From assembly GCF_058153355.1 (NCBI RefSeq), contig NZ_CM177019.1: DNA of 64,000 bases, one strand, 5' to 3'. Positions 1-64,000 of the stretch are shown one piece after another; positions within the stretch are counted from its first letter, which is position 1, and each line of letters opens with the position of its first letter. Both the position numbers and the translations under genes were made by a program. The notes under the pieces were generated by a model. It was not told the DNA's origin and did not search any database. It saw only the letters and a list, made by a program, of their open reading frames with translations.

Positions 1-164
1 TCAATGATCGCCTGCTCATCGGGGATTAAGCGGGTTTCCAGTTCAAACGGCGTGGTTAGCGCCGATGTCAGCCATTCTTCCAGCGCAGGGATGCCTTTAT
101 CCTGATAAACGCCGCTGGATGCGCGATCAGAGATGGAAACTAAGCCAATACGTAAAGTATTCAT
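1..164 (-). CDS. mog: Molybdopterin adenylyltransferase Mog, N-terminal fragment (gene runs off window start)
   Basis: Reverse complement translates MNTLRIGLVSISDRASSGVYQDKGIPALEEWL..., start codon at 162-164; position downstream of talB as in K-12. Confidence 0.8.
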   Translation of the reverse strand, partial: MNTLRIGLVSISDRASSGVYQDKGIPALEEWLTSALTTPFELETRLIPDEQAII

Positions 165-278
165 CAAGATTTTTCCGTTTAAACAGTCTCGTTAAACAGA
201 ATGATACACTGCGAAGGGAGTGACAGACAGGCTTCAGAAGAGGTAGCGTGACCGACTTCCCGGTCACGCTAAGAATGA

Positions 279-1232
279 TTACAGCAGATCGCCGATCATT
301 TTTTCCAGTTTTTCCTGGTCAACAGCAAACTTACGGATACCTTCTGCCAGTTTATCTACTGCCATTGGATCCTGGTTGTGCTGCCACAGGAACTCGGACT
401 CAGTGATACGCGCCGGACGCGCTTTCACTTCGCCGGTGTAAGACAGTTTACGCTCGATAGCCCCTTCGCTCTCAGCCAGCTCTTTCAGCAGTGCCGGTGC
501 GATGGTCAGACGGTCGCAGCCTGCCAGTTCCAGAATTTCGCCGATGTTACGGAAGCTTGCGCCCATAACCACGGTTTCATAACCGTGCTCTTTGTAGTAC
601 TGGTAGATTTCAGATACAGAAACCACACCCGGATCTTCTGCCGGAGCGTACTCTTTCTTATCGGTATTCGCTTTGTACCAGTCAAGAATACGGCCAACAA
701 ACGGCGAGATCAGGAACACGCCCGCTTCCGCACAAGCACGAGCCTGAGCGAAGGAGAACAACAGGGTCAGGTTACAGTTGATACCTTCTTTTTCCAGCTG
801 TTCTGCAGCACGGATACCCTGCCAGGTAGAAGCCAGTTTGATCAGAATACGATCGTTGCTAATACCTGCATCGTTGTAGAGTTTGATCAGGCGTTTTGCT
901 TTCGCAATTGACGCTTCGGTGTCATAGGAAAGACGCGCATCAACCTCAGTTGAGATACGGCCCGGAACCAGTTTCAGGATTTCCAGACCAATATTTACTG
1001 CCAGTTTGTCGGTCGCGTCCACGATCTGCTGCGCGCGATCGTTGCTCTGCTGTTTCGCCCAGGCGACAGCATCATCAATCAACTTACGATATTCCGGAAT
1101 CTGCGCTGCGTTAAGAATGAGAGAAGGGTTAGTTGTGGCATCCTGCGGTTGATACAGCTTCATTGCCGCGATGTCCCCAGTGTCGGCCACTACGGTGGTG
1201 TACTGACGAAGGGAGGTCAATTTGTCCGTCAT
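279..1232 (-). CDS. talB: Transaldolase B
   Basis: ORF 279..1295; product begins [24 protein letters not shown] at the internal Met (317 aa), matching TalB. Confidence 0.95.
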
Positions 1233-1510
1233 GATAGTATTTCTCTTTAAACAGCTTGTTAGGGGGATGTAACCGGTCTGCCCTGATGATATCACGACGC
1301 AACGTCAGCGCAACCGCCGACAAGACGGTTATCGCCTGGCGAGACTGTTTCGGATTTCTGACACTGCGTTGATATCGCCCGCCATTTTTATACAAAACCT
1401 CATGTATGCTACGCAGAAGTTATCAAGTACCTCGTAGCGTATATACTTCTTAAACAATTGGTAACGTTTACACAGGAAAGTCATCGCGACCGGCAATAAG
1501 AGGGATATGC

Positions 1511-2941
1511 ATGCCAGATTTTTTCTCCTTTATTAACAGCGTCCTTTGGGGATCGGTAATGATTTACCTGCTCTTCGGCGCAGGTTGTTGGTTCACTTTT
1601 CGCACCGGTTTTGTGCAGTTTCGCTACATCCGCCAGTTTGGCAAAAGTCTTAAAAATAGCATTCATCCACAGCCAGGCGGTTTAACCTCATTTCAGTCAT
1701 TGTGTACCAGTCTTGCGGCGCGCGTGGGTAGCGGTAACCTGGCTGGCGTTGCACTGGCTATTACCGCCGGTGGACCAGGTGCCGTCTTCTGGATGTGGGT
1801 TGCCGCGTTTATCGGCATGGCGACCTCGTTTGCCGAATGTTCCCTTGCACAACTTTATAAAGAACGTGACGTTAATGGGCAGTTTCGTGGCGGACCGGCA
1901 TGGTATATGGCGCGCGGGCTGGGGATGCGCTGGATGGGCGTTCTGTTCGCCCTCTTTTTGCTCATCGCCTACGGCATAATTTTCAGCGGAGTTCAGGCGA
2001 ACGCCGTTGCCCGCGCTCTGAGTTTTTCTTTCGATTTCCCTCCGCTGGTGACAGGTATTATTCTCGCTGTCTTTGCTCTGCTGGCGATTACTCGCGGTCT
2101 TCATGGCGTCGCCCGGCTCATGCAGTGGTTTGTCCCGTTGATGGCGTTAATCTGGGTACTGACCAGTCTGGTGATTTGCGTAATGAATATCGGGCAACTT
2201 CCCCACGTCATTTGGTCTATTTTTGAGAGTGCTTTTGGCTGGCAGGAAGCGGCAGGCGGCGCGGCGGGATATACCTTAAGCCAGGCGATTACTAACGGTT
2301 TTCAGCGCAGTATGTTTTCCAATGAGGCAGGAATGGGTTCGACGCCAAACGCGGCAGCGGCAGCTGCGTCCTGGCCTCCGCATCCCGCAGCGCAAGGGAT
2401 TGTCCAGATGATTGGCATTTTTATCGACACCCTGGTCATCTGTACGGCAAGCGCCATGCTGATATTACTGGCTGGCAACGGCACAACCTACATGCCACTG
2501 GAAGGTATTCAGCTTATCCAGAAGGCGATGCGGGTGTTAATGGGTTCCTGGGGTGCGGAGTTTGTTACCCTCGTGGTTATTCTGTTTGCCTTCAGCTCCA
2601 TCGTTGCCAACTACATTTATGCCGAAAACAATCTCTTCTTCTTACGCCTGAACAACCCTAAAGCGATCTGGTGTCTGCGAATCTGCACCTTCGCAACGGT
2701 CATCGGCGGCACCTTGCTAAGTCTTCCGCTGATGTGGCAACTGGCAGATATCATAATGGCCTGCATGGCTATTACCAATTTGACCGCCATATTACTGCTC
2801 TCGCCTGTGGTTCATACCATTGCCAGTGATTATCTACGCCAGCGTAAACTCGGCGTGCGCCCGGTGTTTGATCCGTTGCGTTATCCGGATATTGGTCGCC
2901 AGCTTTCTCCGGACGCGTGGGATGATGTTTCGCAGGAGTAA
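1511..2941 (+). CDS. yaaJ: Sodium:alanine symporter family transporter
   Basis: 476-aa polytopic membrane ORF; synteny between talB and yaaA. Confidence 0.9.
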   Translation: MPDFFSFINSVLWGSVMIYLLFGAGCWFTFRTGFVQFRYIRQFGKSLKNSIHPQPGGLTSFQSLCTSLAARVGSGNLAGVALAITAGGPGAVFWMWVAAFIGMATSFAECSLAQLYKERDVNGQFRGGPAWYMARGLGMRWMGVLFALFLLIAYGIIFSGVQANAVARALSFSFDFPPLVTGIILAVFALLAITRGLHGVARLMQWFVPLMALIWVLTSLVICVMNIGQLPHVIWSIFESAFGWQEAAGGAAGYTLSQAITNGFQRSMFSNEAGMGSTPNAAAAAASWPPHPAAQGIVQMIGIFIDTLVICTASAMLILLAGNGTTYMPLEGIQLIQKAMRVLMGSWGAEFVTLVVILFAFSSIVANYIYAENNLFFLRLNNPKAIWCLRICTFATVIGGTLLSLPLMWQLADIIMACMAITNLTAILLLSPVVHTIASDYLRQRKLGVRPVFDPLRYPDIGRQLSPDAWDDVSQE

Positions 2942-3010
2942 TCACAACTATCGATCAACTCATTCTCTTTTTTTGCTAAAGTCGGCATAAATTTCCTGCA
3001 AGGACTGGAT

Positions 3011-3787
3011 ATGCTGATTCTTATTTCACCTGCGAAAACGCTCGATTACCAAAGCCCGTTGCCCACCACGCGCTATACGCTGCCGGAGCTGTTAGACAAC
3101 TCCCAGCAGCTGATCCATGAAGCGCGGAAACTGACGCCTCCGCAGATTAGCACCCTGATGCGCATCAGCGACAAACTGGCGGGCATCAACGCCGCTCGCT
3201 TTCATGACTGGCAGCCAGATTTCACGCCAGAGAATGCCCGACAGGCGATTCTGGCATTTAAAGGTGATGTCTATACTGGCTTGCAGGCCGAAACCTTCAG
3301 CGAAGACGATTTTGATTTTGCCCAACAGCATTTGCGAATGCTTTCCGGCTTGTATGGCGTACTGCGCCCGCTCGATTTAATGCAGCCTTATCGTCTGGAA
3401 ATGGGGATCCGTCTTGAGAATGCCCGAGGGAAAGATCTGTATCAATTCTGGGGAGATATCATCACCAACAAGCTGAACGAGGCGCTCGCAGCACAAGGCG
3501 ATAATGTGGTGATTAATTTGGCGTCAGATGAGTATTTTAAATCGGTGAAGCCGAAGAAATTGAATGCCGAGATTATCAAGCCAGTGTTCCTCGATGAGAA
3601 GAACGGCAAATTTAAGATAATCAGCTTCTACGCTAAGAAAGCACGCGGTCTGATGAGTCGTTTCATTATTGAAAATCGGCTGACCAAACCAGAGCAACTG
3701 ACTGGTTTTAATAGCGAAGGTTACTTCTTTGATGAAGCTTCCTCCAGTGATGGGGAACTGGTGTTTAAACGCTACGAGCAGCGTTAA
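3011..3787 (+). CDS. yaaA: Peroxide stress protein YaaA (UPF0246)
   Basis: 258-aa [19 protein letters not shown]...; synteny. Confidence 0.9.
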
Positions 3788-3799
3788 GTTTGCATAAAT

Positions 3800-3833
3800 G
3801 CCGGATGCGGCGTGAACGCCTTATCCGGCCTAC
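3800..3833. repeat. REP (repetitive extragenic palindromic) element
   Basis: gccggatgcggcgtgaacgccttatccggcctac, classic REP palindrome. Confidence 0.8.
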
Positions 3834-3928
3834 AAAAGCATGCAGATTCAATATATTGCAGAATTAACGTAGATACTGTTATGGCCTGCAAGTTTTTTTC
3901 TACCCCGGTTTCCCAGATTGCAGGCATG

Positions 3929-5212
<1,284 letters not shown>

Positions 5213-5218
5213 TGTCAT

Positions 5219-5515
5219 TTAGCGGTGATGTTTGCCTGGACCATGACCGCCGTGATGATCATGAGGAGCTTTCTTATGGTGGCGCGGCGGTGGCGGCGGT
5301 CCGTGTGGGTGCCAGCGATTGCCTCGCCATTCATAATGTTGTTTCCACCAGCCGTGGTCGCGCCAGTGACCGCCATCCCAGTAATAGCCACGATTATCAC
5401 GATCGCCTATCTGTAATTTTACTGACGGGACTAACGTAATTTCCGCAGCCTGTGCTGCCATGGGAGCGACCAGAACCAGGGAAAGTGCGAGTACGATAGA
5501 TTGCATCTTTTTCAC
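5219..5515 (-). CDS. yaaX: DUF2502 secreted His/Gly/Trp-rich protein YaaX
   Basis: 98-aa ORF with signal peptide [23 protein letters not shown]; synteny next to thrC. Confidence 0.85.
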
Positions 5516-5728
5516 AGGTTACTCCTTTTATCATTGCCCGTTATGGGTCGATATCCGGAGATTACGCGATGAGAACGGCGGTTGTTATTCTCCGCAATCC
5601 TAATCTCTAAGTTACCGCATTTATTGAGAATTTCTCCTTTTTTCCTGTCGTTTTTCTCCATATTTTCTTCATAAAAAAGCCGGGCTGTATAAAAGCAAAC
5701 CCGGCCTGATTGAGATAATGAATAGATG

Positions 5729-7015
5729 TTACTGATGATTCATCATCAATTTACGCAACGCAGCAAAATCGGCGGGCAGATTATGCGAAAGCAAGGGTAA
5801 ATCAGCACGTTCTGCCAGCTCTTTTGGCAGATCCAATGTTTCACCGAGAATCGCTTCCACGCTCTCTTTAAATTTCGCCGGATGCGCGGTGCCGAGGAAC
5901 AAGCCATATTCGCCTGGATGCAACTGGTCACGCAGCGCACGATAAGCTACGGCAGCGTGCGGCTCCGAGGTATAGCCCAGTTCTTTTAACTCACGCATTG
6001 TCTGTTGCGTGGTTTCATCATCTACGGCTGCATAACCCAGCTCTTTCAGTTGCCAGATTTTGCGGCGGAACAACTCTTCCACACGCGGCCAGTTGTTCGG
6101 TTGACTCACGTCCATCGCATTGGATAATGTCGCCTGAGTCGCTTTAGGGGACCACTGCCCGTCGTGCAGGAAACGCGGCACGGTATCGTTCACGTTAGTG
6201 GCAGCGATAAAACGCTTCACCGGCAGGCCAAGAGATTTCGCCAGCAGGCCCGCAGTCAAATCGCCGAAGTTACCGCTCGGCACCGAGACAACCAGCTGGT
6301 TGCGCGCTTCCTGCGGCAGCTGCGCAACAGCTTCAAAGTAGTAGCAAATCTGCGCCAGCAAACGGCTGATGTTAATGGAGTTAGCAGAGTTTAGCCCCAG
6401 CGCCACTTTCAGTTCTTCATCATCAAACGCCTGCTTCACCAGCGCCTGACAGGCATCGAAATCGCCGTCGATGGCAACAGTTTCAATATTGCCGCCCAAT
6501 GTACAGAACAGTTTTTCTTGCAGTGGACTGATTTTGCCTCTTGGATAGAGGATAACCACTTTCACATTCGGTAAACCGTAGAAAGCATGAGCCACTGCCG
6601 CTCCAGTATCACCGGAGGTCGCGGTCAGAATGGTCACTGGCTTATCGCCCGCAATATGGGTCAGCATTTGTGCCATAAAGCGACCGCCGAAATCTTTAAA
6701 TGCCAGCGTTGGCCCGTGAAACAATTCCAGACAACCGACATCGCTTTCTACATTGGCGACCGGAGCCGGGAAGGCAAACGCCGCGCGCACGCGCTCTTCC
6801 AGTATTTCCTGCGGGATCTCATCACCAATAAACGCCGAGAGGATCTTCGCACTGCGGGTGACAAAATCCAGTTTCAGCATCTCATCAATTTCAGTCAGGC
6901 TGAATTCCGGCAGGTCGTGCGGGAAAAACAGCCCCTGATTTTTGCCCAACCCCTGGGTTACGGCTTGCGCAAAGCTGACCTGCTCATTGTGATCTTTCAG
7001 ATTGTAGAGTTTCAT
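5729..7015 (-). CDS. thrC: Threonine synthase
   Basis: 428-aa ORF MKLYNLKDHNEQVSFAQAV...; thr operon order. Confidence 0.97.
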   Translation of the reverse strand: MKLYNLKDHNEQVSFAQAVTQGLGKNQGLFFPHDLPEFSLTEIDEMLKLDFVTRSAKILSAFIGDEIPQEILEERVRAAFAFPAPVANVESDVGCLELFHGPTLAFKDFGGRFMAQMLTHIAGDKPVTILTATSGDTGAAVAHAFYGLPNVKVVILYPRGKISPLQEKLFCTLGGNIETVAIDGDFDACQALVKQAFDDEELKVALGLNSANSINISRLLAQICYYFEAVAQLPQEARNQLVVSVPSGNFGDLTAGLLAKSLGLPVKRFIAATNVNDTVPRFLHDGQWSPKATQATLSNAMDVSQPNNWPRVEELFRRKIWQLKELGYAAVDDETTQQTMRELKELGYTSEPHAAVAYRALRDQLHPGEYGLFLGTAHPAKFKESVEAILGETLDLPKELAERADLPLLSHNLPADFAALRKLMMNHQ

Positions 7016-7948
7016 TTAGTTTTCCAGTACTCGTGCGCCCGCCGTATCCAGCCGGCAAATATGAACAAAACCTTCCTGATTTTGCAGGTAGTTCTTACCC
7101 AACCAGTCGGCAACGCGCTGGGCGGTATCCGGCTTGTCACACAGAGCGAACAAAGTCGGGCCGGAGCCGGAGATACCGCTCGCTACCGCGCCGATTTCCG
7201 CGACCGCCTGCCGCGCCTGCCGGAAGCCTGGCAGTAACCGTTCACGGTAGGGTTCAGCGATAACATCTTTCATCAGCTTCGCGGCAAGCTCAGGCTGACG
7301 GGAATAGCAGGCGTGAATGAAGCCTGCCAGATGTCGCCCGTGCGCAATGCAATCCTGGCGGCGATACTGCGCCGGTAAAATCGCCCTGGCTTCTGCCGTC
7401 GAGACTTTAATCCCCGGATATGCCAGCACCCACAGCCACTCATCAAACCCAGGCACTTGCTGGCTGATGATGTCGTTTTCTTCGATCATCAACTGCATAC
7501 CACCAAGAAAACACGGTGCCACGTTGTCGTAATGAATGCTGCCGGAGATACGCCCTTCCAGCTCGCCCATCAAAGCCAGCAAACGGGTGTCATTAAGCGG
7601 CTTGCCGCAATGTTCATTCATCGCCATCAGCGCCGCCACCACCGAACAAGCGCTGGATCCTAAACCCGAACCGATCGGCATATTCTTTTCCAGCGTCATT
7701 GCCACTGGAATTTGCTTGCCCAGCTCCTGGCAAAAACGCTCCCAGCACTGATAAACGATATTTTCCCTTGGTTCTGACGGCAGCTTATCGGCAAAGCGTC
7801 CGAGATTGTTGAGACTGAATGTCTCTGCCGCCTCAACCGTTACTACATCTCCGAGCAATGCACCATCAACAGGTGTCACCGCCGCCCCGAGCACATCAAA
7901 CCCGACGCTCATATTGGCACTGGAAGCCGGGGCATAAACTTTAACCAT
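7016..7948 (-). CDS. thrB: Homoserine kinase
   Basis: 310-aa [27 protein letters not shown]... Confidence 0.97.
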
Positions 7949-7949
7949 G

Positions 7950-10412
7950 TCAGACTCCTAACTTCCATGAGAGGGTACGTAGCAGATCGGCAAAGACACC
8001 AGCAGCTGTAACGTCATTGCCCGCGCCATATCCGCGCAGAACCAACGGCAGCGGCTGATAATAGTGGCTATAGAAGGCCAGGGCGTTTTCGCCATTTTTC
8101 ACTTTGAACAGCGGATCATTGCCATCCACTTCGGCAATCTTCACGCGGCAGATGCCATCTTCATCAATATTGCCAACATAGCGCAAAACTTTGCCCTCAT
8201 CACGAGCCTTCGCCACGCGTGCGGCAAAGAGATCGTCGAGCTGTGACAGATTCGCCATAAAAGCTGCAACATCACCCTCTGCGTTAAACTCTGCGGGCAG
8301 CACAGGTTCAATTTCAATATCCGCCAGTTCCAGTTCACGTCCCGTTTCACGGGCGAGAATCAATAGCTTACGCGCCACATCCATACCAGAAAGATCATCT
8401 CGCGGGTCCGGTTCGGTATAACCCATTTCCCGCGCCAGCGTGGTCGCCTCAGAGAAACTCATGCCTTCGTCTAACTTGCCGAAGATATAAGAAAGCGAAC
8501 CGGAAAGAATGCCGGAGAACTTCATTAATTCATCACCTGCGTTGAGCAGATTTTGCAGGTTCTCAATAACCGGTAATCCAGCCCCAACGTTAGTGTCATA
8601 GAGGAATTTACGCCGCGATTTTTCCGCCGCATAACGCAACTGATGGTAGTAATCCATCGACGAGGTGTTGGCCTTTTTGTTTGGCGTAACCACGTGGAAA
8701 CCTTCGCGCAGGAAGTCAGCATACTGATCCGCCACCGCCTGGCTGGAGGTACAGTCGACAATCACCGGATTCAGCAAATGATATTCTTTCACCAGGCGAA
8801 TTAAGCGCCCGAGGTTAAACGGCTCTTTGGCTTGCGCCAGTTCTTCCTGCCAGTTCTCCAGATTAAGGCCATGCACATTGGTGAGCAGAGCCTTTGAGTT
8901 GGCAACGCCGCAGACACGTAAGTCGATATGTTTATTCTTCAGCCAGCTTTGCTGGCGCTTCAGTTGCTCCAGCAGCGCACCGCCAACACCACCGACGCCA
9001 ATCACAAACACTTCGATAACCTGATCGGTATTGAACAGCATCTGGTGGGTAACGCGCACGCCAGTGGTCGCATCATCGTTATTTACCACGACAGAGATTG
9101 AGCGTTCAGAAGATCCCTGAGCAATGGCGACAATGTTGATATTGGCGCGGGCCAGCGCGGCAAAGAATTTCGCCGAGATCCCACGCAAGGTGCGCATACC
9201 ATCACCTACCACCGAGATAATGGCTAGCCGTTCCGTCACCGCCAGCGGCTCCAGCAAGCCTTCCTTCAGTTCAAGATAGAACTCTTCCTGCATCGCCCGT
9301 TCAGCTCGCACACAGTCGCTTTGTGGAACGCAGAAACTGATACTGTATTCAGAAGACGATTGCGTAATCAGCACCACTGAAATGCGAGCGCGTGACATTG
9401 CCGCAAAGACGCGCGCCGCCATGCCGACCATCCCTTTCATTCCCGGACCGGATACGCTAAACATTGCCATGTTATTCAGATTGGAAATGCCCTTGACTGG
9501 TAATTCGTCTTCATCACGGCTGGCGCCAATGAGCGTACCTGGTGCTTGAGGATTTCCGGTGTTTTTAATCAGGCAAGGGATCTGGAACTGAGCGATGGGG
9601 GTAATGGTGCGGGGGTGAAGAACTTTAGCGCCGAAGTAGGAAAGCTCCATCGCTTCCTGATAGGACATCGACTTCAACAACCTCGCATCGGGCACCTGAC
9701 GCGGGTCGCAGGTATAGACCCCGTCAACGTCCGTCCAAATCTCGCAACAATCGGCGCGTAAACAGGCAGCCAGTACCGCGGCGGAGTAGTCGGAACCGTT
9801 ACGTCCAAGCACCACCAGTTCGCCTTTTTCATTACCCGCAGTGAAACCTGCCATCAGCACCATGTGGTCAGCCGGAATGCGGCTTGCCGCAATACGGCGG
9901 GTGGACTCAGCAATATCGACGGTAGATTCGAGGTAATGACCGACTGCCAGCAGTTTTTCGACCGGATCGATTACGGTAACGTTGTGACCACGCGCTTCTA
10001 AAACTCCGGCCATAATGGCGATCGACATTTTCTCGCCACGGCAAATCAGTGCCGCGTTGATGCTATCCGGGCACTGCCCTAACAAACTAATACCATGCAG
10101 GACATGTTTAATTTGGGCAAATTCCTGGTCGACGAAAGTTTTCAGCTGCGCCAGCGGGAATCCCGGCTGGGCGGCGGCGAGTCCCGTCAGAAGTTCGGCA
10201 AAAATACGTTCGGCATCGCTGATATTGGGTAAAGCATCCTGGCCGCTAATCGTTTTTTCAATCATCGCCACCAGGTGGTTGGTGATTTTGGCGGGGGCAG
10301 AGAGGACGGTGGCCACCTGCCCCTGCCTAGCATTGCTTTCCAGAATATCGGCAACCCGCAGAAAACGTTCTGCATTTGCCACTGATGTACCGCCGAACTT
10401 CAACACTCGCAT
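7950..10412 (-). CDS. thrA: Bifunctional aspartokinase I / homoserine dehydrogenase I
   Basis: ORF 7950..10454; true start taken as [18 protein letters not shown] (820 aa). Confidence 0.95.
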
Positions 10413-10437
10413 GGTTGTTACCTCGTTACCTTTGGTC

Positions 10438-10476
10438 GAAAAAAAAGCCCGCACTGTCAGGTGCGGGCTTTTTTCT
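10438..10476 (-). terminator. thr operon attenuator (rho-independent terminator hairpin)
   Basis: GC-rich hairpin gcccgcacctgacagtgcgggc followed by U-run on the minus strand, between thrL and thrA. Confidence 0.8.
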
Positions 10477-10492
10477 GTGTTTCCTGTACGCG

Positions 10493-10561
<69 letters not shown>

Positions 10562-10771
10562 TGTTGTGTACTCTGTAATTTTTATCTGTCTGTGCGCTAT
10601 GCCTATATTGGTTAAAGTATTTAGTGACCTAAGTCAATAAAATTTTAATTTACTCACGGCAGGTAACCAGTTCAGAAGCTGCTGTCAGAGACTCTTTTTT
10701 TAATCCACACAGAGACATATTGCCCGTTGCAGTCAGAATGAAAAGCTGAAAAATACTTACTAAGGCGTTTT

Positions 10772-11458
10772 TTATTTGGTGATATTTTTTTCAATATCAT
10801 GCAGCAAACGATGCAACATTGCCGTGTCTCGTTGCTCTAAAAGCCCCAGCCGTTGTTGTAACCAGTCGACCAGTTTTGTGTCATCTGCCACTGCCAGGGT
10901 CGTCAGCAATGACATGGCTCGTTCGCGTAAAGCTTGCAGTTGATGTTGGTCTGCCGTTGTGTCACTTTTGGCCGGTTGTTGTATTAATGTTGCTAATTGA
11001 TAGCAATAAACCATCACCGCCTGTCCCAGATTCAGCGAAGGATAATCTGCCACCATCGGCACACCAGTAAGAACGTCAGCCAAGGCTAACTCTTCGTTAG
11101 TCAGCCCGGAATCTTCGCGACCAAACACCAGCGCTGCATGGCTCATCCACGAGGATTTTTCCTCTAACAGCGGCACCAGTTCCACCGGCGTGGCGTAGTA
11201 ATGATATTTCGCCCGACTGCGTGCAGTGGTGGCGACAGTGAAGTCGACATCGTGTAACGATTCAGCCAGAGTTGGGAAAACTTTAATATTATCAATAATA
11301 TCACCAGATCCATGTGCGACCCAGCGGGTAGCTGGCTCCAGGTGTGCCTGACTATCGACAATTCGCAGCTCGCTAAACCCCATCGTTTTCATTGCCCGCG
11401 CCGCTGCCCCAATATTTTCTGCTCTGGCGGGTGCGACCAGAATAATCGTTATACGCAT
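10772..11458 (-). CDS. yjtD: SpoU-family tRNA/rRNA methyltransferase YjtD (LasT)
   Basis: 228-aa ORF MRITIILVAPARAENIGAAARAMKTMGF...; synteny. Confidence 0.9.
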   Translation of the reverse strand: MRITIILVAPARAENIGAAARAMKTMGFSELRIVDSQAHLEPATRWVAHGSGDIIDNIKVFPTLAESLHDVDFTVATTARSRAKYHYYATPVELVPLLEEKSSWMSHAALVFGREDSGLTNEELALADVLTGVPMVADYPSLNLGQAVMVYCYQLATLIQQPAKSDTTADQHQLQALRERAMSLLTTLAVADDTKLVDWLQQRLGLLEQRDTAMLHRLLHDIEKNITK

Positions 11459-11857
11459 ATTGCCACTCTTCTTGACCTAATAACCGCGCACAGGGTGATC
11501 ATTGTCAACTTATTACGCGGATCGAATTTACAAACTCTTAACGTAAGTCGCAGAAAAAGCCCTTCACTTAGCTTAAAAAAGACTAAACTATTTCATGACT
11601 GTACTAATGGTTGAATTGTTAAAAAATGCTACATATCCTTCTGTTTACTTAGGATAATTTTATAAAAAATAAATCTCGACAATTGGATTCACCACGTTTA
11701 TTAGTTGTATGATGCAACTAGTTGGATTATTAAAATAATGTGACGAAAGCTAGCATTTAGATACGATGATTTCATCAAACTGTTAACGTGCTACAATTGA
11801 ACTTGATATATGTCAACGAAGCGTAGTTTTATTGGGTGTCCGGCCCCTCTTAGCCTG

Positions 11858-11998
11858 TTATGTTGCTGTTAAAATGGTTAGGATGACAGCCGTTTTTGAC
11901 ACTGTCGGGTCCTGAGGGAAAGTACCCACGACCAAGCTAATGATGTTGTTGACGTTGATGGAAAGTGCATCAAGAACGCAATTACGTACTTTAGTCAT
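11858..11998 (-). CDS. yjjY: Small protein YjjY
   Basis: 46-codon ORF MTKVRNCVLDALSINVNNIISLVVGTFPQDPTVSKTAVILTILTAT (below the ORF-track cutoff), located between yjtD and arcA as in K-12. Confidence 0.6.
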   Translation of the reverse strand: MTKVRNCVLDALSINVNNIISLVVGTFPQDPTVSKTAVILTILTAT

Positions 11999-12093
11999 GT
12001 TACGCCGATCATGTTAATTTGCAGCATGCATCAGGCAGGTCAGGGACTTTTGTACTTCCTGTTTCGATTTAGTTGGCAATTTAGGTAGCAAAC

Positions 12094-12810
12094 ATGCAGA
12101 CCCCGCACATTCTTATCGTTGAAGACGAGTTGGTAACACGCAACACGTTGAAAAGTATTTTCGAAGCGGAAGGCTATGATGTTTTCGAAGCGACAGATGG
12201 CGCGGAAATGCATCAGATCCTCTCTGAATATGACATCAACCTGGTGATCATGGATATCAATCTGCCGGGTAAGAACGGTCTTCTGTTAGCGCGTGAACTG
12301 CGCGAGCAGGCGAATGTTGCGTTGATGTTCCTGACTGGCCGTGACAACGAAGTCGATAAAATTCTCGGCCTCGAAATCGGTGCAGATGATTACATCACCA
12401 AACCGTTCAACCCGCGTGAACTGACTATTCGTGCACGCAACCTGCTGTCTCGTACCATGAATCTGGGTACTGTCAGCGAAGAACGTCGTAGCGTTGAAAG
12501 CTACAAGTTCAATGGTTGGGAACTGGACATCAACAGCCGTTCGCTGATCGGCCCTGATGGCGAGCAGTACAAGCTGCCGCGCAGCGAGTTCCGCGCCATG
12601 CTTCACTTCTGTGAAAACCCAGGCAAAATTCAGTCCCGTGCTGAACTGCTGAAGAAAATGACCGGCCGTGAGCTGAAACCGCACGACCGTACTGTAGACG
12701 TGACGATCCGCCGTATTCGTAAACATTTCGAATCTACGCCGGATACGCCGGAAATCATCGCCACCATTCACGGTGAAGGTTATCGCTTCTGCGGTGATCT
12801 GGAAGATTAA
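12094..12810 (+). CDS. arcA: Aerobic respiration control response regulator ArcA
   Basis: 238-aa [36 protein letters not shown]... Confidence 0.97.
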
Positions 12811-12825
12811 TCGGCTTTACCACCG

Positions 12826-12862
12826 TCAAAAAAACGGCGCTTTTTAGCGCCGTTTTTATTTT
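12826..12862. terminator. Bidirectional rho-independent terminator between arcA and creD
   Basis: aaaaacggcgct ttttagcgccgttttt hairpin flanked by A/T runs on both strands. Confidence 0.6.
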
Positions 12863-12868
12863 TCAACC

Positions 12869-14221
12869 TTATTTCCAGATACGTAACTCATCGTCCGTTG
12901 TAACTTCTTTACTGGCTTTCATTTTCGGCAGTGAAAACGCATACCAGTCGATATTACGGGTCACAAACATCATGCCGGCCAGCGCCACCACCAGCACACT
13001 GGTTCCCAACAACAGCGCGCTATCGGCAGAGTTGAGCAGTCCCCACATCACACCATCCAGCAACAACAGCGCGAGAGTAAACAACATGCTGTTGCGCCAG
13101 CCTTTTAATACCGCCTGCAAGTAAATACCGTTCATTAACGCCCCTATCAGGCTGGCGATTATCCATGCCACGGTAAAACCGGTATGTTCAGAAAGCGCCA
13201 GCAAGAGCAAATAAAACATCACCAATGAAAGCCCCACCAGTAAATATTGCATCGGGTGTAAACGTTGAACGGTAAGCGTTTCAAAAACAAAGAAGGCCAT
13301 AAAAGTCAGCGCAATCAGCAAAATAGCGTACTTAGTCGCCCGATCCGTTAATTGGTATTGATCGGCTGGCGTCGTCACTGCGACGCTAAACGCCGGGAAG
13401 TTTTCCCAGCCGGTATCATTACCTGAAGCAAAACGCTCACCGAGATTATTAGCAAACCAGCTGCTTTGCCATTGCGCCTGAAAACCAGACTCGCTGACTT
13501 CCCGTTTGGCTGGCAGAAAATCACCTAAAAAACTGGGATGCGGCCAGTTGCTGGTTAAGGTCATTTCGCTATTACGCCCGGCAGGCACCACAGAAAGATT
13601 GCCGGTACCGCTTAAATTCAGCGCCATATTCAGCTTCAGGTTCTGCTTCCGCAAGTCCCCTTCGGGTAAAGGGATATGCACGCCCTGCCCGCCTTGCTCT
13701 AACCCGGTACCGGGTTCAATGGTCAGCGCCGTTCCGTTAACGTCAGGTGCTTTCACCACACCTATACCACGCGCATCCCCGACGCCAATCACAATAAATG
13801 GCTTGCCTAAGGTGATATTTGGCGCATTGAGTTCGCTAAGACGCGAAACATCAAAATCGGCTTTTAGCGTTAAATCACTATGCCAGACCTGACCGGTATA
13901 AATCCCAATCTTGCGTTCTTCCACGTTCTGATTGCCATCAACCATCAATGACTCAGGTAACCAAAAATGGATAAAACTTCGTTTCCGCTCCACGGTTTTA
14001 TCCTCTTCCTGCACCGTATAAAGCTCGGTCACAGGAATAGCGATGAGCGGTCCAACAAGTTTCTGCGGCCCGCTGGTACTTTGCCGAATCGCATCTTCCA
14101 CATCGCTACGATAATCGGCACGTTCGACAATCACCTGCCGAATCAGCATTATCGGAATCAACAACAGCAATACTGCAGCAAACAGGGGGGTCATTTTCCA
14201 GAACAGGGGGGATTTCAACAT
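12869..14221 (-). CDS. creD: Inner membrane protein CreD
   Basis: 450-aa membrane ORF; cre operon order. Confidence 0.9.
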   Translation of the reverse strand: MLKSPLFWKMTPLFAAVLLLLIPIMLIRQVIVERADYRSDVEDAIRQSTSGPQKLVGPLIAIPVTELYTVQEEDKTVERKRSFIHFWLPESLMVDGNQNVEERKIGIYTGQVWHSDLTLKADFDVSRLSELNAPNITLGKPFIVIGVGDARGIGVVKAPDVNGTALTIEPGTGLEQGGQGVHIPLPEGDLRKQNLKLNMALNLSGTGNLSVVPAGRNSEMTLTSNWPHPSFLGDFLPAKREVSESGFQAQWQSSWFANNLGERFASGNDTGWENFPAFSVAVTTPADQYQLTDRATKYAILLIALTFMAFFVFETLTVQRLHPMQYLLVGLSLVMFYLLLLALSEHTGFTVAWIIASLIGALMNGIYLQAVLKGWRNSMLFTLALLLLDGVMWGLLNSADSALLLGTSVLVVALAGMMFVTRNIDWYAFSLPKMKASKEVTTDDELRIWK

Positions 14222-14278
14222 AGTCTTCTCCTTTGCAAGGACCGCAGGTTACAAAGGCTATGTGGGAAGAATTTGAAG

Positions 14279-15703
14279 CTATGTGAAGTGACGGTGAAGT
14301 CGAAGCGAAGCCAGCACACCGCCTTGTGGCACGTTGCACAGTGTGACTTCGCCATTAAGCAAACGGGCAACCTCACTGACGAACGCCAACCCCAAACCAC
14401 TACTTTTTTGCCCATTCGCACGCGGCAAAGAGTAAAAGCGCTCAAAAACACGCGACAGGGCGTAGTCAGGAATACCACTACCGGTATCCAGCACCTTAAG
14501 CGTAACGTGTTCATGATCCACTTCAGCGCTTAGCGTTATGCTACCGCCCTCGGGGGTAAAATCGATGGCGTTATCCAATAAATTCCCCAGCGCCTGCTCC
14601 AGTAACGCCGATTCAGCAGCAACGTTAACCTCGGTGGGCATAACATGTAGAGTGATGTTTTTTTCCGCCAACTGCACGGTGCGCGCTTCGCTGATGCGGC
14701 GAAATAATGCCGTCACATCAACAGCAGTCAGAACGACTTCCTGACGATTCTCCAGTCTTGCCTGGCGTAGTAACGTTTCCACCAGCGCCTGCATTCGCGC
14801 ATTTTGCGTCAGAATGTTGTCGGTAAAACGAGCCACCACTTCCGGCGGCGGACCTTCGCGTAAAATTTCCGCCGCACCACGAATCGCCGCCAGTGGGCTT
14901 TTTAGCTCATGAGTTAATGCGTAAACATACTGCTCAATATAGTTTTTCCCTTCCAGCTTCACGCGCATACTTTCCAGCGCCTGCGCGAGTTTACGCAGCT
15001 CGCTACTACCGAGATCGGGGAGAGGAACGGGCTTATTGTCAGTGACGGAATCAGCATAGCGAGTGAGCCGGGCAATGGAGCGGTTGATCCACCAAACCAT
15101 GCCTGCGCCAATCACCAGTGCAATCCCCAACAAAATGGCGCTGGCCCATAAAATTCGCCGCTCGCTGCGCTTAATGACCGGAGCCATCGCCGCGTTCGGT
15201 TTGCCTACGCTCAAAACGCCAATAAGCCGCGAGCCGTCCATAATTGGCGCGGCAACATACATCACAGAACTTTCGGGATCGTCAGGATTTTGCAACGTGC
15301 TGCGCGCACCATACTGACCACGCAACGTTAGCCAGACGTCATTCCAGCGCGAGTAATCCTGTCCAACGGCTTTATTTGCCGAATCGAACAATACTTTGCC
15401 CTGCGCATCAGTCATGTAGACATGATATTCATTACGAACTTTGTGAATGCCACCGATATTGGCGCGAAACGGGCGATGTTGTAGCTGATTAAACGCCTGC
15501 GCCAGTTGCCCATGCGTTGGATCACCAGAGAGCAAATCGGAACGCGCCAACTCTGCCAGCAATGTTGCGGTGTCGATCAACGTTCCCTCCGTTGCTCTTC
15601 GCACGCCCGGTTTAACTTCTTTGACAAAAATTGCCAGTACGAACCAGGCCGCCACTGCCACCAGTAAAAAATAGCCCAGCAACAACCTCATGCCGATACG
15701 CAT
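14279..15703 (-). CDS. creC: Sensor histidine kinase CreC
   Basis: 474-aa ORF with HisKA/HATPase motifs. Confidence 0.9.
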   Translation of the reverse strand: MRIGMRLLLGYFLLVAVAAWFVLAIFVKEVKPGVRRATEGTLIDTATLLAELARSDLLSGDPTHGQLAQAFNQLQHRPFRANIGGIHKVRNEYHVYMTDAQGKVLFDSANKAVGQDYSRWNDVWLTLRGQYGARSTLQNPDDPESSVMYVAAPIMDGSRLIGVLSVGKPNAAMAPVIKRSERRILWASAILLGIALVIGAGMVWWINRSIARLTRYADSVTDNKPVPLPDLGSSELRKLAQALESMRVKLEGKNYIEQYVYALTHELKSPLAAIRGAAEILREGPPPEVVARFTDNILTQNARMQALVETLLRQARLENRQEVVLTAVDVTALFRRISEARTVQLAEKNITLHVMPTEVNVAAESALLEQALGNLLDNAIDFTPEGGSITLSAEVDHEHVTLKVLDTGSGIPDYALSRVFERFYSLPRANGQKSSGLGLAFVSEVARLLNGEVTLCNVPQGGVLASLRLHRHFT

Positions 15704-16392
15704 TACAGTCCCCTCAGGCTATATCCCATGCCGCGATGAGTATTAATCGGGGAAAGATCGGGGTTAATGGCGCGCAGCTTGGCACGCAGCGTTTTAATGT
15801 GGGTATCGACGGTGCGATCGTAGGTGTCCTGCGCATCTTCCCACACGCTATCCATCAGTTGCTGGCGGGACCAGACGCGGCCCGGCGACTTGAGTAATGT
15901 TTTCAGCAGCAAAAACTCATACCGCGTCAGCGTTAATGGCGTGTCAAACCAGCTGATCTGCGCCGCAGGTTCATTCAATTCAAAATGACCAATACGGATA
16001 ACGGGAGACGGCGTCGAGAACTTCCTCACCCGACGCAGTAAGGTGCGCACTCTGGCGCACACTTCGCGAGGTGAAAACGGTTTAGCCACGTAGTCGTCAG
16101 CGCCAATTTCCAGCCCAAGCAGGCGATCGACCTCTTCACTTCGGGCCGTCAGGAACAGTACAGGTAACGCCGGATGGAGCGCCAGTAACTGGCGGCACAA
16201 TTCAAAGCCGCTGATATCAGGCAAACCAACATCGAGAATCATGACATCGGGAACCTGCTGGCGAGCTTTATCCAGCACCGGCAAGCCTCGCTCAAAGACC
16301 TCGACGGCAAAACCTTCCTGTTGCAACATGTAGACTAGCGTGTCGGCTATCCCTTGCTCATCTTCCACTAACCAGACCGTTTCCCGTTGCAT
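15703..16392 (-). CDS. creB: Response regulator CreB
   Basis: 229-aa OmpR-family ORF MQRETVWLVEDEQ... Confidence 0.9.
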   Translation of the reverse strand: MQRETVWLVEDEQGIADTLVYMLQQEGFAVEVFERGLPVLDKARQQVPDVMILDVGLPDISGFELCRQLLALHPALPVLFLTARSEEVDRLLGLEIGADDYVAKPFSPREVCARVRTLLRRVRKFSTPSPVIRIGHFELNEPAAQISWFDTPLTLTRYEFLLLKTLLKSPGRVWSRQQLMDSVWEDAQDTYDRTVDTHIKTLRAKLRAINPDLSPINTHRGMGYSLRGL

Positions 16393-16404
16393 AAATCGCC
16401 TCTG

Positions 16405-16878
16405 TTATTGCCGCCACGGCATGACAGGAACCGCGCTAATCGCGTTTTTCGGCGAACCTTCTACGACTTTGTCGGAGTAAGCCAGATAAGCGAGCGCGTT
16501 GCGTTTGGCGTCATAAAAGCGCACGACCTGTAACGACTTAAAGACCAACGACGTGCGTTTTTTGAATACTACCTCGCCCTGAGCTTTGCCGTTTTTAATG
16601 CGATCTGACAGTTCAATCGGCCCGACTTGCTGACAAGAAATAGCCGCATCGGAAGTATCTTCCGCCAGGCCCAATCCCCCTTTAATACCGCCGGTTTTCG
16701 CCCGGCTCACATAACAGGTGACATTTTTCACATCGGGATCGTCAAAGGCTTCCACAACAATTTTGTGATCAGGACCGATCATTTTAAATACGGTGTCGAC
16801 CGAACCAATCTCTTCTGCATGAGCCAATGGCCCCAGCATTATCAGGCTTAAAGACAGGATCAAATGCTTGTATTTCAT
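16405..16878 (-). CDS. creA: Periplasmic protein CreA
   Basis: 157-aa ORF with signal peptide; synteny. Confidence 0.85.
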
Positions 16879-17088
16879 ATTGTTACCATTTTTATCTATT
16901 ACACGAGCAATTAGTTCGTCACGGTAAATAACATATTGATTAAGAACAAAATCTCAATACTTTTATTTCCGTCAAGCCCTAAAACATACGCTACTAAGAA
17001 AAAAACACTGAATGCTAAAACAGCAAAAAATGCTATTATCCAATTACCTGATGTCAGGTGCTCGTTGTTGAAAGGATGAGGATATTTT

Positions 17089-17958
17089 ATGGATCAGGCC
17101 GGCATTATTCGCGACCTTTTAATCTGGCTGGAAGGTCATCTGGATCAGCCCCTGTCGCTCGACAATGTAGCGGCGAAAGCAGGTTATTCCAAGTGGCACT
17201 TACAGAGAATGTTTAAAGATGTCACTGGTCATGCTATTGGCGCGTATATTCGTGCTCGTCGTTTGTCGAAATCGGCGGTCGCACTACGCCTGACTGCGCG
17301 TCCGATTCTGGATATCGCGCTGCAATACCGCTTCGACTCTCAACAGACATTTACTCGCGCATTCAAGAAGCAGTTTGCCCAAACTCCTGCTCTTTACCGC
17401 CGTTCTCCTGAATGGAGCGCCTTTGGTATTCGCCCGCCGCTGCGTCTGGGTGAATTCACCATGCCAGAGCACAAATTTGTCACCCTGGAAGATACGCCGC
17501 TGATTGGTGTTACCCAGAGTTACTCCTGTTCGCTGGAACAAATCTCTGATTTCCGCCATGAAATGCGTTATCAGTTCTGGCACGATTTTCTTGGCAACGC
17601 GCCGACCATTCCGCCTGTGCTCTACGGCCTGAATGAAACGCGTCCGAGCCAGGATAAAGACGACGAGCAAGAGGTGTTCTATACCACCGCATTAGCCCAG
17701 GATCAGGCAGATGGCTATGTATTGACCGGGCATCCTGTGATGCTGCAAGGCGGTGAATATGTGATGTTTACCTATGAAGGTCTGGGAACAGGCGTGCAGG
17801 AGTTTATCCTGACGGTATACGGAACGTGCATGCCAATGCTTAACCTGACGCGCCGTAAAGGTCAGGATATTGAGCGATACTACCCGGCAGAAGATGCCAA
17901 AGCGGGAGATCGCCCAATTAATCTGCGCTGTGAACTGCTGATTCCGATCCGTCGTTAA
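17089..17958 (+). CDS. rob: AraC-family right-origin-binding protein Rob
   Basis: 289-aa ORF MDQAGIIRDLLIWLEGHLDQPLSL... Confidence 0.9.
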   Translation: MDQAGIIRDLLIWLEGHLDQPLSLDNVAAKAGYSKWHLQRMFKDVTGHAIGAYIRARRLSKSAVALRLTARPILDIALQYRFDSQQTFTRAFKKQFAQTPALYRRSPEWSAFGIRPPLRLGEFTMPEHKFVTLEDTPLIGVTQSYSCSLEQISDFRHEMRYQFWHDFLGNAPTIPPVLYGLNETRPSQDKDDEQEVFYTTALAQDQADGYVLTGHPVMLQGGEYVMFTYEGLGTGVQEFILTVYGTCMPMLNLTRRKGQDIERYYPAEDAKAGDRPINLRCELLIPIRR

Positions 17959-18602
17959 CGCTGCAGCTCATCTAATGCAGGGGCGTCCAGATGCGAGATG
18001 TCCCCTGCGGTTTCAACCACCCAGCCAGACGCCAGCCACAAGCTTTCCTGATAATCCACGCGCGAAATAGAACAGTTACGCAGACGTAAGCGACGCTCTG
18101 CCCATGCTGGTAATCCGAGAATCGTACTCACCAGGCATCCCAGTGCAATACCGTGGCTCACCAGCAGCGGTCGGCTTCCCTGCGGTAATTCCCGACAAGA
18201 TTCCAGTGCCGCATTGACACGATCGCTGAGCTCCTGCATAGACTCGCCTTCAGGAATACGTCCGTCGACAGTGCCATTGACCAGTTGGCGACGCCAGTTT
18301 TCTTCTTCTTCGGTGAGTGAATCGATATTTCTTGTTTCCAGTACACCCATATTTAATTCACGCAGACGAGAATCAAAGATGATGTCACAGCCGCAGGCCT
18401 GGGCGATGATTTCCGCCGTGCGGCGGGTGCGCCCTAAATCGCTACTGATGATATGCGTAATGCCAAGCTCTTTGGCACGGGTCGCCACCTGCATCGCCTG
18501 TTGCTCACCTTTGGCAGTCAGCGGGCTATCAGACTGGCCCTGAATACGTCGCTCGGCGTTCCACTGCGTTTCACCGTGGCGGACTAGGTATACCTGTAAC
18601 AT
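17955..18602 (-). CDS. gpmB: Probable phosphoglycerate mutase GpmB
   Basis: 215-aa ORF MLQVYLVRHGETQWNAERRIQGQSDSPLT... Confidence 0.9.
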   Translation of the reverse strand: MLQVYLVRHGETQWNAERRIQGQSDSPLTAKGEQQAMQVATRAKELGITHIISSDLGRTRRTAEIIAQACGCDIIFDSRLRELNMGVLETRNIDSLTEEEENWRRQLVNGTVDGRIPEGESMQELSDRVNAALESCRELPQGSRPLLVSHGIALGCLVSTILGLPAWAERRLRLRNCSISRVDYQESLWLASGWVVETAGDISHLDAPALDELQR

Positions 18603-18641
18603 GCTTTTTTTCCGTATACTGCTGTAACGTTAATTTTCTGA

Positions 18642-19504
<863 letters not shown>

Positions 19505-19578
19505 TTAGCGGGGGAAGCAAAATACCTCCCCCGGTTGTACTCGCTAAAGAGTACGATAGCATATCATAAACGTGCGGA

Positions 19579-21516
19579 TCAGTAACGACGTCCCCATTCC
19601 GTGGCGCTCATCAACGTTGGTTTATCCCCCATGAAATAGCGGTAGTAAGCGTCATAAGCCAGCACGTTCTTCACATAACCGCGCGTCTCGGAGAACGGAA
19701 TACTCTCGACAAATGCCACTGCGTCGATACGACCAGCGCTATTGCCAAGCCAGGTGCGCACTCGTCCAGGTCCGGCGTTATAAGCTGCTGAGGCGAAAAT
19801 ACGGTTATTGCCAAACTGCTGATAAACATATTGCAGGTAACTGGTGCCGATGTTGATGTTCGTTTCCGGATCCAGCAATTGCCCAGGGCTGCTGTAGCCA
19901 GGAATAGAGAACATCTTCACCGTATGGGTCGCCGTACCAGGCATAATCTGCATCAGCCCGCTGGCCCCTACCGGTGACTTCACTTTCGGATTCCAGGCAC
20001 TCTCCTGACGGGCAATCGCCATCGCATAGCTTTGCGGGATCTCCTTACCGCTGGTGTAACGTTTGAAAAAATCGTTGTAGGCCAGCGGGAATCGTTCTTC
20101 CAGATGATCCCACAACTTCCCGGCGATCGTCGCCTGAACGCTGAGATCCCACCATTGGTTGTTGAAAGCATACCGTGCCAGCTGTGCCTGCTCTGTTTTT
20201 GACTTGCTCTTCACCAGATTGGCCCACTCGCTACGCGCGGTGTTATCGAGATTCCAGTACATCAACTCGCGCACGCGCGCCATCTCCGGCCCCTGAGTCA
20301 GGGCGCTGTCAACATTCTGCGGCGCTTTATCAATCTTCAGCTCATACTCTTCACCGATGCGTTGTGCAGCAACCATCGGGTAGAAACCACGCTGTTGCAT
20401 GAGTTGATGCAGAATCTCTTTCGCTTCAGCTTCACGTCCGCGTTCCAGCAATAAATCGGCCTGCCAGTAACGCCATTCATCTTTCTCTTTCGCTTCCATC
20501 GGCAAACGCGCCAGCCAGGTATTCAGGCCACGCCGATCGCCAGTGCCAAGCGCCATCCGTACTCGGCGTTCAATCAACGAGGTGGATTGCGAGCGCATAA
20601 TGGCGTCATCGCGCCATTTCGCCTGCTCGTCGGTGACATCGTTGCCCATCAAACGCCAGGCGACGATATCGCGCAGTTCCTGAATCTGATCTTCATTAAG
20701 CTGCTGTGCCTGAGCAAGCGATGGAATCATCAGCCGTGCATTTTCAGCATCCTGCCGCGCCACGCTGGCAAACGCCACCGCCGCCATTTGACGGGTAAAA
20801 TCGGTCGCACCGGTTGTACGCGCGAAGGTCAGTACCGTATTAGGGTTGTTCGCCAGAGAAATAATCGCCGAGGCGATAGTTTGGTAATCAGCAGGCATCT
20901 GCCCTGCCAGCACTGTCACCAGGCCTGTGTTACCCGCTTTCATCGCCAGACGGATACGCTCCAGATACGCCAGCGGATCTTGTTTGCCTGACGCACGCCA
21001 GACGCTAAATAACTTGTCACAGGCGTTAGGCTGGCTCTTGCCGGTTAGCCACAGCTCTTTCGCCCCTTGCCAGGCTTCTTCACTCTGCCCGGTGTTCCAT
21101 TTCGCATAGTAGTAATTACATTGCGCTTCGGTAGTTCCGGGCTTTTCCGGGCTAAAGGCTAACAAGCCACGCCAGTCTTCACGCCGCGCCAGTTCATTGA
21201 CGAAACGAGATTGCAGCGTGCGAGCGGGAGGAAGCGTGGGGTTAGCGCGAACAAAGTTAGTGACCGTCACCGCCGGTTGATTCATCAGGTCATCGGTGAT
21301 CTGGCGGTATTCCAGATAGGGATAAAGTGGATAATCCTTCAATCCAGGCATCATTTGTTCGACCACATCCATTTGTCGATTATCCCAGGCCTGCTTAATT
21401 TGCGCGTAACGGCTACGCTGCTCATCCAGTGAGTCGGCTCGCGCCACGCTGCTGACCGTCAGCAGACAGACACCGACAGCCAACAGCCGCCAGGTAACGT
21501 GTTTGGCTTTTTCCAC
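19579..21516 (-). CDS. slt: Soluble lytic murein transglycosylase
   Basis: 645-aa ORF with signal peptide and C-terminal lysozyme-like domain. Confidence 0.95.
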   Translation of the reverse strand: MEKAKHVTWRLLAVGVCLLTVSSVARADSLDEQRSRYAQIKQAWDNRQMDVVEQMMPGLKDYPLYPYLEYRQITDDLMNQPAVTVTNFVRANPTLPPARTLQSRFVNELARREDWRGLLAFSPEKPGTTEAQCNYYYAKWNTGQSEEAWQGAKELWLTGKSQPNACDKLFSVWRASGKQDPLAYLERIRLAMKAGNTGLVTVLAGQMPADYQTIASAIISLANNPNTVLTFARTTGATDFTRQMAAVAFASVARQDAENARLMIPSLAQAQQLNEDQIQELRDIVAWRLMGNDVTDEQAKWRDDAIMRSQSTSLIERRVRMALGTGDRRGLNTWLARLPMEAKEKDEWRYWQADLLLERGREAEAKEILHQLMQQRGFYPMVAAQRIGEEYELKIDKAPQNVDSALTQGPEMARVRELMYWNLDNTARSEWANLVKSKSKTEQAQLARYAFNNQWWDLSVQATIAGKLWDHLEERFPLAYNDFFKRYTSGKEIPQSYAMAIARQESAWNPKVKSPVGASGLMQIMPGTATHTVKMFSIPGYSSPGQLLDPETNINIGTSYLQYVYQQFGNNRIFASAAYNAGPGRVRTWLGNSAGRIDAVAFVESIPFSETRGYVKNVLAYDAYYRYFMGDKPTLMSATEWGRRY

Positions 21517-21726
21517 AAGCGCATCCTCTAAGTGTCAATACATCAATGCAGCGTCATGCCGCGTAATAGATTTATGCTAACCAGTCATTGCCGTTTACGC
21601 CACGTTACGGACACTTTTTTACTTTTACTGCGAGGGGGATCGACCGGCTGGGATTAGATAAGGAAACAGGCTACACTTCGCCTTTGAAAACTCATCATCA
21701 CGATAAACATAGAGGCGAAGTCCAAC

Positions 21727-23394
21727 GTGGCTCAATTCGTTTATACCATGCATCGTGTCGGCAAAGTTGTTCCGCCGAAACGTCATATTTTGAAAAACAT
21801 CTCTCTGAGTTTCTTCCCTGGGGCAAAAATTGGTGTCCTGGGTCTGAACGGCGCGGGTAAGTCTACCCTGCTGCGCATTATGGCGGGCATTGATAAAGAC
21901 ATCGAAGGTGAAGCGCGTCCGCAACCGGATATCAAGATTGGTTACCTGCCGCAGGAACCTCAGCTGAACCCGGAACACACCGTGCGTGAGTCCATTGAAG
22001 AAGCGGTTTCTGAAGTGGTTAACGCTCTGAAACGTCTGGATGAAGTGTATGCGCTGTACGCCGATCCGGATGCCGATTTTGACAAGCTGGCTGCTGAACA
22101 AGGCCGTCTGGAAGAGATCATTCAGGCTCATGACGGTCATAACCTGAACGTTCAGCTGGAGCGTGCGGCTGATGCGCTGCGTCTGCCGGACTGGGACGCG
22201 AAAATCGCTAACCTTTCCGGTGGTGAGCGTCGTCGCGTGGCGTTGTGCCGCCTGCTGTTGGAAAAACCAGACATGCTGCTGCTCGACGAACCGACCAACC
22301 ACCTGGATGCGGAATCCGTGGCGTGGCTGGAACGCTTCCTGCACGACTTCGAAGGCACCGTGGTGGCGATTACCCACGACCGTTACTTCCTCGATAACGT
22401 TGCGGGCTGGATCCTCGAACTTGACCGCGGTGAAGGTATTCCGTGGGAAGGTAACTACTCCTCCTGGCTGGAGCAGAAAGATCAGCGTCTGGCGCAGGAA
22501 GCTTCACAAGAAGCAGCGCGTCGTAAGTCGATCGAGAAAGAGCTGGAGTGGGTACGTCAGGGAACTAAAGGCCGTCAGTCGAAAGGTAAAGCACGTCTGG
22601 CGCGCTTTGAAGAGCTGAACAGCACCGAATATCAGAAACGTAACGAAACCAACGAACTGTTTATTCCGCCTGGACCGCGTCTGGGCGATAAAGTGCTGGA
22701 AGTCAGCAACCTGCGTAAATCTTACGGCGATCGCCTGCTGATTGATGATCTGAGCTTCTCGATCCCGAAAGGGGCGATCGTCGGGATCATCGGTCCGAAC
22801 GGCGCGGGTAAATCAACCCTGTTCCGTATGATCTCTGGTCAGGAACAACCAGACAGCGGCACCATCACTTTAGGTGAAACGGTGAAACTGGCATCTGTCG
22901 ATCAGTTCCGTGACTCAATGGATAACAGCAAAACCGTTTGGGAAGAAGTTTCCGGCGGGCTGGATATCATGAAGATCGGTAACACCGAGATGCCAAGCCG
23001 CGCCTACGTTGGCCGCTTTAACTTTAAAGGGGTTGATCAGGGTAAACGCGTTGGCGAACTCTCCGGTGGTGAGCGTGGTCGTCTGCATCTGGCGAAGCTG
23101 CTGCAGGTTGGCGGCAACATGCTGCTGCTCGACGAACCGACCAACGACCTGGATATCGAAACCCTGCGTGCGCTGGAAAACGCCCTGCTGGAGTTCCCGG
23201 GCTGCGCGATGGTTATCTCGCACGACCGTTGGTTCCTCGACCGTATCGCCACACACATTCTGGATTACCAGGATGAAGGTAAAGTTGAGTTCTTTGAAGG
23301 TAACTTTACCGAGTACGAAGAGTACAAGAAACGCACGCTGGGCGCAGACGCGCTGGAGCCGAAGCGTATCAAGTACAAGCGTATTGCGAAGTAA
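21727..23394 (+). CDS. ettA: Energy-dependent translational throttle ABC-F protein EttA
   Basis: 555-aa ORF with two ABC ATPase cassettes. Confidence 0.95.
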   Translation: MAQFVYTMHRVGKVVPPKRHILKNISLSFFPGAKIGVLGLNGAGKSTLLRIMAGIDKDIEGEARPQPDIKIGYLPQEPQLNPEHTVRESIEEAVSEVVNALKRLDEVYALYADPDADFDKLAAEQGRLEEIIQAHDGHNLNVQLERAADALRLPDWDAKIANLSGGERRRVALCRLLLEKPDMLLLDEPTNHLDAESVAWLERFLHDFEGTVVAITHDRYFLDNVAGWILELDRGEGIPWEGNYSSWLEQKDQRLAQEASQEAARRKSIEKELEWVRQGTKGRQSKGKARLARFEELNSTEYQKRNETNELFIPPGPRLGDKVLEVSNLRKSYGDRLLIDDLSFSIPKGAIVGIIGPNGAGKSTLFRMISGQEQPDSGTITLGETVKLASVDQFRDSMDNSKTVWEEVSGGLDIMKIGNTEMPSRAYVGRFNFKGVDQGKRVGELSGGERGRLHLAKLLQVGGNMLLLDEPTNDLDIETLRALENALLEFPGCAMVISHDRWFLDRIATHILDYQDEGKVEFFEGNFTEYEEYKKRTLGADALEPKRIKYKRIAK

Positions 23395-23402
23395 TGCGTA
23401 AA

Positions 23403-23509
23403 ATGCCGGATGCGGCGTGAACGCCTTATCCGGCCTGAAAACCAAGCGATTTCAATACGTTGTGAAACTCCAGGCCTGATAAGACGCGGTAAGCGTCGCA
23501 TCAGGCATT
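23403..23509. repeat. REP pair (BIME) between ettA and nadR
   Basis: atgccggatgcggcgtgaacgccttatccggcctg ... aggcctgataagacgcggtaagcgtcgcatcaggc. Confidence 0.8.
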
Positions 23510-23514
23510 GGTGC

Positions 23515-24747
23515 TTACCTCTGCTCCCCCATCATCTCCCGCACCAGCTCCACGCAGCGCAGGAAACGGCTGTCGTAATCGTCCTCTTCAACCCGCACAA
23601 ATTCGATATTGTTCTCTTCCAGCATCTCCACCAGCAAGTTCTGGAACTCTTTGCGATCCACCGAACTGCCGAGACTGCGTAAACCATCCGCCACCCACGG
23701 CGTGTTGTTCTCCAGCAGAATCACCAGATCAAAACGGTATTCATCGATCAGCGCCTGTACGAACGGATGCTCGCGCCCTTCGTACTTTTTGCAGAACGCC
23801 TGAGTTGTCACAAAATCGGTGTCGATAAACGCCACTTTATTGGCATATTTTACTGCAAAATCAATATATTGAGCGTGTCCAAGCGCGATTTTATCGTAGT
23901 CGGAATACTGCAATGCAATCTCATCGCCGCCAAGATGCGAAAAGACATAATCGCGACCATATTCCCATGCACTGGTAGTGTTGAAGATATTGGCAAGTTT
24001 GTTTACCAGGGTGGATTTACCGCTCGACTCGCCGCCGAGGATCGCCACGGTGCGCACAAAGAACGGCTTCACTTCGGTAGGAATATATTCCCAGTAGCGG
24101 AACGGATTTTCGCGGATCTGCGCACCACTGATACTCATAAAAGTACGTTTCGGATCGACCAACACCGTTTCGATCCCCAGATGCTCCATATACTGCGGCG
24201 CGTCGGCTTCTTCCGAGGTGTAGATCAGATCCGGCTGGATCCCTTTTTCAGCCATAAACTTTTTGATGCCGTTGCTCCACACATCCCAGCCATGCGGATA
24301 CGGCTCCATGCCCTCTTCGTTGAAGGCATGAATGCGAATATTTTTCTGATATTTAAAAGTTTGCAATAACCAGCGCAGACGATCCGGCACCGTGGGCTGC
24401 TGCGACATGGCGCTGTCTTCGAACAACGCGCGGTCGCGGGTATCGTCAAAGCCCATAATGATATGCAGCTCGTCAACCTGACTACAGGCACGCTGGATAA
24501 GGTAGATATGTCCGGTATGCAGCGGGTAAAACTTACCGAATACAACACCAATAGTTTTCTTCTGCCGGGGAAATTCAAGTCCCAAATAACGGTGCAACGC
24601 CTCCAGCTTTTGCGCGCTGGGGCTTTTAATTTTGGCATTCAGTAACTGGCTTAAATACCCTTTGGTCATACCGCTGGCATCAGCCACCTGCTGTAGCGTA
24701 CAGCCCTGTTGCTTGATGGCAGTTTTCAGATAATCAAATGACGACAT
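23515..24747 (-). CDS. nadR: Trifunctional NAD biosynthesis / regulator protein NadR
   Basis: ORF 23515..24768; start taken at MSSFDYLKTAIKQQG (410 aa). Confidence 0.9.
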   Translation of the reverse strand: MSSFDYLKTAIKQQGCTLQQVADASGMTKGYLSQLLNAKIKSPSAQKLEALHRYLGLEFPRQKKTIGVVFGKFYPLHTGHIYLIQRACSQVDELHIIMGFDDTRDRALFEDSAMSQQPTVPDRLRWLLQTFKYQKNIRIHAFNEEGMEPYPHGWDVWSNGIKKFMAEKGIQPDLIYTSEEADAPQYMEHLGIETVLVDPKRTFMSISGAQIRENPFRYWEYIPTEVKPFFVRTVAILGGESSGKSTLVNKLANIFNTTSAWEYGRDYVFSHLGGDEIALQYSDYDKIALGHAQYIDFAVKYANKVAFIDTDFVTTQAFCKKYEGREHPFVQALIDEYRFDLVILLENNTPWVADGLRSLGSSVDRKEFQNLLVEMLEENNIEFVRVEEDDYDSRFLRCVELVREMMGEQR

Positions 24748-24767
24748 ATCTCCCTCCCTATCTCTCA

Positions 24768-26150
24768 TTATAAGTCGTCGAACACGCTAAGCGCGTCGGA
24801 GAGTTTTTTAACGCCAAAAATCTGCATCCCTTCCGGCGCTTTTTTCGGCACGTTGGCTGCCGGAACAATCGCCCGCCGAAAACCATGTTTCGCCGCTTCA
24901 GAGATTCGTTCCTGGCCGCTGGGCACCGGGCGGATCTCCCCTGCCAGCCCGACTTCACCAAACACCACCAGATCCTGCGGTAGCGGTCTGTCGCGCAGGC
25001 TGGAAACCATCGCCAGTAGTAACGCTAAATCGGCACTGGTTTCCGTCACCTTCACGCCGCCGACCACATTCACAAATACATCCTGATCGGCCATTTGCAA
25101 CCCACCGTGACGGTGCAGCACCGCCAGCAGGATCGCCAAACGGTTTTGCTCCAGCCCTACTGCGACGCGGCGTGGATTCGCCATCATCGAGTGATCGACC
25201 AGCGCCTGGATCTCCACCAGCAGCGGACGCGTTCCTTCCCACACCACCATCACTGAGCTGCCGGAGGTCACTTCATCGCCGCGACTTAAGAAAATTGCCG
25301 AAGGGTTACTGACTTCACGCAGCCCCTGCTCGGTCATCGCAAATACGCCCAGTTCATTTACCGCGCCGAAGCGGTTTTTATGGCTGCGCAGGGTGCGGAA
25401 ACGGGAGTCGGCATCGCCGTCCAGAAGCACCGAACAGTCGATACAGTGTTCCAGCACTTTAGGGCCAGCCAGCGAACCATCTTTGGTTACGTGCCCCACC
25501 ATGACAATCGCCACACCGCGCGTTTTGGCGAAGCGCGTCAGATAAGCCGCCGTTTCACGCACCTGTGCCACGCTGCCAGGCGATGACTGAACATCCGCCA
25601 TATGCATCACCTGGATGGAGTCAATGACCATCAGCTTCGGTTGCTCTTCTTCGGCAATCAGGCAGATCTGTTCAATGCTGGTTTCCGACAACATATTGAG
25701 ATTGTCAGTCGGCAGGCCGAGGCGATGAGCGCGCATTGCCACCTGTTGCAGCGACTCTTCGCCAGTGACATACAGCGTTTTCATCTGCTGCGCCAGTTTG
25801 CACAGCGTTTGCAGTAGCAGCGTGGATTTCCCTGCGCCTGGATTACCGCCAATCAGAATGGCGCTTCCCGGCACCACCCCACCGCCTAATACGCGGTCGA
25901 ACTCTTTAAATCCGGTTGAAAAACGCGGCAACTCCTCAAGGCTGATATCGGAAAGTTTCTGGACTTTTGCCACTCCGGCGCTACCGGCATAGCCACTGAG
26001 ACGCTCGTTACGCGCCACCGTTGGCGACGCAGCAAGACGCACCTCGGTGATGGTGTTCCAGGCATGACAGGCACTGCACTGCCCCTGCCAGCGCGGATAA
26101 TCGGCCCCGCATTCATTACAAACAAAGGCGCGTTTTGGAGCTTTTGCCAC
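24768..26150 (-). CDS. radA: DNA repair protein RadA
   Basis: ORF 24768..26198; probable GTG start at VAKAPKRAFVCNECGADYPRWQGQC (460 aa). Confidence 0.9.
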   Translation of the reverse strand: MAKAPKRAFVCNECGADYPRWQGQCSACHAWNTITEVRLAASPTVARNERLSGYAGSAGVAKVQKLSDISLEELPRFSTGFKEFDRVLGGGVVPGSAILIGGNPGAGKSTLLLQTLCKLAQQMKTLYVTGEESLQQVAMRAHRLGLPTDNLNMLSETSIEQICLIAEEEQPKLMVIDSIQVMHMADVQSSPGSVAQVRETAAYLTRFAKTRGVAIVMVGHVTKDGSLAGPKVLEHCIDCSVLLDGDADSRFRTLRSHKNRFGAVNELGVFAMTEQGLREVSNPSAIFLSRGDEVTSGSSVMVVWEGTRPLLVEIQALVDHSMMANPRRVAVGLEQNRLAILLAVLHRHGGLQMADQDVFVNVVGGVKVTETSADLALLLAMVSSLRDRPLPQDLVVFGEVGLAGEIRPVPSGQERISEAAKHGFRRAIVPAANVPKKAPEGMQIFGVKKLSDALSVFDDL

Positions 26151-26198
26151 GGTGTACCTCGTTAATGCTGTGCCGCCCGCAGGATGACGGGCAGGCAA

Positions 26199-27167
26199 TT
26201 ACTTCTGATTCAGGCTGCCAGAGAGGATGCAGAATACCCCCATCAGGTCAGCGTGACGGATGGTGACTTCCGTTTTTTCATTCACTTTTGGCTTGGCATG
26301 GTAGGCAATCCCCAGCCCTGCCGCTTTGATCATCGGCAGGTCGTTGGCACCATCGCCAATCGCCACGGTTTGCGCCAGCGGGATTTCATACTCCTGCGCC
26401 AGGCGGGTCAGGGTTTTCGCTTTATACTGAGCGTCTACAATGTCGCCAATCACATTACCGGTAAATTTACCGTCCATGATCTCCAGTTCATTGGCTACTA
26501 CGGCGGTCAGGCGCAGCTTATCGCGCAGATATTCAGCAAAGAAAGTAAAGCCGCCGGAGGCAATCGCCACTTTCCAGCCCAGCGTTTCCAGCTTGAGTAC
26601 CAGTTGCGTTAAGCCTGGCATCAGCGGCAGATTTTCACGCACCTGTTGCAGAATATTGGCGTCAGCGCCTTTCAGCGTCGCCACGCGGCTGCGCAGGCTG
26701 GCGGTAAAATCGAGTTCGCCGCGCATCGCCCGCTCGGTTACTTCCGCCACCATCTCGCCGGTTCCGGCCAGTTTGGCAATTTCATCGATACATTCAATCT
26801 GGATGGCGGTGGAGTCCATGTCCATCACCAGCAAACCCGGCGTGCGCAGGTGCGGGATTTTCCCCAGCGGCGCGACATCCAGCTGCGCTTCGTGGGCCAG
26901 GCGCGTAGCCCGGGCGGTAAGCGAACCTGCCAGACGAATCACCTGATAATCTTCCACGCACCAGGCGGCAACAATCACCATCGCTGCGCCCAGTTTGCTC
27001 TGGTACTGAGTCAGACGTTGTTTATCCAGCCCACGACCATACAGCAGCCAGCCGCTACGACCTGCGTGGTAATCCAGTGGCATCACTTCATCACCACTTA
27101 ATGAAAGAGGCAGACCAGGCCATAAAGAGACATCTTCAGGCAGGTCGCACCAGGTAATGTTAGGCAT
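26199..27167 (-). CDS. serB: Phosphoserine phosphatase
   Basis: ORF 26199..27305; start taken at MPNITWCDLPEDVSLWPGLPLS (322 aa). Confidence 0.9.
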   Translation of the reverse strand: MPNITWCDLPEDVSLWPGLPLSLSGDEVMPLDYHAGRSGWLLYGRGLDKQRLTQYQSKLGAAMVIVAAWCVEDYQVIRLAGSLTARATRLAHEAQLDVAPLGKIPHLRTPGLLVMDMDSTAIQIECIDEIAKLAGTGEMVAEVTERAMRGELDFTASLRSRVATLKGADANILQQVRENLPLMPGLTQLVLKLETLGWKVAIASGGFTFFAEYLRDKLRLTAVVANELEIMDGKFTGNVIGDIVDAQYKAKTLTRLAQEYEIPLAQTVAIGDGANDLPMIKAAGLGIAYHAKPKVNEKTEVTIRHADLMGVFCILSGSLNQK

Positions 27168-27272
27168 TAAGGCTCCTGTAAAATCGTTCGAAGCAGGGAA
27201 AATAACGCATGAGGCTACCTTGTATCCATTGCTTCTGGCAACATTAAGTCTCAAATTTTCAAAGGGTGGAAG

Positions 27273-27917
27273 ATGGCTCGCACAAAACTGAAATTCCGGC
27301 TGCATCGGGCAGTGATTGTCCTGTTCTGTCTTGCCTTGTTAGTGGCGCTGATGCAGGGGGCATCATGGTTTAGTCAAAACCACCAGCGACAGCGTAATCC
27401 ACAGCTGGAAGAACTGGCCCGCACCCTGGCGCGTCAGGTGACGCTGAACGTTGCACCGCTGATGCGTACCGACTCGCCGGATGAAAAACGTATTCAGGCG
27501 ATCCTCGATCAGTTAACGGATGAAAGCCGCATCCTCGACGCGGGCGTGTATGACGAACAAGGCGATCTTATCGCCCGTTCTGGCGAAAGCGTCGAAGTGC
27601 GTGACCGGCTGGCGCTCGACGGTAAAAAAGCGGGCGGCTATTTTAACCAGCAGATTGTCGAACCCATTGCAGGGAAAAATGGTCCGCTTGGCTATCTGCG
27701 CCTGACGCTCGACACCCATACGCTCGCCACTGAAGCCCAACAGGTGGATAACACCACTAACATTTTACGCCTGATGTTGTTGCTCTCGCTGGCAATCGGC
27801 GTAGTGCTGACCCGCACGCTGCTACAGGGTAAACGCACCCGCTGGCAGCAATCCCCCTTCCTGTTAACCGCCAGCAAACCGGTGCCGGAAGAGGAAGAAA
27901 GCGAGAAAAAAGAGTGA
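27273..27917 (+). CDS. ytjB: Membrane protein YtjB (Smp)
   Basis: 214-aa ORF; synteny between serB and lplA. Confidence 0.85.
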   Translation: MARTKLKFRLHRAVIVLFCLALLVALMQGASWFSQNHQRQRNPQLEELARTLARQVTLNVAPLMRTDSPDEKRIQAILDQLTDESRILDAGVYDEQGDLIARSGESVEVRDRLALDGKKAGGYFNQQIVEPIAGKNGPLGYLRLTLDTHTLATEAQQVDNTTNILRLMLLLSLAIGVVLTRTLLQGKRTRWQQSPFLLTASKPVPEEEESEKKE

Positions 27918-27944
27918 CCCATTACTACAAGAAAGGAAATCGTT

Positions 27945-28961
27945 ATGTCCACATTACGCCTGCTCATCTCTGACTCTTACGACCCGTGGTTTAACCTGGC
28001 GGTAGAGGAGTGTATTTTTCGCCAGATGCCCGCCACGCAGCGCGTTTTGTTTCTCTGGCGCAATGCCGACACGGTAGTGATTGGTCGCGCGCAGAACCCG
28101 TGGAAAGAGTGTAATACCCGGCGGATGGAAGAAGATAACGTTCGCCTGGCACGGCGCAGTAGCGGTGGCGGCGCGGTGTTCCACGATCTTGGCAATACCT
28201 GTTTTACCTTCATGGCTGGCAAGCCGGAATACGATAAAACGATCTCCACCTCGATTGTGCTCAATGCACTGAACGCGCTCGGTGTCAGCGCCGAAGCGTC
28301 CGGACGTAACGATTTGGTGGTGAAAACCGCCGAAGGCGACCGTAAAGTCTCAGGCTCGGCCTATCGCGAAACCAAAGATCGTGGCTTCCATCACGGCACC
28401 TTGCTACTCAATGCCGACCTTAGCCGCCTGGCAAACTATCTCAACCCGGATAAAAAGAAACTGGCGGCGAAAGGCATTACGTCGGTACGTTCCCGCGTGA
28501 CCAATCTGACCGAATTGCTGCCGGGAATTACCCATGAGCAGGTTTGCGAAGCCATAACCGAGGCCTTTTTCGCCCATTATGGCGAGCGTGTAGAAGCGGA
28601 AATTATCTCCCCGGACAAAACGCCGGACTTGCCGAACTTCGCCGAAACCTTTGCCCGCCAGAGTAGCTGGGAATGGAATTTCGGACAGGCTCCAGCGTTC
28701 TCGCATCTGCTGGATGAACGCTTTACCTGGGGCGGCGTAGAACTGCATTTCGACGTCGAAAAAGGCCATATCACCCGCGCCCAGGTGTTTACCGATAGCC
28801 TCAACCCCGCACCTCTGGAAGCCCTCGCCGGACGACTGCAAGGCTGCCTGTACCGCGCGGATATGCTGCAACAAGAGTGTGAAGCGCTGTTGGTTGACTT
28901 CCCTGAACAGGAAAAAGAGCTACGGGAATTATCGGCGTGGATGGCAGGGGCGGTGCGGTAA
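27945..28961 (+). CDS. lplA: Lipoate-protein ligase A
   Basis: 338-aa [31 protein letters not shown]... Confidence 0.95.
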
Positions 28962-28991
28962 CTCGCTGATTAAAATATCCAGGGAAGGAAA

Positions 28992-29256
28992 TATGATCGA
29001 TCTGAAGAACCAGGAACGGGAGATTATCAATTTAATGTTCAGCCAGGGTATATCCTGGCTAACCGCCGTGCGTATCAGGCATAAACTATCACTTGCTGAA
29101 GTTAGTAAAATGTTGGGTATCTCGATTAATTCTCTAAAACAAATCGAAAAGACGGAACGGCTTAGTTCAAACATCAAAAACAAAATGGCAGGAATTTATG
29201 GTTGTCCGCCAGAGTTGCTGATATGCCCTTACTGGATGACGGCTGAACATAAATGA
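28992..29256 (+). CDS. Hypothetical small HTH-like protein (occupies the position where K-12 carries yjjJ)
   Basis: 87 codons from MIDLKNQ with upstream ggaagga RBS; XRE-like helix-turn-helix stretch LSLAEVSKMLGISINSLKQIEK; low GC versus flanks. Confidence 0.35.
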
Positions 29257-29355
29257 ATAGATTCGTGAATAGATACTCGAATGGATTTAATTTTCTATCC
29301 ATATGAAAAATAATAGTAAATCTATAAATCAGTCGCTATTGATGAATAGATACTA

Positions 29356-29390
29356 AAAAGCCGGAGCGGTCTCCCGCTCCGGCTTCACAC
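29356..29390 (-). terminator. Rho-independent terminator downstream of deoD
   Basis: gccggagcgg tctc ccgctccggc hairpin followed by T-run on the minus strand. Confidence 0.6.
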
Positions 29391-29416
29391 GACAATCGCC
29401 TTTCAGCGAAACACAA

Positions 29417-30136
29417 TTACTCTTTATCGCCCAGCAGAACGGATTCCAGTGCGATTTTGATCATGTCGTTGAAGGTAGTCTGACGCTCAGCGGCAGTGGT
29501 TTGCTCGTGAGTGCGGATGTGGTCAGACACGGTGCAGATGGTCAGGGCTTTCGCGCCAAACTCTGCAGCCACGCCGTAGATACCAGCCGCTTCCATTTCC
29601 ACGCCGAGGATGCCGTATTTTTCCATCACGTCGAACATTTCGCCGTCCGGAGAGTAGAACAGGTCAGCGGAGAACAGGTTACCAACGCGAGCATCAATGC
29701 CCAGTGCTTTAGCTGCATCTACTGCGTTACGCACCATGTCGAAGTCAGCGATAGCGGCAAAGTCATGGTCTTTAAAACGGATGCGGTTAACTTTGGAATC
29801 GGTGCAGGCACCCATACCAATCACTACGTCACGCAGTTTTACGTGCGGCAGAACTGCACCACAGGAACCAACGCGAATGATTTTCTTCACGCCGAAATCG
29901 GTGATCAGTTCTTTAGTGTAGATGGAGCAGGACGGGATACCCATACCGTGGCCCATTACAGAAATTTTGCGGCCTTTGTAAGTACCGGTGAAGCCCAGCA
30001 TACCGCGAACGTTGTTCACTTCACGAGCATCTTCAAGGAAAGTTTCAGCAATATACTTCGCACGCAGCGGGTCGCCTGGCATCAAAACTACGTCAGCGAA
30101 ATCGCCCATTTCTGCATTAATGTGTGGAGTAGCCAT
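29417..30136 (-). CDS. deoD: Purine nucleoside phosphorylase DeoD
   Basis: ORF 29417..30193; start taken at [28 protein letters not shown] (239 aa). Confidence 0.95.
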
Positions 30137-30192
30137 CATTTTATCCTTTTTGTGACATATTAAAGGCGGAGTCACTGCTCCGCCCAAATCCA

Positions 30193-31437
<1,245 letters not shown>

Positions 31438-31467
31438 TCAAATTTAAATGATCAGATCAGTATACCG

Positions 31468-32790
31468 TTATTCGCTGATACGGCGATAGACAGTTGGTGT
31501 GCTTTCCGGTGCTTTATCGGCAAGTTTAATTGCCGCTTTCACCGCTTTCGCCGCTTCCTGCCAGCTGTTTTCGTCTTTCGCGTGGATAACCGCCAGCGGA
31601 CGCTGACCGTCGACCTGGTCGCCCAGACGCGCCATATCAGTAAAGCCGACGCTGTAATCGATGGTGTCAGATGCCTGACGGCGACCGCCGCCCATTGCAA
31701 CCACTGCCATTCCCAGCGCGCGGGTATCCATTTCACTGACAAAACCTTCGGTATCAGCATAGACTGCTTTCGTCAGCATCGCTGTCGGCAGATACTTCGC
31801 GTAGTTCTCAACGAAGTCGGTCGGGCCTTTTTGTGCCGCTACCATACGACCAAAGACTTCTGCCGCTTTACCGTTGTCCAGTACCGCCTGCAATTTCGCG
31901 CGCGCTTCGGCGTCATCTTTCGCCAGTTTGCCGGAGGTAAGCATCTCCACACACAGCGCCATCGTGACATCAAACAGACGCGGGTTACGGTACTCACCTG
32001 TCAGGAACTGCACCGCTTCACGTACTTCAACCGCGTTACCGGCACTGGAGGCCAGCACCTGATTCATGTCGGTGAGTAGCGCGGTGGTGCGCACGCCAGC
32101 GCCGTTAGCCACGCCAACAATCGCTTCGGCAAGGGCTTCAGAGAGTTCGTAGGTCGGCATAAATGCACCGCTACCGACTTTCACGTCCATCACCAGTGCA
32201 TCCAGACCTTCCGCCAGTTTCTTCGCCAGGATCGAGGCAGTGATCAGCGGGATGGAATCCACGGTTGCGGTAATATCGCGGGTCGCATAGAAACGTTTAT
32301 CCGCCGGAGCCAGTGAACTGGTCTGGCCAATAATCGCCACGCCGACGTCTTTAATAATTTCGCGGAAACGGTTGTCATCTGGGAAGATGTCGAAGCCAGG
32401 GATGGATTCCAGTTTGTCGAGCGTACCACCAGTATGGCCGAGGCCGCGACCGGAGATCATCGGAATATAGCCGCCGCAGGCAGCGACCATTGGCCCCAAC
32501 ATCAGCGAAGTCACATCGCCGACGCCGCCGGTCGAGTGTTTATCAACAATCGGGCCATTCAGATGCAGGCTTTTCCAGTCGAGAACGGTTCCTGAATCTC
32601 GCATCGCCATCGTCAGCGAGACACGCTCCGGCATTGTCATATCGTGGAAGAAAATGGTCATCGCGAGGGCGGCAATCTGCCCTTCGGAGATAGTGTTGTC
32701 GCGAATGCCGTTGATAAAGAAGCGAATTTCTTCATCGCTCAGCGCATGACCATCACGTTTTTTACGAATAATTTCTTGTGCGAGAAACAA
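31468..32790 (-). CDS. deoA: Thymidine phosphorylase
   Basis: 440-aa [32 protein letters not shown]... Confidence 0.95.
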
Positions 32791-32848
32791 GGTAACCTCC
32801 CGTGGAATAAGTTTGAAGGCGTTGTTGCCAGATGGCGGATGTTGTTAT

Positions 32849-32935
32849 TGCCTGATGCGATGCTGACGCATCTTACAAGGCCTACACGGCACTCGACCCG
32901 TAGGCCGGATAAGGCGTTCGCGCCGCATCCGGAAT
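32849..32935. repeat. REP elements between deoA and deoC
   Basis: gcctgatgcgatgctgacgcatcttacaaggcctac ... gtaggccggataaggcgttcgcgccgcatccgg. Confidence 0.7.
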
Positions 32936-32957
32936 CCACCCTCTGGCAAAAGGCAGC

Positions 32958-33737
32958 TTAGTAGCTGCTGGCGCTCTTACCGTCGCCGTGGCCCAGCGCT
33001 TTCAGCAGGCTTGCCAGCAGGCTGGAAGCACCAAAGCGGTAGTGACGCGCATCTGCCCAGTCAGCACCGAACAGTTCATCTGCAATCGCGAGATATTTCT
33101 GCGCATCTTCCGCAGTACGCACGCCGCCCGCCGGTTTGAAACCAACGGTTTTCTCTACGCCCATATCACGGATCACTTCCATCATGATGCGCGCGCTTTC
33201 CGGCGTCGCGTTCACTGCTACTTTACCGGTAGAGGTTTTGATGAAATCAGCACCCGCTTTGATGGAGATTTCAGACGCTTTGCGGATCAGCGCTTCGTCT
33301 TTCAGTTCGCCGGTTTCAATAATCACTTTCAGCAGTACGTTCGCTGCTGCGCAAGCCTCTTTACAGGCTTTCACCAGATCAAAACCAACCTGCTCGTTAC
33401 CCGCCATCAGCGCACGGTACGGGAACACCACATCAACTTCATCGGCACCGTAGGCGATTGCCGCGCGGGTTTCGGCCAGCGCGATTTCGATATCGTCGTT
33501 ACCGTGTGGGAAGTTGGTTACCGTAGCGATACGGATTTCCGGGGTACCCTGCTCTTTCAGCGTTTTGCGAGCAATCGGGATAAAGCGAGGATAGATACAG
33601 ATAGCGGCGGTATTACCTACCGGAGTTTTGGCCTGATGACACAGGGCGATCACTTTCTCGTCGGTATCGTCGTCATTCAGGGTGGTCAGGTCCATCAATT
33701 TCAGTGCACGCAGGCTGCTTGCTTTCAGATCAGTCAT
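32958..33737 (-). CDS. deoC: Deoxyribose-phosphate aldolase
   Basis: ORF 32958..33761; start taken at [29 protein letters not shown] (259 aa). Confidence 0.95.
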
Positions 33738-33995
33738 TTCATTCTCCTGGCTTGTCGCCAATAAAATTCACCTTGCGAGTTTGTTAGTATTCTAACATCG
33801 ACTCCGCAACACACTTCGATATACATCACAATTAAGGAAATCTACTTACAAAATTGCATTACTGTAATGCGATCTGGTTCAAATAATTCACTTTCAAATG
33901 AATGCGTCAGTGGTGGCAAACGCATCAGGATCAAAGTGAACATCACGAAACTTCTTACAATGGCGCATCACCTTCGGCATAAAAAGGAACAGAAG

Positions 33996-35546
33996 ATGCC
34001 CACTTCTCATGAAAATGCACTGCAACAACGTTGCCAGCAAATTGTCACCAGTCCGGTACTTAGCCCGGAGCAGAAGCGCCATTTTCTGGCGCTGGAAGCA
34101 GAAAACAATCTGCCTTACCCACAGCTTCCTGCCGAAGCCCGCCGCGCGCTGGATGAAGGTGTAATCTGCGATATGTTTGAAGGTCATGCGCCGTATAAAC
34201 CGCGCTATGTCTTACCCGATTACGCCCGTTTTTTGGCCAACGGTTCCGAATGGCTGGAGCTGGAAGGCGCAAAAGATCTTGATGACGCACTCTCTCTGCT
34301 GACCATTCTTTACCACCACGTTCCTTCGGTCACATCGATGCCGGTCTACCTGGGGCAACTGGATGCGTTGTTGCAACCGTATGTTAGAATTCTAACACAA
34401 AACGAGATCGATATTCGAATAAAACGTTTCTGGCGTTACCTCGACAGAACCCTGCCAGACGCCTTTATGCACGCCAATATTGGCCCATCTGATTCACCCA
34501 TTACCCGTGCGATTTTACGCGCAGACGCAGAGCTGAAGCAGGTTTCACCGAACCTGACTTTTATCTACGATCCTGAAATCACCCCTGATGACCTGCTGCT
34601 GGAAGTGGCGAAAAACATCTGTGAATGTAGCAAACCGCACATCGCCAACGGTCCCGTGCATGATAAAATTTTCACAAAAGGGGGCTACGGGATTGTGAGC
34701 TGTTACAACTCACTGCCGTTAGCGGGTGGTGGCAGTACGCTGGTACGCCTTAACCTGAAAGCCATTGCCGAGCGCAGTGAATCGCTGGATGATTTCTTTA
34801 CGCGCACTCTACCGCACTACTGCCAGCAGCAAATCGCCATCATCGATGCGCGGTGTGAATTCCTCTATCAACAATCACACTTCTTTGAGAATAGCTTCCT
34901 GGTGAAAGAAGGGCTGATTAACCCTGAACGTTTTGTGCCAATGTTTGGCATGTACGGACTGGCAGAAGCGGTTAACTTGTTGTGTGAGAAAGAAGGAATT
35001 GCCGCACGTTACGGTAAAGAAGCCGCTGCGAATGAAGTGGGTTATCGCATTAGCGCGCAACTGGCGGAGTTTGTCGCCAATACCCCCGTGAAATATGGCT
35101 GGCAAAATCGCGCCATGCTACACGCACAGTCGGGGATAAGTTCCGATATCGGCACCACGCCGGGCGCGCGTTTGCCGTATGGCGATGAGCCAGATCCGAT
35201 CACCCATCTGCAAACTGTCGCCCCGCATCATGCTTATTATTATTCCGGCATCAGCGACATTTTGACGCTCGACGAAACCATCAAACGTAATCCGCAGGCG
35301 CTGGTACAGCTTTGCCTCGGTGCCTTTAAAGCCGGAATGCGTGAATTTACCGCCAATGTCAGCGGTAACGATCTGGTTCGCGTTACCGGTTATATGGTGC
35401 GTTTGTCGGATTTAGAAAAATATCGTGCCGAAGGTTCACGTACCAATACCACCTGGCTGGGAGAAGAAGCCGCACGCAACACTCGTATTCTGGAACGCCA
35501 GCCGCGCGTGATAAGCCATGAACAGCAGATGCGCTTTAGTCAGTAA
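33996..35546 (+). CDS. yjjI: Glycyl-radical-enzyme-like protein YjjI
   Basis: ORF 33867..35546; start taken at [17 protein letters not shown] (516 aa); followed by activase gene. Confidence 0.85.
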
Positions 35547-36381
35547 GATTATCCCCTTCTCCTGCGTTGACGGGCCAGGCAGTCGTCTGGCTCTGTTTTT
35601 ACAGGGCTGTAATCTGCGCTGCAAAAACTGTCACAATCCGTGGACAATGGGGCGCTGTAATGATTGCGGGGAGTGCGTGCCACAGTGTCCGCATCAGGCG
35701 TTGCAGATTGTTAACAGCAAAGTAGTGTGGAACGCAGCCGTCTGCGAGCAGTGTGATACCTGCCTGAAGATGTGTCCACAACACGCTACGCCGATGGCGC
35801 AATCCATGAACGTGGACGAGGTGCTTAGTCACGTCCGCAAAGCGGTGCTGTTTATTGAAGGGATAACGGTAAGCGGCGGTGAAGCCACGACCCAGTTGCC
35901 GTTTGTGGTGGCGCTGTTTACTGCTATCAAAAATGATCCACAACTGTGTCATCTCACCTGTCTGGTGGACAGTAACGGCATGTTGAGCGAAACCGGCTGG
36001 GAAAAATTACTCCCAGTGTGCGACGGCGCGATGCTCGACCTCAAAGCGTGGGGTGGCGCGTGTCATCAACAGCTAACCGGACGCGATAATCAGCAGATCA
36101 AGCGCAGCATTAGTCTGCTTGCCGAGCGCGGCAAACTGGCAGAACTGCGTTTGCTGGTAATCCCAGGCCACGTGGATTATTTGCAGCATATCGATGAGCT
36201 GGCGGCGTTTATCAAGGGACTTGGCGATGTTCCGGTACGCCTGAACGCGTTTCATGCCCACGGCGTGTATGGCGAGGCGCAAAGCTGGGCGAGCGCCACG
36301 CCGCAAGACGTTGAGCAATTGGCTGATGCGTTACGGGAGCGCGGGGTGAGCCGGTTGATATTTCCGGCGCTGTATTTGTGA
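35518..36381 (+). CDS. yjjW: Glycyl-radical enzyme activating (radical SAM) protein YjjW
   Basis: 287-aa ORF with Cys-rich 4Fe-4S motifs ([24 protein letters not shown]). Confidence 0.85.
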
Positions 36382-36382
36382 C

Positions 36383-36510
36383 ATGCCGGATGTGGCCTAC
36401 GGTTCGGCACAGACCTGTAGGCATGATAAGACGCGTCAGCGTCGCATCAGGCATTGTGCGCCAACTGCCGGATGCGGCGTGAACGCCTTATCCGGCCTAC
36501 GAAGGGCAGA
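36383..36510. repeat. REP cluster (BIME) between yjjW and yjjV
   Basis: Three tandem or inverted REP palindromes including gccggatgcggcgtgaacgccttatccggcctac. Confidence 0.8.
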
Positions 36511-37293
36511 CTACCCACGAACGTTAAACACCGCATACGTGTTATTAAGCAACACTTCGGCAATCTCATCCGCGGGTTCCGGGCGTAACTCGCACAGCAC
36601 GGCAAACACACGGGCGGCCTGTTCAGGGCGATTAGGCTGCCCCTGAAAACCATTGAGCGGCATATCTGGTGCGTCGGTCTCCAGCAACAACGATGCCAGC
36701 GGCAGCTTTGCGATGACATCGCGGGTTTTACTGGCGCGTGGATAGGTGATAGTACCGCCTACGCCAATTTTGTAGCCCAGCTGCACAAACCGTTCGGCCT
36801 GTTGCAGGCTGCCAGAAAAACCATGAACCACACCAGTGCGTGGCAAATTTTGGCGTTTAAGATGCATCGCCAGTTTGTCGTGCGTGCGCCGTGAATGAAG
36901 GATCACCGGCAGATCGTAGCGTTTCGCCAGTTTCAGTTGTTCATCAAGCAACCACTGCTGCCTCTCAAATTGCGGATCGTCACCAAAGAGATCCAGGCCG
37001 ATCTCCCCCACCGCCACCACCTTCGTCGGACGTCTTCCCAACGCCTGCTGTAACTGATCCAGCGATGCATCGTTATGTTTTTCCAACATCCCCGGATGCA
37101 ACCCTAAAGCGGCATACAGCGGTTGATAATTTTCCGCTAACGCCTGCACGCGGGCAAAATTTGCCGCCTCGGTGGCCGGAACAATGATCTTGCCTACGCC
37201 CGCTTGTGCCGCGCGTTGCAGGCTGGCCTCTTCATCGCCACTAAACGGCGGGAAATCAAAATGGCAGTGGGTGTCGATAAAACGGCAAATCAA
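36511..37293 (-). CDS. yjjV: TatD-family metal-dependent hydrolase YjjV
   Basis: 260-aa ORF MICRFIDTHCHFDFPPFSGDEEASLQRAAQAGVGKIIVPA... Confidence 0.85.
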   Translation of the reverse strand: MICRFIDTHCHFDFPPFSGDEEASLQRAAQAGVGKIIVPATEAANFARVQALAENYQPLYAALGLHPGMLEKHNDASLDQLQQALGRRPTKVVAVGEIGLDLFGDDPQFERQQWLLDEQLKLAKRYDLPVILHSRRTHDKLAMHLKRQNLPRTGVVHGFSGSLQQAERFVQLGYKIGVGGTITYPRASKTRDVIAKLPLASLLLETDAPDMPLNGFQGQPNRPEQAARVFAVLCELRPEPADEIAEVLLNNTYAVFNVRG

Positions 37294-38399
37294 GCCAAAT
37301 CCTCATTGTTAAATGTCGGGTCGTTCGCCTGTGGAGCGTCTATCACCTCGGTAACCAGCGTATCGTTGGCGACGGGTGCAGGCGGAATAACGATCGACTC
37401 CGGCGTCACCACCGGCACCAGATGGCGGCTCAGCGGCGCTTTTTCAGTCAATAACTTACCGACCGTTGCCAGAAAATAACGCCCGCATAAACGCCCAAGT
37501 TTATAGTCTTCACGCAGCGCCGGAATCCGACTGCCGAGCGCGATACTATGTAATGGCTTCGGCGGATAAATTTCGAATATCCTCAACTGGCCCGGTGGTT
37601 TCTCAATAAATTGCTGAATCTCACGATAGCTGGTTTCATGATGCTGCACCAGATTGACCAGCGGCTGCAGGCTACTGTCACCCAGCCAGCGTTCCATGCG
37701 TTTGAACCACTGCGGCGTGTAGTACATTTGTGACGGCACAGTGCGGATGACGACTAACGTTTTTGCGCCCTGCCTTGCTGCCTCTTTAACCGGGATCGCA
37801 TCACTGATCCCGCCATCCAGGTAATTAATGCCTTCCAGCGACACTCCGCTACGATAAAAGCCCGGTATCGCACTGGAGGCGCGAATCACATCCAGCCAGT
37901 TCTGTTTGTTTGGCAAAAAGTAATTCGGCGCATAGTCATCCTGACGACAAGCGCACATATAAAACGATTTGCCGCTGTCAAATAGCCGCGCTGCGGTGTC
38001 CATTTGCAACGGCATCTGGCTTGCGGTGGCCTCCACCAGCCAGTCGAGATCGATAAGATTTCCTCCACGGACAAAGCGCAATGGATCGAAAAATTCGCGT
38101 TTTGTGGTATAGCGCATGATGACTTTGCGCGCGTAACCGGGCTGATTGCAGATATACGCCGAGAGGTTCTGCGCCCCGGCAGATGTGCCGAGATAAAGAT
38201 CGAAAGGATTAAACTGCGCGCGCATAAACTCATCCAGCACGCCAGCTGTGAAAATTCCACGCTGTCCGCCGCCTTCGCACACCAGAGCAATCCGTCCAGG
38301 CTGGAACGGCCTTAGCGACAACGGCGCAATATTACCAAGCGTTACAGGTATTCGCTGCCCCACCTCTGCCTTCCTGTTTTTGTTGTGAAAGAATGACAA
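37290..38399 (-). CDS. yjjU: Patatin-like phospholipase YjjU (start codon uncertain)
   Basis: 369-aa ORF with GxGxxG and GTSAG patatin motifs; true start may be about 12 codons in. Confidence 0.8.
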   Translation of the reverse strand: MSFFHNKNRKAEVGQRIPVTLGNIAPLSLRPFQPGRIALVCEGGGQRGIFTAGVLDEFMRAQFNPFDLYLGTSAGAQNLSAYICNQPGYARKVIMRYTTKREFFDPLRFVRGGNLIDLDWLVEATASQMPLQMDTAARLFDSGKSFYMCACRQDDYAPNYFLPNKQNWLDVIRASSAIPGFYRSGVSLEGINYLDGGISDAIPVKEAARQGAKTLVVIRTVPSQMYYTPQWFKRMERWLGDSSLQPLVNLVQHHETSYREIQQFIEKPPGQLRIFEIYPPKPLHSIALGSRIPALREDYKLGRLCGRYFLATVGKLLTEKAPLSRHLVPVVTPESIVIPPAPVANDTLVTEVIDAPQANDPTFNNEDLA

Positions 38400-38484
38400 A
38401 GTAACGCAATTTATTATTCGCTAAAACCACAAAAGCCAGTCCGTTGGACTGGCTTTGGATAAAATTTTCTTAATGGTCTGAAAT

Positions 38485-38646
38485 CTAGGGTCGTTTTCGG
38501 CCCATGAACAAACTCACCAGGAACAGAATAATCCCGACGACAAAGACAATTTTAGCTGCGCCTGCAGCAGTACCGGCCAGACCACCAAACCCAAGTGCGG
38601 CGGCAATTAACGCGATAACCAGAAATATGATGCCCCAACGAAACAT
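38485..38646 (-). CDS. ytjA: Small membrane protein YtjA (DUF1328)
   Basis: ORF 38485..38676; start taken at [25 protein letters not shown] (53 aa). Confidence 0.7.
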
Positions 38647-38772
38647 AAGCGTCTCCTTTACCATAGTTAATGTCACCGCTTGATATGAGCGTGAAAATCA
38701 CTCAATGCGATATTTTTAGTGTGGTGCACATCGCGCCTCCCGACAAAGTTCGGGAGGTCGAATTACGACGAA

Positions 38773-39378
38773 TTACTTAGTTTTCAGATCATTTTTAACG
38801 CTTTTCACACCATCTACCGCTTTGGCGATACTTTCAGCACGGTCGCTCTGTGCCTGAGAATCTACGGTACCGGAGAGCTGAACCACACCATCGGTGGTTT
38901 CAACTTTCACTTTACGTGAAGGGACGATATCGTCCGCCAGCAGCTTGGCTTTGATTTCACTGGTGGTGGCGGTGTCACCCGCGTAGCCCTTCACAGAGCC
39001 TTCTTTAGCGTCGCGAACGTGCAGTTTGTCGCTGACAGAGGTCACGCCTTCAACGCCTTTCGCCACTTTCACTGCCTCTTCGGCCTGGGCCTGGCTTTCA
39101 ACGAAACCGCTCAGGGTCACGACTTTTTGATCGGTTTTGACAGAGATATCGGTGCTCTTGATGTTGTCATGATCCACCAGGGCCGCCTTCACTTTCGCGG
39201 TGATAGCGCTGTCATCCATGAAATTACCGACTTTATTCATAGAGCTATCGACTTTTTGCCCTGCACTTTCATTGGTTGTCTGCGCGTTGTTTTCTGCGTA
39301 GGCAGAGCCGGTCGCGACGGCAGAGGTCAACATTACAGCCAGCAGAGTTTTCGAAATCTTCAGTCTTGTCATAGTCAT
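38773..39378 (-). CDS. osmY: Osmotically inducible periplasmic protein OsmY
   Basis: ORF 38773..39456; start taken at [28 protein letters not shown] (201 aa), two BON domains. Confidence 0.9.
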
Positions 39379-39770
39379 CGATTTATTCCTGTATGTTTGC
39401 TCGTAATTTGAGCCTGGCAACACGAGGTTGCATTGCTGAATAGGGAGAGGCTTCACCCTCTACAGAAGTCAATGGTCGCTATCACAAAAGCGATGGCTGA
39501 TGAATAACGACCATTACAGCCTCTGAATCAGTTATTAATATCGGTAGAATGACAATCGACGGCTTTAGATACTGATATCTACGCATTGAACGGTATTTAA
39601 CGCCGTCAGAAATGTCATTACTTTGTTAAATATAGATCACAATTTTGAAACCGCTCGGGATATCCCCTAAAACATAAGCAAAAGTGAATGTTTTAAGAAC
39701 ATTCCGTAAGCGGCTAATAAGGAAGGGAAATTGACAGGGCGCAGCGGCTACCGCGCCCTGGAGGCAAGAA

Positions 39771-41357
39771 TTAATGCTCGCGAGTCTGGTGGAACTGAAC
39801 GTCCGGATAACGTTCCTGCGCCAGGCGCAGGTTGACCATGCTGGTAGCGATGTAAGCGAGGTTATCGCCGCCATCAAGCGCCAGTTGGCTTTCGTTCTTA
39901 CGCTTGAACTCTTCGAATTTCTTCGCGTCCGCACATTCTACCCAGCGTGCAGTGGCAACGTTGACTGACTCATACACTGCTTCAACGTTGTATTCGCTCT
40001 TCAGGCGCGCTACCACCACATCAAACTGCAGCACACCAACCGCACCAACGATCAGGTCGTTGTTGGAGATCGGACGGAACACCTGCACCGCGCCCTCTTC
40101 GGAAAGCTGTACCAGCCCTTTGAGCAGCTGTTTTTGCTTCAGCGGATCTTTCAGGCGGATACGACGGAACAGTTCCGGCGCAAAGTTCGGAATACCGGTG
40201 AACTTCATCATCTCCCCCTGGGTAAAGGTGTCGCCGATCTGAATAGTGCCGTGGTTGTGCAGACCAAGGATGTCGCCCGGATACGCTTCCTCAACATGCG
40301 AACGGTCGCCCGCCATAAAGGTCAGCGCGTCGGAGATCACCACATCTTTCGCGGTGCGCACCTGGCGCAGCTTCATGCCTTTTTCATATTTACCGGATAC
40401 CACGCGCATAAACGCCACGCGGTCGCGGTGTTTCGGGTCCATGTTGGCCTGAATTTTAAATACGAAGCCGGTAAATTTATCTTCGCTCGCCTCTACGGTA
40501 CGGGTATCAGTCTGACGCGGCATCGGCGCAGGTGCCCACTCTACCAGGCCATCCAGCATATGATCGACGCCGAAGTTACCCAGCGCAGTACCAAAGAACA
40601 CTGGAGTAATTTCGCCCGCAAGGAACAATTCTTTGTCGAACTCGTTAGACGCGCCTTTCACCAGTTCCAGTTCGTCACGCAGCTGCTGTGCCAGATCTTC
40701 ACCAACCGCAGCATCGAGATCCGGGTTATTCAGCCCTTTAACAATACGGACTTCCTGAATGGTGTGACCTTTACCGCTCTGATAGAGATAGGTTTCGTCT
40801 TTATAAAGGTGGTAAACGCCTTTAAACAGCTTGCCGCAGCCAATCGGCCAGGTGATCGGCGCACAGCCGATTTTCAGCTCGTTCTCAACTTCATCGAGCA
40901 GCTCCATCGGGTCGCGGATATCACGGTCAAGTTTGTTCATAAAGGTGAGGATCGGCGTGTCGCGCAGACGGGTAACTTCCATCAGCTTGCGGGTACGATC
41001 TTCAACACCTTTTGCGGCGTCGATAACCATCAGGCAGCAGTCCACCGCCGTCAGAGTACGATAGGTATCTTCCGAGAAGTCTTCGTGCCCCGGGGTGTCG
41101 AGCAGGTTAACCAGGCAGTCGTGATACGGAAACTGCATCACAGACGTAGTAATGGAGATCCCACGCTGCTTTTCCATCTCCATCCAGTCCGACTTAGCGT
41201 GCTGGTTGGAACCACGGCCTTTTACTGTACCGGCAGTCTGAATGGCCTGTCCGAACAGCAGCACCTTCTCGGTGATGGTCGTTTTACCGGCGTCCGGGTG
41301 AGAAATAATTGCAAAGGTTCTTCTTTTCGCTACCTCTGCGGCCAAAAGGCTTGTCAT
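39771..41357 (-). CDS. prfC: Peptide chain release factor 3 (N-terminal codons differ from the K-12 form as recalled)
   Basis: ORF 39771..41384; start taken at [27 protein letters not shown] (528 aa), GTPase motifs. Confidence 0.9.
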
Positions 41358-41543
41358 AATTGTTGTCTCTTTGATTATGTACAATCATATGTACAAAGAA
41401 AAATTCATGCCGCTGATTGTACATTTTGGAGGTATCAGAGCATAGCAGAACATGATCAGTAGGTGTATTTGTAGCCAAAGAACATTTGTATATGCAGCAA
41501 TCTTTGCTCTATTGACACTGTTTATTCATACAGTTAAAAATAA

Positions 41544-41563
41544 TACTGTATAAAAACGCAGTA
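41544..41563 (+). promoter_or_regulatory. Candidate LexA (SOS) box upstream of dinI-like gene
   Basis: tactgtataaaaacgcagta fits CTG-N10-CAG, 14 bp upstream of the gagagggg RBS and the ATG. Confidence 0.6.
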
Positions 41564-41577
41564 GAGAGGGGTTTTTT

Positions 41578-41826
41578 ATGCGTATTGAGATCTGCATAGC
41601 CAAAGAGAAAATGACTAAAATGCCAAACGGTGCTGTGGATGCGTTAAAGGAAGAATTAACTCGGCGCATCAGTAAGCGTTATGACGATGTAGAAGTGATC
41701 GTAAAAGCCACCAGCAATGATGGGCTTTCTGTTACACGCACCGCAGATAAGGATTCTGCAAAAACATTTGTTCAGGAGACTCTGAAAGATACCTGGGAGT
41801 CTGCTGACGAGTGGTTTGTTCACTAA
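41578..41826 (+). CDS. DinI-family protein (prophage-encoded)
   Basis: 82-aa [52 protein letters not shown]... Confidence 0.85.
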
Positions 41827-41856
41827 TTAACACGTAAAATCTGTAACGGCTGGAAA

Positions 41857-42063
41857 TCATTCAATACTCGCACTATCGAAAGTTCGCCAGCCAACCGCAG
41901 CACGTTCTTGCATACGACGTGTCTGCGGTTTTATATAATCCCAGCCGGTCCAGTTTCCAGACAACCAGCGTGTCACCTGCCGATAATGTCCTGTCAACGC
42001 ATTACGTTGTAGATCGATTTTCTGGTCATTTGTTGATACGCAAACATAGCCAATAAGCATGGT
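41857..42063 (-). pseudogene. Remnant of a Gin/Pin/Hin-family serine DNA invertase (internal deletion and frameshift)
   Basis: First 22 codons MLIGYVCVSTNDQKIDLQRNAL match invertase N-terminus; downstream DNA encodes DTLVVWKLDRLG only in another frame; too little space for an intact invertase of about 190 aa. Confidence 0.6.
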
Positions 42064-42086
42064 AGCTCCCTCTGACAAAAGCAGGA

Positions 42087-43085
42087 ATGATGCCATTTAC
42101 TCGTTATTTCTGCATTTTCATAAACATTGGTTTACAGGAAGCGGTAAATCAGGCTTCTGGCGCATTACAGAAAAACCAGAACGGTGCAGATATTCCAGGA
42201 AAAGATACCTTCACCAAAAATATTGGTGCCTGTCGCGCATATAGCGCATGGGTGGATATTGGTGGCGATAGTCAGGTCTGGACAACTGCGCAATTTATTT
42301 CGTGGCTGGAGAGTCAGGGAGCATTTAACCATCCTTACTGGATGTGCAAAGGCTCATGGGCTTATGCAAATAATAAGGTCATTACAGATACAGGTTGCGG
42401 AAATATTTGTCTTGCAGGTGCTGTGGTGGAAGTTATTGGCACCCGCGGCGCAATGACCATACGCGTTACCACGCCGGGCACGTCCAGCGGCGGCGGAATC
42501 ACTAACGCTCAATTCACTTATATTAATCATGGTGATGCTTACGCTCCTGGCTGGCGACGAGACTACAACACGAAAAACCAGCAGCCTGCATTTGCTTTAG
42601 GGCAAACAGGAAATACCGTCGGAAACGACAAAGCCGTTGGCTGGAACTGGAATAGCGGGGTCTATAACGCAAATATTGGTGGCGCAACAACATTAATCCT
42701 CCACTTCAATATGAATACGGGGAGTTGCCCTGCCGTACAGTTCCGTGTGAATTACAGGAACGGCGGTATTTTTTATCGTTCAGCGCGTGATGGTTATGGA
42801 TTTGAGGCTGGCTGGTCAGAGTTTTACACCACAACACGCAAGCCATCAGCGAGAGATGTTGGCGCATATACGCAGGCAGAATGTAACTCAAGGTTTATTA
42901 CAGGTATTCGCCTTGGTGGTCTGTCATCTGTTCAGACATGGAATGGTCCCGGCTGGTCTGACAGGTCAGGTTATGTTGTTACCGGTTCCGTTAACTCAAA
43001 CAGAGATGAACTAATTGATACAACTCAGGCAAGGCCAGTTCAGTATTGCATTAATGGGACGTGGTATAACGCGGGGAGTATTTAA
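42087..43085 (+). CDS. Alternative tail-fibre C-terminal segment (Sv'-like), expressed only after segment inversion
   Basis: 332-aa ORF opening inside a gix-like site (…IGLQEAVNQ…) and ending …YCINGTWYNAGSI, parallel to the C-terminus of the 44179..45492 tail fibre (…[12 protein letters not shown]). Confidence 0.7.
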   Translation: MMPFTRYFCIFINIGLQEAVNQASGALQKNQNGADIPGKDTFTKNIGACRAYSAWVDIGGDSQVWTTAQFISWLESQGAFNHPYWMCKGSWAYANNKVITDTGCGNICLAGAVVEVIGTRGAMTIRVTTPGTSSGGGITNAQFTYINHGDAYAPGWRRDYNTKNQQPAFALGQTGNTVGNDKAVGWNWNSGVYNANIGGATTLILHFNMNTGSCPAVQFRVNYRNGGIFYRSARDGYGFEAGWSEFYTTTRKPSARDVGAYTQAECNSRFITGIRLGGLSSVQTWNGPGWSDRSGYVVTGSVNSNRDELIDTTQARPVQYCINGTWYNAGSI

Positions 43086-43087
43086 CG

Positions 43088-43621
43088 ATGATGCACTTAA
43101 AAAACATTTCTGCTGGTAATCCTGAAACAAAAGAGCAATACCAGCTAACAAAGCAATTTAACATCAAATGGCTTTATACAGAGGATGGGAAAAACTGGTA
43201 TGAGGAACAAAAGAACTTTCAGCCTGATACGTTGAAAATGGTCTATGACCACAACGGCGTTATTATTTGTATTGAAAAGGATGTTTCAGCAATTAATCCG
43301 GAAGGCGCAAGCGTCGTTGAGGTTCCTGATATTACAGCAAATCGCCGGGCTGATATTTCAGGTAAATGGATGTTCAAAGATGGCGTAGTGATAAAGCGAA
43401 CTTATACCGGGGAAGAGCAGAGGCAACAAGCGGAAAATGAAAAGCAAAGCCTGCTACAGCTCGTCAGGGATAAAACCCAGCTGTGGGACTCACAGCTACG
43501 GCTGGGCATTATTTCCGACGAGAATAAACAAAAATTAACCGAGTGGATGCTCTATGCGCAGAAGGTCGAATCCACAGACACCTCCAGCCTGCCAGTAACG
43601 TTTCCCGAACAACCAGAATGA
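43088..43621 (+). CDS. Tail fibre assembly protein (U'-like)
   Basis: 177-aa ORF MMHLKNISAGNPETKEQYQLTK..., paralogous to 43650..44177. Confidence 0.8.
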   Translation: MMHLKNISAGNPETKEQYQLTKQFNIKWLYTEDGKNWYEEQKNFQPDTLKMVYDHNGVIICIEKDVSAINPEGASVVEVPDITANRRADISGKWMFKDGVVIKRTYTGEEQRQQAENEKQSLLQLVRDKTQLWDSQLRLGIISDENKQKLTEWMLYAQKVESTDTSSLPVTFPEQPE

Positions 43622-43649
43622 GAGAAGGCCCGATATCGGGCCTTAATTT

Positions 43650-44177
43650 TTACTCAGGTTTTTGTGGCCATTCGGGCTTTGCCGTATCCACACGGCTGAT
43701 CAGAACACTGTAGCGTTCCCATGCTTCCAGTCGTGTGCGTTCCTCGTCTGTTGCCATATTCAGCCTGACAGCGCGTTCCAGCGGCTGGATGACTGATTCA
43801 GCTTCGGAAAGTAACTCGGCCTTTTGTGATTCGGCCTGTTGCTGCTGTTCGTCTGCTGTATAAGTCCTCCTGACCACCGCTCCGTCCTTAAACATCCACT
43901 TCCCTGAATCATCGGCACGACGGTTAGCTGTTATATCGGGGATTTCAACGACGCTAAAACCTTCAGGATTAAGCGTGGAGGCATCTTTAGTGACGGCGAC
44001 AATAATATTATTTTCGTCGTAAACAATCTTTATTGTATCCGGCTGAAAGTTCTTCACTTCCTCATACCAGTTTTTTCCGTCCTCAGAGTAAAGCCAGATA
44101 ACTCCGTGTTTCTTTGTTAACTCATACTGTTCTGGTGTTTTAGCATTACCCGCTTTTATGTTCTTTAAGTGCATCAT
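43650..44177 (-). CDS. Tail fibre assembly protein (U-like)
   Basis: ORF 43650..44210; start taken at [22 protein letters not shown], one base after the tail-fibre stop. Confidence 0.8.
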
Positions 44178-44178
44178 A

Positions 44179-45492
44179 TTAAATACTCGCCACATTATAC
44201 CAGGTGCCATTTATATACTTTTGCACTGGCCTGTAATGAACGCCTGCAATATTATCGGCAGAGTTTTTTCCGGTATCCTGTACGTTAATCCCCGTCAGTA
44301 CATAGCCTGACGGGCACTGGAAATTCCATGTTTGCCAGTTATTCACACCATAATATTGCTGTGAGCCAAGCCGGACATCTTTCACATATCTGGAGTCAAA
44401 ATTGCCATAATTGCCGGGAATAACTTGCGCACCACAAAGCCAGTTACCGTTATTATCCATGTACGCCTGACCATCGGTGCCATTGGCTGTCCTTGAGTTA
44501 TTAATCATGTAGATGCCAAATTGCTTATTCCCCAGCCCACCAATTACGAATTTACGGTCGGTATGGTCCTGGCGAAGCAATGCCTGCGCACCATCGTTGG
44601 ATACCGCATTACGGCCCAGAATAACATTCTGGTCACGCATATGAATCCACATGCCGGTACTACTGTTAATTGCAAAACGGTTTGCAAATATATCCCCTGT
44701 AACATCAAGACCATGCCCCATGCTTATCCGGCCAGTTCTGAGATTAAGCGTAAAGGGGCGTAGTGGCCCTATATCACCATTTTCCCCCTCATTCTCTCGT
44801 GTAGGGATGATATGCAGGCATTCTTCAGAACGACGAAAAATGGCACCAAAAGATGAATTAAATATCCTCAGTGCATTGACTGTCGATATTTTCACTTCAC
44901 TGCTGAAAAGGGCTTTCACAAGAACATACAGAGCATCCCATTTAAGATTCATCAGGTCTTTAACCCGGCCGCCAGTGAGGTGGTGTCTCCATTTGAAATA
45001 TTCATTACCGTTATCCGCCGTTTCAAACCACATGTAGGAATCGGTGTCTGCATCCGAATCATTTTTAAATCCAATCTTCGCCCAGTCAGTATTCCGAATC
45101 CAGGCAAGGATTGAGTCGTTTTCAAAAGTAAGTCCACCGGACAAGGTATCGCCATTTTTTTGCACAGCGTTCCTGGCCCGGTTTACCGTTTCCTGTAAAC
45201 CAAGGTTTTCGAGAGCCGTTTTCACCGTGCCATCCAATTTGATATCGCCAAACGGATTCTTGCGGCTTAACAGCAGCGCGCGAAGTGCGGTAATCAACTG
45301 ATCGTGCTGCCCTTTCTCCAGGCTGGCACCGGATGCCTCCACCACGCTGCAGAGTTCTTCCTGCAACATATCAAAGTAGTCATCATCCAGATCGGTGGCA
45401 GGTGTGCCGGTCTGGGGGTTACCACGGGTAAAACCGTTCTTACCCGCGCCGAACTTATCCTTCTGCGCGGTTTTAGTGTCTATGCGATGCAT
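44179..45492 (-). CDS. Phage tail fibre protein (constant N-terminus plus currently expressed variable C-terminus)
   Basis: 437-aa ORF; codons 94-101 (LENLGLQE) are encoded by a gix-like site; C-terminus …[17 protein letters not shown]. Confidence 0.85.
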
Positions 45493-45495
45493 GGA

Positions 45496-46080
45496 TTACT
45501 CCGGATATTTAAAAATTACGTAGGTATGCGACGGGCAGAGTTTGTTAAGCACACACTCGACAACGGTGTCGCCCCATATACGCAGCGCGGAATCACAGGG
45601 ATCGCCACATGTCATCCAGGTGGTGTTGGTGGTGGCTGGCATGTTGACCTGCCAGTAATACCGCCATTCCAGCGCATTCACCGCGTCAGTACAGGCTGAT
45701 GAGCAGGTGAACGTGCTTTTGTCGTATCGCGTGATGGTGGCATCTGGTCTGCCCAGGGCAGCAAGCTGTGCAAGATAAAAATCCTCGTTGATGCCGCCCG
45801 CCAGGTTAACCTTCGCATCCAGCCGTTGCTGACGCTGGCGAAGGGTCTGCGTTCCCGCCGGAATACATTCATCCGGCAGACCGCACAGACGCTCCCAGCG
45901 GTTTATCAGTTCGGTGGTGGTGCGCGGATCCAGCTCCCGCATCAGGGCATCCGCACGCTGATGAACACGGGTTAATGACGGTGCCGCACCGGCAATCGCC
46001 GGATCGCTGGCTGACCACGCCGGACCGGGCGGCAACAGTGCCGATAACAGGCGGATGTAATCATCGTTTGTCACGTCCAT
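45496..46080 (-). CDS. Phage tail protein (Mu gp48-like)
   Basis: 194-aa ORF directly upstream of the tail fibre in a baseplate operon. Confidence 0.65.
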
Positions 46081-47129
46081 GAAATCGTCCCCAGCACCGC
46101 CAGTTCATTTTTTGCAATGGAGATATTGTCCGCCGGTGCAAGCAATTGATGGCTGTATTCCCCGTTCGCACCGGAAATCGCTTCACTGATACGCGACACC
46201 TTCAGTTCTCCCTGCGGATAACCATCACGCAGCAGGAACGAACGCAACTCCGCAGTAATGGCGGTTCGTATTTCCGGTGTGTCCGGCGTCACGCGGATAT
46301 GAAAATCCACCGTATGTGCCACCGGCCTGAACACATACAAATCAGAGCCTGCCACCGGGGCCAGTGGCCCGATATGTTGTCTTGCCGCCGTTTCCGTTGA
46401 TTCTTCCGGAATGGGATTAATCAGGTCACTGCTGGCAATCATCACACCGACAGTTCCCGTTCCCATCCAGTGACGGTATGTCCATGCGCGGGTAATGCCG
46501 GGCACTTCTTTAGCCCAGACGACATAGTCCCCGTCAGCCCCGCCCTGCGGCGTCCAGTAATACCGCTCAATGACGCGGGCGCGCCACGTTTCCAGCTCTT
46601 CAGTATCAAATCCGCCTGTCAGGGTGTCAGCCACACCGGAAGACGGCAGACCATTCACCGGCGTGACCAGGATTAATGCCGTACCGTCGTCAGCGTTACC
46701 GACCGCGCCTGCATTTGAGCAGGCGATCGGCACGCGCAGGACACCACCGGAGCTGGTTGCATCGGCAGTTGCAGTATACTGAACCAGGTCATCGCGCTGA
46801 ATAACACTCCCGGCGGTCACCTTCAGGCCATCGCTGACACCTTCCCAGCGCATATACCCGCTGGCAGCCGTGGCCCCCTTGCGCGGACACCGTTTCATCG
46901 CAGCATGTCGCGCCAGCCAGGACTCATCGCACAGGTCAGGCAGCATGTTCATTGCCAGATAATCGATGTACCCGTAAACCGTATGCAGCGCCGCCGCATA
47001 CACCTTTGCCCGCACGTCTTCATCCATGCGCCGGAGCGTGTCGCTGACGTCCAGCCTGGCGAATAAATCGTTACGGAGCATACTGATATTTTCTGCCAGC
47101 GTCGGGCGCTGAAATTCACTGTCTGCCAT
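46071..47129 (-). CDS. Baseplate J-like protein (Mu gp47-like)
   Basis: 352-aa ORF; gene order and size match the Mu-type baseplate wedge. Confidence 0.75.
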
Positions 47130-47544
47130 GCGTTATCGCACTCCACAGATCATCAAAAGAAATCATTACCGGTCCGTCACGACGCCAGAGAGTGATACTG
47201 TTACCCAGTTCATTAATCCCGGTGCGGCGGATATCCAGATCAATACGGGACACCACGCCGTCATCAATCATCCATTGCAGGCATTCGCGGATATACCCCC
47301 TTACCGTCTGCACCAGCTGATTGGTCAGTTTGCTGCGCTGAAGCAGCCACAGTCGGGAGCCGTAACGGTCATTCTGTACCGCAGGCCAGGTATCCCCCCA
47401 CCATCCCATCGGGACGTCGGCGTTGTCATCAGGCTCCGCCCGCCGCCAGGTAAACAGGGAAATCACCACGGCGCGGGTCAGCGGATCCAGCGGTGCGCTG
47501 GCGCAGGTGCGTTTACCGTTCACCGTCAGCCACAGTTCCATCAT
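47116..47544 (-). CDS. Baseplate protein (Mu gp46-like)
   Basis: 142-aa ORF; synteny. Confidence 0.65.
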   Translation of the reverse strand: MMELWLTVNGKRTCASAPLDPLTRAVVISLFTWRRAEPDDNADVPMGWWGDTWPAVQNDRYGSRLWLLQRSKLTNQLVQTVRGYIRECLQWMIDDGVVSRIDLDIRRTGINELGNSITLWRRDGPVMISFDDLWSAITHGRQ

Positions 47545-48089
47545 GCCTCCATCGCTTTATCAGGTTTGTCGGTGTTACTGCCCTGACCGTTCTCTCTGTG
47601 ACGATGCCCGTTATAGGCAAGCCGCATCGCTGACATGGTGGTGCCGCCGGAGTCGCACAGGTCTTTCACCTGTCCTGTCACTTCCAGATCCATTTCAAAA
47701 CGTGCTTTAGGTGAATTGCGAAACGTGATCGTTTTACCTGCACCGTCCACCACGATCCCCTCCCGGGTCAGCGTCACGGACTGCCCCTGATCGTCATAGA
47801 CAGCCACCTCACCCGTCTGCAGCCCTTTCAGGCGGTAACGCCGGTCCGACACCGTAACAACCACCGCATGAGAACGGTCACCATCCGGAAACAACACCAC
47901 CGCTTCCGCACCGCTGTTTGCCCTTGCGGTAAAACCGTAAGGTTCAAGATGTTCAACCCCGGCTTTGGGTTCACCGGCAATCAGGGACACATCCACGGTC
48001 TGACATTTCGTGGCGGCACTGATGCTTTTCACCACGGCCCGCCCAATCAGCCCGAGGAGTTGTCGCTGTATGGTTTCAATCGCCCTCAT
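47541..48089 (-). CDS. Baseplate assembly/spike protein (Mu gp45-like)
   Basis: 182-aa ORF; synteny. Confidence 0.65.
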   Translation of the reverse strand: MRAIETIQRQLLGLIGRAVVKSISAATKCQTVDVSLIAGEPKAGVEHLEPYGFTARANSGAEAVVLFPDGDRSHAVVVTVSDRRYRLKGLQTGEVAVYDDQGQSVTLTREGIVVDGAGKTITFRNSPKARFEMDLEVTGQVKDLCDSGGTTMSAMRLAYNGHRHRENGQGSNTDKPDKAMEA

Positions 48090-58615: not shown

Positions 58616-59846
58616 TTTTTGGGGGCTTAAAATCTCCTGCCGGGTTAGCAGCATTCACGCTTACCAGCATCTCATCCAGCCCTTCAACCGGATTCATATC
58701 CTCGAATGCGCGGGCCTCATTACGGCTCATCCATCCATCGGTAATAGCGAAGTGATAGAATTGCGCGCGCTCCTGCGGAGTTCCGCGTAAAAGCCCCGTC
58801 AGATTGAACCTGACGTAATACCCGGCGGCTAACTCAGCGCGGGTAAACAAGCGACGGTTAAGCTCCTGCTCCCAGTTCGTCACCCACGGCATCATCGTGT
58901 AGCGGACAAACTGAATCGCCTGCGCAGAAATATTGGAGAAGGTGGCTTTTTCGAGGTCATTAATCATGTGCGCAGGAATATTGAAAATACCGGCAATCAT
59001 TGAACGGTTCAGTTTCATCATGTCAATGATCTGAGCGTCAACTGGCGACACAGTCAGTGCCTTGTAATCCAGATCGGCTGGCAACAGCATGGTTTTGTTT
59101 TCCTGGCTGCGTAACGCCTGCGATGCCTTCTGCCACTGATCTTTAAGCCAGCCCCAGCTGTCCTTATTGAGTCCGCTTTTAACGGATACTATCCCCGCCG
59201 GACGGGCATTACCGCTGAAGAAGCTTTCTGTGTATTTCTGACCGCTCATCCCCATGCCTATTGTTTCGGCATGTTGCATAATCGGACTCAGCCCCATCTT
59301 CTGATTATTACCCAGCGCACGAATGTGGATCATATCGTCGGGGCTGATCGCAAACGCCCCATATTCGTTGTACAAACCGTAGGTGTATCGGCCACCAGTA
59401 TTCATCAGCGTCGTTTCCCACGGCATACAGCAATCCAGGGATATGACTTCACCGCGACGATTACGTTTCACCCAGGTATACCCATTCCCCCAGCCAAGGA
59501 TGTGACGTTGCTTCAGTTCGCGCCATTTGTAACTGGTTTGCCAGGTATTGGGCTCATCATGAACCAGATAAAACGCCGGATGATCGCGTGCGGGCTCAAC
59601 CTTCCCATTGTGCCTGCGCATAACATGCAACGGCATCTGGGCAAGGCTGGAAGACAGGACATAGATACAGGAATACACCGCAGCCAGTTTCATCGCAGTT
59701 TCAGGACTGACATAAACGTCTGCCCGGAACAGCCCATCAGTATCAACGGCATCCCCGGTTATCGGGGTGGAAGGATTCTCCAGTGCTTTACTTCTGAACA
59801 GAGCATCAAGCAGCACGCGTCCCCCTTCTGGCCATAGCCAGTGCAC
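58590..59846 (-). CDS. Portal protein (HK97-family)
   Basis: 418-aa ORF between terminase and protease. Confidence 0.85.
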   Translation of the reverse strand: MHWLWPEGGRVLLDALFRSKALENPSTPITGDAVDTDGLFRADVYVSPETAMKLAAVYSCIYVLSSSLAQMPLHVMRRHNGKVEPARDHPAFYLVHDEPNTWQTSYKWRELKQRHILGWGNGYTWVKRNRRGEVISLDCCMPWETTLMNTGGRYTYGLYNEYGAFAISPDDMIHIRALGNNQKMGLSPIMQHAETIGMGMSGQKYTESFFSGNARPAGIVSVKSGLNKDSWGWLKDQWQKASQALRSQENKTMLLPADLDYKALTVSPVDAQIIDMMKLNRSMIAGIFNIPAHMINDLEKATFSNISAQAIQFVRYTMMPWVTNWEQELNRRLFTRAELAAGYYVRFNLTGLLRGTPQERAQFYHFAITDGWMSRNEARAFEDMNPVEGLDEMLVSVNAANPAGDFKPPKNDEGKTNE

Positions 59847-59963
59847 CCACCAGCAGTAAACCGCCGGACAGCATCAGAGCCGGAGCCATACCAAACTGCA
59901 GGTAAAACCCGCACGCAAGCAGGCCAAAACCAGCCAGCCCGATAACATCAGCAATTAGTGATT

Positions 59964-61697
59964 TCATAGAATTAAGAGAGCATCGTCCGGATCAAGAGAT
60001 GAGAGGAAATCGTCGGGTTCTTTGAGCATTGCCCGACCGATCGCCATAATCAGTGCAACCGCACCATCGATTTTGTTTTCCGCCTGCTCCTTGACAGGCT
60101 TCACCACATCATCGTTACCCGGAATAGTTTTGCCGACCACGTTGCCGATACACCAGGTCATGATGGGATTGCCGTCATGATGAAAGCGCCCCGATTCAAT
60201 CGCCGCTTCCAGCTCTTTCATCGGATCGGACATGTTGGTGTAGTTCTGAATGATGGTGATGGGGTTCAGGTCTTCATCAGCAAGGTCATGCGACAGCCCG
60301 GTCGCCCCGAAGGGGTCGATGGGTGACTCACTGACCGGGCTGATTTTGTTCGCCGCTTTGGCCTCCTCGAGGATGTAGCGATAATCCACCTCCGCACCAG
60401 CGGTAACAGTCAGAACGCCCATTTCCACCCATTTCTGAAAGCGTTCGGCTGTCCGGCGATCTTCATTTTTCTCGACGCTGTACACCGTGTCATACGGTAC
60501 CCAGAAACGCGGAGCCACACTGTAGTAATGCGTTTTACCGTCAATCTCGCGGGTATAAAGTCGCGCCATGCTGTTCATATCCAGCTTACGCGCCAGGTCA
60601 AAGGCCAGAATGCACGGCTGCCCCTCGAACTGCTCAAGGGACAGTGATTTATCCTCGCAGCTCTGCCAGCTCACCAGGTTGAAATACGCCGAACGCGCCG
60701 ACACCCAGATATTGAGGTGTTTTGTTTTAAAGACGTTTGCCAGACGGGCGTTATTTTTCGCACGCTGCTGCTGACTTAACAAAAATTCGCGATAAACCGA
60801 CACGCCAATATTCGGGTTAGCTTTTTCCAGCACCTGCGGGTCGGTCCAGTCATCGCCTTCGTCAACGGTATAGATGATCCCGAACAATTCATCGTTGGGT
60901 ACCGACCCGTTGAGCATCTCGATAACTTCCCGCCGCTTGTCGTAGCACGGCCCCTCAATGTTGTACCCGGCGGTGGTGATGGCCCACATCAGTGGCTGAC
61001 GTCGCGCCCCCATCCCGGTAAGCATCGTGGTATAAAGCGCATCGGTGGCGTGCTCGTGATATTCATCCACGACGGCACAGTGGGGTGATGAACCATCACC
61101 GGGGTTACCGATCAGCGGTTCAAACCGCGCGCCATCCTCCGGACGGTTCATGTTTGAGGCGTTAACCTCAATCCCGAACGCTTCCGTCAGCATGGGTGTG
61201 CGTTTACACATCAGTCGAGCCGGGCGAAAGACTTCCCACGCCTGTTTCTCTGTCGTGGCACCGGAATACACTTCCGCGCCAAACTCGTTATCACAGGCAA
61301 AACAATACAGGGCAACACCGGCAGAGATTGCCGATTTGCCGTTCTTACGGGGGATTTCGGTATACACCTCCCTGAAGCGGCGCAGCCGGGAGCCTTTATT
61401 GACCCAGCCAAACGCACAGCAGATCACAAAGAGCTGCCACGGTTCCAGCGTGATGGGCATCCTCTTGAATGCCCACTCCCCCTTGGTGTGTGGCAACAGC
61501 TGAATAAATTTCGCGGCCCGTTCAGCCAGGTCCTTGTCGAAGCGGTAACGAAACGACTTACTTTTTTCCGCCATCAGGTCATCAAGATGGCGCTGGCAGG
61601 CCTGAATCACAAACTGGCAGGCCACAATCTTTCCGCGCACGACATCACGGGCATACTGATTGGCAGCATTTACGTTGGGGTAAGATTTCCGGCTCAT
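59964..61697 (-). CDS. Terminase large subunit
   Basis: 577-aa ORF with ATPase and nuclease regions. Confidence 0.9.
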
Positions 61698-62197
61698 GAT
61701 TCGATGATTTTCAGAAACGGGTTAGTGGCTTTCTTCTGCCCCGCCAGGCCAATCAGACGCTGGCGGCTGCTGGGGTCGAGTCCGAGCATTGCCCCCGTGC
61801 TGCTCATCTCGGACTCCTGTTCTTTTTTGGCTGTCAGCTCCGGATTTTTGACCCTGCCGCCCATTGCGCCGGTGATGGTGTTGCCCTGTATGGCAATATT
61901 TTTCACGGCACGTCGCCAGAACTCATAGGCCACGCACCACCGCTCAAGCACCGCGAGGTCAGTCACGCACAGCAGGCCCTGACCGCAGAGTTCTTTGGTT
62001 GTCAGTTGCCACATGATCGTGGCGAGAGTGAGATCTTCTTCAGCGAACCACTCCGGTGGCTCAACACCTTTGATGGGCGTAAAAACAGGTTCATCTTTGT
62101 TCAGGGCTCGCTTGCCGGGGTTTCCGGCCAGCGCCTTGCGCGCCGTTGGCTTGGGGCGACGCCCGGAACGCCCCGCCGTTCCAGCCATATGCGGCAC
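61694..62197 (-). CDS. Terminase small subunit (P27-family-like)
   Basis: 167-aa ORF overlapping the terminase large start. Confidence 0.8.
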
Positions 62198-62313
62198 TCC
62201 TGGTTAAATTTCATTTTTCGCGGGTATAAAAAAACGATGGGGCGGGCAGTCCGGAAGACGTCAGGTCACAGAGATTTGACCCGCCCCTCCCCTCAGACAG
62301 TTGAGAATTATTA
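62198..62313. other. Candidate cos / packaging-initiation region
   Basis: Intergenic between the HNH gene and terminase small subunit; GC-rich inverted motifs ggggcgggcag and gacccgcccctcccc. Confidence 0.3.
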
Positions 62314-62664
62314 TCACTTAAGTCGTTCACGGGCCGTCTTCGCCTTATGACACGGCCAGCACAGACTCTGCAGATTACAGTCGGCATCAGTGCCGCCATG
62401 CGCTTTAGGGATGATGTGGTCAACGGTTTTCGCCTCACGCACCACACCAGCACGCAGACATAACTGACACAGGCCTTTGTCACGCTTCAGGACACGCGCG
62501 CGGATACTGTCCCACTTCGAACCATAGCCGCGCTGATGACGGGACTGACCTGGCTTGTATTGCTTCCAGCCTTCACTTTTGTGGCTTTCGCAATAGCCTG
62601 ACGGGTCAGTGGTTGTAGAGCTGCAGCCGCGAATACGGCAGGCCTTTGGGATTCGTGGTGGCAT
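62314..62664 (-). CDS. HNH endonuclease (packaging-associated)
   Basis: 116-aa ORF with Cys pairs (C..C ... C..C) and His-Asn-His signature, immediately upstream of terminase. Confidence 0.85.
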   Translation of the reverse strand: MPPRIPKACRIRGCSSTTTDPSGYCESHKSEGWKQYKPGQSRHQRGYGSKWDSIRARVLKRDKGLCQLCLRAGVVREAKTVDHIIPKAHGGTDADCNLQSLCWPCHKAKTARERLK

Positions 62665-62689
62665 TTATCAATCTCCACTCAATTCCTTT

Positions 62690-63214
62690 CTACTTCGTCA
62701 TCATTTTACTAAGTTCCTGAGGAGTCAATTCCCATGTAATAAACCGAGAAGACTCCAAAACATCATCTTCTCCGAGCAAGTATTTACGTATATTCTTCAT
62801 GAAGACCCTATAATCTGGGGCATCATTCTTGTGCGACAGAATTTTAGACAATTCCGTTGCTAGATCAGCTGGTAACCATAAAAAAGCCTCATTTGTTAAT
62901 TGTCTTAATCTTTTTCTGTCATAGGGATTTGTCATCCATTCAGACATAAGCTCGGCAATTAATGCCGACTTCATTCTTATCTCATGTTGCCTTTTTTGCT
63001 TATCCAGAATAACAGTGTTTGCTGTTTTTATTGTTTCAAGCATAACATCGTATTCATGCTTGACTGCATTCTGCACAGTGCTTTGTAGCCAAGTTCTCCC
63101 AATAAAAAACATTAAAGGGAGTATTACAACCCAAGCGATTACATTTGCTATCCAACCAGCGTCCATATCTATCCTCATGAAAATAAAAATGATTAACACA
63201 CAAGCTGTTAGCAT
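62690..63214 (-). CDS. Hypothetical membrane-anchored protein (prophage moron candidate)
   Basis: 174-aa ORF with two N-terminal hydrophobic helices, AT-rich coding sequence, wedged between lysis cassette and HNH/terminase. Confidence 0.5.
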   Translation of the reverse strand: MLTACVLIIFIFMRIDMDAGWIANVIAWVVILPLMFFIGRTWLQSTVQNAVKHEYDVMLETIKTANTVILDKQKRQHEIRMKSALIAELMSEWMTNPYDRKRLRQLTNEAFLWLPADLATELSKILSHKNDAPDYRVFMKNIRKYLLGEDDVLESSRFITWELTPQELSKMMTK

Positions 63215-63225
63215 ATAACATTATT

Positions 63226-63483
63226 TCAATGATTACTTCTTTTGCTTTCTATTTTGCGGATTGCAACTTTATCTTGATTACATTGATTTAATGCTGATAA
63301 CAAATTCACATTCAAATCAAGACTTGCACCATACGTCAGTGGGTTGGGTATAAACGGTACAGGAGTATCAGAAGTCAAGCTGACTGGTAGTGGTGTCTTC
63401 GGAATGCTCACGTAAACTGTTCGCGTACTTCCGCAACCTGTCAGCAGCGGCAGCAGGTACAGGACGGGCAGCACAATCATCAT
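63226..63483 (-). CDS. o-spanin (Rz1-like outer-membrane lipoprotein)
   Basis: +1-frame ORF overlapping the end of Rz; MMIVLPVLYLLPLLTGC lipobox, proline-rich mature region. Confidence 0.6.
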   Translation of the reverse strand: MMIVLPVLYLLPLLTGCGSTRTVYVSIPKTPLPVSLTSDTPVPFIPNPLTYGASLDLNVNLLSALNQCNQDKVAIRKIESKRSNH

Positions 63484-63760
63484 CCGCAACAGCCACTTTA
63501 ATATCTTCCTGGGTTCTCTGTGACTCCAGTGCGATCTGCTGTTTTGCATGCTGGTTAGCCTCCAGAACTGTATTGACGATTTGCATTGATTGCAGGACGT
63601 TATTGGTAATGGCAGTTGCTGATTCAGCATTTTGTACAGCCTCATCAGCACGTTTCTTTTCGTACTGATATTTGCTGTAGTAGTAGTTGGCTGACCAGAT
63701 GAAAGAACCAATGGCAGTAACGAAAAAAGCAGCGATAATCAGCTTATAACTCAACTTCAT
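63368..63760 (-). CDS. i-spanin (Rz-like)
   Basis: 130-aa ORF with N-terminal TM helix and coiled-coil region, immediately downstream of endolysin. Confidence 0.7.
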   Translation of the reverse strand: MKLSYKLIIAAFFVTAIGSFIWSANYYYSKYQYEKKRADEAVQNAESATAITNNVLQSMQIVNTVLEANQHAKQQIALESQRTQEDIKVAVADDDCAARPVPAAAADRLRKYANSLREHSEDTTTSQLDF

Positions 63761-64000
63761 TTACCACCCCACCAGCCTCTTTAAATCGGGCAATCAGGTC
63801 ACCGATTTTATGTTCATACTGACCGTAACCTGCGCCCGGCAGTGAAGCCCAGATATTGCTGCAACGATCGATAGCCTGACGGATATCACCGCGATCAATC
63901 ATCGGTAAAGCGCCACGCTCTTTAATCTGCTGCAATGCCACTGCGTCCTGGCTTTTGGGGGAGAAGTCTTTCAGACCAAGCTGTTTACGGTAAGCATCCC
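63744..64000 (-). CDS. Endolysin, lambda R-like lytic transglycosylase (C-terminal part; gene runs off window end)
   Basis: C-terminus …RCSNIWASLPGAGYGQYEHKIGDLIARFKEAGGVVNEVEL resembles lambda R; reading frame open to the window edge. Confidence 0.7.
   Translation of the reverse strand, partial: DAYRKQLGLKDFSPKSQDAVALQQIKERGALPMIDRGDIRQAIDRCSNIWASLPGAGYGQYEHKIGDLIARFKEAGGVVNEVEL

Follow-up and report, generated by a model that had tools for sequence, protein, structure and literature searches.

In phage lambda, the bor gene lies downstream of Rz, and the 'ant moron' of P22 includes sieA. SieB of P22 and lambda, HK97 gp15 and T4 Imm are small membrane-anchored exclusion or abortive-infection proteins, ~150–190 aa in length, with expression in the lysogen or at an early stage of infection. 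The term moron designates an accessory unit inserted in a phage operon, usually furnished with its own promoter and terminator (PMC2629481). Integron cassettes encode phage defence, as a preprint describes (bioRxiv 10.1101/2024.07.02.601719). We also count DUF4760 (Pfam PF15956) and the periplasmic four-helix-bundle sensor domains (QseE, Tar/Tsr-type) among the closest known systems; in the literature searched, DUF4760 appears in an island gene list only. Here, we compare these systems with an accessory gene (the cargo gene, encoding the window protein) of an Escherichia coli prophage, located in a 64,000-nucleotide stretch of DNA that is called the window below.

The cargo gene occupies the minus strand, where the ORF call returned the open frame of 174 aa (62690–63214) that the sequence-only reading had listed. 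On one side are Rz (63368–63760, phrog_214) and the Rz1/LysC o-spanin, the last lysis gene (63226–63483, minus strand; lipobox LLTGC; phrog_456, E 5.5e-24), whose counterpart in a near-identical locus, L001, matches PF23793 LysC. On the other side is the HNH endonuclease, the first packaging gene (62314–62664, minus strand; phrog_144, E 1.8e-44), followed by a P27-type TerS (phrog_83) and then TerL; the HNH ATG is preceded by GGAG and lies 25 nt past the cargo gene stop. With Rz/Rz1 on one flank and HNH–TerS–TerL on the other, the gene sits where it had been placed from the sequence alone, between the lysis cassette and the HNH/terminase genes.

The preferred coding sequence is shorter than the open frame: 158 aa (62690–63166, minus strand), starting MDAGWIANVI... 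and ending at the TAG at 62692–62690. A Shine–Dalgarno motif read from the sequence, GAGGA (63172–63176, minus strand), is positioned 5 nt 5' of the Met17 ATG (63166–63164), whereas the Met1 ATG, 11 nt past the Rz1 stop, has none. Among 37 homologue clusters, the start is aligned with Met17 in 34 and lies three residues later in one; the two clusters with an N-terminal extension are P0001, a 99%-identical E. coli protein annotated in GenBank as 174 aa, and P0020, the extension of which is unrelated in sequence. GGAG/AGGAG-type motifs are found upstream of the equivalent start in most homologous loci. Given the homologue starts at Met17, the GAGGA motif there and the lack of a Shine–Dalgarno motif at Met1, the real product is likely the 158-aa protein with one transmembrane (TM) helix, and the 16-codon 5' extension (63167–63214, minus strand; MLTACVLIIFIFMRID) is probably not translated. 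Two hydrophobic N-terminal helices had been described earlier; that description took the longest ORF as the gene model, and its second helix lies in the extension upstream of Met17. On the strength of the homologue starts and the Shine–Dalgarno motif, the 174-aa, two-TM gene model was dropped. Between the cargo gene and its homologues, pN is 0.14–0.33 versus a saturated pS of 0.75–0.89; by this measure of its sequence, the cargo gene is a real gene under purifying selection and more than a chance ORF.

The same packaging module is present in 206 of 5,426 complete E. coli genomes, and the cargo gene was found in 0 of these 5,426. In sibling E. coli prophages, the DNA from terminase to capsid is 96–98% identical, and the slot is empty or holds unrelated genes: prophage E1 has 26 nt from the Rz1 stop to the HNH ATG, and different genes occupy the slot in PEC422 and 21EVA. 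In a spread sample of sibling prophages, the Rz1–HNH slot takes at least nine sizes, from ~41 to ~1175 nt. Judged by these comparisons, the cargo gene is dispensable and resides in a hypervariable slot of the prophage. The other occupants of the slot gave no PADLOC matches, and on this evidence it cannot be called a hot spot for defence genes.

The cargo gene has a GC content of 0.377 (GC3 0.371), against 0.564 for HNH, 0.591 for TerS, 0.544 for TerL, 0.518 for the portal gene and 0.461 for Rz. Equally AT-rich 477-nt windows make up 0.9% of the 64 kb (z = -3.2). Comparison with PEC422 and with E1, the prophage whose slot is empty, delimits an AT-rich mosaic segment (62665–63409, minus strand; GC 0.366) that contains the cargo gene, a 59-nt gap and the 3' ends of Rz1 and Rz. 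The left junction falls exactly at the HNH ATG, high identity is back at ~63410, and the 3' part of Rz1 is only ~79% identical to the E. coli copies. The cargo gene came in on this 745-nt segment, which sets the prophage apart from its E. coli siblings. Elsewhere, the family gene is more AT-rich than its flanks in 24 of 25 loci, and in Pseudomonas it has a GC content of 0.40–0.42 in a genome of 0.65. The gene is thus present in some prophages and absent from close relatives at the same position, and its composition is unlike that of the surrounding phage genes, both of which are marks of a moron. The sequence-only reading fared well here: the AT-richness relative to the neighbouring structural genes (0.377 versus 0.50–0.59, z = -3.2) is a strong deviation, the suggested search of related prophages found the slot empty or filled with unrelated genes, and the proposal of accessory, moron-type cargo in a variable slot agrees with both. 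The opposing case that it had named, in which every relative would carry the gene as a conserved accessory of lysis or packaging and its composition would match, is not what we found.

The window protein carries a single N-terminal TM anchor (63095–63154, minus strand; residues about 5–24 or 5–25) with a peak 19-residue hydropathy of 2.21 and a predicted N-out/C-in orientation. In the family alignment, this helix is hydrophobic and variable in sequence. In 141 of 145 members, the 15 residues that follow the helix contain more Lys and Arg than precede it (means 3.2 vs 0.37); the N-tail has a median length of six residues, with Asp or Glu as the second residue in 67 of 124 members. By this charge bias, the protein is predicted to be a type III (N-out/C-in) single-pass inner-membrane protein with its helical bundle in the cytoplasm. 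The AF2 model of the window protein (pLDDT 83.7) has a soluble helical part of ~130 residues, and helices 85–97, 100–110 and 119–131 are packed against the end of a long helix spanning residues 3–79. A soluble domain of ~120 residues with no recognised motif had been described; the lack of a known motif stands, and the size is ~130 residues instead. Within the helical domain, predicted to be cytoplasmic, conservation is highest at residues 87–110 (62837–62908, minus strand; LRQLTNEAFLWLPADLATELSKIL), and W77, W97, P99 and R127 are invariant or nearly so across the wide family (alignments A1, A2, A3 and A5 for both).

A structural model for the window protein can be drawn from these features. 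The short acidic N-tail would be outside the cell, the variable TM helix would serve as an anchor only, and a long stalk helix would lead to a small, conserved bundle of helices facing the cytoplasm. With no catalytic-type motif in the bundle, it most likely acts by binding a partner.

Searches of Pfam, NCBIfam, PADLOC and PHROGs gave no significant match to the window protein: no family in PADLOC-DB v2.0.0, nothing in Pfam at E ≤ 0.001, and best PHROG matches at E 0.047 and 0.13, both non-lysis. Matches to a rhamnosidase (E 0.011), to RNR-beta (E 0.0019, 17.6 bits against a cut-off of 310) and to an exonuclease PHROG (E 0.047) were dropped as chance-level, and a PADLOC search with ten diverse family members likewise gave chance-level matches only (E ≥ 0.0037). 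A tblastn search of 50,697 phage records found no homologue, a PDB sequence-profile search returned 0 matches at E ≤ 10, the BFVD viral structure models returned nothing at E ≤ 0.001, and the sequence motifs of the family have no literature match. Neither the window protein nor any of 93 family members has a Pfam match to SieB or other superinfection-exclusion families; DUF4760 (PF15956) matched none of the 93, and for the window protein it gave nothing at a threshold as loose as E ≤ 10, while Foldseek gave a match to one DUF4760-annotated model. As had been proposed as a check, profile and structure searches were thus brought to bear, and they led to no lysis or packaging family. The AFDB50 fold search retrieved uncharacterised proteins only, all of them family members, and an exhaustive HMM search collected 351 related clusters at 50% identity; the window protein belongs to this broad, unnamed family. 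A profile search of genome contigs with a narrower alignment recovered only six loci. The conserved domain, predicted to be cytoplasmic, is found in Proteobacteria as well as in Bacteroidota, and the long-form members (256–286 aa) are solitary genes between housekeeping genes.

The family gene is found between spanins and terminase in 15 distinct prophage loci (the window, L006, L007, L009, L012, L014, L016, L020, L022, L027, L029, L031, L033, L040 and L052). The slot is shared by many enterobacterial prophages that have little else in common, and the lysis and terminase types of the 15 loci differ, with at least three endolysin families, at least four TerL types and three spanin types (phrog_13, phrog_214 and phrog_2536). 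The gene often directly follows the spanin genes; other cargo genes intervene in several loci, and in the slot of Erwinia billingiae, the gene immediately before it belongs to the Acb2/Tad1-hairpin family. Co-occurring with at least four holin, three endolysin and three spanin families, it does not co-vary with holin, endolysin or spanin type, and a lysis-partner role was dropped on this ground. Nor does it match lysis PHROGs or holin/spanin Pfams, and it is also found at loci without lysis genes.

Outside prophages, defence genes lie within about 1.5 kb of the family gene in five of seven short-form loci, a small sample without a background rate. In Vibrio europaeus (L039), Hhe is directly upstream and PDC-S21 is in the same array; at L047, a type IIG RM gene (E = 0), an NsnA/PD-T4-2_A-like gene (8e-66) and PDC-S11 (4e-154) are within about 2 kb; at L041, PD-T7-5 (2e-114) is 1.5 kb upstream; at L038, 19 nt separate the family gene from the end of a fused Hydrolase/Hydrolase-TM gene upstream; and at L051, an exonuclease 'Effector' is nearby. 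In part, this association depends on PADLOC 'candidate' families whose own definition is by association. The association is negative or weak at L044 and L046, as it is at two long-form loci, and a Pseudomonas locus has no PADLOC neighbour. The defence-island settings are in Vibrio, Salegentibacter and an integrative element. At the Vibrio europaeus locus, the family gene stop is at 6414, and a 126-nt attC-like repeat starts at 6412, inside the stop codon; this is the first of at least six copies spaced 770–1311 nt apart. An ORF followed by attC in an array, the arrangement of an integron gene cassette, is seen for this homologue only; a search for a single attC-bounded cassette of Hhe plus the family gene found no attC on the upstream side of Hhe, and there was no integrase in the vicinity. 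Taken together, the family consists of single-gene mobile modules in prophage slots, a Vibrio cassette array and defence islands.

Two lines of evidence bear on the expression of the cargo gene: i) a consensus scan of the upstream 200 nt, which weak or non-canonical promoters may escape, found nothing resembling a sigma-70 site, and the downstream side lacks a terminator-like hairpin, and ii) the gene is co-oriented with the late operon across intergenic gaps of only 59 and 25 nt. Judging from this anatomy, the cargo gene is likely transcribed with the Q-dependent late operon; with no promoter or terminator of its own detected, it would depart from the textbook moron with its independent transcription. 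The promoter and terminator picture across homologous loci is inconsistent. The region has no Rfam match to an RNA element, and the window has no tRNA.

Because family members elsewhere stand among anti-phage defence genes, we tentatively put forward the window protein as a candidate non-enzymatic phage-exclusion or abortive-infection protein, a reading that may well be wrong. The protein would be tethered at the inner leaflet of the cytoplasmic membrane, where it would bind a conserved phage or host component; a competing phage would then be stopped either by superinfection exclusion, during DNA entry or shortly afterwards, or by abortion of the infection. The benefit would go to the prophage or its lytic cycle, and lysis and packaging of the phage itself would not depend on the protein. 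Against this reading, transcription with the late operon only would mean no expression in the quiescent lysogen, where classical exclusion and defence cargo acts. More doubtful is the wider proposal of an undescribed, phylum-spanning family of single-gene membrane-tethered anti-phage proteins, acting by exclusion or abortive infection and moving between prophage slots, integron-type arrays and defence islands.

Some observations run counter to an exclusion role. None of the characterised exclusion or defence proteins is homologous to the window protein; AT-rich variable islands gather many kinds of cargo; long-form members have housekeeping neighbourhoods, and the other slot cargo is without PADLOC matches.

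Other accounts of the gene draw on much of the same evidence. It could be host-physiology cargo, a membrane-tethered adaptor for envelope or stress functions that confers a lysogenic-conversion-type benefit, like the chromosomal long-form relatives. The solitary position of those relatives between housekeeping genes and the many non-defence adaptive genes held in integron cassettes and AT-rich islands favour this account, and the reach of the domain across two phyla suggests a conserved cellular partner. From a late-operon site without a promoter, the lysogen would nevertheless express little of the protein, the neighbours of short-form members are defence genes and not envelope genes, and no similarity to known envelope or stress families was found; we regard host-physiology cargo as unlikely. 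The late-operon position immediately after Rz1 without a promoter, the recurrence after the lysis cassette in the 15 prophage loci, often directly past the spanins, and the membrane anchor would all suit a lysis or late-infection accessory, that is, a membrane tuner of the phage's own lysis that resembles an antiholin, a releasin or a spanin regulator and is co-expressed with holin, endolysin and spanins. Such a role is distinctly unlikely: siblings with the same lysis and packaging genes lack the cargo gene, its presence is independent of the holin, endolysin or spanin family, other cargo separates it from the spanins in several loci, members also occur in non-phage contexts, lysis PHROGs and holin Pfams give no match, and a homologue is present in 0 of the 50,697 sequenced phage records. 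The Erwinia billingiae neighbour from the Acb2/Tad1-hairpin family, and the mixing of defence and anti-defence genes in phage accessory slots, raise the thought of a counter-defence factor that helps the phage past a host immune system. We regard this as very improbable; a counter-defence factor would be out of place in the bacterial defence islands, cassette arrays and chromosomal sites where members occur, late expression would be too late for most counter-defence, the association comes from a single locus, and enrichment in phage genomes is not seen (0 of the 50,697 records).

Two further alternatives concern the product itself. The 174-aa, two-helix protein (start 63214) could be the true product or an extra isoform, for example one of a holin/antiholin-like dual-start pair; the frame is open from 63214, the extension is strongly hydrophobic and GenBank lists the near-identical E. 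coli protein at this length. The strong GAGGA at Met17 and its lack at Met1, together with an extension that is absent or unrelated in all homologues outside the E. coli copy, render this very improbable. A decaying or functionless ORF, carried as a passive passenger on the mosaic segment, would be in keeping with the rarity of the gene in E. coli and its lack of annotation anywhere; it is exceedingly improbable in view of the intact frame, strong purifying selection, invariant residues kept across the 351 clusters and the confident AF2 fold.

Were the exclusion or abortive-infection reading true, a compact (~150 aa) non-enzymatic defence or exclusion module would consist of an anchor, a stalk and a helical bundle, and one cargo gene would be circulating among prophages, cassette arrays and defence islands. 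The late-operon wiring in the prophage would be unusual and would shield the prophage's own lytic cycle or neighbouring kin, not the resting lysogen; it would be relevant to the timing of prophage cargo and to the question of who profits from it. Whatever the role, the corrected gene model has 158 aa instead of 174 and one helix instead of two, database curation gains the definition of a family of 351 clusters that has no name, and the Rz1–HNH junction is shown to be a hot spot for cargo in an E. coli prophage type that is common.

How, then, does the locus compare with the described systems? With the anti-phage cassettes of integrons and defence islands, the family shares a Vibrio member at an attC-like repeat, together with Hhe and PDC-S21, and members beside IIG RM, NsnA-like, PDC-S11, PD-T7-5 or Hydrolase-TM genes; unlike these, the window copy is in a prophage, none of the family members searched matches a PADLOC v2 model, and the likeness is one of association. 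Like lambda bor and the P22 ant moron, the cargo gene is inserted in a conserved late operon, patchy among relatives, of deviant AT-rich composition, and not needed for morphogenesis or lysis; classical morons differ in usually having their own promoter and terminator, of which none was detected for the tightly packed cargo gene, and Bor and SieA have no sequence relationship to the window protein. SieB-type proteins are expressed in the lysogen or early, whereas the cargo gene is apparently transcribed late. In size, in the combination of an N-terminal anchor with a helical part, in being prophage-borne and in being dispensable, the window protein is like SieB, HK97 gp15 and T4 Imm.

The window begins in the E. 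coli yaaJ-tal-yaaA region and holds a prophage that adjoins osmY/prfC; the former region is interrupted at 3978-4958 by an IS110-family (IS621-like) transposase, as judged from how matching E. coli genomes are annotated. On the minus strand of the prophage, the end part of the endolysin gene precedes Rz (63368-63760; phrog_214, E 1.9e-46), in which the Rz1/LysC lipoprotein gene is embedded (63226-63483; phrog_456, E 5.5e-24). A 174-aa longest open reading frame follows on the same strand (62690..63214) and contains the gene under study, hereafter the cargo gene. Downstream lie minus-strand genes for an HNH endonuclease (62314-62664; phrog_144) and a P27-type small terminase, TerS (61694-62197; phrog_83), with the TerL, portal, protease and major capsid genes beyond TerS. 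Neither Rfam families nor tRNAs were found in the region of the cargo gene. Between the TerL and portal genes, a strongly hydrophobic 53-aa ORF is present (59806-59967, minus strand); the equivalent 162-nt ORF of sibling prophages is annotated as a hypothetical protein (for example, L003 6307-6468).

The longest ORF offers two candidate starts, Met1 (ATG at 63214) and Met17 (ATG at 63166). Alignment placed the start at Met17 in 34 of 37 homologue clusters and three residues after this position in one; the N-terminal extension of the window ORF is shared only by P0001, a 99% identical E. coli entry, and the extension of P0020 is unrelated to it. In the minus-strand sequence around the start, ...TTTTCATGAGGATAGATATGGAC, a Shine-Dalgarno GAGGA motif (63176-63172) lies 5 nt upstream of the Met17 ATG, and the 11 nt separating the Rz1 TGA from the Met1 ATG, AATAATGTTAT, contain no such motif. 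On the basis of the homologue starts and the Shine-Dalgarno placement, the cargo gene was taken as 62690-63166, encoding 158 aa. Of the two hydrophobic N-terminal helices that a sequence-only reading had described, one is thus retained; the “second” corresponds to the hydrophobic extension MLTACVLIIFIFM, which is probably untranslated. The two-helix, 174-aa product was rejected on the same evidence, and its occurrence as an isoform, a gene-model question compatible with the functional hypotheses, appears very unlikely.

The cargo gene occupies a variable slot. Prophages in 206 complete E. coli genomes share 96-98% identity with the present one across the 9 kb from head to lysis genes, and all such matches are interrupted here. 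Strain E1 possesses 26 nt between the Rz1 stop and the HNH ATG, PEC422 carries an 83-aa gene on the opposite strand, and 21EVA carries two genes, also on the opposite strand. Slot sizes computed from spans, sampled across spread E. coli loci having both this HNH and this Rz, were ~41, 310, 410, 500, 570, 630, 680, 750, 940 and 1175 nt. The cargo gene itself was detected in none of 5,426 complete E. coli genomes (megablast and word-11 blastn); a draft E. coli assembly and an IMG/VR contig each carry it at 99% identity. With the slot empty or differently filled in sibling prophages, the earlier proposal of accessory cargo is well supported. A three-way alignment positioned the left junction of the extra DNA exactly at the HNH ATG and the right junction near 63410, within Rz/Rz1. 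The insert-like mosaic segment (62665-63409) has a GC content of 0.366, and the 3′ part of Rz1 retains only ~79% identity to E. coli copies. As the AT-rich Rz1 and Rz 3′ ends (63226-63409; ~79% identity to siblings) are bordered on both sides by DNA of at least 95% identity, the recombination junction that delivered the cargo gene sits within the overlapping spanin genes.

The marked AT-richness reported from the sequence was borne out by comparison with flanking genes: the GC content of the cargo gene is 0.377 (GC3 0.371), against 0.564 for HNH, 0.591 for TerS, 0.544 for TerL, 0.518 for portal and 0.461 for Rz, and across the 64 kb, windows of equal length reach this AT-richness in only 0.9% of cases (z = -3.2). 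Two other markedly AT-rich patches are found at 11276-12128 (GC 0.356) and at 41276-41878 (GC 0.382), the latter near the prophage tail-fibre end, beside osmY/prfC. The family gene is more AT-rich than its flanks in 24 of 25 loci; it maintains a GC content of 0.40-0.42 in a 0.65-GC Pseudomonas genome and of 0.36-0.46 across hosts ranging from 0.33 to 0.65, without drift toward host composition. Relative to Erwinia, Hafnia, Serratia and Pantoea homologues, non-synonymous differences are low (0.14-0.33 per site) and synonymous sites are saturated (0.75-0.89), and the frame is therefore under purifying selection. Ongoing transfer, or selection favouring AT-richness (through xenogeneic silencing, for instance), could account for its persistence despite synonymous saturation.

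Consensus scans of the minus strand found no sigma-70-like site in the 59-nt gap or within Rz1, and no terminator-like hairpin between the cargo-gene stop and HNH, which begins 25 nt past this stop with its own GGAG. Across homologous loci, Shine-Dalgarno motifs are regular, and promoter-like or terminator-like motifs are irregular. Transcription of the cargo gene is probably driven, along with that of the lysis and packaging genes, by the Q-dependent late promoter.

When 1.84 billion representatives were searched exhaustively with an HMM, 351 clusters scored at E <= 1e-3, 191 of them at E <= 1e-10; all source names read “hypothetical protein”. The absence of a recognizable motif noted earlier held upon wider searching: scanning 93 diverse members against Pfam gave no consistent match, and PADLOC models matched neither the family members scanned nor other prophage-slot occupants. 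Foldseek against AFDB50 retrieved uncharacterized family members (Providencia, Serratia, many Vibrionaceae, Pseudomonas, Bacteroidota) and one DUF4760-annotated entry (E 1.5e-4). Long forms of 254-286 aa (P0110, P0119, P0138, P0148, P0159 and P0173; loci L035 and L049) possess an additional C-terminal region of ~110 residues, which has no Pfam match.

The AlphaFold2 model (36-sequence alignment; mean pLDDT 83.7) predicts one unbroken helix from residue 3 to 79, comprising the membrane segment and a stalk, followed by helices 85-97, 100-110, 119-131 and 149-157 in a small packed bundle. The hydrophobic segment (~residues 5-24) varies in sequence within the family; the LRQLTNEAFLWLPxDLAxELSKxLS block and residues W77, W97, P99 and R127 are nearly invariant. 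In the 145 members whose hydrophobic segment is clear, Lys/Arg residues average 3.2 in the 15 residues past the segment and 0.37 before it, with the bias to the C-terminal side in 141; by the positive-inside rule, this predicts an N-out/C-in topology that places the conserved domain in the cytoplasm. The median N-tail length is 6 residues, and 67 of 124 members have Asp or Glu as their second residue. No catalytic-type constellation is conserved in the family, from which we infer a binding rather than an enzymatic role.

Pfam, PHROG or RefSeq annotation revealed 15 distinct prophage loci, including the window, in which the family gene lies 3′ of spanin/lysis genes and 5′ of the terminase, co-oriented: the window-type E. 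coli locus, Erwinia L006, Hafnia L007, Pantoea L009, L014 and L040, Yersinia L012, Serratia L016, and the viral or metagenomic contigs L020, L022, L027, L029, L031, L033 and L052. The accompanying holins (Phage_holin_3_1, 3_7, 2_1 and 8), endolysins (GH19-like phrog_181, T4-type phrog_7, and another labelled GH24 or GH104 by RefSeq depending on the E. coli sibling prophage), spanins (phrog_13, 214, 2536) and terminases (phrog_9, phrog_38, phrog_3717, Terminase_3 and Terminase_6 types) are diverse. Genes intervening between spanins and family gene are Rv1289-like and Acb2/Tad1-hairpin genes in Erwinia, Rha in Yersinia, DUF2235 in Pantoea JZ29 and a 258-aa gene of unknown function in L027. The Acb2/Tad1-hairpin-family gene (PF24729) of Erwinia billingiae L006 spans 5627-5863. 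Downstream of the family gene, the same locus encodes a 485-aa phrog_1579 protein (6649-8106; “glycosyltransferase”, moron category; E 1e-229), and the same gene (486 aa) follows the family gene in L029 (6606-8066); the two may form a recurrent cargo pair.

Outside prophages, short forms accompany defence genes at several of the loci examined. On Vibrio europaeus pVEu (L039), the family gene directly follows the anti-phage gene Hhe and is followed in turn by at least six attC-like repeats (126 nt each, 770-1311 nt spacing), the first of which overlaps the family gene's stop codon. The array includes KilA-N and PDC-S21 genes, with Hhe at its edge; as neither attC nor integrase was found within 6 kb upstream of Hhe, it has the appearance of a defence-gene-rich cassette array that lacks an integrase. 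Over L039 5989-12253, repeats follow successive short genes and are overlain by DUF3265 mini-ORFs. Neighbours in Salegentibacter flavus are a type IIG restriction-modification gene (PADLOC E = 0), an NsnA/PD-T4-2_A-like gene (8e-66) and PDC-S11 (4e-154), and a V. parahaemolyticus plasmid has PD-T7-5 (2e-114) 1.5 kb upstream of the family gene, with an IS110 element in between. In L038, a ParA/ParB/integrase element, a fused “Hydrolase”/“Hydrolase-TM” gene (450 aa, PADLOC) ends 19 nt before the family gene, and an operon may join the two; the family gene overlaps the next ORF (160 aa) by 4 nt (L038 4630-6917). One metagenomic contig carries a DEDDh exonuclease “Effector” upstream. Little else accompanies RadC at the Pseudomonas oryzihabitans locus or a methyltransferase-domain protein 3.6 kb away in Janthinobacterium. 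Two long forms stand alone among housekeeping genes (LysR/2-hydroxyacid dehydrogenase/SHMT; ABC transporter/bacterioferritin).

Taken together, the defence-island and cassette-array neighbours of the short forms, the membrane tether and the lack of an enzymatic signature point to a function in phage–phage or phage–host conflict. Tentatively, the protein would act on the membrane's inner face, binding a conserved partner and blocking a competing phage, by exclusion or abortive infection; we consider this plausible, at somewhat below even chances. Several observations weigh against this proposal: the defence association comes from a small sample of loci, the family has no homology to proven exclusion or defence systems, the long forms occupy housekeeping contexts, and apparent late-only expression would leave a resting lysogen unprotected. 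An adaptor of host physiology is improbable given the defence-island and cassette-array genes beside short forms. The gene is unlikely to serve the lysis or packaging of its own phage, as siblings lack it, no co-variation with lysis components is seen and relatives exist outside phages; the same observations leave an accessory of lysis timing slightly less probable than the host adaptor. Counter-defence is a slim prospect, and a functionless ORF, set against purifying selection on the frame, is scarcely credible.

Compared with known systems, the cargo gene resembles moron-type cargo, in the definition quoted in PMC2629481, in its presence/absence pattern and its composition, and differs, as far as visible, in not forming its own transcription unit. 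Its product is like the SieB-type small membrane exclusion proteins in size and architecture only. Having failed all family-membership tests that were run, the protein is best described as a member of an undescribed family in a well-known kind of niche: unsurprising to a phage genomicist, yet a clean, testable candidate.
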